Assembly: GCA_964188305.1 (NCBI GenBank)
Contig: OZ076894.1
Strand: one strand, 5' to 3'
Length of the DNA: 64,000 nucleotides
Source: Podarcis bocagei
Taxonomy: Eukaryota
The position numbers and the translations under genes are program-made. The notes under the pieces were generated by a model. That model saw only the letters and a list, made by a program, of their open reading frames with translations. It was not told where the DNA came from and did not search any database. The number at the start of each line of letters is the position of its first letter. Positions within the stretch are counted from its first letter, which is position 1. Shown piece after piece: positions 1-64,000 of the stretch.

Positions 1-1825
1 TAGAGAAAGGGGTGAGAGCCACCAGACCCACACAAGGAAATCTGTTTACCTGTTTGAGGAAAATCTGTTGTCATCCAACAGAGAAGGCACTTGTTCCTTA
101 GTGCTAAAATGCTAGACTCCAGGACAGGCATGCTTTTCATTGGGACTTCATTCTTTGTTACTGAACAGAAAGTTTCTGCTTGAGAAAAATCTATCTCCCT
201 GCTGTGTGTTGTTTCTGTAACTGCAAAGAAAACAGAAACATTTCCTTATCCCAGCTAAACATTTCTACTACAAGATTACATGCCAGTTACACCATGTGCC
301 AGCATATGTTATTGATTTGCCCAGAAATATGGCTTCCTTCTTCTCAGTGAGAGGTGAAAGCTTTATATGCGTTTTTCAAGTCTCTTTAAAAAAAACACCC
401 TGTGCTACTTAGCAGTGGAGACTTGAAGGTATTTTTGACAAGGACTGAAATTATCCTTCCTCATTTGCCCACCTCAGTAATATTGTAAGCCTGCTTGGCA
501 GAAAAAGGACCACTTTCAGTGTTCTGTCTAATACTTAGCAGATGCTTGATGTTACATAAATGTTAAATGCTTTGTGGTATTAAAGGGAGGAATTCCATCT
601 AATCTATGCTGACTGCGGACAGTACTGTTTCAAGGAAAGGGGAGCGTGAGTGGGGTAGAAGAATATATTTGTATGGTATCTTGCACCCTGGCTAGTCTAA
701 CAATTATTGTGCCCTTTCCCTTCAACATACCCACAAGTATATAAAATAAGCTTAAAATCCAGTTCAACTATGTTGGAATAAGAGCTCAACATTTAATTCT
801 TAGCATAACAAGCCGTTTTTAGTGACCTTCCATTTCCTCATTTGAGAAAAGGCTGAATAAACATGCATTTAATGTAGAACCTCTTTTCTCTCACAAATAA
901 AAAAGGTGAGAAAGCCTAAGGTAAAATGGAGCATAAATGACCAATCCCATCTGAGAACAGTTAAATGTTACTACCTTTGTCAGGGGCTTTCTCTTGGCAG
1001 TGCCAACAGGCCCTTCAGAATGACTGTAACTAACAGAATCAACAGCCAATGTTTGGAGTGGATGGAAAAGGAATGCATTAATAAAAACCAGATCCACAGA
1101 TCTTGTGAAAATATGTCAGAACACAGTAATGGCAGTGTCATTTTATTTTATATTTTATTTTTTTTAGAGAAAGCTATGATTGAAGGAGGGAAAACTATGT
1201 ACCATAAAGGGCATTGCTACCCAAAGGCTACCACTAAAGATTAGCAGCTTAAAAATGAAAAGAAATAGCACCATAAGTGCTCAAAATTATGAGAAGTAGA
1301 AGATGAGGAGGAATGTAAAAGTAACCTGTTTGCAGTCATAAACATACCTAATTCACATTTCCCAAAACAATACGTGAACTGAAAGACAGGCATCGTTCAA
1401 AATGTGCACTGCTCTGAATTTTCCAATGCAGTTCTCCAGCTCCACAGCATGTTTACAAAAACGTGTCTATTAGAGTAAATTGTGCACAATTGTGCATAGA
1501 TTCAGAAACTAACATACAAGAAATGTGCATATTTGGAGAAATGCACACTAAAATACTGTCAAACTTTAATGAGGATTTTGTTTTTAAAGTAAAAAAAAAG
1601 AATGACAAAGAGATATGGAAATTGGATGAACAGAAAAGCAGAAAAGTAAGAAACAGAGAGAAAGCAAAATGGACAGATTCAGCCACCCCTAGACGGGAGT
1701 CTTCCAAATGGTGATCATGCACTCTTTGGCACACCTTGTCACCTATGAAGTGAACTATGTCTAAAATGTTTTAATCAGTTTTCCAGATGAAAGCTGTTAT
1801 CTTGGAACCATTTATACCTGGTACT

Positions 1826-2243
1826 AATATTATTATTTTGTATCCCGCCCATCTGACTGGGTTGCCCTAGCCACTCTGGGCGGCTTCCAACATATATAAA
1901 AACATAATAAAACACTGAACATTAAAAAAAACTTCCCTAAACAGGACCGCCTTCAGAGGTCTTCTAAAAGTCAGATAGTTGTTTATTTCCTTAACATCTG
2001 ATGGGAGGCTGTTCCACAGGGCCAGTGCCACTGCCAAGAAGGCCCTCTGCCAGGTTCTCTGTAACTTCTTGCAGTGAGGGAACCACCAGAAGACCCTCGG
2101 AGGAGGATCTCAGGTTGAACGATGGGGGTGGAGACACTCCTTCAGGTATACATGGCTAAGGCTGTTTGGGGCTTTAAAGGTCAGCACCAACACTTTGAAT
2201 TGTGCCCAGAAACATACTTGGAGCCAATGAAGTTCTTTCAGGA
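1826..2243 (-). mobile_element. L2-clade LINE 3' fragment, degraded
   Basis: Minus-strand ORF LKELHWLQVCFWAQFKVLVLTFKA (L2 ORF2 C-terminus); 3' end resembles the copies at 33460 and 55370. Confidence 0.85.
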
Positions 2244-2705
2244 ACAGTATAAGTTGTTTCTTGACTTGGCTTGTTAGAGATTTACATGTCATATAGTTAT
2301 GTGGGAAGACAGGGTGGGGTAATTGATTTTTCTCCTGAAATATTTACTGTCAATATGCCATTCACTGCTGTACAATACAGATTCCATCACTTTACACAGT
2401 ACACTATTTATAGGTTGAGAAGGAGGATTGGAACAGCAAAATCAACAACACTTGGATGGCCACAGGCTCCCCACCTTGCATTAGGAGACTGTCAGGAGAG
2501 CAACACAATTACACCTGCACTGCCCCTTACGGGTGACAGAAGAAGTAGATGCACTTAGCAAATTGAGTTTCATTCCCTTCACAGAACCCATATGTGTAAT
2601 ATTGAGGAGCTGATTCATAAATTCGAAAATATGGTTCATCAATAATCATTCAATTGACATGGAGAAGATATGTCACATGACAGGATTCCATGTGATGAAT
2701 ACACA

Positions 2706-2841
2706 CCATACATTTAAAGCACACATCCCCCATTGATCCTGGGAACTGTAGTTTGTTAAGGGTCTGGGAAATGTAGTTTTGGGAGGGATAAACTATAGTT
2801 CCTGGGATTCATTGGAGGGAGGGATGTGCTGTAATTATATG
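2706..2841. mobile_element. Old palindromic MITE-like repeat
   Basis: Imperfect inverted ends catacatttaaagcaca / tgtgctgtaattatatg and internal gggaactgtagttt / aaactatagttcct. Confidence 0.55.
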
Positions 2842-3556
2842 TGCTTCTTACCTAATTATCTTAACCACACACTGAACATAAGGGCAGTTATGGTGGAATG
2901 AAGTATCATTTATTATCCTTTACTATTTATTTTATTTCAGAGCATTTTGGGAACAAACATAAAACAGTGAAACAATATCATAACTAAACATTAAAAACAG
3001 AAATTAGCAACAGAGTCCAGTCTTGTGGATCTTACTTAATGTCTTATGAATATATAGTATTTCTTCAAACTACTGTATACCCTTTTAGTGAAATTCAAAA
3101 TGTGTTAATAAATGCACCTGGAAGAGATATTCAAGCATCACAGAATAATGGACCCTGTTATCGTAGGAAAATACACATTGTAAAAGGTGTGATAAGTGGA
3201 GGTTTTATGTCTATACTGTATTATACCCTTTGGGTAGGAGGATACACAGAAAAAGTATAAAAATAAGGGGCACTTAATCCGTTAAAAACAACAATTTTGA
3301 ATCTCTGTGCTCCTTAACTTGTAAATAAGATTAGAGTTCTTCCTGTTTCTTTAATGAAAAGAAATAGTAAAAAATTCAAGTGTTTGACTGAAGCAATGTA
3401 TCTGGTTGTGTCAGAATTTCATGACAACAACTTTAAATGATGTTAAATAATGGAGACAGGCAGTTATAAAAACACAATAAATTGCAAGCCAGAGAAATTA
3501 TCAGCATGAGAGTGCATATAAAAATAGATTGCAGCATTTTCAAGCCAGATACTTGT

Positions 3557-4236
3557 TTTTATGAATTTTAAAGAATCGTATAAGGGATTTATTAGCCATA
3601 CAGGCTAGTTTATTCAGATAAGAGAAAGAGAATGATCTATATTTACCTCCTCTCGCTACTAATATGTTGTTGCATGCCACCCCAACCTCCAAACCTACGA
3701 GATTCCAAGGGTTCTAGGTGTTACCCAGGATCCGTGTTTCCTTTTGGAAGAAGGCACAGCAGAGACTGTGGTGTCTGTATGATATATGGTTCATTTACAC
3801 CTATATACAACCTGAGCCTATGATGGAGGGGTTCACAGCATCAACACCCCAACAGGGTTTTGCTTCTCACATAGGCACAGTTCTGGATTCAAACAGAGCT
3901 CAACCATTTCTCTGCCTCTCTGGCTTTCCAGATTTCTGACTTGCTACTTGGTCACATAACTCCCAACTCTCCCCTCTACTCTAAACTCTGGCTATATCTG
4001 TTTTGGAGGGGGGGCGGGCACCCATTTGCCAACTCACACCAAGCCCCTTTGATCCTTTGTTCTCTTAATAGCCCATCATTTCAGACAATCACACCATCAC
4101 AGGTTTAACTAGCTTTTGAGTCCAGAGACAGGCACACAGTGTGGCACACCAGTTTAGTACCCCAAGCCTTGGTTAAATTCTAACACTAACTTGATCCAGG
4201 GATTAAGAGGAGTCTGACACCCACAAATTCATAACA
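3557..4236 (-). mobile_element. Probable solo LTR
   Basis: Short inverted termini (ttttatgaattt ... aaattcataaca, ending CA); minus-strand AATAAA near 3588 and 3609; no clean target-site duplication (TSD) found. Confidence 0.35.
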
Positions 4237-5047
4237 GTATGAGATTATTATTCATGTTTCTCCCCAGCTTATATAATATGAAGTAGTCAGCTATGTTTCT
4301 GTCTCTTTTCTTCCTCCATGGAGCTGGCAGCATCTTACATGCGGTTCACATGTAAATATCCCATCCATTGAACCATCTCCTGTGCTTTCAGGCTGACTTC
4401 TCTGTTTCACTCTCTTGTATTAAGGAAGATCCTCTTTGGAAGAGATTATACTCATACCCACCTGCTCAACCAATGCTGGTAAGAGAATTGGGTTGCATGA
4501 GTTAAGTCTGGTCTCTGCATAGAGAAGAATAAGGTGCTGGAATCTCAAGATGGTAGAGTGAACTGCGCTGCTTCAGGACCACACTAGACACACCCTACCT
4601 CACATCTCTGGGTGTCCAAGACATATTGCAAAAAGACCATAAAGTTAATAAGCAGCTCATGACTGAGTTGGAAAGTTGGCTGCATTTTTTTTAAGGCCCA
4701 CGTTTCATACCAATAGGATTGCTCTCTTGCACACAAAACTAAATTGTATTTGGCATGATTCAGAAGCAGCTTCGCACACCTGAAATCGATTCAGAAGGCT
4801 ATCAAGTGTAAATTAGGCAAAATGACACACTTCTCCCCTCGTTGTCTAGTTTGGCATTTCTCAGTGGCCCGTCTTCCAAGCAGTTGGATAATTTCCTCTT
4901 CATTTCCTTGGTAAAAGCTTTATAAAAACTCCATGGCGGTTAAGTCCATCTAACCACAGTTGAGTGGTTCCTTTATTAGGACCAATCAAACAACAAATTT
5001 ATCACAAAATAATCACCAAGCTTTTGAATTCCTTGCAACCTCTAGAC

Positions 5048-5982
5048 CAGTGTTTCCCAAACGTTTTTGGGCAACGGCACACCTGTTTACCGGAAAAAAA
5101 TCTCGCGGCACACCACCATTAAAGCCCCGCCCCGTGACGTCAGCGCGCAGCGTCACGCCGGGAGGGAGGCACAAAAGTGAAAGTTTTTTCCCTCCCCCTT
5201 GCCGGGGTGGGAGGAGGCAGCAGAGCGAGGGACTGAGGGACGGCGGCAGCTGAGGCGGCCACCCCTCGACGCCGTCCCAAAAGCCGCCAAAAAGCCCTAA
5301 AAAAAGAGGAGCAGCACAAAAAACACACCACACACGGGGGGCGTGTTCTAATTCGCTTCTAACTCCGGGTTAGAGCGCAGCACGTGGAGGATGGGTGGGG
5401 AAAGAGAGAGGAGGCGCACTGATAGAACGCCAGGCACGGGGGCCGCCAGGGAGAGCCAGCGCGCGCCCCACCCCGGACGCTCGCGGCCACCGCCATCCCT
5501 CCCTCCCAGGGAAGGCGGGATTAGAGCAAGCGCCCGGGCAGCAAGAAGCGCGCGCGCGCCGGCCCTGCCCTGGATCCCTCAGAACCGCCAGTCTCTGGGA
5601 AAGTGGGCGTGGCTTCAGAACTCTCAGGCAGCAGCACCCGCCGCCCGGCAAGGCTTCCCATTGGGAGGCGCGAATGCTTTAGTGGGCGGGGATTGGTGCA
5701 AATATAGGCAGGGCGGGCTGAGAGGAGGAGCCGCCGCCGAGGAGCAGCGACACCAGCAGCGTTTCCTCTCCCCCCTCCCCTCCCGTGTCAACAAGCGGGG
5801 CGCCTGCGCCGGGGGTTTGCGCGTCAGGCAGGCAGCCAGCGAGAGCCCCGCGCTGGGCGGCCGCTGCTCGCCGCTGCCGCCCCGCGTCTCGCCGCCCGAC
5901 TCGCCCGCCTCCCTCCCACGGCACACTAGGCAACGTCTGGCGGCACACTAGTGTGCCGCGGAACACCGGTTGGGAAACACTG
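5048..5982. mobile_element. Non-autonomous hAT (Charlie-like) DNA transposon with CpG-rich interior
   Basis: 13-bp terminal inverted repeats (TIRs) cagtgtttcccaa / ttgggaaacactg; perfect 8-bp TSD ctctagac (5040-5047, 5983-5990); repeated subterminal ggcacac motifs. Confidence 0.92.
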
Positions 5983-8519
5983 CTCTAGACCTTATCAAGA
6001 GTTCTAGTGGCTGAAAAATTTACTCACTATTTGGTGACATTTTGGTTGGTCCTAATAAAGATATTGCACAACTGTTGAGTTTGGAATCTACTACTAAGAC
6101 TTTTTCCCATTGAAATAGACTAAAAAAAACTAGGGGGGAAGATTTTTTTTTTTAATTGCATCTATCGTCTTCTTGTGCCTGAATCTGCATTAAAAAAAAA
6201 AAAAATTAGGTGCTGCTGTGGCATTAATTTGGAATCCTCCTTAATTCTGCTGAAGCAAACATTCATGCAAGAAGCAAATAGGGTACCTGGTAAAAGTATC
6301 CCCCTCCCCCAGCTTTAGCTCAAACACTCAGCTAAGAGTAATAGGCAAAATGCCTGCCTTAAGTGCAATGATCTGCTATTCACAGTTTGTACTTGAAGAA
6401 AGTTGCAATTAATTCACTGCAGCTGGTTATTGTTCAGGATAATTGCTATAGCAGAATAATACTTGGGAATCAAATGTCAGGGAGCTCACCACTTCTTTCT
6501 CCAGGAATGCAGTTTTCCATCTATGTTTTAAAATGGAAAAAATTCAAGATCATCAGGTGCTCATTGTAAACATGAAAAGCAACACTCAGTGTTGTTATGT
6601 TTGTTCTTCGTGGGATCAGCTCTGGTCTACGAACATTAGCCTGATGTGACAAAGGCTACTGATTTGGATAAAAATTGTTGTGGTAATTTAGATGTATAGA
6701 TTCAAATTCATCAGTGATTACTCTAATATAAACAGGAATGCAACACATATCACTATAGTGGGAAGGACTGTCCAGGTGATGTTTGCACCTGTCCAGGTGT
6801 TAATTTCAAGTGCCTCTGCTCTGCCTTGTTATGGTTCCAGATCTTTAAGCCAGCCATGGACTGAACAACTGCAAATGGAGGACTTCTTTAACTAGATGAC
6901 TCTCCTCTTAAAATAAAACGCATGCACACACCATGCACAGAACAGACTGTTTTAAGTCGGAGGGAAGTTCTGGTGCTACTTTGCAAGATTTTGAATAGGT
7001 ACATTAATAACTTGAGTTCTTTTCAACATAGCACTTTTTATGCTTCTACAAAGTAATAGTTTGACCCAATGTTCCTAGTTCCTTCCATTAGCAGATTTGT
7101 TCACTGCTGCAAAGGTTTCTTCTATACACTACTGTATTCTGAATTAACTAATGCATTAGCTTTCTAAATGCTCATGGATTCAAGGGCTAGAGAAGAAACT
7201 ATTGATAGATCTACCTTGTCCAAAGCTTTTATTTTTTCATCCAAGCACAATAAACATTTTAAATAAAGAAAAATCATTACAATGAAACGCTCCCCCAAGT
7301 ATCTTGTTGTGAAGCGATTTTTCAGCATGCAAAACATTCAACAGCATTCCTCAGCCTGCTTTTATTTAAAAGAACAACAGTGACATCTAGTGTGGATTGT
7401 AGTGTGGAATGACTGCTTAGGAAATGTTGATTGCTTTGGAGTCCCGCAATAAATCCTAGATCAGAAAACTTGCAAATCTTATGAACAGGAATATATTCAG
7501 GAATCGCAATGGCTGTGATCCTGCACACACTTTTGGACAGCAGAATCCTGCTCATCTAAAGGGGAACACCTTTTCATGAACAGAGCGAGCTATTAAAAGC
7601 TGTATGACAGGTAAAAATCAGCAGGTAAAGATGAAGCTTTAGTTATCATAATACGAAGAAAAAGCTCTCCTTTTATCAGTGGTAATATAGGGAAGCACTG
7701 TTCCAGGACTGTTTTTTGTGGGTAGGAGTGATGACATCATCAGTCAGAGCACCACTAAAATTTGCATACTCTCCGTTATCTGGACAAAATGAATTAGGTG
7801 ACAAAGAGACTTTCAAGATTGTGACAGATTAGCCTAGATGAAGTAAGAGAATTAGCAAAATACTCATGCAGAGGCTAAGTACTCATTTCCTTTGCTTTGA
7901 TTGGTGTTGCTATTTCACCGCAGCACTTTAAATGATAACACTTACTTGAAAACCTGTATGTTTCATTAGGATTTTTTTTATAAAAAAAACTGATGTGGAA
8001 ATGTGGAGAACTGAACCTAAGACTGCAACAAAAAGAGAAATTGAGGCGGCGGCGGTGGGGGGGGGAACGACCCAATCAGATAGATTTGCTCATCTCTAAT
8101 CATGACTAATTTCAGTCCATTTATTTCAATATGCCTACTCTGTGTGTGAGATAGCAGGATTACAACTGTATGCCGCTACAAGGGTTTCACTGATAAATAA
8201 GGATTCTTCCAAGCAAAGGAAAAATCCTACTGGTGGTAGGTTCATGCTTAACGATGCTGTCCCTTCTATTTTCCCACCATCCCCTTCCTGGTTCTTTTTC
8301 TTTGATTAAGAAGCATGAAAGCTCCTGAACTCAGTCCTTCTATTATTGTGTAACAAATAGATTTCAAAGGCTTATTACAGCCATGCCTTGACAATTCTTT
8401 CTAGTTCATAAGCATTCGTGCTGAGGAAAAAGGCCTAACAAACCCTGTGTTGTTTCTATTTAGCACTTGAGTTTTGCTTCATGCATCTAAGGAATTCATC
8501 AAAATATGGGGGAAAACAT

Positions 8520-9160
8520 TTTTTACACAAGCATTATGGAAAGAGGTGTCACGGACATCCTGTGATCTGTCTGGAAGCAGAAGGGCCAACAGCTCCTCTG
8601 CTTCAGCATCCTCCTCATAGTGGCCAAGTAGATGCCTATGAGAAACCTCACGGCAGGACCTGAGCAAAACAGCCTTCTCCCAGTTTGTGATTCCCAGTAA
8701 CTGGCATTCAGAGGCATACAGTGTAGATGGAGGCTAGCAGCCTTGTCCTCTATGAATTTATCTAACCCTCTTTTAAAGCCATCCCAGTTGATGTCCATCA
8801 CTACACCTTGTGGGTGCAAATTTCATACCTTGCTCTGTGCAAAGAAGTAGAGTGGTACCTTGGTTCTCGAATGTAATCCGTTACAGAAGTGCATTCAATT
8901 TCTGAAATGTTGGAAAACCAAGGCACAGATTCCGATTGGCACAGGCATGCTGGAAACCATAGCTGACAGCTGCATCAGACATTCAGCTTCTGAAAAACGT
9001 TCAAAAACCGGAACACTTCTGGGTTTTCGGCTTTCGGGAATGGATTTGTTCATTGGCTAAGCTGTTTGAGGACCAAGGTTCCACTTTACTTCCTTTTGTC
9101 TGCCCTGAATTTTCCAACATTCAGATTCATTGGATAACCCATAATTTTAATATTGTGAGG
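8520..9160 (-). mobile_element. Old CR1 LINE 3' fragment interrupted by a MITE
   Basis: Minus-strand translation VVMDINWDGFKRGLDKFIEDK (CR1 ORF2 end); boundaries approximate. Confidence 0.7.
8850..9086. mobile_element. Tc1/mariner (pogo/Tigger-like) MITE
   Basis: TA-flanked; degenerate TIRs agtggtaccttggttctc / gaggaccaaggttccact; similar to 36610-36821. Confidence 0.75.
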
Positions 9161-9964
9161 GGTCTTTGGTTCAATCTTTACCTAAGCAATGTTGATTATA
9201 GCAGTTGCTTTAGGCAAGATGCTCTGTCTCCCAGCTCCAAACAGTTTTATGAAATTATGTTAAGTTCCACTACCTGTAAACTTATTTGTGGATTCACCAA
9301 AAGAAAGTTTAACCATATGACTCTCTGTTGTCTGAGCCAAGTTGTCAGGCTACCCACATGCATTTGGTATGCAGGCAGCCTGTGTGAAGCAAATGGAACA
9401 GTGTATGCAGAAACGCTTTAGTAAGAGATTAATCAAAATTAAACTGGTGGTCATGCAGAGTAAACTGCATTTGTACATGATCCAACTTGGATCAATTCAG
9501 CATTATTACACCTTCTAGGCTAATGGTCTGGGCTAATGGTGTGCAAAATATCCATTTAAAAATAGATAACAGTTTCATTTGAATCACAGCCTAAAATGGT
9601 AGCTTCAGGCGTCTAATTCCTTCTCCCCTTCCAGCGATAATTCTGAAATTTACACAAATGCACCCCAATAATGCATGTGCCAAAAATAAAAAGTTGTTGT
9701 TGAGAGCAAGAATATGGGATCATGAAGTAATCTAGTTTAGCTTGTTCAAAACAAATTTGCTGAAGAAATTATAGGCTGTCCATGGAGAATGAAAACAAAA
9801 TCTCTTTTTTCCCCCAAGGGGAAGAATTATAATAACACAGGAGTGGTAGTAGACCAATGCAGGACAGAGAGAAACAGATGTGCAGGTTATCTAGTTCACT
9901 GGTCCTTAGTTTTCAACCACTGTGCTAATTCTGTAGTATTAACTACAACAGGTAGAACCTAGTT

Positions 9965-10102
9965 AAGGGGAGGAGAATCTGTGACCCCATCCCAATGTTG
10001 ATGGATTACATTTCCCATCTTCCTTCACTATCTGGTTTTCCTGGCAGAGGCCAATGGGAGTCCTACAAGATCTGGGGCAAGGGTACAGGTTCCTCATCCC
10101 TG
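9965..10102. mobile_element. Degraded short hAT-like MITE
   Basis: Ends aaggggaggagaatctgt / acaggttcctcatccctg; flanks acctagtt / atctagat resemble an NNCTAGNN target. Confidence 0.5.
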
Positions 10103-12307
10103 ATCTAGATTTCTGTTCCCCAGCAGCAGCGCCAACTGTAGTTATGGTGGTAACAGCCAGCGAAACATGTAAGAAATATGTCCTGGTCTACTTGAACTCT
10201 TCATGAAACATCTTCAGTCCAAATTTCTCCTGCCAGGTCTGTTCTACTGCAACATAGATCTGTACTGCTGTGATTTTATTACCACAACTAACCATCTTGC
10301 AGCCTTCAGGTGAAAACTGCCACCTGCCAAGGAGGTTTATCTGAAGAAAGGACAGCAGAGTAAATTCATGAGGCACAGCCTAGAGTTTAAAAGACATGCT
10401 CATGAGAACAATAAGAGGCAAGGAAGGATCAGGCATAAGAGAAAACAAAATTGAAGTCACACATATCCTCTCCTGAGCAGGCAGAGGGAGTCTCTGTGGG
10501 GTTTCCATGGGGCCACCCATATGTATGCAGGCAGCCAGTTTTTTCATTGGCCAAGCAACAAGCACAGCCAAGCAGCAGGACAGGCCAAGACATTTTCCTG
10601 CCTCAGGCACCCCCTCCCATCCAATGTACATAGCACCAGAGGCCCAGGATTGGCCCAGTCATTAGACAGGGTAAAGCCTCAGGTGGCAGAAGTCCCTGAA
10701 GAACTGCTCCCTCAGGTGCCCCACCTGCCCCCGCCGTTGGTGGAGAAGTGGTGTCGGCATCAGTGCTGATTTCCAGTGAAATTTTGCGGAGCACAAGAGT
10801 TCTCACTGAAAATTGGCAAGACATTGCAATAAATTGGTGCTGAAGCTGGCACCAGTTCTCTGCCAGCTATAGGGTAGGTGGCATAGGTGGCAGTGAAAGC
10901 AGCAGGGCAGGGAGGCACTTCCGGTTTCACCTCAAGAGGTGAAATAGGATGTGCCACCCCTGCAAAGGTCAGTCAAGTTGTTTTGGCACCAAAGGTAGAA
11001 AATCCAACAAGTGTCTCTCTCTCTTACCCTCCCTGGCAGTAAAACTACAGCAATAATAAATACAGGAAGTTTACAAGGCACTGCCCTTTCATGAGACCCC
11101 AAATCAGATGCCTGGGGTGCCTCCCCCCAAAAAATGTCTTAGGACCATTCGTAAGAGGCAGTCAAGGGTGATAAGGCCTATGTAAAATGGCTTCCTCAGG
11201 GCTCAGCTGTTGGCCTACAAGTTCTCTCTACAGGTCCAAAGCTGATAAAGGGAGTGGTCATGGATTCCACCATCCTTTTCTATGGTTATGTACGTTGCTC
11301 TCTATAAGTGAAGTGAAAATAAATTCCTGTGGGTTTCGCTGCAAATGTGCCTGGTGTCTTTTGAGCCAAAGCTATTCAGGGGAAGAGTTAACAAAAGTGA
11401 CACTCACAGAATACAAGGCATTCCAACGTCTCCTGAGAAATTCAAGGGACAATATGCTGATGCTTGTACACTCCATGAGCTCCCTCAGTAGAACTCTCTC
11501 ACTTCCCAAAGCACTAGGGCCTCCAGTTTGTTTATTTTTTTAAAATTTGGAAATGTCTTCAAACCAGGACAAGGAGCACAATTGTAGACCAGCCACTAAA
11601 AATGAGGCAGTTTGCATGCTTCAGAACCATCCATTCAGAACAACCCTGTGGAAAAAGTAATGCATGGACTATATTGGTATGACGATTTTGCAAGTTGATG
11701 CTTCCCAGAGGTGGTTTGCATGAATGGAGCAGCTGAAAAAAATGTGCCATTGTACACATGCATGTGGTTGTACAGTTCATCACACTGGCTCCACCACGGC
11801 TTCCTCCTCACAGCTGGCCATCTTCACAAATAAAATAACCATAATCACTCTTGAAAGTCTATGGAACTCTATTCAGAACTCACTGAAATGTGCATTAAAG
11901 GAATACATAAATCATTATCTGCTTCAGTAACCCTGGAAAATCTCATGTTTGCCACAACATTAGAGGAACTGCTACATAGGAAGGTCAGCCATTCCTACCT
12001 GTTCCAGATGTTATGGGTATTACAAAGCCTTGGGGGCTTCCTTCCCTAAAGCACCGTAGAATAAACAAGTGCTTCAGGGTTGCCAAACCAAGAACACGCC
12101 TGGCTTCCCTGGTAATTTGCTTTGCTCCATTTATTTTTAAATTATGTCAGGAAGGTCAGTGCCGAGATGAAAAATGCAACTGTACCACTGCGCATTTTCC
12201 AAAATACACCCCCTTTTGTTGCCTGTTGCTCTTTTAGAATGTACCATGGGCTCTGCTCAAATGCTCCTCACAGCAAATTAATAGTGCCTCCCCACAAAAG
12301 AATAATA

Positions 12308-12841
12308 CCGTATTTTTCGCCCCATAGGGCGCACTGGCCCATAGGGCGCACCTAGTTTTTTTTTGGGGGGGGGAATAAAGAAAAAAAATTATTTCCCCCC
12401 AGGAGTGGGGCTGGGGTGGGGGAAGCGCGCCAGTCTCCCCAGGCTTGCGGATATCTGCCTGACGGCTTCGGGATGCAGGCAACTCCGCAAACCAGGTCGG
12501 GGAATAGCGGGATGACGGCGCTCCACCTTCCCGCTGTCCCCTGAGCTTGTGGGGCTGCCCGATATCTGCACAAAGCCCAGGGCGCGCTGTGCGGCGCGCC
12601 TCAGGCTTCGGGATGCAGGCTGCTATCCTCAAGCCTTGGGAGCCCGAGGGGAACTCCTGCGGAGCTCCGAAGGCTTGCGGATAGCTTCCTGAAGCTTGGA
12701 GAGCGAGAGGGGTCGGTGCGCACCAACCCCTCTCACTCTCCAGGCTTCAGCGAAAGCCTGCATTCACCCCATAGGACGCAAACACATTTCCCCTTCATTT
12801 TTGGAGGGGAAAAGGTGCGTCCTATAGGGCGAAAAATACAG
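12308..12841. mobile_element. Tc1/mariner-superfamily MITE with CCGTATTT-type TIRs
   Basis: TIRs ccgtatttttcgccccatagggcgcac / gtgcgtcctatagggcgaaaaatacag; TA on the left flank; CpG-rich interior with repeated ggcttcgggatgcaggc. Confidence 0.85.
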
Positions 12842-13768
12842 TGATTAAAAGACTTGTATTATTAATTTTCAGGCATAAGCCATCCATTGCTGCTCGTGCA
12901 TGAGCTTCACTAAATGAATCAGGAACAGGCTGGAGGTGTACAGGATAGAATTCTATGGTCGCAACCTGGAAGGCTCCTATACTGTGAGTGCATAAAAAGA
13001 GCCCAGCTCAATCAGGCCAAAGGAAGCACACAAGGGGAGGGGAGAGTATGTAGGTCTGAGGGTTGCTCATGAAATGCCAAACCATGGTTTTTATATTGTT
13101 TGTGAATTAAAAATCGTTAACCTTAACCTATCTAATAAGTAGGATGCCTCTCTCACTCTTGTGCTTCCAAATTTGCATAAGCAGAATTCCTTATTTCCTA
13201 CTATTGGGATGAGGGACTGTTGGTCTGTGTTGTGACACTCACAGTATGCTTTCAAAGAATTGCCGTAGGAAACACACAAAAATTCTTAAGTGGATGACTT
13301 ATCAGGGCATTTAACACCAACAGATGTGAACCAGGCCTCGTTTTGTCATGAAATTTGGAACACATTATTAAGGATGCTCAGTGCTCGTGTCCACCAGAGA
13401 GTGGCCTCAGTTGTTTAGAAACCTCAGCTGAAGTCATTTTAACAGCTTGCATGAAACTTCTGGGGGATAAGTTTGATTAACTTAGTTTGGATGCAATGCT
13501 CACTACTTTTATTCTCAGTATGCCACTCCAAGATGCATTAGAGCTCCTTAATTTGTCTGGTGTTACCCCCACCCCACCTCAAACTGCTTTCAAGCATACC
13601 CACTGCTGAATCTATGGAGTGATTTAGCAAACATTTCATACTCCACCAGTCACTGCAGAAAAGTACATAAACATCAAGCCAACCAGGCCACTGGGAAATC
13701 ATCCAGTGCTGCCTGTTAGGGTAATCAAAACAGCCATGACATAAACACTTAGGTTGCGGGGATAGGTA

Positions 13769-13808
<40 letters not shown>
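13769..13808 (+). repeat. (CTAT)n microsatellite
   Basis: About 10 tandem units. Confidence 0.95.
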
Positions 13809-13989
13809 TAATAAAATATCTAGAATGGATGAGCCAATGCCTAGCCACCGGCCATGTTGGTGGATGGGAGTCAAATTATATAGAAAGGACATTGTGTCAG
13901 CTACCCTAATCTAGTACCATGCTACTCAGGAATAGTGAACTCCAAAACAGATGAAGAATCTGAGAAAATTGCTATTCTGAAGGAGTGGA

Positions 13990-15285
13990 CAGCTAAATGA
14001 CAAAAGAGACAGAATACTGTATGTGAAGTGATGAATGTAGAGGCGGGGAAGGGAATCCCACCTGCACATATACATTAAGGAAGGCTAAATAGGTGAACCT
14101 TGGAATCGTGGTAGAGCATCCACTGGAAAAGTCAACTCAGTGGACAGCAGTAGTGGGAAAAAGGCAAACTCAACAATGGAAATTCTTAGGGATTGAAAAC
14201 GCAATTACTGGTATCATCATGTCTTTATCAAAATCTATGTGTCATATTCTCCTTGCTGAGCAGCAACATGCAAAGCTCTTTGGAGTGGGAGGCCAGACAA
14301 CCAGAAGAGTCTCTGAGGCAGAGGCAGCATCCAAAGTCAGGCCCAGTCCTAGGGTCAGATGAACAGCAATCCATGTGGTCAGACAGTCCAGGGGTCAGGG
14401 AATCCGATGGTCATGGGGTCAAGACAAGCAGGAAGCATCAAGGTAGAACCGGAAACTACAAGTGTTGTTACCAGCATCTGACTGCTGCTGGAAGCTCCAC
14501 TTAAGAAGACTGAAGCCAGATGATTCTCTCTCTTTTTTAATATAATTTTTATTAGTTTTTTTTTAACATATCATTTTCAACAGTAATTAAACATCCTTTC
14601 ACATCTTATTCAAATTTTTTACTTCCATCAATCCTGTCTGAAGCCAGATGATTCTCATCAGTGCCTTCTCCACTGTGTCCCTGATCAGCTGTAGGTGGAG
14701 TCACTCTGCCTTCTCCCCCTTCAGGCTGCTGTTCAGCAGGCAAAGCTGCTATGGTGCCACTAGAGTTGTCCCCACCATTAGGCAGCAGTTTCTGAGGAAT
14801 GAGAGAGTTGATGCTGCTGTTTGAGCCCCGTGGCCTGCCCTGTGCCCCCCAGAATAAGCTGCTGCCTTGGAGTGCAATAGAGGACCCTGTAACCCATCAC
14901 AAGGATTGAAGAAATATTCAACTGGTTGGCTCTTCTACATAGAATGGAGGAGGACCATTTTTCTTCAACAGACCTGGTTGCAGTGATGCCTGGAATACAG
15001 CGGATGCACCATCTCATAAAGGATATGATAGTACTGGGAAATGTACCAAGAAGAACAATTGAAATTGTCAGGTGTGGGTGGGTGGATGTTAGGCATCTTG
15101 GAAAGGCTAAATTGTTTAGGGCTTTGTTCAACTGAGGAGGAAATAACTGAAGAGAGACATGACAAGGTTAAAACACTATGTATGATAGGGGAAAAGTGGA
15201 TAGTAGAGATTTCCTTCAGTCCTTCATAATACCAGAATTCTGGATCACTTGATAAAAATGAGCAGCGGTAGGTTTAGAACTGATG
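13990..15285 (+). mobile_element. Old, fragmented CR1 LINE split by younger insertions (about 14240-15000)
   Basis: Degraded CR1 ORF2 motifs: LGIVVEHPLEKSTQWTAVV ... IIMSLSKSM before the break, HLIKDMIVLGNVPRRT and LERLNCLGL after it. Confidence 0.65.
14529..14637 (-). mobile_element. Short poly(A)-ended retroposed fragment (L1-like 3' end)
   Basis: Perfect 19-bp direct repeat ctgaagccagatgattctc (14510-14528, 14638-14656); on the minus strand it ends aataaaaattatattaaaaaa. Confidence 0.7.
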
Positions 15286-18200
15286 TTTTATTCATTGTTA
15301 ATTTATGATTTTTATCGTGGTTTGTTTTTTAATTGCAATAGTTCGCTTGATAGTTGTCTGTTGCCATAAAGGCAGTATGAAAACACTTTAATACAGCCTT
15401 CACTAATCTAGTGCCTTCCAGTTGTTTTGGACTCTCCTTTGAGGTGTAGCCTCACCATGGGGATTTTTAAAAGCAAGATGAAATCACCACCACCCATTAA
15501 CCCGGGCCTCTTCACTTTGGATTTGTGGCGGGAGACTCAGAAATAGGTCTGAGATTTACCAGGTTGCAACCTGAATATATTCCATGTGCTTGTTTGAACA
15601 GCTTTGTGACCATGAACGACGTAGCAGTTGCTCTTGGATCATTTATACTTCTGGCAAATGAGATTTCCTAAAGAAAGAAAAAAAGCAGGTCACATTTACC
15701 TTTGGGGCAGACAGTTTATTAAATATTTTTTTTTTTGAAAAAAGAAAACAATTGTCTTCTGAAAATGCAGATGGCAAAGTCCTGGGTCAGAATCCAGCAA
15801 GTGCTTAAAACGTGTTTAAATGAAACTCAATTAAATCATGGTGCTTAAATTTGCTTCAGATAGCCTGTTTATCGAGCGTTCAGTTTATTTGGTTTGTATA
15901 AAATTTGTGGGGAGGTTATATGGTGCTGTGCCAAGCAAGTATTATTCCACACTTTCGAAAGCATTTCCCGTTACCATAAAAAGTCAGATTTGGGAGAGGG
16001 GAAGGGGGTTTGTTTTGCAAGCGCTCCAAATTGGCTTCAATTGCACAACCTGTATTTACTGGTATGTGACTGAATCCCACCCCAAAATAGAGACAGTCAA
16101 GAAGTGCCCTAAATGTCATGGGGACTTTCCAGACCAGCTGTTTATTCAGCATTCACGTCAATATTTCCCCCCAAAATGTGCAGAGGTTATACAACTCCAG
16201 CTAAACAGCATTCATCCTAATATGCTCATGTAGTGCTTATGCAACTAGTGGATGTTATTCTGCACTATGCACTGCTATTTTCCCATCACTTTCCCATATC
16301 TGTTTTTTGTGTGGTTAGAAACGTAATGGCATAATTGCACTCTACATAAAATGTGTGATAGCAACCACATTTCAGGCAAATAAGCAGCCTGTCTGGAAGC
16401 GCTTCATAAATCTGCACTTGGTTGTGGCATGGGATATTGAGAACTTAAACTCCTTTAGGGATTTAAATAAAATGTTGTCAATTGCCTTGTGTTATTCTTT
16501 GCTTCCTATCAAGCTGTGTGGAATAAAATGGTAAAGACAGAGGCAACATCAATCTGTCATAGGGAGCAGCAGGTCTTACCTGGAAACTTTTACAGGAATC
16601 AAGCAGTATCACACAAAACACTGACATTTCACTATTAAAAGCTTTTTTTTTTTTTTTTTGCTGATCTCATTGATTCCCCTGCAGTTCCCTCATAGCATGC
16701 CCCAAATTTGCCCTTTAGGTCACACAAACCCCATGTTCAGCATATGTAACGGGTTTGAATCCTGGCACTTGCCCAGCTTAAAAAAAAATAAAAAATCACT
16801 TGACTCAGAACAGCTGCAGTTGAGCAGATTAGTACCAGAACCTGTAAGCATGACTATAAGTCATTTCCAACATAAATTATTTTTAAGTCAGTATGGTTAG
16901 TGTTACACCTTTGCTCTATCGAAGTCAGCTGTACCATATCAGTTTAAATGAAAGATGCTGTATGTATGTTATGAAGCATCCCAAAATCTTTATATAGTCT
17001 TGAAAATACATAATCAAACTTTTATAACACAGATAATGACTGTGGAATCAGTGCTGAAAAAAGGTTAGAAAACAGCAACAACAACCCCAAAACCACAGAT
17101 ACAGTGTTTCAAAAGAGTCTTACATCTGGAAGGGGGGGAGAGAACGAGTGAGGGAGAATGCTCTGTGGTCTACAGCCTCAAATTGAAGAAACAGATTTAT
17201 TTGTCCATTTCGGCATGATTTGACCATGTCTGATTTTGCTCCATGCTTTGGAGATGTCAGCCATTCCAAGTAGATATTTCTCAACATCCTTACATTTCCC
17301 CCCACTTTTAATACTCTCCAGATCCTTGTAAACCATTTTGCTAGACAATGAGAACTTTCTTGTTCAGAGGTGCCTATAATTTATTGTTCTAAAACTAATA
17401 ATTAATCTAAACTTTTTTGTCGGGTTTGTGATATTTTAATCTGTTTCAAAAAGACACTCAAGACTGTATTCCTAAAGAAAACTTTATCTCATATTTTAGG
17501 CTGGACCATCACATGTGGAGAGTTCTTTCATTTCCCCCTCCCCAGCATGCTGTTTCAAATAGTGGTGAATATTTGTTAAAGCACCAATGAAGAAATATTT
17601 AAGATTAAGCATGACCTCAAAATTATATTTCCTTTCTTTAATTCAAAACCAGCCTGAAGATCATGGACCATTTTTCTACTGGTGCACAATTGCAGCCAAG
17701 TCTTAGGCAACAGACACCAAATGATGAAGTGGACTGCATTGCTGGTTTAGATGAGGTGCCTTTAGGTGTTGCCTGAATTCTGAGTACCATCCACTATCAG
17801 CCCCTCTTTATGGCAGTGCTACTGAATTCCTTAACTGATGGTCTGATCATGGTTAACTAGAACAAAATGCATGAAGTACTTTTAGATTTCTCAGTGTATA
17901 TCCAAAATATGCTGGTTGATTAATTAAACCAGTCACCTTACAGAATGTTAACATGAGTTTCTTACACCCCCACACTATCTCTTTTAATGCATTACAGAGC
18001 TTACAATATAACCAACATTTAATAAGCAAAATAATAAACATTTTTGAGAATGAGAATTAAGCATAGGTTTTAACAAAATTTAGTTCAGCGACTGTATGTT
18101 CATATTCTAGGTCATAAATTTGAATCTAACGTAAGGGTGGAGTGGTCAGTCTTTGGATCTTCAACGAAACACCCCCCCCCCCAATCCTGCAGCCCTTATC

Positions 18201-18836
18201 TCACCAACTTTGGACTTCTGACATGACTAAAGGTTGACAAGGGCAGAGCAGGGGAAGGCATGGACTTGAAGGAGCCATAGTTTCCTCAAACCCTTGGCAC
18301 GCCAACAACAACCCCCCCCCCCAAATAGGGGAATACATCTGCCAGCCCTGGAAATGGAATAATTCACTTCCCTCCCACTGGAGACAAAGACAGGAGCATT
18401 GTTCAAACAACAACAAAAAATTGGAACTAAGAATAAATTTAAAAATTCTAAGTACAGGAGAAGCAGCAAAGTCCAATGCAACTTGTCGGTAATGTGCTGC
18501 AGTTGAGCGTCTTTTTTGTAGTAAATCCCTTTGCCTCCAGCCATCACTGCCCTTTGGAGGATTAAGTGCAACTGCAGAGAAGGTGTCATATTACTCAAAG
18601 TTATTTCTAATGGGGAAAGAGTGCCATCAAAAACGAGAAACAGGTTTGGTGTTAAATTTTACTTAAGTGGATCATGACAAAACACAACCCGTGTCAAGAT
18701 GGAGCGAAGGGTAATTTGTAGACTCTTGACATAATTGACATGGTAAAAAGCCTGTTCACAGCCTGCTCAGAACATTTTTGATGTTAAGTTCAACTACCCT
18801 TATACATGATAGCTACTGATGCATTCCATTCATATG

Positions 18837-18900
18837 AATAAAGAGAAAAGGAACTGCACATATTAATTAATAAAGAGAAAAGGAACTGCACATATTAATT
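18837..18900 (+). repeat. Perfect 32-bp tandem duplication
   Basis: aataaagagaaaaggaactgcacatattaatt x2. Confidence 0.95.
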
Positions 18901-18906
18901 AATTAA

Positions 18907-19995
18907 TGACTCTGCTACCACTCAGTGGATTTGTAACTGGCTGACTGACCGAACCCAAAGGGTGCTCATCAATGGTTCCTCTTCATCCTGGAGAAGAGTG
19001 ACTAGTGGGGTGCCACAGGGTTCTGTCTTGGGCCCGGTCTTATTCAACATCTTTATCAACGACTTGGATGATGGACTCAAGGGCATCCTGATCAAATTTG
19101 CAGATGACACCAAACTGGGAGGGGTGGCTAACACCCCAGAGGACAGGATCACACTTCAAAACGACCTTGACAGATTAGAGAACTGGGCAAAAACAAACAA
19201 AATGAATTTTAACAGGGAGAAATGTAAAGTATTGCACTTGGGCAAAAAAAATGAGAGGCACAAATACAAGATGGGTGACACCTGGCTTGAGAGCAGTACA
19301 TGTGAAAAGGATCTAGGAGTCTTGGTTGACCACAAACTTGACATGAGCCAACAGTGTGACGCGGCAGCTAAAAAAGCCAATGCAATCCTGGGCTGCATCA
19401 ATAGGAGTATAGCATCTAGATCAAGGGAAGTAATAGTGCCACTGTATTCTGCTCTGGTCAGACCACACCTGGAGTACTGTGTCCAGTTCTGGGCACCACA
19501 ATTCAAGAAGGACACTGACAAACTGGAACGTGTCCAGAGGAGGGCAACCAAAATGGTCAAAGGCCTGGAAACGATGCCTTATGAGGAACGGCTAAGGGAG
19601 CTGGGCATGTTTAGCCTGGAGAAGAGGAGGTTAAGGGGTGATATGATAGCCATGTTCAAATATATAAAAGGATGTCACATAGAGGAGGGAGAAAGGTTGT
19701 TTTCTGCTGCTCCAGTGAAGCGGACACGGAGCAATGGATCCAAACTACAAGAAAGAAGATTCCACCTAAACATTAGGAAGAACTTCCTGACAGTAAGAGC
19801 TGTTCGACAGTGGAATTTGCTGCCAAGGAGTGTGGTGGAGTCTCCTACTTTGGAGGTCTTTAAGCAGAGGCTTGACAACCATATGTCAGGAGTGCTCTGA
19901 TGGTGTTTCCTGCTTGGCAGGGGGTTGGACTCGATGGCCCTTGTGGTCTCTTCCAACTCTATGATTCTATGATTCTATGATTCTATGATTCTATG
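18907..19995 (+). mobile_element. Young 5'-truncated CR1 LINE (RT domain and 3' end)
   Basis: Uninterrupted 312-aa ORF with [15 protein letters not shown] and [13 protein letters not shown]; ends in an (ATTCTATG)n tail. Confidence 0.97.
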
Positions 19996-20519
19996 AATGC
20001 AACCTTCTAAAAACAGTCAAAAGCTCCTAAAAACAATAATCTACTCTCAGAGTTTCCAGAGGACATTTGGCCATCAAATGCCTAGGTAAACAAGAATGTT
20101 AATTAAATTTCTCCTAAAGGTTAATAGGGAAACTAAGGCACCTAACTCCACAATCAGGGAACCACCACCAAGAAGACCCTGCCACAGGTCTTTTCCAACC
20201 AGACAACCTGCACCACTGTCTCCCAGAACCAGGAGGGGATTGCAAAGGGATGAGCAGAGGAAGCTTCCACAAAGGTTCACAGCCTGTCGGGGAAATGTTA
20301 GTAAATGGGGGGAGAGGGAGTGGTCTTCTCTTGCTGCAATAGCTCTATAGAACACAGACCTGGGAACAGCTGCCTAGATGCTAGACTGGTGTGCACAGAT
20401 ACCCAGAGCTGTAGAAGTGACTGTAAGTGTTATCTTTGATGATAAACTCTCTGCTGTGTGCATTCCTTTGGCTAGGAGACACCCTTGACATTTATGTCAT
20501 TTGGAGGATGAAAGGAGTG

Positions 20520-20616
20520 ATACAGAAACAACATACAAACAATGAGACCTGCACATGCTTAGTTTTATTTTAATATTATTTTTTTAAAAAAAACACACAA
20601 CAACAACACATTTATT
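20520..20616 (-). terminator. Candidate polyadenylation site of TLL1
   Basis: Minus-strand AATAAA at 20611-20616 and 20564-20569; the second is followed about 20 nt later by CA and a GU/U-rich tract (ttgtttgtatgttgtttctg). Confidence 0.55.
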
Positions 20617-22439
20617 AATGCCAGTGTATGATTGTGGTAAGGAAACAAAAACTAAGTGGTGTAGCAACCAGCATCAAATAATACCAAAATAGTTCTTTTA
20701 AATGAAACGTAACATTTCATTAGCTCTTGGATTCTTTATTGAAGTCCTGCTTATGAAACCTTTAAAGGAAGTTGCTACAGTCAATCCGAATTCTGGTAGA
20801 ACTTGGCACATGAAATACAATTTACCTGTCCATCCGTACACAACACATCTCACTCTTTTTAAAGCACTCATTCATACATACTTACATGATGCATATACAT
20901 TGTGACTAAAGCCATGTATGGCCTAAAGCACATACAATAGTTTCTCCTAAAAGTACTTATTTCTACATCAATAGGAAGTCCACTGTATTTACAACTGATG
21001 ATCTTGCTCTGCAGATGGGAACTTGCTCGTGGATCACTTTTGTGAACACACACATGAAATGTTCAAATTGTCAAGTTCTTTATCAAATCGGATGTATCTA
21101 CAGAAAGATCTGTATGATCATGTGCAAGAATTCTAAGGCAATAGTAGTAGTTGTTCCACAGGGCTAGTGCTGCCATTGCAATTATCTTTTTCACATGCTT
21201 AGAAAGTCTGTTCTTCTTAAGATGCAGCCAGGCATAGTGAGACATTCATGATCTGCAGATTGTTGGCTCAAAAGATCTAAAACATCTTGCGTTGTGGTTA
21301 TATTTTTTTTAATAATATGTTCATGGAATAGCACCATAGAAATTATCTTTGCCATCACAAAAGTCTTATTTCCAGAAAACACCCACCCACCCCCTTTGTC
21401 CCCAATTGCTGAGAAATACGTTTTTGGAAACCAACTTTTTAATATTCATTTTTGACTGGTTTAAAATTAAAAAATAAAATGAAACCATTCACAAACATTT
21501 TCAAGGAAATGCTGAGCAGCAGCTCATTATGACTGAAACGAAATCCATTAACTGGTGTTTTGGATTATCCCGGCCCTGGTTACTTCTGTTGTTTATTGAA
21601 TAAAGGTCCACAGCAGGCTTGTAAAAGACTCGTTCTCATGAGTACTTAGTGTAAAATTTAAGAGGTCAGCAGGTATGGAGTCCTTCAGCAATAATAAACT
21701 CAATGTCCTCAGTAAATGACAACGTCCAAAGTCTGGATGTTCCCATAATGATGATGAATGTATAACGCTTCAGACATTCCAATATGTTGCTATGATCAAC
21801 TCTCTAAAGTTTCAACGATTTCGCAGATGTAGTTTTCCAGTTTTCATTACATTAATGCGTTGGTGGGAATTACGAGTGCATAATAATCTCAGAAGATCCC
21901 CCTCCCCCTTTCCCCCCGACTTTTCTTTGCATTCACTGTATCTTGGATATATCACCAAAGCAATTAAAATAAGAAAAATATAAGGACAGCGTTTGTTTGT
22001 TTTTGAGTGCATGACCTGCAGAAGGTAGGCATTTCCCATCCCCCCCTCCTGAACACCAGTCACTTGTCAAGAGTCTTCAGGGTCACTTTCCCTGGTTCTT
22101 AACTGGTTGAGTATGCAGGCAACTATGACATTTGTCAAGCTGTGAGCAAAGCTCTTATAGTCTCCCTGGAAGCATGCAGCGCCCCTCCACTGGCTTTGCA
22201 GAGACAGCCACGCCTGAGACCACACGTCATCGCTATAATGTCTGTTCCTCTAGAATAGGAATATATTTAGCAGTGAGATGTTTCAGGTTTCCTTCAGTTT
22301 GGACGCATGGTGTAAAAATGTTTGTTTACTAAGAATGTCAGTCTTTTTATTAAAAAAACAACACAAAACAAAACCCATCCCCCCTCTCTCCGCAACAGTC
22401 ACTCTTTCTGTCTCATTTTGTGGCCTAAGGGATCTTCTG
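20545..22439 (-). other. TLL1: Probable TLL1 3' UTR (3' end uncertain)
   Basis: AT-rich sequence with no recognisable repeats after the stop; minus-strand AATAAA at about 22346, 21592, 20735, 20611 and 20564. Confidence 0.6.
21329..21336 (-). promoter_or_regulatory. miR-29 family 8mer seed match in the TLL1 3' UTR
   Basis: Plus strand tagcacca = TGGTGCTA on the transcript. Confidence 0.5.
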
Positions 22440-22574
22440 TTATTTTTTGGTGTGAACACTGTCTTGATGTTTTATGCTTTTGTATCGTATATGGAATCCT
22501 TTCTTGTTGATTGTATCATCCGTGTGAAAATGAAGTAAAATAGAATCACCTGCCGAATAAATCTCTTCTTGCGG
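22440..22574 (-). CDS. TLL1: TLL1 last coding exon to the stop codon
   Basis: ctgcag|CCG CAA GAA ... AAA AAA TAA; [44 protein letters not shown]; the HFHTDD...FHIRY...HTKK ending fits TLL1 better than TLL2 or BMP1. Confidence 0.96.
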
Positions 22575-24209
22575 CTGCAGAGAAAGGGAAAAAAAGGGGT
22601 TGCCAAGGTTACCATGAACACAGTTAAGCATGTTGCAACAATTAACAGTGTGGTCTTCCTTTCTCTAGACGAGGCCACAATCTGCTGATGTTTGTTCTGC
22701 TATCAGCACCGAATGGAGTTGTGCTTTGAGAGCATGCTTGTTTCTGAGGCTCAAACTACACACCAAGCAGAGCGTTAGAATTCTGTGTTGTTGCTGTTGC
22801 TGCTGCTTAAAACTAAAGCAGCCTGGAACCAGGCTACATATGATTGGGACACTAATGGGTGTGTGGTTGCTGTACCCTTACACCTGTCATTTTTCAGCTC
22901 AGAATTGCTCTCCTCTTTGTGGTAAAAGCAACTTGAGAAGGGCAACTTTGAGATGAAAGTGGGAAAGAATTAAGCAGACACTCTCTGCTTAGCATACTTC
23001 ATCTGAAAGACAGCTTTGAGCTAAAAAAAATTGAACAAAAAATCATGGAAATCTATGTAGTTTGTGTCTATTTTTTGTCCTCGTGACAAAAATCTGTCTT
23101 TCTAGCTATTGATGCAGTACAGAAAATCCTTCCCTTTAGCAGATTTTCATTCAACGTACTACCTTTAAATTTAATTCCCTCCCTTTACTATATCATGATC
23201 TTTCTCCAAAGATTTGCAGTCCTGAGCTTTTAAGCATCCTATGAAATAGTGTTTGTGGATGGCCCCAATTACTGTCATCATTTGCTTCAGCAATTCCCCA
23301 CCCCCTTACATCAATGTTTGTATATTGCACACTCCAAACTCTGATACTGATACTTGCTCCATCTTGTCTGAAGACCATGCTGAGAGATAACTATAGTTTC
23401 AAACTTCAGGTGCCCACACTATGTTGTGCTACCCATAAGGCACATACTACACTCTCCTTTCCATTACACCCAACTAAAACTTTATTTGAAGAGTCTCTAC
23501 TTAAAATAAACTAACTCACATTGAAAAGTTCCTCCTAAGTTTCTCTTAATGTGGAAAACCCATGAACAGAACCTTCCGAAACTGTTTAGTTTCATCTCTC
23601 AGAAAAAGTTCTTTAAAAGCAAGTTCAGGGAAATATAATGAATTTAGTATTGACTAAATACTAAATGAACTAGATGGCTTTCACGAAGGAAACACAAAAT
23701 TGGATTTTATATCATGTCTTGCTTTTAGCATTCAGTGATGAAAGCAGAATGAATTTCTAAATTCTGGGTTTTCTATGTATGTATAGCTCCTTTGCTTACT
23801 GTTTGACTTTAATCACCTTGAAGAATAAAAGCAGCCTTGTCGAAACAGGTATTACTTAATTTTGTTAACTTCAATGAACATGTAGGTTATAAAGGCCAAA
23901 ACACTGGCAGAAGTACAATATGTCCCTTTACATACACTTTGTTAAGAAGAACCAGTGGGGCTTTGATACTTCTTTTTTTCTCAAATAGGGAACCCTATCA
24001 CTGCACCACAACCTGCTTTTAAACTCAGAGGAGTTTAAAAAAAAAACAGGTTGTGATAAGGTGTATAGGGGTGTGTTTCTATCTTCTGTATAGAGAAAGA
24101 CAACAAAAAGTTGTTTGGGCATTAACGTCTATATTTCACATCCATAGTCATTTTATTTATTCATATTTGGAAGAGTCTTAATCATTGGAATAACTTCAAG
24201 ATTACATAC

Positions 24210-24460
24210 CCCTGATCCACAAAACCGACCAAGTCTCAGAGAAGTTGTATCATGACCGTCAAAGAGCTCTAGGTAGTCATAACCACAGTCTGCTTCTTCC
24301 TCCACCTCAAAAGTCTGAAAAGTTAACTCTATTCGGTAACCACGGTCTGATACTATTAGCCATTCACAATCTGCTTGAACTGGATAGTTGTTGTCACCAA
24401 ACTGAGCATGAGAGTAGAGATCTCTTGCTTTGCCCTCAGCTTTAAGACGACCACCACACT
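24210..24460 (-). CDS. TLL1: TLL1 coding exon, CUB5
   Basis: gcacag|AG TGT GGT ... TCA GGG|gtatgt; 251 nt; (E)[83 protein letters not shown]. Confidence 0.97.
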
Positions 24461-24927
24461 CTGTGCAAAGAAAGGAAGAAAAAAAACAAATATACACTTC
24501 TTTCGATCTTGTTTTTAAAAGGAACCACACATAATTTCCCACCCTGTGTTTCTGAATCATGATAGTGGTAAGAATGATATTAGAACCACCGCTAGGGGCC
24601 AGTATAAACCAAGGAATTGAAATAACAAGGAACTAGAAATAATATTTGACCTGGAAAAAATAACAGACATCAGTATGTTGGCAGCTGCTTTTTCTAACAG
24701 AATTTTGAGTGTCTGAAGGATGCAATGTGCTTCCAGTGTTGAAGCCTCATATTTCATCTTCATTAAAAAGCCCATTGGATTCAACAAGATGGTCAATACT
24801 ACCAGTTTTTGTTCCACCAGTAATAAAAAGACGGAGGACATTAGAAGCACAGGCAATAATGTTGTATTAGGAACATATAACTAATATTTGCTCCCCTTTT
24901 TGCTTAATGGAAACGTAGCCCAGATTA

Positions 24928-25212
<285 letters not shown>

Positions 25213-26615
25213 TTAACAAAGTATTGATCCATTACTTCAGGTGTGTTCTGAATGTGAACCTGAGGTCAGCTCCATGCTATAGTTTTGCTACTCTGGGCAT
25301 TTTGGATTTTAAATGGCATGCAACTTTTGTAAGTAGTGTAATAGTGAACTAACAAAGAAAGTGGGTTGGATCCAGACTCTCCCATGATAGTGGTAGTCTT
25401 TCCTAAAAGGAAGGGGAGGAGCAATTTTTGCCCATTTCTCCTTCCAGAGAGTCCCTCAACCTTCTGGAGCAGTTGGGTGGGGGTACAGAGAGCTGAAAAT
25501 CCAGTACGGAATCTACACAAAATTTTTCATTTCCTGGATTGCCAAAGGGATTACTCCACCAGATCAAAAGGCTTCCGTGGTCAGAAGGTTCTCATTGAAT
25601 GCAATTGTACCACCACAGCAGAAGTTAGTCTGTTTTTTAACAACAACAACAACAACCTTGTATACTAAATTAAATGTTAAAGAAGAGACTTATTCAGGAC
25701 AATCCTGTACATGTTTACTTAGATGTAAGCCCCACTGTGGCCAATGGGGCTTACTCTAAGAGTGTTTAGTGTTGCAACCTGAAAACTATTTATGAAAAGG
25801 CCATTTCACATCAGTTTTAAAAAGAAAGAAGGTTCCCTTTCATGCTGTTCTGACGCATGCCTGGCATGGGCTTTTCCACATCTTTTTCCTCGCTTTCTTC
25901 CCTCCTGCCCCAGTCCCATCAGGCAGGGAGCAGCAGCATCTGAGGAACTTTCCAGTACAGCAAGGCAATATATTCAGAGGCAATATTTTAAAAGCGACGA
26001 AACCAAACGAAAGTCAAGTGGAGAGCAAACAGAACTGCTGTCGAGTTGTGTCTGGGACAATAAAGCAGCTCTAATCTACTGAATCCCCAGTGGAAGCCAT
26101 CCAAAGTACAATGTGATGCCAGTTTATGTTAACAGCTGGCCTTGAGGAACTTCATGTAGCTCAAGTGCCGATGTTTTGGCAGTGGAGAGAAAACAGTCAG
26201 AATAATCACAGAGCTCTGCAAACTGAAACACTGATACTTTCCTGGCTTTTATTTTTTAGGAAGATTAGGCATCTGTAATAGAAGGAAACTGCATGTGCAC
26301 CATAAAACAGCTGTACAACTATCCCAGTTGCTACTCATAAATTTTGTTCAACCAGACTATTCTCATATGAGCAAGTATTGTGCTATTTGGCCTCTTGTGG
26401 ATACAGAAAAGCTCCACAAGAAGCTGGTTAAAAACAGAACTCGTTCCATCCAAACTGAGAGCTAGGTTGCGTTTTAATCTAAAAGGTGCTGTATTGCACT
26501 GTGCTTTAGGATTCGCTCATCTGAATGGTAATGAGAAGATGATCTTCTCTTGTCTAAATTACACATGCAGTACATGAGAACAGTACTTGTAGAAAATAAT
26601 CCCTTAAAAAATGTT

Positions 26616-26750
26616 TCATAGAATCAGAGGTGGAAGGGACTCTGAGGGTAATCCAGTCCAACCCCCTGCAATGCAGGAACATCCAGGTGGCCCATATAGG
26701 AATCATATCTGTGACCTTGGTATAACAAAACTTTCATGCTCTTTCTAAAG
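26616..26750 (-). mobile_element. Degraded element with a CR1-type 3' tail (CR1 end or CR1-tailed SINE)
   Basis: tcatagaatc ... ggaagggac ... agtccaaccccctgc is the reverse complement of a CR1 3' end; right boundary approximate. Confidence 0.55.
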
Positions 26751-26979
26751 AAGAGCTTAATGGGGATCTTTCACAATCATAACTCTCATCATTCTAAAGT
26801 ATTGGTAGTCAGTGCCAGATTTATGTATAGGCTAAGTAGGCTGAAGCCTAGGGCCTCTAAATCTAGGGGGGCCTCCCCAGCCCACCTGCCCCCCAGCAGG
26901 CTGTCTCCCCTCTCCCAAAATTGCAAACCCAAGACTTCATGCGAGGGCAGGACAACTCGGGCCCAGCAACGATAAGACT

Positions 26980-27169
26980 CAGGGCCAGCCAGTGGGGCCC
27001 AATTTGAAACTCTGGGCCCCAACTTGAAATGTTTTGTGGGGCCCCAGTTCACAGCCAAAGTCTGCAGAATCTTAGAGATATAAATAAAATCTAGATTGTC
27101 CTGCCCTTAGGAGCAGCCCGCATGGCCCAATTTGGCCAAATTGCTCCAACTGCCTTAAGGCCAGCCCTG
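26980..27169. mobile_element. hAT-like MITE nested in an older GC-rich repeat (about 26810-27230)
   Basis: TIRs cagggccagcc / ggccagccctg; 8-bp TSD ataagact / atgagact (1 mismatch). Confidence 0.7.
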
Positions 27170-27485
27170 ATGAGACTGTGCAGGTGTTGGACTGACAAGC
27201 CCTGCCCCGTCTAGGTCCCTGGTGCCACTATTCAGAGTACAGACTCCAGAGCTAGCAGGCTCAGAGTCAACAACCAGCTGTGGTAGTGTGTTGTCTGTGA
27301 TTGACAGAAGTTGGATCCCAGCAAGATCCCAAGGTCCACAGGTTCCCCATCATGGTGTGAAGGAAACTTTTCAACCTGGCCATGTATATTTAACCAACTG
27401 CCTTCAACCATGACTCATCTTAATCTTAAAGCAACATTGCAATCATCTACAGGTGAACTGCAAAGGGCTGCAAAGTGCTACTTAC

Positions 27486-27613
27486 TATTTTGATTCTGTG
27501 ACCAGGAGTTGCGCTGATTTCCCATGTGCATTCCTTCCTGCTCGGATATTTGTCAGGCCAGTTAGGGCTCGTGATAATTCCATTGGGACTATGGATCTTT
27601 TGTTCACACTCGG
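27486..27613 (-). CDS. TLL1: TLL1 coding exon, CUB4 start
   Basis: gatgcag|CC GAG TGT ... AAA ATA|gtaagt; 128 nt; (A)[42 protein letters not shown]. Confidence 0.97.
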
Positions 27614-28388
27614 CTGCATCAATAATTGACAGAAAGACTGAGTGAGTCTGAATGAACGTGTATACCATGTAAACAGAAAAGCATCATTTCATGTCAATGG
27701 CAAAATTGTCTGGAAGTTAATCCAGGGCTAGTAATCCTCCTAATTTCATTGTCACCACCATCACCACCGACAAACTAATTATTTAGTCTAACAAACAATA
27801 ATCCATAGTTGTAGTTTAGCGTTTGGCTTTGCATTTATGGCAGTGTCCACTACAAATGATACAGAACTTTTCCATAATGTGCCTTGCAACAGGTACAAAT
27901 GCCCAAATAGCTTGGGCAGCGTTCAGGCAGAACTTGTTTTCCTGATGTTTCCTTAAGAGATATCAGCCACATTTTACGTGATCTTTCACAGCGTGTAAAA
28001 GCAGCTTCTGGAAATCTGGTGGAAACTACGGGAAATTTAGAGCGTATTTCTGTGATATGTTTTTCCGGCGGGGGGGGGGGACTTGTTTGCAACACCCCGA
28101 AAACCATAGGAGGTTTGTGCTGTAATCTCACGTGGCAGAATTTGGGGTGGTAATCCCAGTATACAGTTCTTTTTTGTCATGTTAAAATTTAGCGCAATGT
28201 GGCAGTGGCAGTATATCTATCAAAAAGCCACAATTTCATAATGCATTGTAAAAGGTCCTTATTAATTGAGACAGGAAGCATGAGTATTACTACTAGTAAA
28301 AGTAACACAATAAACCCCATGTATGAATGCAGGCTACATCTGGCAAAGCTTTCAAAGTAAGCAGCTCTTTCATACTACTGCTTCTTAC

Positions 28389-28514
28389 CTTCCTTGCAGT
28401 CGTGTTTGTTTTCATGTAGCACAAATCCATTGCGACATTGACATACATAGCTTCCTACAGTGTTGATGCATTCATGCTGGCAGCCACCATTGTCTTTAGA
28501 ACATTCATCCTTAT
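28389..28514 (-). CDS. TLL1: TLL1 coding exon, calcium-binding EGF2
   Basis: ttgtag|AT AAG GAT ... GAA G|gtaaga; 126 nt; (D)[41 protein letters not shown]. Confidence 0.97.
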
Positions 28515-28949
28515 CTACAAGATACACAGGACATTTGTTGTGAGTGGAATATCTTCCTCCAGTTTCCAGAATAAAGTATAGAACGGTTTAGTTACGTTTA
28601 AGTCCAGAAAAGGGAAAAACCAAGGCACTCGTTTTATCCTCTCTTTGTATGCCCATTCATTGCTCAACCTGCAACCTAGTGCAATGGCCATTCTAAAGCA
28701 AATCATTAACACCCAGGCCAACAAACCGCTGCCCATGTTTAATTTTTAGTGCAAAGCCCAAAATGCCTCCCCACTCTTACAGATCCACCTTCAGGCCACA
28801 AAACTGGGGAGGCATTGGGAAATTCCCCCCATCCTGAGGGGAAGCAAAATAAATTCTAGAAATAAACAAGGGACTATGGCTTTACCAAGAAGAGAGGGGT
28901 CAATGAAGGTCACCGTAATTTCCACCACAATGCCTTTTGAATGACACTA

Positions 28950-29175
28950 CAGTGGTACCTCGGTTTAAGAACAGTCCTGTTTAAGAACAATTCAGTTTAC
29001 GAACTCCGCAAAACTGGAAGTAGTGTCCTGGTTTGCGAACTTTACCTCAATCTAAGAACGGAATCCAAAAGGCAGAGGGCGCCTCATTAGGGAAAGCGTG
29101 CCTTGGTATAAGAACAGTTTTGGTTTAAGAATGGACTTCCAGAACGGATTAAGTTCGTAAACCGAGGTACCACTG
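28950..29175. mobile_element. Tc1/mariner (pogo/Tigger-like) MITE
   Basis: TA|cagtggtacctcggttta ... taaaccgaggtaccactg|TA. Confidence 0.93.
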
Positions 29176-30459
29176 TACATCCAAGTGAGGCATTTGGGGG
29201 ACGATGGTGCCATGTCAGTAAACACCCTGCTCTGTGAACATCTAGAATTTCTTATTCCTGATCCCCATATTCTTATTATATTTCTCTCATTTCATCCTGA
29301 CCCCACCCATTTTTGGGGGGAGGGGGTGGCACAGAAGAGAAAAGACTCTCGGCGGGGGGGGGGATGGGCCCATGTCTATAATTTTAAATTATAACTAATT
29401 TTCTTTGTTCCAACAATGTTTCACCAGCAGGTGTGGCAGCATCTGAGTTTATGCTGGGTGTTCGACAAAACCTCCCCTTGCTTTACAGTCCCAAACAGGA
29501 AGCAAAAACATTGCTGATTAATCCTCTGAAGGGCTGCATTTGGCTTCATGGGTCACGACTCGTGCAGTTCTAATCAGTACTATTTAGATGCACGCAACAA
29601 AACAAAACAAAAACAAAAGTATTGAATTTATACCAGTGGCATTTTGGCAGCAGTACCAAAAGTGAGACGAAATAAAATTAGGCTGAACAAGATTCCAAGC
29701 TCAGCACATGCTGGTACTTCTTAATAATACATTGTGATTTATTACGGTTTTTCCCTCTCGAGACAGTGACAAAGGCGCTTTGATCACAATGAATCTGGAC
29801 ATGGCATAACACCTTAAAAAGCAAAACATATTTGAACAGTACATGAAAGAAATAGATGTTATGTATTGCAGGAAAATCTGTAGTAGTACCCTGTTTGCTG
29901 AGTAGTAATCCTCTAAAAATGCTTTTAGTGTGTTAGGCTAAAGCGGGGTGGGGGTGGGGGCAATGTGAGCTGAACTAAACAGCATAAAAATTCATTTGCA
30001 AGGAGAAAAGCCAAACTAGATTAAGAGGCAGTCATTCCAGCAAGACTGCTGCCCCCATTCAGCTGTTATTATTTTAGGTGGGGCTGATCCATTAAATCAA
30101 AACTGGCAAGACTTATTTCTGAAACATATTCAAAATGACACGCCACACTAGATGTTTGTAAGGCCCTCTCTTTTCAGCAAAGCTAAAATAATCAGAGTTG
30201 TTGATGGTTATATCAGAGACTGGAGGACAGTGGCACAGTGGAGGCAGAATGAAAAGAAGCAGAGCTCCAGGACTTTTCTCAGAGCAGGAATGACAATGTC
30301 TTCTACTGGAGTGATAAAGTTACCAGCAGGCCTTTCTTGCCTGGCTTTCAAGTTCATTAGGCTTTCAAGTTCATTAGCTGCAGATTAGTATAGAGGAACT
30401 GATTCACACAGAGAATGAAGAAGCTCACCAAGCTGAGGGTGGGTACCTCTTTCTTTTTA

Positions 30460-30795
30460 CAGTGGTGCCTCGCAAGACGAAAATAATCCGTTCCGCGAGT
30501 CTCTTCGTCTAGCGGTTTTTTCGTCTTGCGAAGCAACCCTATTAGCGGATTAGCGCTATTAGCGGCTTAGTGGCTATTAAAGGCTTAGTGGCTTAGCGGC
30601 TAAAAGGCTATTAGTGGCTTAGCGGCTTAGAAAAAGGGGGGGAGCGGAAAAAACCCGCAAGACTTGCAAGACGTTTTCGTCTTGCGAAGCAAGCCCATAG
30701 GGAAATTCGTCTTGCGAAGCAGCTCAAAAATGGAAAACCCTTTCGTCTAGCAGGTTTTCCGTCTTGCGAGGCATTCATCTTGCGGGGCACCACTG
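30460..30795. mobile_element. Tc1/mariner (pogo/Tigger-like) MITE with internal tandem array
   Basis: TA|cagtggtgcctcgcaagacgaa ... ttcatcttgcggggcaccactg|TA; internal ttagcggc-like units. Confidence 0.92.
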
Positions 30796-31330
30796 TACTC
30801 AGATAGGGCTCCTACTTCATGCCAGCTGTGTAAATTGTGACACTTATTTGCGAGCTGGCTGGCATTTCTGGTTAAAAGTGAAAGGGCTGTGTTTCAGCTG
30901 GCTGAAGGTATTTTGTTAAAGTTTGATGTGTTTTACAGATGGAACAAAAGCAGCTCAGCTGGTGGGGCAGAGACGCAATGATAACTTCTGGGCAGCGTCA
31001 TCACAGCTACGTACCAAGAGGGAGAGGTGGCAGAGAGCTCAGGACTGTGCAGTCACACTGGCAAAGCCATTCTGGCACTGCTGCCAGTGTGTGCCCGCAC
31101 AGCCCTGACTCCCTGCCACCTCACCCCCTCTCCATTTCAACAAGTGGCAGCAACATACCTGCCAGGAAGGTAGCTTTGCAACTGAATGCCACTGGCTGAG
31201 CCACTTCTGAAATTAAACCTATAAAGTGTGAAGTGAGCCCCACTGAGTTCAACTGAGCTTACGCCTAAGGAAACTATGCATAGGAGTGCAGTGACTGTGA
31301 CTGGGCATTAAGCTACGTATTGAAATGTGT

Positions 31331-31331
<1 letters not shown>

Positions 31332-31375
<44 letters not shown>
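31332..31375 (+). repeat. (GT)n microsatellite
   Basis: About 22 units. Confidence 0.95.
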
Positions 31376-31377
<2 letters not shown>

Positions 31378-33063
31378 AGGTGCAATGCATTAATTGCATT
31401 TTAGGACTCTCCCTGGGGAAGTATGGCTAATAGGGGCTGAATATAGCACCACAATGCTGTTACAGAAATGCATATTTAGGGAGGCAAAGCCCTCCCCTTC
31501 ATTAGGACACAGTAAAGGAAGTGTTATTGTCTGAACAAGACCAGCATGCAGTTATTTTATGTCATAGTTGGTACAGCCAAAATCACTGCACATGCGCAAG
31601 CTGCCTTTTACCATCAGTTTCTGGCAACAGCTTTTTATTTGCCCTGTGTTCTCTGTCCCTCTTCTTTAACTGAAACTTGCGTACAGTAATCCAAAGGAAC
31701 AAAATAGCTGCATTGTCCAGCACTCCAACATCCTACATGCTGAAATGTATGACCCACACAGACTCCTCTTCAAGAAGCTTGGAGGGATTTCACACATCAT
31801 CAGTTATTGGAAATAACTCTCTCTAGTCCTCCTCTTCCTGCAGGTATTTTCTCTCTCTCTCTCTGTTTCACCACATGGGGAAGCCTTTGTGAAAACTACC
31901 GGCACATAGGATTCTCACTTCCTGGCGAGAGTCCCTTCTATAAGCTAACGACACAAGCTTTGTGTCTCCCTACAACAAAACAAAGAAAAGGGACCAAGTT
32001 CTATGCAAAGTTTCTGCTGGCCCAATACAAATGTGGTCTGCCAGCAGGCTACTGACTTGCAGGGAAAATGTTAACTAATCTAAATGCTAGACTGTAATTT
32101 AATTAAATAGAAATGTGCCATTTACATTTGTGATCGTGCAAGGATCAGGAAAGCCAGCATCCGAAGAGCCCCTGTGTATACCCAAGGAAGCCTAGAAGGC
32201 TGTGATGCATGCAAAGAAACACTACATGCAGACTTTGGACTCCAGCCAAAACAAATGAGCATTAATTGGTGGAAAGATTCCAACTTAGACTGTTGAAGTT
32301 CATCCTGAAGCCTAGAGCAACAATACAGATATACCCATTTAGTGTGAGAAAGCTTGCTTTTTATCTCTTTAGAAAGCAAACCTGTGACAAATTTTCTCCT
32401 GCAAAAGGTAATGGAAAAGGCAAGCAGAGAACTGACCAGGGAATGGTGACCTTTCTAGCATTTCTTCTCCTTAACAAGCAGTTGACTAACAAACTGGTCA
32501 AATGTATAGAAAGTGAGCTCAAAAGTACTTATTACAAATAGCAGGTCCATGAATAAAGAGCTCTAATTTCTCAGAGGCTATCAAAGCCCTCTCTGTTCAA
32601 TCAAAATACCTGAAATGGAAAAGTCATGTTTGTGTATATTCCGTCAAAAGCTGTTTTGCTCAAGGTATATCTGCTTTATTGAAACAAATCTTTTGTTCCC
32701 TCTCTAGCGGTATTGTATAATGATCACAGGACAGAAAGTGAAACTTCAGCAGAATACAATAGTTTGGCACAGTTAGTGAATGGTGCAGCAAAAGTCTTAT
32801 CTACATTTTACATAAGCCAGTGTAGATTTCCCATCATGTGCATTCCAAATTGAAAATCTTAGAAGGGGAAAAAAATTAGTGATTAGTTAGAGAAACAAAT
32901 GTTTTGCTGACTAAATGCAAACCATTTGTTGTGCTCAAGAGATGGAACTCTGTCTCCCAGTTTTGAATGGATCCTTTGTGTATTTCTCTCTGTCAGTAAA
33001 AGGGAAAGATCCATTCTCAGCAATATGTTAGATTTTAACCATTCACAAGACATAAGGTCATAC

Positions 33064-33183
33064 CTCTGAGACCCTCAGAGGCCAGTCTGTGAATTATACG
33101 TACTTGGCCTGAAGGGGCAACCTCTATCAAGTCCTTGCATGATTCAAAAACAAAAATTTTCTCCTTGCAGGCAGCTCTCTTGT
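33064..33183 (-). CDS. Candidate alternative TLL1 exon (cassette, or terminal if read to the TAA at 33035-33037)
   Basis: Acceptor ttttttcctacag|AC AAG AGA GCT, donor AGAG|gtatga; 120 nt, phase 1-1, open in the TLL1 frame: (D)KRAACKEKIFVFESCKDLIEVAPSGQVRIIHRLASEGLR. No transcript evidence available. Confidence 0.4.
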
Positions 33184-33459
33184 CTGTAGGAAAAAATGTA
33201 CCAGGATGGCACCAAAAATGAGTGACTGAGTGATTCTTCAAACATCAATCTGCTCAAGGGCAGTTTCATTATAACTTTTCATCTGTTTATAGTAACATGA
33301 TCATTGCTATTCTACAATCCCACCTCCTCTGCCAATATACAGTCATATAGGATAATAAAATGAATTCATTTTCAGAATGGAACAAAACCAATTATACAAA
33401 ACTGATCATACAAAGAACAAACGTCACTGGAACACTAGAACTTTAGCGGTTAAACAATG

Positions 33460-33783
33460 TGAAGGAGCGTCTCCACCCCTATCGTTCTACCCGGACACTG
33501 AGGTCCAGCACCGAGGGCCTTCTGGCAGTTCCCTCACTGCGAGAAGCCAAGTTACAGGGAACCAGGCAGAGGGCCTTCTCAGTAGTGGCGCCTTCCCTGT
33601 GGAACACCCTCCCACCAGATGTCAAAGAGAACAACAACTACCAGGCTTTTAGAAGACATCTGAAGGCAGACCTGTTTCGGGAAGCTTTTAATGTTTGATG
33701 TATTATAGTATTTTAATATTCTTTTGGAAGCCGCCCAGAGTGGCTGGGGAAGCCCAGCCAGATGGGCGGGGTATAAATAATAA

Positions 33784-33826
<43 letters not shown>
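33460..33826 (+). mobile_element. L2-clade LINE 3' fragment with (TTA)n tail
   Basis: ORF KERLHPYRSTRTLRS...RAFSVVAPSLWNTLP...FRRHLKADLF; 3' end gggcggggtataaataataaa(tta)n. Confidence 0.92.
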
Positions 33827-33827
<1 letters not shown>

Positions 33828-35801
33828 GTATTTCAGCTTGGAATTAAACAAACTAATTAATAAGATGTTGTTGTTGTTATTGCTATTTTAAAGAATTAAA
33901 CTTATAATACTTCATTTATTTATAAAAGTTTCTTTTTTGGGGGGTGAAGTAGAATTCTGTGTTTACTCTGCTCTGAACCCACTGCAGTCTATCATATGTT
34001 AATATTTCTTCTTATGTATCCAATGATCCTCTAGATTTGGTTTCCTACTATATTTTTTCCTATTAAAACTTTTGCAGACTCTGGACTTTGAAGCTGTCAC
34101 TCAGTGTCAAACTGGACTGCAATGCAGGGGATCTATGATTAGGATTTTCTGTGGATTATTCTGAAGTTTGAAGGTCTTGGGAGGATTTTATTGACGCCAT
34201 GTTAGCTGGGTAGAGGGATTCAACCCTTCTATCAGAGCTATTTGCTCTGTATAAATACACCCAGGGCTGCTATTCACCCTGAAAGGGAAAATACGGAGGG
34301 AACCTTTTCCCCCATATGGGTGAATAATAGCTTATGGTAGAAGGGTTTAAATCATGAAAATGGAAGTTGAAAAGGGTTAAATCCCCACTCCTAGTGCTAT
34401 GGTTCCAGGCCAATTCTGCCATCTTCTTTGTTCTAATCAAAAAACTCTATTGATCCCATGATTCTGTTTCCTAACTGAGCTGCAGAAATCCAACCAGATG
34501 GGCATGTTTTCATATAATTCACCTTTCCAAATTAATTTTTTTATTCTTTATGATTCATAGGATCTTTATTTCATTACTATTAGCACATACACTACAATAG
34601 TCACAATAATAGTCCTTCAGAATCTGACTTCAGTGGCCTGATAAGCATCCTGACTTCTAACAAATGACTTCTAACATATGAACTTACACTGCCTCTTGTA
34701 AGCATAAAGTCATCTTTGTATACACTGTTAGATATTTTTCAAAAGGTGTCAGTGCTTTAAATTAGTATCCTGAATATGCCATCTGTATATTTCTCATAGC
34801 GTGTTTTTGGCCTAGAAGTTTCTGCATGTAGCCAAGAAAAGATTAGCAATGGTGTTATTTCAGTGGGAATGTTTAGCTATATTCATACTATAGTAGCAGT
34901 TATTCAGCTCTCCATTCAGCATTGATGTCCAGGAAATGCTATTTCCAACAGCGTCTGGCGTACAGGATTAGATTATGCTATCAACGCTACTAATTATTTA
35001 TGTTAAATTGTTAGTGAGATTCAGTAATCACTTGAATAGTCCCACTGCCCTCAGCTGCATAATCGTCTCCTACGCTCTTCAATGGCTCCACCCATTATCT
35101 CATTTTTGTCTCTATGCCTGGAAATTCCTTCCAGAATGCCTACCCACAGTCTTTCCTAGAAAATTCCTCCCTCCAAAAAATCAGTTTTCCCCTGAAGCTC
35201 TTGGCTTAGGGGGCAATCCTTAGGGAGAGATCAGATCCGCTGAACTGAGCAGCTTAGCATACAGAAGATCTCTAGCTCAGGGGGTTCCCCAATCCTGGAG
35301 GTAAACTGGGGGGGGGGCTGGAGGGGGCAGACTTACAATGGATCCCAAGTCTGTTTAGCTTGGTCACATGACCTGGCAACCCAGTCTAAATTAAGCTGCC
35401 CAAAAGGGTGGTGTAACTCAAAACACACAATGGACGTCAGTGGCGGGGACCTGATCCTCAGGAGCAGGCTCAGCTGGCAGCCCTGGCCACACTGCCATGA
35501 TAGACAACTCAGGATTTGTTATAACTCCCGGCCAATTGCACAGCCAGAACAGCAGGATATAAGCTGCACATCTCCCAGCCTCACTTCACTTTACTTCAGT
35601 CTTCCTGCAATAAGGTGTAGCCCACTCAGGAGAGGGGCTCAGGCACTTTGCGCTTGGGAAATCCGCTCCACAAAAACTGGACACTTTGAGCAATTGTCTA
35701 ACAGAAACCAAACACCGCAGGAATTGAAACAATGTGTTTATGCTAACATGTCTCTTCCAAGCTTCTTTTCCCAGCAGTAATGAGGCAGCTGCAGTCTAGA
35801 G

Positions 35802-36041
35802 CAAGGGTAGGCAAGCTAAGGCCCAGGGGCCAGATTGCCTTCTCAATCTGGCCCACAGATGGTCCAGGAATCAGCATGTTTTTACATGAGTAGAATGTGT
35901 GCTTTTATTTAAAATGCATCTCTGGGTTATTTGTGGGGCACAGGAATTCGTTCATTTCCCCCCTCAAAATATAGTCCGGCCCACCACATGGTCTGAGAGA
36001 TGGTGGACCGACCCATGGCTGAAAAAGGTTGCTGACCCCTG
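35802..36041. mobile_element. hAT-Charlie-like MITE
   Basis: 8-bp TSD gtctagag (35794-35801, 36042-36049); ends caagggtaggcaagct / aggttgctgacccctg. Confidence 0.88.
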
Positions 36042-36609
36042 GTCTAGAGAGTCAGGAAGGAGTCACAAGGAGTTGCAGCCATGGAGACAGAAAACAGTAT
36101 CAGGCTAGGAGGGGGATCCCTAGGAGATGCCTCAACAACACCCCAGTTCCTTATGTGGATGGCCAGTAATAGCCATCCTCTGCAGTGGTCAGCCCAGCCT
36201 TCCAAACAGCCCCGCAGCGCCCAGGACTACTGGTCACTCTGGGGTGTGAAGAAATGCCAAGCCCCCCACCCCAGACACAAACTCCACCTCCCTGCCCTGA
36301 CTACAACATGCTTTGGGATTGCTTTGCACGGCATCTGGAGTACCAGGACACCATGGATACATGGAGGGGTTGACAGTCCCAATGGGGGTTCCTCCCCATA
36401 AATTTGGGATTTCAGCCTGCAAGGTTGAATACTGTTTAAACTTCAGAAATGAGCAGGTATTTTCTGAAAGGACATTCAAAATTTAACTCACTGTGAGTAT
36501 TTGGTGTATAAAGCCATCATAAAAGAATCCAAACAATTTGTTGTAGTAAAATAAGAAGCTAACTTCATCAGATGGGCCTATCTTCTGTGTTTTGCAGAAA
36601 ATACATATA

Positions 36610-36821
36610 CAGTGGTACCTTGGTTGTCGAACTTAATCCGTTCCGGGAGTCCGTTTGACTCCCGAAACTGTTTGACAACCAAGGCGTGGCTTCCGATTGG
36701 CTGGAGGAGCTTCCTGAAGTCAAGCAGAAGCCGCGTCGGACATTCGGCTTCCGGAAAACGTTCGCAAACCAGAACACTTACTTCCGGGTTTGCAGCATTC
36801 AGGACAACCAAGGTACAACTG
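36610..36821. mobile_element. Tc1/mariner (pogo/Tigger-like) MITE
   Basis: TA|cagtggtaccttggttgtc ... gacaaccaaggtacaactg|TA. Confidence 0.92.
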
Positions 36822-37049
36822 TACAGACATATCTGTGTATAGCTAGGAAATACAGAACCATCATGTTAGTTCATCTATGAATCTCTCATTTAATTGTGAG
36901 GTTTCTAAGATGAGTTTAGGGGAAGGGGAAGTATGGAATGGTGGGTAAGCAATATTATCATCACAGGAAGGGATTAGAGACACTGGATGTCTTGCTACTG
37001 CTCAGCCAACCCTCAACAGAGATTTGAGTAGCTATGTTAACCTGTCCTC

Positions 37050-37800
37050 TCATCTGGTGGTGCCATTATTTAAGGCCACATCCAACCACTGTAAAATAAC
37101 TCTGATCATGGACAAAGTTTGCTAGGGGCTCTGTCCTTACTCAGCTTTGCCTGCTTGGGTTTTCTTCTTTTGCGAAGCACCAGATGAAGTTGGAGGGAAG
37201 CGATGTGTGGCAGTAATCCATAGGGGGGGCATAAATTTCACCAGGAAACCAATCCAAATGTAATAGCTGGATGTGAGGGTTTGCATTTGATGTTGGGTTA
37301 TGGGGAAAGGAGATCTTGTTAGTGTACCACCCACTGCATTGCCAACCACCTCCCTAACTGAGCTGGCAGGGGTGGTTTTGCAGTACCCCAAAATATTAAT
37401 CTTGGAGGACTTCGATATCCATGCCAATTCTGCTTTGGCTGGGCCAGCTCAGTACTTCATGGCCACCATGACAACCTTGAGGCTGTCTCAATTCATTGTG
37501 TCAGAGACACAACATAGAGGATTGCAAGGGATATAGTGGTTAGAACAGGGGTTGATTGTCATCACGTTGACATGGATGGACCCCAGTGAAGTTTGAACTG
37601 GTAGTGACTAACCCTCCCTGCAGGGGCAGGTGTACAGGCTGATCTGCTCCCAGAGACTGAGAGAATCTGGTGGATTTTTGAATGTTCTAGGGAATTTAGC
37701 AATCCTTGGCTTAGATGTATAATTATTAAACTCTGCTTTGCTTTAATGGCTCGATGATGGCAATCCAAAATGGCATGCCACAGAAATGTAATATCCCTTT
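37050..37800 (+). mobile_element. Old L2-clade LINE, endonuclease-region fragment
   Basis: ORF 37300..37536 has ILILEDFDIHA ... FMATMTTLRLSQ, a degenerate form of the APE-endonuclease GDFNIH motif; boundaries approximate. Confidence 0.65.
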
Positions 37801-38711
37801 TGACCACCTACACTACACAATAAATCAGAATAACTCTGAATATAAACGTTTAACTGTAAGTAAATAAAGTTCTTCATAAGTCTCCATGAAACAAAGCACA
37901 TATTAATCTGAGTCTGAGATTTTCTTTCCTGGTCTGCTAACATTTCTAAACAATCATAATTATTTTAAGAAACCCGCCCTTCAGGTCTGCAGTCCTTTAA
38001 CCTTCTTGTCTTTACAAATTATAACTTCTGCCAGATTACTTATCTGCTTTCTTGAATTTCTAAGCAACAACACACAGGCTGTAGTAAATCATCCAGCTAT
38101 TAGCGAAGCTGACCAGAGTGGAAACACCTTTACCTACACTTACGCTAGATAACATTTTATCAAAACTACAAGGGGGAAACTGTTGCAGTTAATTAAGTAT
38201 TGAATTCTTAAGGAACACAATCCATTGAGATATTCCCCTGCTCAAGTTCCAATGCTATATATGGGAGCTGCTTAAGGAGCCCCGCAAAAAAGTTTCAACA
38301 GTGGATCTCCGCTGTAATCTGTGGTCAAAGTCTTTAGGGTAACATACAAACATCACTTTGGAACAGGCAATCATTTTGACCAGAAACGTTTTAAAATTTA
38401 AAACAAAAGACACAGCAAGATTACTGTCCATCAATTGAAAGTGAATGACTTTAAGATATAGGACTCAAACCATAATCATTGATACAGTGTGCAATCTAGC
38501 CCAGACATCCTGATTATTGTTATTCAACCAAAGTGATTTTAATCTCCATTGCCTTCAGTGTGTGGGATTTAAGCACATACTGAAATCAATTGGATTTCAA
38601 GTAGCTTAACTACTCCTGCAGGCTGTTCCAAAAGCTAGCTAAAATGGAAAAGCTAAACTACATTCTATGACTGAAGGCCTTGACTCTTAGAATGTCATTT
38701 ACAGAACAATA

Positions 38712-39059
38712 AAGGTAAAGGTAAAGGGACCCCTGACCATTAGGTCCAGTCGTGGCCGACTCTGGGGTTGCGGCACTCATCTCACTTTATTGGCCAAGGG
38801 AGCCGGCGTACAGCTTCTGGGTCATGTGGCCAGCATGACTAAGCCGCTTCTGGTGAACCAGAGCAGCACACAGAAACGCCATTTACCTTCCCGCCGGAGC
38901 AGTACCTATTTATCTACTTGCACTTTGACGTGCTTTCAAACTGCTAGGTTGGCAGGAACAGGGACCGAACAATGGGAGCTCACCCCGTCGCGGGGATTCG
39001 AACCGCTGACATTCTGATTCTAGGCTTTGTGGTTTAACCCACAGCGTCACCCACGTCCC
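38712..39059 (-). mobile_element. Sauria SINE, near full length
   Basis: Minus-strand head gggacgtgggtgacgctgtgggttaaacc, (accttt)n tail, 13-bp TSD ttacagaacaata (38699-38711, 39060-39072). Confidence 0.92.
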
Positions 39060-39883
39060 TTACAGAACAATACACCACCACTATTCCAATCCACTAGGAT
39101 AGAGGGGTTTGGGATGACGTAGAAGTGGTCCTTCATTCAGCCTTGCCTGGTTGTTGGCAAAGGAGCTCTACTGATAAGAAGGGCCACAAGGCAGCTGCCC
39201 AAATGCAGAAACCCCTGTAATGAAGGGTGTTGGGTGCAGGAAAGGAAGGAGTTGGACTGGGACATGATGGCAACACCTCTTTGCTGCACCAGACTGGGAG
39301 CTGACGTAGCAAAGAGGCATTATTCCTCCTCCAGCCTGGCTGAGGTGAGTCAATGGATGTAGCTGGGGCTATGCCACTCCGCTAAGCCTCACCATGGCCA
39401 CCCAGGGATTCAGATTGCAGTTTTAGGAATCTACTTATTTCAGGGTTGTTGTATTAAAGATGGTTTATTTACTTAAAACGGAAAAGAAATGTCTTTGGCT
39501 CAATACACAAGTTTGTTTTAGTGTATCGGGACTTCATGTTAGGGGTCATAAGGCTTCTGTCTTGATAAAGGGGGAATCTTTCCTGCTTCCTAGGTGCCAC
39601 AAATATTAACATCATCAAACTCTTTTGATTGCCTCTTCAACTTCCACTTAGCCCTTAGTAGAGCTCAGACTCTTTATGAAATTTGACCACATTAACCTCT
39701 TCCAGAATGTGCAACCAGGACAAAGTATTTGGACATGTCAACTTAGCCATAAAGATTTCCTATGCCTAAAATTATTAGAGCAGAAAGCGCAGGTAAGGAA
39801 GGGAGATTTTTTCTTTCTCTGAAATTTCATGTAAAAAAGGTATCTGTTTGGGTAAGTGCCCCTTTTATATCATGCTTCTCTAC

Positions 39884-39954
39884 CCTGCTTGGCAGGGGGT
39901 TGGACTCAATGGCCCTTGTGGTCTATTCCAACTCTATGATTCTATGATTCTATG
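39884..39954 (+). mobile_element. Very short CR1 3' end
   Basis: Nearly identical to 19910-19980, with (ATTCTATG)n tail. Confidence 0.9.
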
Positions 39955-40482
39955 ACCTTTCCTAGGTGGAGAAACTTTAGAAAACAGAAAAGGGTATTTA
40001 ACATGAGTACCAAAGTGATACTAAATCAAAGATCCATTTATAATGTGATACCCAATGTTGTACAAGAGGAAATCTATTCAAGCAATGACACTTCCTTCCT
40101 CTCCTTTCCTGAAGACCCCTACTTGCCCCCTTAAAGCTGCTCTGACGTCCATTCTGTTTGCAGGCAGATTCAAATAGATACCATTCATATTCTTTCTAAA
40201 AGAAAGCTAGCATACTAGGACCATAAATGAGATATTCAGAATCTGGTCAGGTATATTCCCCTTCATGATCTTCCTCTTTATGATCATTATGGCTGTCTAA
40301 ATCTTACAATTAATATTATATTTGTTTTATTGAGTAGAAAATTGAAACTAAACATGTTAAGAGAATGTTCATTCATCAGCATCAATGAGCAAAAATTGCA
40401 AGCAAAAACTTTCCCTAGATTACGGACACCATAAACAACACACAATTCATAGAGACTGCACCCAAGGTGTTTGTTTTAATAC

Positions 40483-40663
40483 CTGAAAAGAAGTGAGCCT
40501 TGAAACCCTTTTTTGAGACTGTGTTATCCGACCTGAACTCGATTCTCATGTTGTTATATTGTGATGTGATAACTTCAGGCACTTCTGTACCACAAAATTT
40601 GCCATGCAGTTTGGAATCAGAAGAAAGGCCACTACGGATTTCTACATAATCATATTTACACAC
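40483..40663 (-). CDS. TLL1: TLL1 coding exon, CUB3 end
   Basis: tctcag|GTG TGT ... TCA G|gtatta; 181 nt; [60 protein letters not shown]. Confidence 0.97.
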
Positions 40664-41145
40664 CTGAGAAATGAAAGATCCCATATTAGTCAAATAATAA
40701 GCCATATTTTGCATTTATTTTTTATCTATAACCTCAGATATAGATAAATATAGACTGACTTTACAACAATTTGCTGCTTTTTTCTGAATTTTGCTCACAC
40801 AACATTGCATTTTACCCACCATGAATAGTTTTACTGGAGGCCTCTGGGGTGAAGAGACCAGAGTTAACATTGTATCATATTATGATAATATTTAATATTT
40901 CCTTTAACTAACTACAAACCCGGGATCCTAGTCTAGTTAAGCTGTTTGAGAGTGTAAGGAGTTTTTTTGCATGACTTTTTAAGCAGTCCAGGAATATTCC
41001 CAGGCAATGAAAGAAAGGATTACAATGGCCATTTTTTCACTCCATGCAATACGGTACCATATTTGTAGGACGTATGTATGCTTAGAATTTGACAATTCTA
41101 CCACTATTGATTATGTAATTAGGCATTAGTATCTGTCTTCAGTTA

Positions 41146-41346
<201 letters not shown>

Positions 41347-41987
41347 TTATAGACCCAAGAAACCACATTTTGGGAGATGGACTGATTGCTCATATGGCAA
41401 TATGGATCAGACAGACCAAACCAGAGACCCTCACAATTCAAAGCCAGTTCATACTGCCTCCTGGCATCTATATAATGCATGTGGCAAAATGTGGAAGCAA
41501 GCTTGGGCTCTCGTACATGTTTGTTCTGCACAACACACAGCACATCTTGTGTGAAATATGTATGTGAATCTGCTCTGTCGCCATGATCCAGCCTCCTCCC
41601 ATTTTTTAAAATAGACTGATTTTGTAGCAAGGCATACTTGCATACTAATAAATCACATATGCATGAATGCATTTTGTGTGAATACATTTTGAAGAAGAAG
41701 CTGACTCCCCATGCTTTACCATTTGAAATCTGGGGGTACTGTGAAAATCAGTCCACAGAGAAAAGAAGCAAGCTTTTATTAGAATGTTCTTCAACTGAAG
41801 TTGAGATCCATCAGTACATATGACGTACACAGTAATAACATACTAAATTTCCATGCAAAATTCATATTGTATACCAGCACAATTATGTCTGTCTCTTGAC
41901 TTTCAGTTCTTGAACTTCCATTTTAGTGTATGAACATTAAACCTAGATACTCCACATATTTCAAATGCATATTTGCAGACATACATA

Positions 41988-42310
41988 CAGTAAGCCTGCA
42001 ACTTAGGTGGGGCTCAGGTTCCGGGAATTGCACCTAAAGCCGAAATCGCATACAGTCATGCCTTGGATGTTGAATGGAATCAGTTCTGGAAGTCCGTTCA
42101 ACTTCCAAAATGTTCAGAAACCAAAGCGCGGCTTCAGATTGGCTACAGGAAGCTTCTGCAGCCAATCAGAAGCAGCACCAGATGTTTCCAAAAGAACATT
42201 TGAAAACTGGAACACTGGTTTAGATCGTTCAGGAGCCGATTTGTTTGGGAGCCAAGGCATTTGAGAATTAAGGTAAATTAAAGTTACGAACATAAGTTGC
42301 GAGCTTATTG
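41988..42310. mobile_element. Mariner-type MITE containing a nested Tigger-like MITE (42053-~42275)
   Basis: Outer TA|cagtaagcctgcaactta ... taagttgcgagcttattg|TA (same family as 59447-59664); inner TA|cagtcatgccttgg resembles the 8850 and 36610 family. Confidence 0.78.
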
Positions 42311-42622
42311 TACTTAAAAAGGCTTTCCTGTCTGAAATAACATACCCGAATTCGCATTCACATAGAATATGTTGAGCTGCTAAATGATCACCACATGCAA
42401 TTACGGCAGACTTTTGTAAAGCCACCACACTACGTTTCATTTGGTCACTGTTTTGACACGTATCTGTTATGTGGTTTATAAAGACACATGCACAAAGTCA
42501 GTCTTGACATAGACTCTTGGTGCACAAGTGAGTTTTGGCATTTCCAAGTTCCTAAATCTAGGCCTGAGTAAGCCTATCATGAAATAAAACTACAGAATCT
42601 TTGAGACACTGAGCAGCCTTAC

Positions 42623-42748
42623 CTTCACAACTCTTCTTGTCAGGCCCAAGCTCATAACCTGGATCACAAGCACACTGATAGCTGCCCAGTGTATTCACAC
42701 ACCGTTGTTCACATCCACCATTGTCAGGTTTGGCACATTCATCTTCCT
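42623..42748 (-). CDS. TLL1: TLL1 coding exon, calcium-binding EGF1
   Basis: ttcacag|AG GAA GAT ... GAA G|gtaagg; 126 nt; (E)[41 protein letters not shown]; six cysteines. Confidence 0.97.
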
Positions 42749-43359
42749 CTGTGAAGAAATGGAAGGACAGAATTGCATTTACTTATCCATTTCATAAAAT
42801 TTATACACCGCTTGATTGTCAGAAAAACCTCAGAGCGGTTTGCAAAGAGATAAAATCGTAAATTCAGGAAAACAATTGCAATACAGCAAAACATACGGGA
42901 AGTTAAAATATTAAAACAGATCCAAATTCAAATCAGCCTTAAAATAAAATCATTGACTTCTTTGTCTCTTGACTATAGTGTAAACACAAAGACAGCCCAT
43001 CGGATTATTTCCCTATAATTCAGATTGTATTAAGCTTCTAGCTTTAGATTTATTATAAGTGCATGATCCTTCCTTGCACAGACACTGTAGCTGTTTATGG
43101 AGGGCTCTCCAGAAGGCTGCTTCTCCCTTCGGAGTGGAGATGCAGGCACTCAGCATTCCAGGCTGCTTTGGTAAATAAGAGGTCTGTGTTTGCCTCCCAA
43201 ATCCCTGTCTAGACTTCTCCTCTCCTTTTGGTCCAGGGGCACAAGTACTCAGCTTTCATCCCTTGACTAAATATAGAGGGCGACCTGCATCTCTTTGTGG
43301 GATGTAACATAAGCAGTCAAGTACAACACTTCCTCTTTGCCCAGAGTGGACACACAGGG

Positions 43360-43800
43360 GTATGTTACTCCAGCCAGGAGGACTTCCTGTCACACCTGGT
43401 CTGAAGCATCCTCCCCCTGCGTGTGACCAGGTAGATGGGCGTGATCCTGGGAGACCCCATAAAAGAGCTGGTCACGCTTCCATCTTCCCTCCTCCTCCTT
43501 CGTTTTATTCCAGCCTGATACTTTTGCTGTGTGCTAGCTCTCAACCAGCAGCACATGGGCTCATTTCCCTACATGGAATGAACCCAACTCTCTTTTCTGT
43601 AACTACAAGCTAAAGCCTGCCTTCAGGGAACCTACTGCGAACTGAATGTAAGTAAACTTCTTATCATTGCTTTTAAAGAAGACTGCTGTGTCTTTATTCT
43701 TTTTAAGAGGGAACAAAGGGGATTTGCTAGGATCAAACCCAATCTGGACAAGCCATATTGGAGTGCTTAAGTAAAGAGATTCAAACGAATCTACCAACTG
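43360..43800 (+). mobile_element. Possible solo LTR-like sequence
   Basis: cataaaa TATA-like box, pyrimidine tract, later agtaaa and a T-rich tract; termini and TSD not resolved. Confidence 0.3.
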
Positions 43801-45219
43801 CTATATATTGGGGAATGCACTCTGCTACTGACTCACTAGCTTGAGTGAGGAAGGATAATATTTAATCAATATACCCTCTCCTACTATCCACAATGTTCCC
43901 ACACTTTTTTGATGAGAAGCATGCATTGGCATCCCATCTCTGTACAGCTTGGTGTGAGGCCTGAGGTGGGGCATCCATTTGCACACAGGTATTGTACTCT
44001 ACACCTGTGTGTAGAAGGTTCATGCCCTAAGAATTGTGTTGCAGATATGAAATAATTTAGGTTGCAGGAATTAAAGGTTGTGTAAAATACTAAGAGAAAA
44101 GGCTGAAAATCCAGCAGGGTCACTCAAAGGGCACTTTATCTCCAACAGAACGAATTTATACATTATCTTGAATTTTATACTCAAACCCAGATTAACTGAA
44201 TCCTCAAATCCCACATTTTTATTCTACTGATATTAAAGGAAACAAGATGCAACGGAGAGAAAGAGGGAAACGTAGAATACAGTATTATCTCTACAAGCAG
44301 CATGACATACTTATGAACATTTTAGTCATCATTTCTTCCATTACTAGTTCTCTTGATTTCGGTAACAGTGGGTTCTGAATCATCCATTTAAAATAGGTAA
44401 TAAAAGCATACACCTGAGACATGGGTAATACTTATAGAGTAGCAAATACGAAAGACAGCTGATCTCCTGTCTGTTTGATTTTGTGACAATAGTTAAGTAT
44501 TTGATACAGAATCATGGTATGTCTTATGCTTTATGTGTTGCATTATTTTCATAAAAGAAAAGAAGAACAGTTGATATTGAATAAATGTGTAAAATGTATA
44601 CCTCTGTGGTTTGGTAATGTTTATATGTGTGCATGGCTATATGAGAGGGCACATATTAAGCAAGATAAAATTTTGATTACTTATCAAGGTCTGTAGAGAG
44701 GTTCTTTTTTATTTTCGGGAACAAATCTTAGCCCCCTTCTCATCAAAAGGTTCTTAAAGCATCATCACAAATAAAATAAAGATACAATAAAGCTGCAGAG
44801 TGACTGGGTAAAATGAAAAGCCGGCATTAAACAAGATGAAGCATTAAAAGCCTCTGTAAAAGCCTATACTTCGAAAAGTGACAAGTTCTCAGATGCGCTG
44901 CACAGCACTGGGAAGCAGGTTCAAAAGCCACCACTATAAAGGCACATTGGCACTCAGCAGTGGCTCTCAGTCTTATAGATGATAAGACCACCAAATAATG
45001 AAAGAACAGGAAGCTAAATGCAGACAAAAGTGCTACTGCTTTGGATATTCCAGACCAAAAAATAAGCTCTAGTGCCTTGAATTCAGCACACAAACAGTGA
45101 AGTTCATATAAAACAAGTGTTGTATGTTTCCTGTGGGTAAAACAAGATATTTAAATTTTAACACACTGAAAATTGGCATTTTCTTCTGAATTGCACTCTC
45201 AAGTGCAACTAGACTTTCA

Positions 45220-45462
<243 letters not shown>

Positions 45463-46471
45463 TTATAGCTGGTCCTTTTCCTGCTACTCAATGTAAAACA
45501 CATTTTTTAAAACCTTACTTTGGGGGTTCAGAATATCATTGAGTTTCACTGTAAACCTGATAATTATGTAGAGTTTTGTTTTGTTTTTTTCAATTCCAAG
45601 ACATTGCAGTATAGTATTGGCCAGTACAAAAGCACATGAGGTTTTGCAGCAATACACATCTTACAAATGAAGCTAATTTGTAAAATGAAATGAAGGACGT
45701 GTTCAAATCAAGAGTTAAACTGGTATAAGAATCAGAGGCATGGTATGAACTTGAAGCAGATGCACAGCTAAGTCAGGTGAAGGAAAAGAAATGAGTATTG
45801 GGGGTCCAGCAATTAAGGAAGGGTTTCACTCATTTGAATATACTACGGTTGCTTCTGGTTATCTCAAATACTCTGGTGGGTTGAATAACGATCTGAAGCA
45901 ACACTGGCTACCTAGCAGTACACATATACATACATCAAAGACAGCATAGATCTTTGACCTAGTGATGGACAATGAAACATTGAATATATGTTACCGGTCA
46001 TTGGTCCATCATGCCAGCTTTGTCCTACTTGATAGGCAGTAGCTTTTTATCCTTTCAAGCAAGAGACTTACTCAACCAACTTGCCTGAGATCCTTTATCT
46101 GAAGATGTTGGGAGCTCAACTCATGCCAGTAAACTTGTAAAGTCAGCACCCCACCACTGAGCTATGCACGAAGGGTTCCGGTAGCTCAGTGAAAAAGTTA
46201 TAACTTTGGCCTCAGCTTTCAGGCCAGATTATTGTCATGAAGTTGGCTGCCTATGCTCTGATCCCTTGAGATTTCCATTCTCTAAGCTCCCATTGTTTTA
46301 AACATCTGCTGTGAGGATAACGGATCAAGCTTATATAATAGAAAAATGCAAAAAGGTTATTCCAAACTGGAATGCAAATATCACATACACCAGCTGTAAA
46401 TCTCAACCCCATGCATAAAGTATTAATGACTAGCCTTATGAAATCCCGTTTGAATACATTATATTTATGTT

Positions 46472-46506
<35 letters not shown>

Positions 46507-47101
46507 TATTGAACCCTAGGAGAGTATTCAAATCATTCTATAAAAAAATATTTTCCTGACCCAAAACATGATATATAGCTCACAACTAGAGTTACAGGCT
46601 TATTCAGCAGTACATAGCTTATAGCAGCAAATGACACATAGAGGTATTCTGTAGAAGCGTCAAAAATAAAATTAACAGCTCTAGGATAATTTGTAACAAT
46701 TTGGTGGGAGGAACACTAATATTTATCTCTGAATAATAGTAACATTCATTTGTTTAATTAAAAAAAGAAAAGATATACATTTAGGAAAGAAATAATAGGC
46801 CTATTATTTAATAGATTCCTAATGCAGCATTGTGGAACAGGATTAGTCATTTGTCAAAAGAAACTATTGTCATTTTTTTAAAAAAAAATATTCCAATTTA
46901 AATGCCACAGATAACATAAAATCCCTTTAATCTTCTTGAAATTTATGCAATGGGAAAAGTCTCAGTGAAAGGAAATATTAACTATAGGGGTTACATTATA
47001 TAGAGAATGCTTTGTTTCTTCATTGGCTTAATGAGGATTCCCTTAAATGTCACTGTCACTTATCCACAGATGGTTTGCTCAGATCAGTTAAAAGGCTTTA
47101 C

Positions 47102-47247
47102 CTCAAATGCCTGAAAGGTTAATCCGACATTGTAGTTCTCTGACACTGTTATTTTCCACACACATTCCTTCATTGGTCTGTAGTCATCAGGATAATTAGG
47201 AGACTGGATCTGGCCTTCATTCTTGTGTATTTCACCTCCACAAATTG
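47102..47247 (-). CDS. TLL1: TLL1 coding exon, CUB2 start
   Basis: ttcag|CA ATT TGT ... TTT GAG|gtaaag; 146 nt; (A)[48 protein letters not shown] (ORF track 47084..47278). Confidence 0.97.
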
Positions 47248-47716
47248 CTGAAGAATACATAAGAATCAGGCTGAGCACATTTTCAAATTTTTCATTATTA
47301 ATACTGAAAAAACAAACCTACATTTCATTGTTTAGCAATGCCTGGAAGAGGTACAATAATATAAATTAAAACCAAAGGGTCTAAGCAAATAAACCGATAA
47401 CAAGAAGAGATAATACCACAGCAAAAACTGATTTTGGGGGGGTAAATAAGTAAGCTTTTGTAATTTAAAAAACACACACATACACACACAGCAATGTCCA
47501 TAGCAATAACAGTATCAAAGTCTGTTCAAGCCAATTAACCTCCAATTAAGACCTTACAAATAGCGGGGGAGAGATGGCAAGCAAAATGCGAGGGAGATAG
47601 TGAAAGATACAGGAAATTGAATGCAGATTTCCAAAAAATAGCAAGGAGAGACAAGAGGGCCTACTTAAACAAGCAATGCAAAGAAATAGAGGAAAACAAC
47701 AGAATGGGAAAAACAA

Positions 47717-48524
47717 AGCGTGTTCTCACTAAAGGAGAGCACGTGTTGCGGATGGGGACGGTCAAAGCACCCTGAAGTGAATGGGCAAGTGGAGATTAAG
47801 GAGCCTGACGTTGGAGCTGGCTGTTGCTGGGGCAAAACTGATGTTGCGATTTTAGGGGTGGGATCGGAGCTTATTTAAGCAGGGTCCACAGCAGGCTACT
47901 TTCTCTTTTGCTGTGGACATCGGATCTCCCGCCCGCCCTCCCTTTTTGGGCTTGCGCCTTGACCTTGCTTTGCCTGTCATGGGGTCGTTCGCATTGGTGC
48001 GGGGGCCTAGTAGGAATTTACCGACTGGCTGATTAGTGAGTGCCTTTCGGGTTTTGCCTACTACTTAGCAAATCGTCACAACTTGTAAGGTTGGCGGTTA
48101 GGCATTGGGTTAAATTGGTTGGTGGAGGGGTATGGATTGGCTGTGCCTACCCCTCCAATGCTGGCGCTGCACGGGAATTCCGTTAAAGGAATTCAGGGCC
48201 TTACCATCCTTTCGTCCAAACTCCTGGAATCGGGTTTGGGCCGTGTAAGGCCCCTAGGAGCATGCAGGGAGAAGCTGAGGGCCTGTGTCGCAGCTCCAGT
48301 TATCCCTGCACTTGTTCCTCCACACTGGCTTTCGCTGGAATCCGGAAGCCAGTGCTGTCCCCAAGGCGGGGGGGACAGCTAGTCATAACCAATGCCTAAG
48401 CAACCACTCACTATTTGTATGAAAATAAAGTTGTGGCCAAAATTTATGCCAAAAAACCTTAACCAAAAATTATGTGTGTTGTGTGAGTTATTGGGGTGAG
48501 GGTGTTTTGGAGGACCTCAGCACG
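47717..48524 (+). mobile_element. 808-bp non-coding insert, probably a solo terminal-repeat unit of a tyrosine-recombinase (DIRS/Ngaro-type) retroelement
   Basis: Precise insertion with caa on both sides; no TG..CA ends and no poly(A) tail; joined ends give CACGC-AAA-GCGTG; TATA-like 47872-47878; AATAAA 48424-48429. Confidence 0.6.
48089..48405 (+). ncRNA. Candidate highly structured RNA domain (multi-hairpin junction) inside the insert
   Basis: Closing stem ttaggcattgg / ccaatgcctaa (48098-48108 / 48389-48399) encloses six hairpins of 7-10 perfect bp; stem extensions rely on G-U pairs. Confidence 0.55.
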
Positions 48525-48949
48525 CAAGAGATCTGTTCAAGAAAATTGGAGATATAAAAGGAACATTTCGTACAAAGATTACCATAATAAAGGACAAAAG
48601 TGGAAAGGACCTAACAGAAGCAGAAGACATCAAGAATAGGTGGCAAGAATACACAGAGGAATTATACCAGAAAGATATGGATGTCTCGTACACCCCAGGT
48701 AGTGTGGTTGCTGACCTTGAGCCAGACATCCTGGAGAGTGAAGTCAAATGGGCCTTAGAAAGCACTGCAAATAACAAGGCCAGCGGAAGTGATGGTATTC
48801 CAGCTGAACTATTTAAAATTTTAAAAGATGATGCTGTTAAGGTGCTACACTCAATATGCCTTGAATAAGAATTCAGCCTTGTAAGAATTCAGCATTAAAT
48901 TGTTGGCCTTTATCCAGCCCATCCAGGGCCTGTGCACCCTTGGCTAATG

Positions 48950-49141
48950 TCTTCTAAAAGTTGCATAGTTATTTTTCTCATTGACATCTGATGGGAGGGT
49001 GTTCCACAGAGCGGGTGGGACTACTGAGAAGGCCCTCTGCCTGGTTCTCTGTAGCCTCGCAGTGAGGGAACCACTAGAAGGCCCTTGGAGCTGGACCACA
49101 GCATCTGGGCTGAATGATGGAGTGGAGACGCTCCTTCAGGT
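48950..49141 (-). mobile_element. L2 fragment, degraded
   Basis: Similar to 1960-2150 (gacatctgatgggagggtgttccacag ... ctccttcaggta). Confidence 0.8.
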
Positions 49142-49542
49142 ACAAATTTGTTGTATTTCTTTTATGTCTGCCCTGATCTGTCTCTGCTGTTTTACTTTGT
49201 ATTGTAATTTTACCGTTGTTACACACAGTGTGTATAAACTTCAGGCTGGATTGCAGCCATAGGACATGACCCAGCAGCTTCAGTGTCTGAACCAAAACCC
49301 CACTGATGCCGGGACTTCCTTTTGTCATCTATGAGAGGGAAATGCTTGGCACCCACAATGGGAAATATCTGTGCTTTGCATGGAACATTCCCTTCTCAGA
49401 GGAAAGGAAGTCTCTTAGCATGCAGAACTTGGTCAGCTGCCACAGTTTATAAGTTGATTAAGAATTGAAAAATGTCATTACTACTGTTCACAACAAGCCC
49501 AGCCTTCTGAGAGGTTTGGGCACATAAAGAACATTAAAATAA

Positions 49543-49547
<5 letters not shown>

Positions 49548-49596
<49 letters not shown>

Positions 49597-50957
49597 TTTT
49601 TATTTATACCCCGCCCTCCCCAGCCAAGGCCGGGCTCAGAGCGGCTTACAAGCAATAATAAAAACAAGATGAGTGATTACAACTTAAAAACAAAAATAAA
49701 ATACAACATTAAAATAATGGAACATTAAAATATTAAAATGGAGCCTCATTGCAGGAGAAGGAAAAGAAAAAAGAAAAAGGGGGGCGGAGGGAATCAAATT
49801 GGCTCCAATCCAAAGGCCAGGCGGAACAACTCTGTCTTACAGGCCCTGCGGAAAGAGATCAGATCCTGCAGGGCCCTGGTCTCATGAGACAGAGTGTTCC
49901 ACCAAGTTGGGGCCAGTGCTGAAAAGGCCCTGGCTCTGGTTGAAGCCAATCTAACTTCCTTAGGGCCTGGGACCACTAGGGTGTTGTTATTTATGGACCT
50001 TGAGGCTCTCCGTGGGGCATACCAGGCGATGCGGTCCCGTAGGTACGAGGGTCCTAGGCCGTGAAGGGCTTTAAAGGTCAAAAGCAGCACCTTAAATCTG
50101 ACCCTGTACTCCACCGGGAGCCAGTGCAGCTTGAAAAGCACTGGATGAATATGCTCCCATGGCACAGACCCTGTGAGGAGCCTCGCTGCAGCATTCTGTA
50201 CCCGCTGGAGTTTCTGGGACAGCTTCAAGGGCAGTCCCGCGTAGAGCGAGTTACAGTAGTCAAGCCTGGAGATGACTGTCGCATGGATCACTGTGGCCAG
50301 GTCGGGGCGGGAAAGGTAAGGGACCAACTGCTTGATGCGGCGAAGGTGGAAAAATGTCGCCTTGGCTGTTGCTGTGACTTGTGCCTCCATGGAAAGGGAG
50401 GCGTCAAGGATTACACCCAAACTCTTAACGGAAGGCAATGGCACTAATTGGGCCCCCGCAAGAGAAGGGAGTTGGTCCCTCATCCCCATGCTATCCCGAC
50501 CTAGCCATAGGACCTCTGTCTTCGAAGGATTTAGTTTCAATCGGCTCCCACGAAACCATCCAGCCACAGCTTCCAAGCATCTGGTCAGTGTGTAAGGGGC
50601 CGAGTTGGTGTGGCCATCCATCAGTAGATAGAGCTGAGTGTCATCAGCATATTGATGACAGCCCAGCCCAAAGCTCCGGATAATCTGGGCAAGGGGGCGC
50701 ATAAAGATGTTAAAAAGCATTGGGGAGAGAATTGCGCCCTGCGGCACTCCACACACCAAGGAGTGGCGTGACGACATTTCCCTCCCTAGTGCCACCCTCT
50801 GTCCCCGACCAGAGATAAAAGAGCACAACCAGTTACGGGCTATGCCCTGTATCCCCACGTCTGCAAGGCGATGGTCCAGAAGATCATGATCGACCATGTC
50901 AAAGGCTGCTGACAAATCTAAAAGGATCAGCAGTCCTGACCCGCCTCGATCCAGTTG
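49548..50957 (-). mobile_element. Young 5'-truncated L2-clade LINE (RT domain and 3' end) with (ATT)n tail
   Basis: Uninterrupted ORF with LLDLSAAFDMVDH, GVPQGAILSP, YADDTQLY, SRLDYCNSL and LHWLP; (aat)n at 49548-49596. Confidence 0.96.
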
Positions 50958-51806
50958 TAAAAAATTAGAGTTTTGCAAGAGAACAATCATATTATCCAAC
51001 TAGATAAGAAGCACCTGACAGTACTTCAGGATCAGAATTTGGGAATCCTAGACCACTATGGCTAAAGAAAAAGAATATTGAGGTTCTCGCCTTTCCTTAA
51101 AGATTATGTACATACATTAGAGAACTACACCAATATGAAATGATTGAGTAGATCTTAAGCATTCATTATTCATTGTATGCTGCACAAAAGCATGCTTAAC
51201 TCTCCTGCATTTTTCTCTCCTGGAGGTAGAAAAACGGTTGCAGCAGGGGTGTTGCTAGGTTACAAGTCCCAGATCTTTTTGTGAGAGTCGTAAATGTTTT
51301 TGGGTGATGATTCCGGGGGAAATGGAACTGGGTGACTGGATAGAATATTCTTTTGGGTAAACAAATTAACAAATCGTTTAATATGGCTTTACCTAGAATT
51401 GATTTCAGAGTATTGAAGGAGTATTAATGAAGGGAAATTGAATTTATTTGGAGAAAAGTATGTTTAGAAATTAGGAGTAAATTAATAGAAGAGGAACTAA
51501 TTTGAGGGGTGATCTGGGGCGGCATGTAAACCAATTTAATAATTTATCTGGGGTGATTTGGAAATTAGTTGACTTGCTTTCTGTGACCTATAAATTCCAT
51601 TTGAAACTATACATAGACATAAGCATATGCAGTTTCTATGCAGGCTGGTGCCCCAAATATCTTAGGTTCCTAGCCAATATCCCAAAATTCCAGAAGGACA
51701 ATTAGAGCAGAAAAGCAGTTAAGAAGGGCAAGGATTCAGCAGAACCCACCCACTGTCATTCCTCTGCTCAAACTCACAGCTTCTCAAAGTAGCTTTTGGT
51801 AAAAAA

Positions 51807-51838
<32 letters not shown>
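51807..51838 (+). repeat. (ATG)n microsatellite
   Basis: About 10 units. Confidence 0.93.
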
Positions 51839-51840
<2 letters not shown>

Positions 51841-51976
51841 AAAAACCTGTTGCAGGAAGATACATGCAGCCAATTTAAACACTGATTTGATCAAGTTTAA
51901 ATTATTACAACACTTTGAAGCTCATATAGTTTCAAAGAAATAAACTTTAGTCAACTTGATTACAAGAGTGACTCAC

Positions 51977-52093
51977 CTTCGTAAGTGGCTGAAAAACCTT
52001 TTCCTACCCAGGTACTGCTGCCACGGAACTCTATCCACATTCTGCTGTCACTGGAGGTGAGGACATCTGGGAGCTTGTCACCGCAGAATCTGC
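51977..52093 (-). CDS. TLL1: TLL1 coding exon, CUB1 end
   Basis: ttttag|GC AGA TTC ... GAA G|gtgagt; 117 nt; (G)[38 protein letters not shown]. Confidence 0.96.
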
Positions 52094-53722
52094 CTAAAAG
52101 AACAATAAGAAAACACACTTTAAGGTCTCCCTCTCAAGGCCAAATCCTGCAATTTAATGTAATTAATGTCAGGGCCAAGCTAACTTGATGAAGGCAGATT
52201 CCTTGGACAGACATTCTGCCCCAATTATGTGTAAAGTACAATTGGAGTTGGGGTACAATTTAAAATTCTGTTGCTTCCCCTCCTCCCCACAACCTCTCCC
52301 CACCTGTTTCACCCCAGTTTGTTTCTAGTATCATAGCCCAAATGCGGGGAAAGGGAGTGGGGGGCAGAGGAGCCGTGCACATGGGGAAGAAGTCACAGTA
52401 CAGACGGTGGAGTACCACCACTGATCGATTCTATCAGATTAATTGTATTTCTATGCCAGTTTTCAATCAAATTATCTCAAAGCTGCTTACAAACAATAAA
52501 TAACAATAATAAAACGTTAATAGAACACCGCAAATACAGCATAAATCACCTAAAATAATAAACAGATCACCAATAAAACAATTACAGTCTACAAAACTCT
52601 GCCAACAAAACAGCAACTGAAAAATAAAAAAACCTCAGAATTACAGCAAAAGTCATATTATACGATTAACAAATCAATATGGCATTTATAATCCATAAAA
52701 CAATATTAACAGCATGTACAAAATAGCAACTAAAGAAAATAAACTAAGCACTGTTAAGCTCTCACACACATTTTCAATGCCCCCAGGACTCATAATCTTT
52801 CATTCTGTTCAGTTCATTAAAAAACACATAATGCCCATTGCTAAGCCAGCTCAGCCTGTATGGCTGATGAGCAGGGTAAAATTATTTAATTAAATAAATA
52901 AACAAACACGGGGTGGGGGGTGGTGCACATGCGTTATGTATAGTTTGGCTTCCTGGTTTCAGTAATGGTTGTGCCAGGGTTAGCCCTTTTGATGCACAGA
53001 TAGGATTTACAGTCTAAATAATAGACATATATATTATGCTCATTAAGTATTAACAAAAAGTTCCCCTTATTTTTGAAAGTCTTCTGTAAACTGGAACACT
53101 AGCTAGAAAACAGTAGCAATATCAAACATGTATTCCAGTTCTACAACGTGCTTTGAGAATGCAATTGTTATTTGGGTTTGGTACAGAAGCTCTTTCCTTA
53201 CTAGGAAGATTTTTTTTATTTAAGTCTACTATGTTAGTCACCTTTTCCTTCCTTTTAAAAAATATTCTGCTTCTTCCTTCCTCCTTTCCTGATACTTTAG
53301 TCCCTCCTCCAGCTTCTACTCGTCTTACTCCTCTTTTTAATTTTTGTAGTGACAGCAGAGAAAATTCCTTATTATATGGGCACACAGATTACACCCTACT
53401 ATGGAAGTGGAAACTCCTGAATAATGTCGAGCGTGCGTGTGTTACCATGGATCATGGGGTGTCAGATATCCTAAGGCAATAATTGATTTCTTAAATGTCC
53501 TGTGGGAATTCTAAAATTTATGTATTTAAATCTTTTGTACACCACTTACTGTCACAAATGACCTCGAAGCAGTTTACGCATATCAATCAAAACAGTAAGA
53601 ACAAAATCAGGGCAAAGCAGAAAGTCCAGAAGAGACATCTGAAAATATTGACATTACATCTTTGTGAAGTAGAAATAATGCAGGTGAATAAGCAGGTGGG
53701 AGAGCAGCACCTATTACATATA

Positions 53723-53964
53723 CAGTGGTACCTCAGGTTAAGTACTTAATTCGTTCCGGAGGTCCGTAGTTAACCTGAAACTGTTCTTAACCTGAAGCAC
53801 CACTTTAGCTAATGGGGCCTCCTGCTGCTGCCGCGCTGCCGGAGCCCGATTTCTGTTCTCATCCTGAAGCAAAGTTCTTAACCTGAAGCACTATTTCTGG
53901 GTTAGCGGAGTCTGTAACCTGAAGTGTATGTAACCTGAAGCGTATGTAACCTGAGGTACCACTG
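53723..53964. mobile_element. Tc1/mariner (pogo/Tigger-like) MITE
   Basis: TA|cagtggtacctcaggtta ... taacctgaggtaccactg|TA; repeated taacctgaag motifs. Confidence 0.94.
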
Positions 53965-54526
53965 TATTATCACCCAGATCTGCTTAAACTTAAAGCTTTC
54001 CACTAGGAAATTAAACCTTACAACTATTTATAAGTGACTTCCGGCTGTAAGAAGCGAACAATCAAAACACAGCAGGGGCATCTGTGTTGCCTGATGATGA
54101 AGGAGTTTCAAAAGCTGGTGGTTCACTACCACGCATGCTTAGACAGTGCTCTTCCACTCTGGATTTTTCACTGTTCACTGTTTCACATTTTACAGAACTG
54201 CCTGCTGTAGTGCATGTTTACTGGGTGTACCCAAAGTGCACCCTGTAACGTGCAAGAGAGATACAACCCTTTCTTCTACCTCAAACTCACCAGCATATAC
54301 ACATGACAAGCCGATGGAACCAATTATACAGGGCTCCCTAGAGCAGGTAATAATTGAGGGGGAATGTTATGTTTCTCTCACACTTTGCAACGACGAAAGG
54401 TGCACAGCTCTCTCATGGCTTGTGCTGCAAATATCATATGATGATACTCCCAACTAATAAGCTAATTCCAGATCATTTTTTTTATTTAGCTACTGTTTCT
54501 ATGTCCCAGTTATTCAGAATTGATCA

Positions 54527-54769
<243 letters not shown>

Positions 54770-55369
54770 TCACTATTTCCTCTGATTTTCTATGTAACTA
54801 ACATAACCCTCTATCTAATAAGCATTTAAGGGCTTAGCTCCTTAGGGCCTAGATTCTGAAACTGTGACGAGGACACTCTGTCCTGACTTGGAATAGCAAA
54901 CACAAATATTTAGAGAGGGAGTGCCTTCCTTGCCCCATCAAGCAAGAGCTCACTATCCACTAACAGAGAATTTTTAGTGATCCACATTAATTTCCAAGGG
55001 TTCCCTGTGTAAATGATTTATTGGGGTGACAATAGCCAGAGCAGTCCTCTCATAATGTCAGTGTGGGTTGGTGCCTGAATCAACAAATCCTTGCCTGCAT
55101 CAGCATGCTAAATGAAACTGTGCTCAATGATGCAGATAGGGTTGGGGCTCAGGGTTCAAATCCAGCCCCTACCCAGCCCAAAGCCTCCCCAAATGATCAG
55201 CAGGGAGAGGAAGGAAGTTGGTGATGGGGCACCTGGGCCAATTGAGGCTCTTCCTGGTTACCGTAGCAATCTTTCTTCATATTTTAAAAACATTTTATAG
55301 TCAGGGGGCAACCAGACAGCCATGTGCAGGATTTCAGGTGCTTGTTTTATTGTTTAAGAACAACTTGTT

Positions 55370-55553
55370 TAAGAACAACTACCAGACTTTTAGAAGACAT
55401 CTGAAGGCAGCCCTCTTTAGGGAAGCTTTTAATGTTTAACAGACCACTGTATTTTAATACTTTGTTGGAAGCCACCCAGAGTGGCTGGGGAAACCCAGCC
55501 AGATGGGCGGGGTATAAATAATAAATTATTATTGTTATTGTTATTGCTATTAT
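55370..55553 (+). mobile_element. L2 3' end fragment
   Basis: NNYQTFRRHLKAALFREAFNV and the same 3' UTR and tail as 33460-33826. Confidence 0.9.
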
Positions 55554-55555
55554 TT

Positions 55556-55737
55556 TGACATGCAGCTGCTGGGTGACCTTGGGCCAGTCACACTTCTCTG
55601 AAGTCTCTCAGCCCCACTCACCTCACAGAGTGTTTGTTGTGGGGAAGGAAGGGAAAGGAGAATGTTAGCCACTTTGAGACTCCTTCGGGTAGTGATAAAG
55701 CGGGATATCAAATCCAAACTCCTCCTCCTCCTCCTTT
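55556..55737 (+). mobile_element. 5'-truncated CORE-SINE (MIR/Squam3-like)
   Basis: CORE-like ctgggtgaccttgggccagtcac ... ctctcagcccc, L2-like 3' part, (ctc)n tail. Confidence 0.75.
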
Positions 55738-55881
55738 TCAGCAATGAAACTGTGCTTATCTCCCTGCAAATGCGTTTAGATTCAGGGCTACAGAAACAGT
55801 CGCTTTTATTCCTGTAATCATGATGGCAATATGATTTAAAGGAGCTTTAAATGTGAAACTGTCTATGCCTAGAGTGAACGA

Positions 55882-56239
55882 GGGGACGCAGGTGGCGCTG
55901 TGGGTAAATCCTCAGCGCCTAGGACTTGCTGATTGCATGGTCGGCAGTTCAAATCCCTGCGGTGGGGTGAGCTCCCGTCTGCGGTCTCAGCTCCTGCCCA
56001 CCTAGCAGTTCGAAAGCACCCCTAAAAGTGCAAGTAGATAAATAGGTACCGCTTTCTAGCGGGAAGGTAAACGGCGTTTCCGTGTGCTGCGCTGGTGCTG
56101 GCTCATCAGAGCAGCTTCGTCACACTGGCCACATGACCCGGAAGTGTCTCCGGACAGCGCTGGCCCCCGGCCTCTTAAGTGAGATGGGCGCACAACCCTA
56201 GAGTCAGACACGACTGGCCTTTGGGCAGGGGTACCTTTA
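55882..56239 (+). mobile_element. Sauria SINE, full length
   Basis: Head ggggacgcaggtggcgctgtggg, B-box-like agttcaaatcc, tail tacctttac, 12-bp TSD cctagagtgaac (55868-55879, 56240-56251). Confidence 0.92.
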
Positions 56240-57578
56240 CCTAGAGTGAACAGTTTTTGTGTGTGTTCATTTGCCATAGCATATAAATAATGTAGACACA
56301 TTTGTAAAAGGATGGGAGTGGTGGTAGCAGGCAGGGGTGTGGGGCTCAAAAGAAAAGCTAATTGTGTGTCCACAACTGAAATTATAGTACGTGGCTATCT
56401 GAAATCCACTTCTCCTGGTAAGTTCATTGAGTCCAGGGCCTACAACAGAGGTTGCTTGTGGGCACAAATGTGGCCACAGAGACCTTTGCTAGCAACCTGG
56501 GGGTCCCCCTGCCCCTCCTCCCACTGAAATTAGATTTGAAAGAAACATAGACCAGGTCATGGTGTGGGGACAGTTTCTCCAGTTTGTAAATCTGCCCTCG
56601 GGTTCAAAAAGGTTGGTGAGCCCTAGTCTAAAATTTCCTTATTGTTCCACTTGCTGTGCTCAAGAATCTCTATAAGCTCACCTGTGCAACCTATAATTAA
56701 TTTATTGAAGGAGCCGACACGATGACAGTAAATTTATAATGAGGATCCTGAATTTTAAAACTTTTGCTAAACATTGGAATACAAGCTTTAAACATGACTG
56801 TGTACCAGATTTGTGAAGGTGGAGAGAACTATAGATATCATGTGGATTTATTCCACCTCCAATTATAGCGGCTAGAGAGGTGCAGAATATACCATCTCAT
56901 TAGTTACAATCTGACCCATGGGCTTAAACTTAAACTTTACGGAGCATTTGAAATTAGAGGAGAAGCCTTTGTTATGGAAGAAATAGAGTCAGATGGAGTA
57001 TGTGATCTGAAATGCAGGATATAGCAGTCTGCGAGACAGCCTTATCCTGCACTGTCCCTACAGTGACATCTCTGCAGAGGAAGGAACTGTTAATTTCTTG
57101 ACTAAGACCCCCCCCCCCCGGCGCAGTAATGAGAAGCTGGATCTTTCATCTTGTTAGTCATGATGAACATAACAGATTGCATCCATTAATAACACATATT
57201 TTTAGACAGTGACACCAGAACTGCTAAAATAGCAGTTGGCACAAGAACATTTCACTTTACCACAGAATTCACATACTATGTACTCATTTATAGAGGTACA
57301 TCCCTACTATGTCCTGACAGCATATGTCGGGCCACTTCAATAGGCAGACGTAACAGCAGCTGCTACTTACTTACCACCTTTAACCAATGGGGGAAAAATG
57401 AATTTACATTGAGCATCTGGTGTAAGAATTACACAGCAATCAGCACAGAAGACAACCTTTGAAATGCCTTGTGCGGTAAAAAGAAGAAGCAGCTATTTTG
57501 CATATGTTCAAATTTTGATAAATAATATGTCAATGATTGGCAAATATGTTTTGTGATGCCAGATGAACTGAATGTAAT

Positions 57579-57928
57579 CAGTGGCGTAGCGTGGGTTCTC
57601 AGCACCCGGGGCAAGGCAAGTAATTTGCGCCCCCTAACCCGTGGATTTTAGCACTCGAGTCTCTTCCGCGCCTCCCCAGATGTTGCGCCAGGTGCAGCAG
57701 GCCCCCCTGCACCCCCCACGCTATGCCACTGCTCCCACCACAAGTCTTCAGGACAGCCATCCGAAGGCTGGCGCGGGGAGAAGGTCTCTCCGCCCCACCG
57801 CCAGGCTTCGGAGGAGGTCTGAGGACAGTGGGGTTCCTGCTTCCTCGAGGAGGGCCGGCCAAACGCGCCCCCCCAAATGTTGCGCCCGGTGCGGCCGGCA
57901 CCCCTGGCACCCCCACACTACGCCACTG
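57579..57928. mobile_element. Non-autonomous hAT element with a duplicated right end
   Basis: TIRs cagtggcgtag / ctacgccactg; perfect 8-bp TSD aatgtaat (57571-57578, 57929-57936). Confidence 0.9.
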
Positions 57929-59446
57929 AATGTAATGAATCCAATCTGAATCATTTCGAGCAGGTGGGGGAGCCTTGAAACATTAGGAAGCAATAGAAGC
58001 TTCCCATTACAAATTAGAGGAGAATTTTAAATAGCAAACACTTCTGAAAACACATGACATTAACCGAACGAATGATTCAGGAACTGCTGCTTCAACTGAC
58101 CACAGCCTAAAGCAGCACAGTCAAATAAGCTTTGCCAGTAGTTTGGCTAGAGTAGCTTTGCTTTAACACTGGACAGATCAGATTTTGAACATTTGCTGTA
58201 AAAGAACCATTTGCTACTGTGCAGTAAATCCAATTTCATACTGCAACTGTATACTCTCCTTCGGCAGCTACTTTGCCAGCTGTACGTGTTTTCTGTATCT
58301 GTGTGAGAATCTATCCTTTCCTCAAGTTGTAACGGGGAAATATAACACTGCTATGTAGACAAGGAGCCTAAAATATCATTAACTGGTTTCTGACTGCACT
58401 TCAGATATACACACAGAACTCAATTAAGTAGCATTGTATCGAACTTTTGCAAACATTTTAATTTTAGACTGGAAACCCTTGCAACAATGGAAATAAGCTT
58501 ATATACATTCGAAATGGTCACAAAATATGCATCATGGGTTTGTAACAGTTACCTAAACAAAACTGTAGGGAAAAAAAGTTCCACTGAGAGCCAGTTACTA
58601 CACTATTGCTCTCTTGCTGAGGGAGTTTGAGGGAATCAAGTTCCCTGCTTCATTCAGCTTCTCTGCAATATCCTTATCCTCCTTTTAACATTCCCTTGAC
58701 TCCCTTGTCATCCAAGGGATGACAAGACAAGTTTTCTGCTACTGAGAAGTTTCTGTTGGTCATGTTTTTAGCAATGTGTTCCTCAAGCCCAACAGTTTAG
58801 GTGCCTGCGGCTACAACTGTGTCTCAGTGGGCATCTTTTCCTAATCTCCCCACACACACACACACAATTTTGTTCATGTGTAGACCATTGATATTCATGT
58901 GCTTTACTCCCAAGACCTTTTATCTAGGCCTAGAATCCAAATGTTGAAGGTAATAAGTGGGCTGCGATCCAGTTCAGCCCATTTATTTAGCTGAAATAAG
59001 TAGGATTTAAGTAGTCAGCTGTGAGCAGAATTGTCAGCCTCTGCCACAATCCAACAGGGAGTTAAGCATGTTCAGGCCCATTGGAATCAATAGATTTTAG
59101 CATGCTGAGCATTTTGTTGGGCTGTGTCATCACTTTCACTAAAAACTGATATATTTGGAAAATGATAGTTTAATCCTCTCGTGAACATAAAGCTGTAGAA
59201 ATTCTGAGTCATACTTATTTTTATTGTAAGCAGGAAATATGCAATGATGGCTTATGTGCCAGGCTTCAGTCTTTGAGTGTAGAACTAATTATTTCAGAAC
59301 CTATATTCTGGTGTTCCTAAATCAGCAATACTGACTTCGCTTCCTTTAAATGCAAGCACCAATACATAGTAGCCTAAATTACTTCAACTGAAGGAAACGC
59401 ATTATAGCGTTCATATTTGTTATATTTCAAGACTTATTTCAAACTA

Positions 59447-59664
59447 CAGCAAGCCCGCAACTAATGCAAGGCTTACATTCCAGGGATCACACCTAAAGTC
59501 AAAATTGCATACAGTATAGTCAAAACACTGGGTGCAATGGTGAGTAGGATAGTCTTATTTCCTGGACACCCATCCCCTTTCCACCACCCCCCTTTTTAAA
59601 AAAATGTGCAGCACGTAAAGCTGAATGCGTATAAGTTAAATGCGTGTAAGTTGCAAGCTTATTG
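59447..59664. mobile_element. Mariner-type MITE
   Basis: TA|cagcaagcccgcaact ... agttgcaagcttattg|TA. Confidence 0.8.
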
Positions 59665-60972
59665 TACTATGCCGCTCTGAGATTGTAAAAGTCAGACAAG
59701 TTCACTGAAGCACTATTTGTGACATTTATGACATAAGGCAAGCTGGCAAAGTAATGTGGTCACTCCAAAAAGAGAAATAAATGAAGATGTAGTGTAATGG
59801 GCACAATATACTGAAATCTTCAGTTACAAATGTTCTATTTTTCTTATGGCAAAATTACATTAATTGTGGTTTACGAAAAACCATTTAACTTCAATTTTGC
59901 AACTCAGCAGACACAGAAGAAGAACTGGAGACAAGGCAGATCAACAGTTCAAGAGGACAGGATTGCTGCAAGTCTCCAGAGATAAACAATCAATGAACAT
60001 TTGTCAGCACAACTGAGAAATTAATGGTAACGTAAGCAAATTCAGTAGTAGCACTGCTGTCTCATGCAGAATAATGAATCACACATTTTCACTGCTGGAA
60101 CAGGAAAGCACACAATACATTATGGAAAGGGAAAATGAAACATAATATATATTCAGAACCATTTTAACAAAACCGTACTTAGAAAAACTGAGAAAATTTA
60201 AAGTAAAGCAAATTATTTATATAAAAATGACAGTGAAGACAGCTATGCCATTTTGCAATTACTATACTTTCAAAGAGAAGTACACAACCTTCGAAAAATT
60301 AACTCGCAGTGTTTTGCATCTCCATGAGAGCTCGGATCTCAATATTTGAAAGCTGTGGATAGTGCAGAACACATAATATTTGTTTTATGGTTTAGTAGTG
60401 TTAAGCATGTCATACAGTCATGCTTTTCAAAGGCTGTTTTGCATCTTTAGGACCAACAACGTATTTTTTAAAAAAAATAAAAGAGTTTTGTGATTAATAA
60501 GAAATATCCTAAAAGCAAACATACCATATGCAGGCAGGCTATTTTATTCTGTTTAACAAATTACAGAATATACTGTATATTGATGACTTCAAGAGTGGGT
60601 TGCTGCAGTGCAACTCTATGTGGGGCTTCCATTGCACTTGCGAAGCTGCACTTAGTGCAGGATGCTGCAGCATAGTTGATGACAGACACACTACCCTGCC
60701 AGCATACACTTCAGCTCAGAGATCTGCACTGGCTGCTGATTTCTTATCAGGCCTTGGGACTCGTTTACTTGCAGGATTGCCTTATGACCCTGCTCCATGC
60801 CCTCAAGTACTTTTTTTACTTGGAATGTGTCCTTGAACAGAAATAAATCCTTGAGCTTGCCTGGACAGAGTGCACACATGAGGGAAACCTCTGGCTTTTC
60901 CTAGTAAAATGTAGCCTACTATACAAAGGTAAGAACTGCATCCATTGCTCCATGCTCTTTTGCCTCTAGCCC

Positions 60973-61284
60973 CAGTGGCAGAACGAGTCGATTGGGTGCC
61001 TGGGGCGGAGTGCCTGGGGTGGGGCAGGCAGGGGCAGGACGCTCTGTGGGACCTCTGAGGAGTCTGCCTGTCTCCTCCCACTCAGCTGCCCTACAGCTGA
61101 GGGGAAGGCAGTGGGTGGACTGTTTGGGCAGGTGCCCAAGCCACCATGTCACTCCCAGGAGAGACGCATGACTCGGGCGTGCTGCAGGCCCTAATACAGT
61201 GAGTGCCGCCTGGCATTTTGTCACCACCTCAGTGGTGACACCCGGATCAGTCCGCCCCAACTGCACCCCCTTCCTCCGCCCTTG
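60973..61284. mobile_element. Non-autonomous hAT-like element
   Basis: 8-bp TSD tctagccc (60965-60972, 61285-61292); degenerate TIRs cagtggcagaac / cctccgcccttg. Confidence 0.75.
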
Positions 61285-61979
61285 TCTAGCCCCACCCACT
61301 GCCATCATGCACTCTCTCCACCACCACCACAGGATAACTGTGAGGGAGTGCAGCTCTCAATCCGAAAAAGATTCCCTGCCCCTGTTAGACTGAATAGAAG
61401 GAACAGCCAGAATATCCTCGTGGTTATCTCTCATTCCATGAGATGTTAAAACCGCCACCCCAGGAACCAATTTGGATGGGCTTTCCCAGTATGAAAGCCC
61501 AGAAGATTAGGACCAGGCACTCAGATGGGGCTTCAGACAAAAATGGATCTGAACTGCTAACTAAAGCCAAAGTTGAATAAATTGACTAATGTACAGTTCA
61601 AAGGCTTTGTCTCATTAACCACTCTTAAAACCACACACTCATTAAAGCGGAGTTTTAAACCAAAGCATTTTCACTTTGTGGTTATATCTGTGTAGGACTG
61701 GGCTGAGTTGGGCTGCGAGATTTGCAGCATTTTCGTTGCCTTTGGTTTCATGGTTTTATCTTTTATTTTTAAATTGTTTTCATCCTACTTCATGGAAAGC
61801 TGCCCAGAGAGCAACATGTTACGGGGCATTAGACAAATGTCATGAATGAGTGAATAAATAAATATGAAGCTTAAAAATAAAATAAAAACCCCCACAAGAT
61901 CAGGAGAAACATGAACAAACAGCAACAAAAATGTTTGGTTTGAACAAAGCGCCAACCCTTGGGAATAATTGCAAAGTAC

Positions 61980-62095
61980 CTTCTCTCCAGGCGTCACTGA
62001 AATTCTCCATATGCAGTGTGTATACGAAGGGTAGCCATTTGGAAACCCAGGAGAGGAGAAGTTGCCTGTAGACTCTTGCAGTGTTTCTCCACACG
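61980..62095 (-). CDS. TLL1: TLL1 coding exon, CUB1 start (first exon in window; upstream exons lie outside the window)
   Basis: ttcag|CG TGT GGA GAA ... GAG AAG|gtactt; 116 nt; (A)[38 protein letters not shown] matches tolloid-like 1 CUB1. Confidence 0.96.
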
Positions 62096-63055
62096 CTGAA
62101 AGAAATTAGATATTATAGCAGCTGAGGGTTGCCTGACAAAGTGCAAAGAAATTGTGTTTCTTCTTTACTGTGAATAATTAACAGCAGAGGCAGGAGATGC
62201 TTTATACAAAGCAACATTTTTGAAACAATCCGACAAGGACATTTTGTCCTGTCCAAAACATTATTTCCATGTCCTTTCCCCTTACTTTAAATCAAAATTA
62301 AAAAATTACAGCATGCCTTTAAATGTCACTGCTGACCATCAGGCAAGTAAATAGTAACAACAACCTTATGTTTCCACACAACAGAAAAATAAGTGGAACA
62401 ATTGTCATGATGCTGAACACTAACCAGAATTGTTCATGTATTTTATATGTTAGATAAGGATATATTCATATTAAACTAGAAATTATTTTTAAAAGATGTG
62501 CATAAATTTCTTGTAACAATACTGATAATAAAGCATAGCAAATATAACAACCAATGACATTTATTTTATTGCTATACCTTATTCTTTTACTCTATTTCCT
62601 ACTTAGCTGTCTATCATACTGTTTCAGGGCAGAACGGGGTTCTGACTAATTTTTCCCTTCCCAGTGAATTTCAGTAGAAACTGAAGTATTTATATGCCAT
62701 TAAAGTTCATTCACTTTTCACTCCAGCTTATCTGCCATTTATCCTTATAACTTTAAATCAGCTATTTGTTTCTCCTGTTGATTGGGTAGCATGGGCTGAA
62801 GGACAGCTCTTTGAAGCTCGTTACCTTGCCATTAGTAAGAGTAAGATCAGATTTTGCTAAAATACTCTGTCACATCCATTTTGAGGACATTAAAATGCCA
62901 TCTGCTACTCATTGAGGACTACAAGCATCATCATTTATCCATATTTTGTTGTATGATGTAGCAATCTGTGATGGCTGAATTGGTGGTGGTAACAACAACA
63001 TTTGTACACTACCTAGTGTCCCACATTGTACATCTGGTACACTGCTTAGAACGTA

Positions 63056-63350
63056 CTGTATTTTTTCGTGTATAACACCCCCCCCGTGTATAAGATGCCC
63101 ACTATTTTGGGGGACTCGGAATTAAGAAAATAGGGGGAGATTGCCACGTCTGGCTAACACTGCCAATATCACATGTAGCAGAAGCCGAAAATCGTCTGCC
63201 CAATTGCCGCAACAACAGCCAGTCAACCGCAGCCCTCGCTGCAGCCACCAATCACCCGAAAAACACAGATGACAAACTCCTACTCGAAGCTGCAACCAAT
63301 CACCCTTCCCCACTCAGAACTACCCATGTATAAGACGACCCCAATTTTTT
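63056..63350. mobile_element. Truncated Tc1/mariner MITE (CCGTATTT-type left TIR)
   Basis: TA|ctgtattttttcgtgtataa with repeated gtataagac-like motifs; right TIR not found. Confidence 0.65.
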
Positions 63351-64000
63351 AGATCTCCCTTCCTTAAAAGCACACATTCATAAATTCAGGGTTCTGCACT
63401 GGAAAAATCTCTGACTAATGCAAGAAGACTTAACAAAACTGTGAGTTTAGACCTGCAGACAAGAAAAAGCTGGGTACAAAGTTGCTACTGTTTGGTGTAA
63501 AGTTATTCAATTTCCCCTGTAATGTCACCTCAGGACAATTCTGACCATAAAAAACCAAGATGTAATGTTTGCTGAAGATGCCAAAATGGACTTTGAAGTT
63601 ATGAAAAATTTTAAGACCTCTGTCTGGTATATTAAAATTAAATCTGACCACAAAAGGGCTGGGTATCTGTGTGAATAAACCTCCTCACCCCACCTCCTGG
63701 TAAGATATGTGTTTACTCAGCCTCGTTTTTTGAACTATACTCGCAGTATATCTGACTGGTAAACTAATGGTTGTCTTTGTTTATGAGGACTGTAGATACC
63801 TCTATTCATTTAAGAATGTTCTATAAGATCAGTCAGATGATTTCAAAATTAGATGGTTGCTGGCTAATGTAGACAACTCCATTCCTATAGATAGCTTTAT
63901 ATGCACTAAGAGCAAAAAAGTTACAGGCTACTTTTTTGACCCAAAGCATAGTTGACTGTCAAGGGGATTTTTTAAAAAATCTAAATGATTTGGGGAACTT

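Follow-up and report, generated by a model that had tools for sequence, protein, structure and literature searches.

A TLL1 exon between CUB3 and EGF2, conserved among tetrapods, is very probably an alternatively spliced cassette exon

Introduction

The BMP1 gene is the closest described parallel to the locus studied here. Alternative splicing of this gene gives rise to the short BMP-1 and the long mammalian tolloid (mTLD), which branch after CUB3 and before EGF2, i.e., at the same boundary at which the TLL1 exon reported below is situated. The terminal exon of the short form starts with the peptide EKRPA. The domain make-up of BMP-1 equals that of the read-through form predicted for TLL1 in this work, and BMP-1, which is without the dimerising tail, is the more active form (PMC3878766). 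TLL-1 itself forms a tight, calcium-dependent dimer via EGF2-CUB4-CUB5, by which TLL1 is restrained, and engineered TLL-1 truncated after CUB3 is a monomer with approximately twice the activity on chordin (PMC3878766). The constructs TLL1TC3 and TLL1TC3-T end after CUB3, like the predicted read-through product (PMC3878766). However, they are mammalian TLL-1 made in the laboratory and do not represent a natural isoform.

An alternative product shortened via an extra exon is likewise described for TLL1. Human TLL1 isoform 2 (short, approx. [quoted passage not shown] Two TLL1 isoforms are listed for human and one for mouse, with no CUB3/EGF2 variant there (PMC6996343). Our own literature search found no description of an alternative TLL1 exon between CUB3 and EGF2.

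Conserved alternative cassette exons generally combine a low synonymous rate, conserved flanking introns and a length that is a multiple of three. All three were found for the exon analyzed here, which is an ordinary member of this class and does not differ from it in kind. It had been proposed in a preliminary description of the window, by which we mean the whole 64-kb stretch of lizard DNA under analysis, as a hidden in-frame exon of TLL1. In the following, the exon is examined for its frame and flanks, its presence in public protein models, its divergence between species and its possible use as a terminal exon.

Materials and Methods

All positions are those of the window. Splice sites were scored using a self-made position-weight matrix, which is not a curated model. 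For the protein searches, the query was at first two exon peptides aligned under a long unrelated protein (P0001); the region search used residues 697-736 of P0008.

Two sets of sequences were compared with the window. The first consists of contigs of organisms D and F at a depth of approximately 12, apparently genomic, which align to an island at 32882-33260. The table of differences displays 34 of 38 places for organism D, and some differences of organism F are likewise not displayed. The second set consists of bird-like host contigs (L001-L005) from a metagenome collection, with 20 kb around the site contained in three records (JGI 3300005287, JGI 3300000035 and ENA ERZ27241762) which are mutually 99.9% identical and are referred to as the bird-like contig. 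A human origin of these contigs was considered and rejected: the 20 kb are free of Alu motifs and the ORF occurs in no more than three contigs across the collection, the five exons span 16 kb as in the lizard, and the exon peptide shows bird-specific states (Ala lost, Val present, Gln>Arg). The peptide is one residue away from several bird TLL1 models. A search for the CR1 3′-end motif gave zero matches.

Results

A 120-nt Exon in Frame Between CUB3 and EGF2

Re-reading the sequence bore out what the preliminary description had reported of the exon, namely its acceptor and donor, the length of 120 nt, phase 1-1, the open frame, the CUB3 and EGF2 exons on either side, the stop reached by reading through the donor, and an AATAAA further downstream. 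The coordinates of these features are listed in Table 1.

Table 1. Features of the TLL1 exon and its surroundings in the window (a slash marks the exon boundary)
Feature	Position	Strand	Remarks
Upstream constitutive exon, second half of CUB3 (CUB3b)	40483..40663	minus	ends ...KAHFFS plus one base
Polypyrimidine tract and AG acceptor	33184..33196	minus	ttttttcctacag/AC; first exon base 33183
TLL1 exon, very probably a cassette exon	33064..33183	minus	120 nt, phase 1-1, 40-aa insert with two Cys
9-bp hairpin (predicted)	33062..33082	minus	GCCUCUGAG, GGU, CUCAGAGGU; last exon bases paired with donor GU
Donor gtatgacc	33056..33063	minus	GAG/gtatga, directly after 33064
Read-through tail	33035..33063	minus	9 codons plus TAA (33037-33035) if the donor is ignored
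Conserved downstream intron flank	32869..33063	minus	1- and 6-nt indels relative to the bird-like contig; also aligns to organisms D and F
AATAAA, candidate poly(A) signal	32675..32680	minus	383 nt downstream of the donor
Downstream constitutive exon EGF2	28389..28514	minus	126 nt; DKDEC...; Pfam and tblastn of P. muralis X1

The G at 40483, contributed by CUB3b, forms an Asp codon with the first bases of the exon, which is followed by 39 open codons (33181-33065). The last base of the exon passes into the EGF2 exon, the first two bases of which complete a further Asp before the reading continues with KDEC. The position of the insert in the intron between CUB3 and EGF2 follows from Pfam matches on both flanks (CUB upstream, 5e-19; EGF_CA/FXa_inhibition downstream) and from the exon map obtained by tblastn with isoform X1 of Podarcis muralis. 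In this map, residues 342 to 1047 (approximately) of the protein occupy the minus strand between 62096 and 22443, with 100% identity for CUB3a and CUB4b and 89-98% for the other exon hits, the spans of which overrun the exon ends. The window is therefore assigned to P. muralis or a very close relative. The two conserved cysteines of the insert are ten residues apart. The 40 amino acids gave zero matches to Pfam families, and an Rfam scan of 28300-34300 gave no match on the exon island. An AlphaFold2 model of CUB3-insert-EGF2, based on 20 near-identical rows, reached a pLDDT of 34, which is too low to be used.

Public TLL1 Models Contain the Exon

The 40-aa insert with two cysteines, as predicted from the window, is identical to residues 724-763 of isoform X1 of P. 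muralis (P0025), and isoform X2 of the same species (P0018) equals X1 minus exactly these 40 residues. In all listed TLL1 models, the insert is placed exactly between ...HFFS and DKDEC.... Among lacertids, it is present in P. muralis X1 (XP_077790271/2), X3, XP_028600382 and the UniProt entries A0A670J3I9 and A0A670J3I2, in P. raffonei X1 and in Lacerta agilis X1; among other squamates in Anolis sagrei X1, Pogona vitticeps X1, Hemicordylus capensis X1/X2 and Paroedura picta X1/X2. The turtle Emys orbicularis (X1) has it as well, and so do the birds Gallus gallus (A0A8V0Y070), Coturnix (X4), Meleagris, Eudromia, Leptosomus, Morus, Podargus, Pterocles and Willisornis. The one amphibian is the caecilian Geotrypetes seraphini, whose model is flagged LOW QUALITY, as is one other insert-bearing model. 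The insert comprises 41 amino acids in the caecilian, turtle, gecko and cordylid, and 40 in birds, where Ala is lost, and in lacertids and iguanians, where Val is lost.

Both protein searches with the exon peptide recovered TLL1 proteins alone. BMP1 proteins were absent from the matches of the region search, which for a query of 40 amino acids is a weak negative. A phmmer search with 48 amino acids against 50%-identity representatives yielded three tandem-repeat artefacts only, the representatives evidently being without the exon. As the clusters combine different isoforms, a representative can conceal members with the exon, possibly including mammalian ones. Scanning genome contigs gave one chance bacterial match (L006) and scanning viral contigs gave nothing.

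Thus, the exon is not hidden, as the preliminary description had supposed, since public models of P. muralis and many other species already contain it. We conclude that it is real and ancient, and already in public annotation, yet apparently undescribed in the literature. Annotated insert isoforms need not mean expression, however, as pipelines can transfer exons between species via protein evidence.

Read-Through of the Donor and a Possible Terminal Exon

The preliminary description had further suggested a short isoform resembling BMP-1, made by ignoring the donor. One public model agrees with this: isoform X3 of Zootoca vivipara (XP_034968009, P0009, 773 aa) follows the long form to CUB3, continues into the exon and ends in the nine-residue tail read from the window. 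Such a model raises the possibility that the exon is mainly an alternative terminal exon, in which a donor masked by a hairpin is skipped, polyadenylation takes place downstream, and short TLL1 is the main product with the cassette form a minor one.

Several further observations are consistent with this explanation. A stop follows the exon within 9-11 codons in the lizard as well as in the bird-like contig, and approximately 200 nt downstream of the exon are conserved. In addition, the donor lies within a hairpin of -14.2 kcal/mol, which belongs to the top 0.5% of 31-nt windows in the intron, whereas constitutive donors range from 0 to -6.4. The bird-like contig has exactly the same hairpin, and the single change in organisms D and F (33073) falls into the loop. 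It may limit the use of the donor. On the other hand, the DNA showed no compensatory changes, and conservation of the hairpin could be explained by coding constraint alone. The sense strand of the island as a whole does not fold significantly (z = -1.08).

However, the sequence downstream of the exon does not behave as expected of a conserved terminus. Neither the peptide of the tail nor the place of its stop is constant: the TAA is TCA in organisms D and F, and in the bird-like contig the tail contains an indel of 1 nt and encodes a different peptide. Neither AATAAA nor ATTAAA is conserved as a poly(A) signal. The AATAAA of the window falls outside the conserved island, the joint in organism F skips 31751-32884, i.e., the stretch containing it, and neither hexamer occurs within 775 nt in the bird-like contig. 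Furthermore, conservation extends to the donor GT, to the end in phase 1 and to the length of 120 or 123 nt, none of which a purely terminal exon would need. The short form is modelled in Z. vivipara only, in contrast to the cassette form, which is found in the models of about 20 species, and Z. vivipara X3 may be a retained-intron transcript. The locus differs from BMP1 in this respect, as the main annotated TLL1 product is an internal cassette form which retains EGF2-CUB4-CUB5, and the truncated form has neither a conserved tail nor a conserved poly(A) signal. Of the suggested short isoform, the predicted end therefore finds a counterpart in Z. vivipara, but the tail, its stop and the poly(A) signal are not conserved, and we regard a mainly terminal use of the exon as unlikely.

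Divergence of the Exon and Its Flanks

Conservation of splice sites and frame in related species had been named as a check on the exon. The splice sites are retained by organisms D and F and by the bird-like contig, and the frame by this contig and by the public models. In the comparison with organism D, the listed differences number two in the 120-nt exon, 16 in the 182 nt downstream and four in the 77 nt upstream. The contrast between exon (2/120) and flanks (20/259) is significant (binomial P=0.004, Fisher P=0.018), but would be gone were the exon to contain all four of the differences that the table does not display. The zone of low divergence in organism D (33056-33187) covers the exon, the donor consensus and the AG. 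Organisms D and F retain both AG and GT, and the first listed difference past the donor is at 33055. Indels are absent between 33055 and 33260, and the two changes in the acceptor tract (33188 and 33191) are T>C and preserve pyrimidines. The two changes within the exon are at first codon positions and non-synonymous (Glu>Gln, Gly>Ser), whereas the EGF2 exon has six listed changes, each of them at a third position.

Across 16 kb, the bird-like contig aligns to the window in seven collinear pieces only. Five of these are the exons CUB3a, CUB3b, EGF2, CUB4a and CUB4b, one is the exon island (32869-33223; 81.7% over 367 columns) and one is a second island in the same intron (29792-30086; 70.8%), which is clearly non-exonic. 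The exon is 120 nt long in both sequences with AG and GT preserved (bird-like donor gtacga), and its frame is open. It contains eight substitutions, four of them synonymous and four conservative (Arg>Lys, Glu>Gln, Ser>Ala, Gln>Arg), and two indels of 3 nt each, both in frame; the two cysteines are retained. Differing third codon positions amount to 4 of 38, compared to 34-44% in the neighbouring constitutive exons, and nucleotide identity is 93% compared to 82-87% in the neighbouring coding exons. At the protein level, the constitutive exons are 93-100% identical (CUB3b and EGF2 100%); in EGF2, third positions account for 15 of the 16 substitutions and the first codon, which is split, for the remaining one. 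Conserved alternative exons typically combine slow synonymous change with a looser protein sequence, indels of whole codons and conservation of the flanks, and this signature is what the alignment with the bird-like contig displays.

The same data were considered with regard to a conserved non-coding element, e.g., an enhancer or a splicing regulator, which merely resembles an exon and was spread through annotation by protein homology. Nucleotide conservation above that of neighbouring coding exons would agree with such an element, as would the non-synonymous nature of both exon changes in organisms D and F and the presence of the second, non-exonic island. The RNA reads would agree with it as well: in two bulk RNA runs carrying the same species label, the EGF2 exon received 1-2 reads and the cassette exon none; these runs are powerless as a test of the exon because TLL1 is almost silent in both. 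However, low divergence stops 5-9 nt or less from the predicted AG and GT. Moreover, the length changes of the insert among about 20 species are of whole codons only, in contrast to the 1- and 6-nt indels in the flanks, and the frame is open from caecilian to birds. Finally, the exon is included in several differently labelled model sets (NCBI XP_, UniProt, GenBank KAM/KAF), each of which also lists sister isoforms without it. A non-coding element is, in our judgement, very improbable.

As a side observation, the RNA runs showed pile-ups of reads at 28900-29299, 30300-30899 and 33300-33899. These are repeats, with 85% of the reads continuing into unlike sequence.

Splice-Site Strength and Chance Expectation

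On the minus strand of the window, the acceptor ranks among the top 30-36 of approximately 4,200 AG sites and the donor among the top 71 of approximately 3,500 GT sites. When the exon's own scores were applied as thresholds, the minus strand of the 64 kb contained eight AG..GT pairs of 50-250 nt, of which the TLL1 candidate was the sole one that is both open and in phase 1-1; nine pairs, none of them open, were found on the plus strand at equal thresholds. At the weaker scores of the true flanking exons, 25-30 open pseudo-exons in phase 1-1 appeared per strand. Therefore, sequence alone could not exclude chance, and it is the cross-species data and the annotation which do so.

The preliminary description had itself named two alternatives, a chance pseudo-exon and a duplicate of the EGF2 exon (126 nt) that has decayed, and the probability left to either is negligible: the former, despite the number of pseudo-exons at flanking-exon scores, does not explain an exon kept from caecilian to birds and lizards with in-frame length changes only, and the latter can point to the Asp-Lys at the start of both exons, but the insert has two cysteines and no match to a six-cysteine EGF or any EGF family even at E<=10, whereas for the true EGF2 exon five families of EGF type exceed their cut-offs.

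Discussion

Taken together, the stretch 33183-33064 on the minus strand is, with high confidence, a genuine, anciently conserved and alternatively spliced cassette exon of TLL1. If skipped, canonical TLL1 of approximately 1007 aa would result. If included, the protein would gain 40 residues (41 in some lineages), seated between a BMP1-like core of protease, CUB1, CUB2, EGF1 and CUB3 and the C-terminal tail of EGF2, CUB4 and CUB5. As these three C-terminal domains dimerise and restrain TLL1, the insert probably alters the geometry of the hinge between core and restraining tail. In the third case, use of the acceptor without the donor would lead to a stop nine codons on, and the resulting form, approximately 773 aa long and composed of the same domains as BMP-1, would be expected to escape the restraint by the dimer. 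The stable hairpin enclosing the donor GU may limit use of the donor and thereby influence whether the exon is included, skipped or read through.

A more far-reaching reading would make the exon the TLL1 counterpart of the BMP1 short-form exon, dating from before the vertebrate genome duplications, with the hairpin as a three-way switch between skipping, insertion and a monomeric form, and with mammals possibly having lost a natural form of high activity. We consider this improbable. If it were true, however, a natural, highly active and BMP1-like TLL1 would exist in non-mammalian tetrapods.

The cassette exon leaves the knowledge of the tolloid family unchanged. Its case illustrates that a true alternative exon can be recognized from raw sequence, and that calling such an exon hidden needs a check of annotation at the level of isoforms. 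For TLL1 itself, either a conserved insert with two cysteines or a stop is placed at the hinge between the catalytic core and the dimerising tail. This may be of interest to specialists of the tolloids, as the activity of TLL1 in non-mammalian tetrapods might be tuned by splicing, like that of the BMP1 gene.

Length of the insert and phylogeny

In alignment A4 (columns 119-159), the insert encoded by the alternative exon varies in length in line with phylogeny. It comprises 41 aa in the caecilian, the turtle, the gecko and the cordylid, while one residue is lost in birds and another one in lacertids and iguanians. The shortening in birds and that in lacertids and iguanians are two independent whole-codon deletions. 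Apart from the insert, TLL1 models of 952-970 aa exist for P. muralis (P0007, P0006 and P0061, i.e., isoform X3 and UniProt models), which match isoform X1 (P0025) only from residue 341 on and differ in their N-terminal part. The difference suggests either an alternative 5′ end or an artefact of the models, located upstream of the window or at its edge.

Bird-like TLL1 in metagenome assemblies

JGI and ENA metagenome assemblies were found to contain vertebrate host DNA with a bird-like TLL1, on contigs of at most 119.6 kb. These contigs are host contamination, and an ORF of 132 aa, called there as a gene antisense to the exon, is a spurious gene call.

Features around the exon (window coordinates unless a record is named)
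Feature	Sequence	Coordinates	Strand
Contigs with bird-like TLL1	Ga0065711_1000050, Ga0181612_147714, HCE12Call500_c0161674, ERZ27241762 k141_73133		
132-aa ORF	L003	10001-10399	+
Repeat element 1	window	33459-33698	
Repeat element 2	window	28900-29299	
Repeat element 3	window	30300-30899	
Putative hairpin or inverted repeat	window	30999-31156	-
Stretch absent or replaced in organism F	window	31751-32884	
Second conserved island	window	29792-30086	
Second island, aligned part in organisms D and F	window	29904-30141	
Donor hairpin	window	33062-33082	-

Other elements of the intron

The second conserved island lies in the same TLL1 intron as the exon. Its alignment with the bird-like contig covers 322 columns at 70.8% identity, and it is also aligned in two further organisms, D and F; it is probably a conserved non-coding element. 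In a contig of organism F, position 31750 is joined to 32885, and therefore about 1.1 kb of the window, within which the candidate poly(A) signal AATAAA falls, is absent or replaced there.

On all three repeat elements, RNA reads pile up by the hundreds at each position, and most of these reads continue into unlike sequence. Element 1, where the summed depth in organism F is about 1,870, is therefore a high-copy, SINE-like family that different species share. The putative hairpin or inverted repeat is matched by several miRNA-precursor families with scores far short of the gathering threshold (the highest is MIR1858, 42 bits vs. 137), and is probably a long hairpin or a transposon inverted repeat rather than a miRNA gene.

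Hairpin at the exon donor

At the donor of the exon, the GU is base-paired with the final exon bases in a hairpin of 9 bp (-14.2 kcal/mol). The stability of this hairpin is far above anything at the constitutive donors, and the bird-like contig carries it unchanged. The hairpin may regulate the use of this donor.

Follow-up and report, generated by a model that had tools for sequence, protein, structure and literature searches.

What is the insert that interrupts a LINE fragment in a gene of Podarcis bocagei, and how did it come to stand there alone? The locus lies in a 64,000-nucleotide stretch of DNA (contig OZ076894.1 of assembly GCA_964188305.1, genome position C9:35278001-35342000; hereafter the window), in which an original prediction made from the letters had described an 808-bp element with a recombinase-style site at its joined ends. 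We find that the insert at 47717-48527 is a solo A-X-B unit of an Ngaro-type tyrosine-recombinase retrotransposon, i.e., a non-coding end unit whose full-length relatives in the same genome encode reverse transcriptase (RT) and recombinase. The Ngaro label is a putative one that draws on the structure and domain content of the family.

The host LINE, which we take to be of the RTE/BovB type, was searched genome-wide (1521 candidate copies, the best 40 scored), and in its uninterrupted sisters the two flanks join with no gain or loss at 19 of 19 loci. Because the host copy differs from its sisters by only ~1.5%, the insertion is recent. As the window has CUB and EGF exons on its minus strand, the plus-strand insert is antisense to a tolloid-type gene, presumably TLL1, in agreement with the intronic antisense placement proposed earlier. 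The features of the locus are as follows.

47549..47716, plus strand: left part of the host LINE fragment, 93-94% identical to sister copies
47713..47716, plus strand: host target motif R-B-A-A (here ACAA), directly 5' of the insertion point, defined on 101 left flanks
47717..48527, plus strand: solo A-X-B unit, Ngaro-type, 811 bp (87-100% identity among the best 40 of 3884 candidates in the genome search)
47717..47927, plus strand: repeat A (corresponding to A1 and A2 of full-length elements, which are 100% identical over 210-215 bp in self-comparison)
47718..47744, plus strand: left-end inverted repeat, a hairpin if single-stranded, with arms 47719-47727 and 47735-47743 (fold z -2.3)
47872..47878, plus strand: TATA-like box TATTTAA of repeat A, the inferred promoter (TAT(T/A)TAA in at least 69 of 76 units)
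47884..47918, plus strand: 10-bp hairpin near the inferred transcription start, arms 47884-47893 and 47909-47918 (fold z -4.8)
47928..48090, plus strand: spacer X, restricted to solos and to the interval that separates A2 from B2 in full-length elements
48091..48527, plus strand: repeat B (corresponding to B1 and B2, 99.8-100% identical over 434-437 bp)
48089..48405, plus strand: predicted multi-helix RNA domain of repeat B, closing helix 48098-48108 with 48389-48399
48424..48429, plus strand: AATAAA, putative poly(A) signal (75 of 76 units)
48473-48489, plus strand: GT-rich tract, 3' of AATAAA
48528..48860, plus strand: right part of the host LINE fragment, 98% identical to 39 other scored copies

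All motifs named in the original prediction are present where it had placed them, including the CAA trinucleotides at 47714-47716 and 48525-48527, and its statement that the insert holds no credible open reading frame agrees with a longest ATG-started frame of 74 codons. Repeat A contains both the left-end hairpin, each arm of which is kept in 71 of 76 aligned family units, and the TATA-like box; the arms of the hairpin at 47884 are moderately conserved across the same units, and a motif within X is conserved as well. Since these motifs are conserved across 76 aligned family units, they go beyond chance.

Among the 40 scored copies of the insert, 16 form the 3' end of longer elements, with a second copy of the last 435 bp preceding each, and the 10-kb stretches behind these 16 longer loci revealed a copy of the insert's first 212 bp ~6 kb upstream. 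The parents thus have the layout A1-body-B1-A2-X-B2 over ~7 kb (A ~212 bp, X ~163 bp, and B ~435 bp), and self-comparisons of full-length elements showed that the repeats are direct and split. The body encodes, in order, a putative gag-like product, RT with a putative RNase H, a recombinase, and a putative SGNH-like product, and in one element scanned in full (L044) it consists of four frames of 559, 611, 334, and 203 codons. The RT was identified by Pfam RVT_1 (PF00078, E 1.2e-13) and a YLDD motif; the tyrosine recombinase lies 3' of it on the same strand, with a Phage_integrase match above cut-off (PF00589, E 1.2e-6) and the catalytic motifs R-HxxR-W-Y; and the 203-aa ORF after the recombinase weakly matched the GDSL/SGNH hydrolase family PF13472 at E 0.004-0.006, under the curated cut-off, and carries GHSI, GEND, and DGVH motifs. 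Neither gag nor RNase H had a Pfam match in the frames of L044; the first frame is that of 559 codons, and acidic motifs are present that we read as RNase H-type. No Dam or other methylase match was found in the four ORFs of this element. The suggestion that the insert belongs to a tyrosine-recombinase retroelement with split direct repeats is therefore borne out by longer copies with RT and recombinase found across the genome. As the repeat pairs differ by 0-1 mismatches (A1/A2 in 200 bp of 26 copies; B1/B2 in 400 bp of 29 full-length copies), the full-length copies are very young.

The coding content of the full-length elements varies. All four coding regions are kept in only 9 of 29 (L031-L046, L096-L105, L142-L144), and at least 90% of the recombinase region is kept in 28 of 29, including elements that lack gag and most of RT; this difference suggests a requirement in cis for the recombinase or for RNA within its region. 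The youngest full-length family (L031-L038, L040, L041, and L046; e.g., L031 6644-7978) is non-autonomous: a ~1 kb tandem repeat has taken the place of gag and RT over most of their length, and the recombinase is joined in frame to a piece of gag, giving a 444-codon ORF that is open in 7 of the 11 copies. Two full-length elements of different subfamilies lie head to head ~800 bp apart at L144 (C8, 73.22 Mb), and the one at L046 (C373) lies within a 185-bp satellite array.

The joined ends of the insert, previously read as a recombinase-style site, correspond to a real B1-A2 junction (CACGCAA/AGCGTG) that is internal to full-length copies: its 26-nt pattern has 59 exact genomic matches, against none for the reversed control. 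Repeat B ends 3' in CACGCAA, the left half of this junction, and because 30 of 30 loci from the first genome search terminate in CAA, the right CAA is element sequence. The left flanks (n=101) instead carry a purine at -4 (98), a base other than A at -3 (97), and A at -2 (93) and -1 (87), i.e., a motif R-B-A-A common to solos and full-length copies, and their last three bases are TAA in 36, CAA in 30, GAA in 15, AAA in 4, and others in 16. Insertion at R-B-A-A adds no target bases. Four insertions occupy multi-copy host repeats, with 15-25 empty paralogs each whose flanks meet at gap 0, and no target-site duplication, including one of 4-6 bp, was seen at these four empty sites. Given the constant CAA end, the variable left flanks, and the gap-0 empty sites, the unit measures 811 bp without target duplication; the length of 808 bp given earlier was three bases short.

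A fixed, duplicated 3-nt caa core, as initially proposed, does not fit these data, as the right copy belongs to the element and the left copy occurs in only 30 of the 101 flanks; the double caa here is a coincidence of the R-B-A-A preference. The AAA loop likewise fails as a shared core: the bases common to target and end are the AA at the end of CAA, which lie off-centre from the inverted repeat of the junction, and target sites have no inverted repeat. At 5 bp, the perfect arms of the junction are shorter than those of classical recombinase sites. The target resembles the left half of the junction (GCAA). The absence of LTR-type ends and of a long target duplication had been noted from the single copy and holds for the family.

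At the present site, -2 is A, whereas all 19 LINE sisters that lack the insert have C or G there. The simple explanation is an earlier mutation, and a donor-derived base could also account for it; the former is preferred because host bases are unchanged at the three other multi-copy sites. As a general rule, a donor-derived -2 base was set aside: it was seen only here, and the other candidate loci have 1-3 paralogs that are ~80% alike. Further positions show weak preferences. Among the 101 flanks on the left, T is favoured at -6 (51) and G at -5 (44); among the 107 on the right, ~9 of which are not family ends, T is favoured at +5 (49) and at +7 (44), and these last two agree with the donor junction. 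One copy (L058) is inserted in a CAA microsatellite, and some flanks of L102, L127, and L138 match internal parts of other family members, which suggests insertion into related elements.

The description of the insert as a self-contained transcription unit stands in that the signals are present and conserved; they are the parent's own, namely its putative promoter (A) and its predicted folded domain and putative poly(A) region (B), now adjacent. Judging by these signals, an RNA of ~550 nt from this copy is possible. The predicted fold of repeat B is strong (z -6.9) compared to A (-1.2), X (-0.1), and ORF and LINE controls (-2.4 to 0), and the opposite strand of B also folds (z -5.1). Across 25 copies, two-sided changes occur in 12 of 129 predicted pairs versus 2-8 in slid controls, and the long closing helix is almost invariant and contributes no covariation. 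Covariation support for the predicted domain is thus modest, since the structure was derived from one of the 25 sequences, the copies are related, and the closing helix does not vary. Rfam gave no real match to the insert (one chance hit, E 0.48). Each of four RNA runs from another organism, mostly 90-95% alike, gave 76-121 reads that map to L044, chiefly to B, A, and X; they point in both directions and show no pile-up at a start or end. Because subfamilies resemble each other more in their repeats than in their ORFs, these reads are uninformative on a short RNA. A switch in which AATAAA is masked differently at B1 and B2 to allow read-through was rejected, as 12 elements showed no consistent direction. 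The end of X (48075-48084) can pair with 48428-48437, just past AATAAA, an arrangement possible only at B2 and in solos, and this helix is predicted in only 4 of 12 elements.

How, then, did the solo arise? We consider it probable that the insert is the leftover of A1 x A2 recombination in a full-length copy at this site, with the coding body deleted. Under the published DIRS-order model, RNA from A1 to B2 would be reverse-transcribed, the internal B1-A2 junction would template the missing ends, and the recombinase would join the junction to a host site resembling its left half. A full-length copy would in this way have inserted into the young LINE fragment in the tolloid-gene intron, and host homologous recombination between A1 and A2 would then have removed A1-ORFs-B1.

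The forms of the family were counted in the first 100 of 212 exact matches to an 18-nt B-end pattern (C1-C5 and part of C6, under half of the total), which comprise 20 full-length elements, 47 solos (45 after removal of two segmental duplicates), and 13 B-ended elements without A2-X-B2. One of the units counted as solos, L090, has X-B with A not detected; another solo (L067-L069; C3, 105.26-105.28 Mb) is triplicated with its flanks at ~6.6-7 kb spacing in a local segmental duplication. A complete A1 lies upstream of 10 of the 13 B-ended elements, a partial A of one, and none within 10 kb of two; the B1 x B2 product therefore exists, and solos and B-ended elements are the pair of outcomes that recombination between A1 and A2 and between B1 and B2 would be expected to leave. 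The tandem A-body-B-A-body-B-A-X-B was found once (L140/L141; C8, 62.77 Mb) and, from its arrangement, could be the reciprocal of an unequal A1 x A2 exchange; a circle inserted into the junction would look alike. The median nearest-neighbour distance on B was 0.0% for full-length copies (n=20), 1.27% for solos (n=45), and 1.0% for B-ended elements (n=11, two with deleted B left out) (Mann-Whitney p 9e-5 and 0.008). In a tree of 76 units, every young clade is a mixture of solos and full-length copies, several of the solos matching full-length ones at 99.4-100%; solos make up 17 of the 18 best matches in one clade diverged by 1-3%, and the youngest clade is nearly all full-length. Full-length copies hence appear to be short-lived and to decay to solos. 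Since full-length copies are young, solos are older, and both the B1 x B2 product and the reciprocal tandem occur, A1 x A2 recombination after insertion is favoured.

The ratio of solos to B-ended products, 45:13 (p 3e-5 against 1:1), counts against plain recombination, as B is twice as long as A and its copies are closer (B1-B2 separation only 375 bp); selection against long coding copies could be its cause. It would also be accounted for if the element's own machinery made or moved A-X-B, through excision of the body by the recombinase or fresh integration of A-X-B circles or RNAs; the B-ended product, which ought to prevail under plain homologous recombination, would for this reason be outnumbered 3.5-fold. 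On that view, the solos of this vertebrate would be either a programmed outcome or mobile mini-elements of the SIRE kind. Taken as a whole, we regard this reading as unlikely. Its excision form, in which the left end (R-B-A-A plus A1) recombines with the B1-A2 junction to leave A-X-B in place, or an A-X-B minicircle is resolved and integrates at a new site, is rather improbable. The left end resembles the junction by construction, and the surplus of solos, the retention of the recombinase region in nearly all full-length copies, and the A at -2 here are all consistent with it; yet -1 is A in 44 of 52 solos versus 24 of 26 full-length copies (one of which is an internal junction), and as solos are no richer in AA than full-length copies, this parity weighs mildly against exchange at the junction. 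Solos moreover accumulate with age, as a slow post-insertion process predicts, and the unchanged host bases at the three other testable sites also argue against recombinase action.

The minimal non-autonomous element that was offered beside the solo repeat in the original prediction is distinctly improbable, and the solo by recombination is better supported. Such a mini-element would be mobilized as a short RNA copied and integrated by the proteins of full-length elements, and the TATA-like box, conserved predicted folded domain, and poly(A) signal all lie within A-X-B. With the best 40 candidates scored per search, this copy's subfamily was found only as two solos, with no full-length or B-ended member: its nearest relative is another solo (95-96%), and the nearest full-length copy is 89-90% identical. 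Small groups of solos at 98-99.6% without an equally close coding copy also occur, and 5 of 52 solos have a solo within 1% and no coding copy within 1.5%. A solo RNA would, however, lack the B1-A2 junction that end rebuilding appears to require in the published model; the youngest level shows no near-identical solo clade without a coding relative, its solos matching full-length copies at 99.4-100%; and B-ended products and the reciprocal tandem require recombination anyway. Adoption of the insert by the host, as an antisense RNA gene that regulates the tolloid-type gene, would fit the antisense position within the intron, ~0.5 kb from an exon, the intact signals, and the strong predicted fold, but we give it very little credence, as the insert is younger than its barely diverged LINE host, every signal is common to the family, and Rfam holds no match. 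The LTR-like size and promoter/poly(A) layout would suit a solo LTR from an ERV or Gypsy element, whose parent would carry a DDE integrase, a reading with next to no probability: there are no TG..CA ends and no short duplication, and it is refuted by the split repeats and tyrosine recombinase of the parents together with the gap-0 empty sites. Host recombination between A1 and A2 thus remains our preferred reading, even though host recombination, recombinase excision, and direct integration leave the same sequence because A1 equals A2.

The insert itself is an ordinary remnant of a known kind. The family is useful: it is very young, many of its copies have identical repeats, the products of both recombinations are present, and its target motif is clear, so that it lends itself well to work on the proposed Ngaro replication model and on the question of whether SIRE is a remnant or mobile. 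If the recombinase made the solos, or placed a short unit scarlessly after R-B-A-A, the DIRS order would gain a mechanism, one that would also be of interest as an integration tool.

Among known systems, DIRS1-like elements have an internal copy of the end junction and integrate at a short shared motif without duplication, the rule given for DIRS1 in PMC3266345, and their NTT termini mirror NAA here; according to PMC3266345 and PMC7192593, however, they have inverted terminal repeats, an internal complementary region (ICR), and a methyltransferase domain, none of which is found here. Membership was thus rejected, the present repeats being direct. The PAT-like group, defined by split repeats plus a methyltransferase in PMC7192593, was rejected on the methylase search of L044. 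Ngaro-like elements of Xenopus (PMC9210276) have four ORFs (gag-like, RT/RH, YR, and SGNH hydrolase), a layout that the present ORFs match with putative gag-like, RNase H, and SGNH assignments, and they share identical split repeats, although these are 236/152 bp compared to 212/435 bp here; the word "solo" is absent from the text of that paper. Our search found no paper on vertebrate Ngaro solos; the founding Ngaro paper lay outside it, solos or flanks may be tabulated in the supplements of PMC8547959 and PMC9210276, and vertebrate solos or target motifs may have been covered before by Poulter and Goodwin 2005 and by Poulter and Butler 2015.

Two close parallels are in print, namely SIRE (VIPER A2+B2) and the solo AB repeats of the Cafeteria Ngaro. 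In PMC6681497 and PMC12278014, SIRE of Trypanosoma cruzi consists of VIPER A2, an internal piece, and B2, and whether it is a remnant or mobile is posed as an open question. The anatomy is the same, including the exclusive internal piece and the lack of target duplication, whereas VIPER belongs to a separate kinetoplastid clade with another gene order, and its internal piece is ~30 bp compared to 163 bp here. For Cafeteria burkhardae, PMC8547959 describes an A1-[ORFs]-B1A2B2 parent and isolated AB units that were proposed to arise from recombination between 5' and 3' repeats and likened to solo LTRs. The present family differs in its vertebrate host and in the 163-bp spacer X between A2 and B2, and it adds a tabulation of the two kinds of recombination product, the reciprocal tandem, the age gradient, and the target motif.

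What the first reader, a model, noticed from the sequence alone, without database searches (positions are those of the whole stretch)
48089..48405. Dense ~310-nt multi-hairpin RNA fold inside the putative DIRS/Ngaro unit
Seen: a closing stem ttaggcattgg / ccaatgcctaa (48098-48108 / 48389-48399, extended by ggttg / caacc) encloses six hairpins, most of them nearly back to back. They are tggaggggta/tacccctcca (48123-48157), gaattcc/ggaattc (48175-48194), gggccttac/gtaaggccc with inner gtccaaactc/gggtttgggc (48196-48253), aggagca-tgcaggga/tccctgca-tgttcct with inner agctg/cagct (48256-48319), cactggctttcg/cggaagccagtg (48323-48354) and ctgtcccc/ggggacag (48355-48378). A further stem tagtagg/cctacta lies at 48008-48063. 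The stems are unrelated in sequence, so this is not a simple palindrome or tandem repeat. The imperfect positions I checked are G-U on the + strand, pointing to selection on a + strand single-stranded molecule. The domain ends about 20 nt before AATAAA. I do not recognise it as a known RNA family. Inferred: a possibly undescribed cis-acting RNA for packaging, priming, export or 3'-end protection, or a ribozyme, in a tyrosine-recombinase retroelement.
Basis: partly seen in the sequence, partly recalled or inferred. Interest (0 to 1): 0.82.

Follow-up and report, generated by a model that had tools for sequence, protein, structure and literature searches.

The report
Conserved folded RNA in lizard retroelement repeat
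A jumping-gene end-piece about 800 letters long in a wall lizard genome carries a 310-letter stretch that folds into six hairpins; a second, very different copy keeps the same shape, so the shape was selected, probably to control the 3' end of the element's RNA.

Summary
48089-48405 folds into a closing stem around six hairpins (-158.5 kcal/mol, z -6.6), and the fold survives when the whole unit is folded. No Rfam family matches.

The fold lies in an 808-bp unit (47717-48524) inserted into a BovB LINE, in a TLL1-like intron of a Podarcis genome. The unit has CAA on both sides, no TG...CA ends, a TATA-like box and AATAAA plus a GT-rich block.

I found one second full copy, in P. raffonei (L010). 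It is only 49-55% identical inside the fold, yet it folds by itself (z -5.6) into the same helices: 101 of its 105 pairs lie within 3 columns of a window pair. Randomly placed substitutions give 10.5 +/- 8.9 (0 of 160 come close).

New here: an invariant 10-bp outer helix (48075-84 / 48428-37) overlaps the last two A of AAUAAA.

Best reading: a selected, sense-strand, cis-acting RNA domain in the 3' part of an LTR-like solo unit. The unit is probably a solo AB repeat of a Ngaro-type tyrosine-recombinase retroelement. The domain probably governs 3'-end formation and protein recognition.

Ngaro membership and function are not shown. The scan had already noted a similar fold elsewhere in this genome (s1-335468).

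The parts
47714..47716 (+). CAA on the left side of the unit (BovB target letters)
   Evidence: BovB copies without the insertion join 47714 to 48527 in contigs of three other species and in RNA reads (table 5). The target reads aaaaC[C/A]Agagatc, so CAA stands once in the target and on both sides of the unit.
47717..48524 (+). 808-bp LTR-like unit, probably a solo AB repeat of a tyrosine-recombinase retroelement; ends AGCGTG...CAGCACG
   Evidence: It interrupts the BovB ORF2 reading ...NRMGKTK | RDLFKKIGDIKG. A 746-nt contig of another species starts to match at 47715 with a different upstream sequence (table 8, record 11). A second full-length copy, L010:6135-6914(-), matches with nhmmer E 5e-49.
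47718..47744 (+). hairpin at the 5' end of the unit
   Evidence: -14.6 kcal/mol on +, -8.4 on -. In L010: 7 pairs the same, 1 pair changed on both sides (T-A to C-G), 2 broken. The first ~35 nt have high depth in contigs, followed by a hypervariable stretch (table 2).
47872..47878 (+). TATA-like box (tatttaa)
   Evidence: L010 has tatataa at the same alignment columns, inside a region only 41-54% identical. This is a motif match only; no transcription start was mapped.
47884..47918 (+). hairpin just after the TATA-like box
   Evidence: 10-bp perfect stem, z -4.3. In L010, in a structure-blind alignment: 4 pairs changed on both sides and kept, 1 changed on one side, 2 the same, 3 broken.
48008..48063 (+). 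stem 48008-14/48057-63 upstream of the domain
   Evidence: z -2.25 alone. In L010: 5 pairs the same, 2 changed on both sides (A-T to G-C, T-A to C-G), 0 broken.
48075..48084 (+). 5' strand of the outer helix P0 (GUCACAACUU)
   Evidence: Complementary to 48428-37. All 10 pairs are identical in L010. Pair probability is 0.62 in the window copy and 0.95 in L010. It lies in the most conserved block of the unit (48049-93, 87% identity).
48089..48405 (+). the multi-hairpin domain: closing stem P1 plus hairpins H1-H6
   Evidence: The homologous stretch L010:6247-6535(-) folds to -142.6 kcal/mol, z -5.6. 101 of its 105 pairs lie within 3 columns of window pairs, against 10.5 +/- 8.9 under randomly placed substitutions.
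48224..48231 (+). loop CUGGAAUC of the inner hairpin of H3; the same 8 letters form the loop of H5 at 48335-42
   Evidence: the motif occurs 3 times in the 64 kb, and two of these are the two loops. L010 keeps CUGG in the H5 loop.
48424..48429 (+). AATAAA poly(A) hexamer
   Evidence: It lies in a block that is 81% identical between the copies (48400-46), with AATAAAGTTGTGGCCAAAATT identical. RNA read depth falls after about 48440 (table 2; weak).
48428..48437 (+). 3' strand of the outer helix P0 (AAGUUGUGGC); overlaps the last two A of the hexamer
48473..48489 (+). GT-rich block at the usual distance behind a cleavage site
   Evidence: Read from the sequence. Motif only.
48525..48527 (+). CAA on the right side of the unit; BovB resumes here
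   Evidence: table 5.

Best explanation
48089-48405 is the core of a selected, sense-strand RNA structure in the 3' part of an 808-bp LTR-like unit of a lacertid retroelement. With the outer helix 48075-84/48428-37 the structure spans about 360 nt. The unit carries its own TATA-like box and poly(A) signal. It is flanked by one trinucleotide (CAA) on each side and lacks TG...CA ends. It is therefore most likely a solo AB repeat of a Ngaro-type tyrosine-recombinase retrotransposon, and the fold lies in the B part, which is the 3' UTR of the element's RNA.

Proposed mechanism (inferred). As the RNA is made, six hairpins form inside a long closing stem. The outermost helix pairs a conserved block upstream with the last two A of AAUAAA and the next eight bases. 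This places the poly(A) signal at the foot of the domain, where folding can mask it. That would let part of the transcripts read through the internal copy of the repeat, as split-repeat elements need. The hairpins, two of which share the loop CUGGAAUC, would offer a platform at the RNA 3' end for the element's own proteins (packaging or start of reverse transcription).

Shown: the fold, its conservation across two copies, the unit's borders and signals, and the outer helix. Inferred: the retroelement class, and every functional step.
For: Fold is real and robust.

Selection on the fold: the second copy L010 is 49% identical inside the domain (55% over aligned columns), against 87% and 81% in the two flanking blocks. 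It nevertheless folds on its own to -142.6 kcal/mol (z -5.6), with the helices in the same order and place. I made 160 control sequences with the same substitutions and gaps placed at random. They gave MFE -105.2 +/- 5.5 (best -124.1) and 10.5 +/- 8.9 pairs near the window's (max 38), against 101 observed. A helix-by-helix comparison gives 64 pairs the same, 10 changed on one side and 18 changed on both sides (fitted, so descriptive only). Compensatory pairs in a structure-blind alignment: 2 in stem 48008-63, 4 in the post-TATA hairpin, 2 in the closing stem.

Sense strand: 11 G-U pairs against 4. Both copies are 10-17 kcal/mol more stable in sense. All 8 transitions listed in paired positions among family contigs of three species keep pairing on the + strand, and 7 of them would give A.C on the - strand.

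Unit and class: empty BovB sites and CAA flanks; both copies share the same ends, and CGTG...CACG changes to CATG...CATG together; conserved TATA-like box and AATAAA block. [quoted passage not shown] Solo AB repeats of Ngaro are described (PMC8547959).

Outer helix over AAUAAA.
Against: No reverse transcriptase or recombinase gene lies beside either copy.

No B-to-A junction ('goes back' joint) appeared among contigs of three species (table 5).

One abundant contig puts 560 nt of other repeated sequence in front of the unit's start. That fits an internal-region-to-LTR junction better than B1-A2 (record 11).

The L010 flanks are TAA and CCA, not a clean CAA pair.

Only two full sequences exist. 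RNAalifold's count of 17 compensatory pairs is not above its null (13.1 +/- 2.6).

One-sided changes between the two copies show no strand bias (9 G-U type against 8 A.C type), and shuffle z-scores are equal on both strands.

The outer helix is invariant, so it has no covariation support.

RNA reads over the unit are few, in both directions, and come mostly from other copies. The start site, the poly(A) site and every function are untested.
Confidence: 0.5

Rival explanations
1. The unit is a solo LTR of an ordinary integrase-type LTR retrotransposon or endogenous retrovirus. The fold lies in a very long R region (about 550 nt), comparable to TAR/poly(A) hairpins or the HTLV Rex-responsive element.
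For: The TATA-like box and AATAAA plus GT-rich block are in one orientation, with a hypervariable U3-like stretch between them. A contig places repeated non-unit sequence directly before the unit's start, as an internal region would sit before a 3' LTR (record 11). No B-to-A junction was seen.
Against: The BovB flanks fix the ends at AGCGTG...CAGCACG. TG and CA sit 4 and 2 nt inside the ends in both copies. Only 3 nt are shared at the flanks, not a 4-6 bp duplication. A U3 of 185 nt with an R of 550 nt would be unusual.
Confidence: 0.15
2. The hairpins act at the DNA level. They would fold in the single-stranded cDNA intermediate, or as cruciforms or protein sites used during circle formation or recombination, and not in the RNA.
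For: DIRS-1 amplifies through linear single-stranded cDNA (PMC7192593). Shuffle z-scores are the same on both strands. One-sided changes between the two copies show no strand bias. The conserved hairpin at the very 5' end lies upstream of the TATA-like box.
Against: The sense strand is favoured by G-U content and by energy in both copies. 8 of 8 listed family transitions keep sense-strand pairing. First-strand cDNA is the antisense strand. Six unrelated hairpins are not what recombinase sites look like.
Confidence: 0.1
3. The unit is the 3' tail of a LINE- or SINE-like element copied by target-primed reverse transcription, 5'-truncated here, and the fold is the tail that its reverse transcriptase recognises.
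For: Contig depth rises from the 5' part to the 3' part of the unit (table 2). Short microhomology at the junction would fit. Structured 3' tails are known for stringent LINEs (own knowledge).
Against: Two copies from different lineages begin and end at the same places. The first 35 nt are themselves abundant and conserved. There is no A-tail or microsatellite tail. About 95 nt of the element follow the AATAAA hexamer, i.e. it runs on well past the presumed cleavage site.
Confidence: 0.04
4. The fold is a self-cleaving ribozyme, or a by-product of palindromic sequence with no function.
For: Only the density of hairpins, and the fact that some retroelements carry ribozymes (own knowledge).
Against: No ribozyme family matches, even at E<=10. 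The no-function reading is contradicted by the second copy, which keeps the fold at about 50% identity.
Confidence: 0.04

Closest known systems
Solo AB repeats of Ngaro retrotransposons (A1-[ORFs]-B1A2B2; DIRS order)
   Same: An isolated LTR-like unit with no coding region. It is flanked by a short identical trinucleotide instead of a 4-6 bp duplication and has no TG...CA ends. Solo AB repeats are described in Cafeteria (PMC8547959). [quoted passage not shown]
   Different: No A|B border, no B1A2 junction and no recombinase gene were seen here. At 808 bp the unit is long (Xenopus Ngaro: A 236 + B 152 bp, PMC9210276). A full-text search for 'Ngaro' together with 'RNA secondary structure' found no paper.
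HIV-1 poly(A) hairpin and HTLV-1 Rex-responsive element (structured R regions of retroviral LTRs; own knowledge)
   Same: A stable RNA structure inside a terminal repeat that contains or abuts the AAUAAA hexamer, in an element that must ignore one copy of its poly(A) signal and use another.
   Different: No sequence or Rfam similarity. Here a 310-nt six-hairpin domain lies upstream of the hexamer, and only the outer helix touches it. The unit's ends are not those of an integrase-type LTR.
3' UTR stem-loops of stringent LINEs and the hairpin noted at the 3' end of DIRS-1 RNA
   Same: A structure at the 3' end of a retroelement RNA, where first-strand synthesis must begin. For DIRS elements the primer is unknown, and a 3' hairpin has been proposed (PMC7192593).
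   Different: Those are single short hairpins at the very end of the RNA. This is a large multi-branched domain ending about 40-45 nt before the presumed cleavage site. No priming evidence exists here.
   Same: Same genome, same size class (the L010 homologue is 289 nt), same position at the tail of the element RNA, and no Rfam match.
   Different: I could not read that sequence, and the look-up by sequence was blank. Whether it is the same family is not established.

Membership tests
Ngaro / DIRS-order tyrosine-recombinase retrotransposon (terminal repeat) | Reverse transcriptase/RNase H and tyrosine recombinase genes between the repeats | tested here: inconclusive
   Both copies found are solo units. 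No Ngaro-like ORF turned up in the ~250 kb of locus DNA fetched plus the 64-kb window. Full-length elements could not be reached with the tools.
Ngaro / DIRS-order tyrosine-recombinase retrotransposon (terminal repeat) | Split direct repeats A1...B1A2B2, i.e. a B-to-A junction somewhere in the genome | tested here: inconclusive
   No 'goes back' joint appeared among contigs of three species (table 5). These are short contigs from low-coverage runs, and only one reads call was allowed.
Ngaro / DIRS-order tyrosine-recombinase retrotransposon (terminal repeat) | No target-site duplication beyond a trinucleotide shared by the element junction and the target | tested here: inconclusive
   Window copy: CAA on both sides, and a single CAA-like site in empty BovB copies. 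L010 copy: TAA and CCA, each one change away from CAA. A true 3-bp duplication cannot be told apart from a shared core.
Ngaro / DIRS-order tyrosine-recombinase retrotransposon (terminal repeat) | Isolated AB units occur beside full elements | tested here: met
   Two of two copies are isolated units. The phenomenon is described in PMC8547959.
Integrase-type LTR (solo LTR) | Ends 5'-TG...CA-3' flush with the flanks | tested here: not met
   The ends are AGCGTG...CAGCACG in the window and ATCATG...AACATG in L010. TG and CA lie inside the ends.
Integrase-type LTR (solo LTR) | 4-6 bp target-site duplication | tested here: not met
   Only CAA (3 nt) is shared at the flanks of the window copy.
Integrase-type LTR (solo LTR) | Promoter and poly(A) signal in one orientation (U3-R-U5 logic) | tested here: met
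   The TATA-like box and the AATAAA block are conserved in both copies. These are motifs only.
Any Rfam family (including hammerhead, HDV-like, twister and retroviral cis elements) | Covariance-model match | tested here: not met
   0 matches at E<=1 on 12 kb. Only five chance-level matches, far below their gathering scores, at E<=10 on 841 nt.
LINE/SINE tail (target-primed reverse transcription) | Variable 5' truncation, A-rich or microsatellite 3' end, longer variable duplications | tested here: not met
   Both copies have the same 5' and 3' ends and no tail.

The most novel reading that the evidence does not exclude
The domain with its outer helix is a structural gate on the poly(A) signal. 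It would make tyrosine-recombinase retroelements read through the internal copy of their repeat, and its hairpins would be the entry site where their reverse transcriptase starts. That would be the missing primer or initiation signal of DIRS-order elements, a class for which no cis-acting RNA is known.
Probability: 0.15. Interest if true: 0.75.

Novelty: new member of a known kind. Interest (0 to 1): 0.55.

Why it matters
How tyrosine-recombinase retrotransposons (DIRS, Ngaro, PAT) start reverse transcription, and how they make an RNA that spans their split repeats, is not known (PMC7192593). My full-text search for 'Ngaro' with 'RNA secondary structure' found no paper.

This finding offers a large fold that is kept while its sequence drifts to about 50% identity. 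It sits directly on the poly(A) signal of an abundant LTR-like unit. That gives a concrete, testable candidate for both steps, and a new RNA family for annotation of squamate genomes.

If the unit turns out to be an ordinary LTR, it is still a new structured R-region element. The locus itself is a dead solo copy in an intron and has no evident effect on the host gene.

Tried and rejected
Searches for more copies that found nothing:
- The 87-aa ORF across the fold has no protein relatives and no Pfam match, so I treat it as spurious.
- No other copy in the window.
- Exact-pattern scans with conserved 20-23-mers found nothing in viral contigs, metagenome contigs or bacterial/archaeal genomes.
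- Look-ups in earlier findings by sequence and by relatives were blank.

Random sampling of Podarcis DNA. I used two LINE RT ORFs of the window only as bait. All 12 look-ups yielded about 230 kb of non-overlapping DNA and one copy (L010).

Rejected hit. A weak nhmmer hit in L006 does not fold (z -0.1).

Search for Ngaro genes. Pfam on unexplained ORFs of the loci found none.

Statistics that did not discriminate:
- RNAalifold's 17 compensatory pairs against a null of 13.1 +/- 2.6.
- The window's pairs judged in L010 on a structure-blind alignment: 63 of 100 paired against 54.7 +/- 5.0, P 0.06.
- One-sided changes between the two copies: 9 G-U type against 8 A.C type.
- Shuffle z-scores equal on both strands.

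Methods that failed. My own structure-string alignment performed badly and was dropped. A first sliding-window script timed out.

Limits. Both read tools are capped at one call, so the 154 unlisted variants and the 739 unlisted loose ends could not be examined.

Full report
**1. The observation**

As RNA, the + strand folds to -158.5 kcal/mol, into a closing stem (48089-93/48401-05 and 48098-108/48389-99) around six hairpins. One hundred dinucleotide shuffles average -121.2 +/- 5.6 (z -6.6). The - strand folds to -141.9 (z -6.8). The same domain forms when the whole 808-nt unit is folded.

Among 532 windows of 317 nt across the 64 kb, corrected for GC, it ranks 4th on the + strand and is outside the top ten on the - strand. 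Each hairpin is individually significant, and all nine tested are more stable in the + sense. The + fold has 114 pairs with 11 G-U; the - fold has 101 pairs with 4 G-U. Rfam gives nothing at E<=1 on 12 kb, and only chance-level matches at E<=10 on the unit. The strand claim is plausible but not settled by energy alone, because z-scores are equal on the two strands.

**2. Where it sits**

The window is an intron of a tolloid-like gene on the - strand (CUB and EGF exon ORFs). The genome is Podarcis: a CR1 ORF of the window is 99% identical to a P. muralis protein.

A BovB LINE ORF2 is interrupted between ...NRMGKTK (to 47716) and RDLFKKIGDIKG (from 48528). Contigs of three other species, and RNA reads, join 47714 to 48527 directly. 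These are BovB copies without the insertion (table 5). The target reads aaaaC[C/A]Agagatc, and the filled site reads aaaaCAA | AGCGTG...CAGCACG | CAAgagatc. So the inserted unit is 47717-48524 (808 bp) with CAA on both sides. This agrees with an earlier first-reader note on 'units bounded by a CAA core' (s1-345278), which prompted me to read the junction this way.

The unit has:
- a hairpin at its 5' end (47718-44);
- a TATA-like box (47872-78);
- a 10-bp hairpin right after it (47884-918);
- AATAAA (48424-29);
- a GT-rich block (48473-89).

It does not start with TG or end with CA.

**3. Abundance**

Low-coverage runs of four coded organisms hold parts of the unit. Contig depth over its conserved parts is of the order of the flanking BovB. 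The stretch 47752-47877 and the middle of the fold are poorly covered, with many skips, as expected for hypervariable parts. A 746-nt contig of another species matches 47715-47900 with one mismatch and continues upstream into other, repeated sequence (record 11). This confirms the left border. It also shows an arrangement that I cannot explain by B1-A2.

In about 290 kb of Podarcis DNA that I could read, there are two full units. That suggests very roughly ten thousand copies per genome.

**4. A second copy**

Direct routes to other copies failed (see Tried and rejected). I therefore sampled random Podarcis loci, through annotated LINE proteins related to two ORFs of the window.

One locus, L010 (P. 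raffonei), holds a full-length copy on its minus strand at about 6135-6914 (nhmmer E 5e-49). It is again a solo unit with no coding sequence beside it. It begins and ends at the same places as the window copy. The end motifs differ together: CGTG...CACG becomes CATG...CATG. Its flanks are TAA and CCA.

Identity along the unit is uneven:

| Segment | Identity |
|---|---|
| 5' end | 66% |
| U3-like stretch (47761-47870) | 41% |
| Block before the fold (48049-93) | 87% |
| Inside the fold | 49% |
| Block with AATAAA (48400-46) | 81% |

The TATA-like box and AATAAAGTTGTGGCCAAAATT are kept.

**5. Is the fold kept?**

The homologous 289 nt of L010 fold on their own to -142.6 kcal/mol (z -5.6). The antisense strand gives -132.0. 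On a structure-blind MAFFT alignment, 101 of its 105 pairs lie within three columns of a pair of the window's fold. The helices correspond one to one: closing stem and H1-H6. Only a weak 5-bp helix of the window is missing, and it falls in a 13-nt deletion.

As a null model, I kept the alignment, the gaps, and the exact number and kinds of substitutions, but placed them at random among columns with the same window letter. 160 such sequences fold to -105.2 +/- 5.5 (best -124.1) and share 10.5 +/- 8.9 near pairs (max 38). The substitutions between the two lineages have therefore spared, or compensated for, the structure.

Comparing helix by helix gives 64 stacked pairs the same, 10 changed on one side and 18 changed on both sides. 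This count is fitted to each copy's own fold, so it is descriptive only.

In the blind alignment, both-sided changes that keep pairing occur in:
- the stem 48008-63 (2);
- the post-TATA hairpin (4);
- the 5' hairpin (1);
- the closing stem (2).

Weaker tests were not significant. RNAalifold's 17 compensatory pairs compare with 13.1 +/- 2.6 under the null. The window's pairs read in L010 on the blind alignment give 63 of 100 paired, against 54.7 +/- 5.0.

**6. Which strand?**

For sense:
- G-U counts and energies favour sense in both copies.
- Among the family variants listed by the reads tool, all 8 transitions in paired positions keep pairing on the + strand (A-U to G-U or C-G to U-G), and 7 of them would give A.C on the - strand. 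This is from a partial list: 154 differences were not shown.
- The orientation matches the TATA-like box and AATAAA.

Neutral:
- One-sided changes between the two copies split 9 G-U type against 8 A.C type.
- z-scores are equal on the two strands.

I take sense RNA as likely, at about 0.75.

**7. A new feature**

The two most conserved blocks flank the fold and are complementary over 10 nt: GUCACAACUU (48075-84) with AAGUUGUGGC (48428-37). This helix is identical in both copies. Its pair probability is 0.62 in the window copy and 0.95 in L010, and enforcing it costs 0.2 kcal/mol or nothing. It overlaps the last two A of AAUAAA and the eight bases behind it. The poly(A) signal therefore sits at the foot of the domain. 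Because both strands are invariant, there is conservation but no covariation for this helix.

Two hairpins (the inner hairpin of H3, and H5) have the same 8-nt loop, CUGGAAUC. The motif occurs only three times in the 64 kb.

**8. What it is**

An LTR-like unit with its own promoter-like and poly(A) signals, trinucleotide flanks and no TG...CA ends fits the solo AB repeats of Ngaro elements (PMC8547959). It also fits the trinucleotide rule of DIRS-order integration (PMC3266345, PMC7192593).

Earlier notes of this scan report Ngaro elements in this genome, and a roughly 290-nt multi-stem fold in a Ngaro B repeat 1.95 Mb away (s1-335468). I could not compare the sequences.

Against membership: no recombinase or RT gene lies nearby, no B-to-A junction was seen, one contig has other repeated sequence in front of the unit, and the L010 flanks are unclean. 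I put Ngaro-type at about 0.55, an integrase-type LTR at 0.15, and the remainder on other or unknown classes. In every case the fold lies in the transcribed terminal repeat, just before the poly(A) signal.

**9. How it most likely works**

All of this is inferred. Split-repeat elements need an RNA that passes the poly(A) signal of the internal B copy. A helix that hides the hexamer once the domain has folded would allow that. This is comparable in logic to the HIV-1 poly(A) hairpin (own knowledge).

The size of the domain, its six maintained hairpins and the repeated loop suggest protein binding at the RNA 3' end, for packaging or for starting reverse transcription. The primer for that step is unknown in this class of elements (PMC7192593). 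I give 3'-end control about 0.3, a protein platform for packaging or priming about 0.3 (the two are not exclusive), a DNA-level role 0.1, and a ribozyme under 0.05.

**10. Novelty and verdict**

This is a new RNA structure family of a known general kind: cis-acting folds in retroelement terminal repeats. It is not in Rfam, and my search of the literature on these elements found no description. The scan has noted a similar fold before, on other DNA of this genome.

The copy in this window is a dead solo unit. The interest lies in the family. Interest 0.55.

Noticed in passing
window 12481-12917: The most stable 317-nt folds of the whole window, on both strands (residual z -6.2 and -6.8). The region is GC-rich with repeated palindromic motifs such as caggcttcgggatgcagg. 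It looks like a foldback or inverted-repeat element.
   Followed up: partly
window 47553-47670: RNA reads of run X23 cover this BovB piece at 200-360x in one direction only. About 250 and 210 reads run off at 47552 and 47670 into the same foreign sequences. A BovB fragment of this kind is probably an exon of a well-expressed transcript elsewhere in the genome.
   Followed up: no
protein cluster of P0208: Short 'hypothetical proteins' filed under Streptomyces olivaceus and Mycobacteroides chelonae (contigs of 491-618 nt) cluster at 90% identity or more with Podarcis CR1 reverse transcriptase. This is most likely lizard DNA contaminating bacterial assemblies.
   Followed up: no
window 49797-50999 (-) and 18962-19897 (+): An open 401-aa L2-type reverse transcriptase ORF (90% identical to P. 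muralis proteins) and a 312-aa CR1 reverse transcriptase ORF (99%). Both LINE families look young in this genome.
   Followed up: partly
window 47757-47897: Contigs of three species skip or replace 65-123 nt here (table 5). The U3-like part of the unit is hypervariable between subfamilies, while the first 35 nt and the TATA-like box are kept.
   Followed up: partly
window 48220-48323 and 48373: Loose ends of contigs and of 11 RNA reads show subfamilies in which the middle hairpins (H3 inner and H4) are replaced by other sequence. In these, H6 keeps its stem CUGUCC/GGACAG with a different loop. One abundant contig of organism C shortens H5 on both arms.
   Followed up: partly
L006 7949-8096 (-): A weak profile hit to the middle of the unit (E 0.009) that does not fold (z -0.1). 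It is either a very old fragment or chance.
   Followed up: yes
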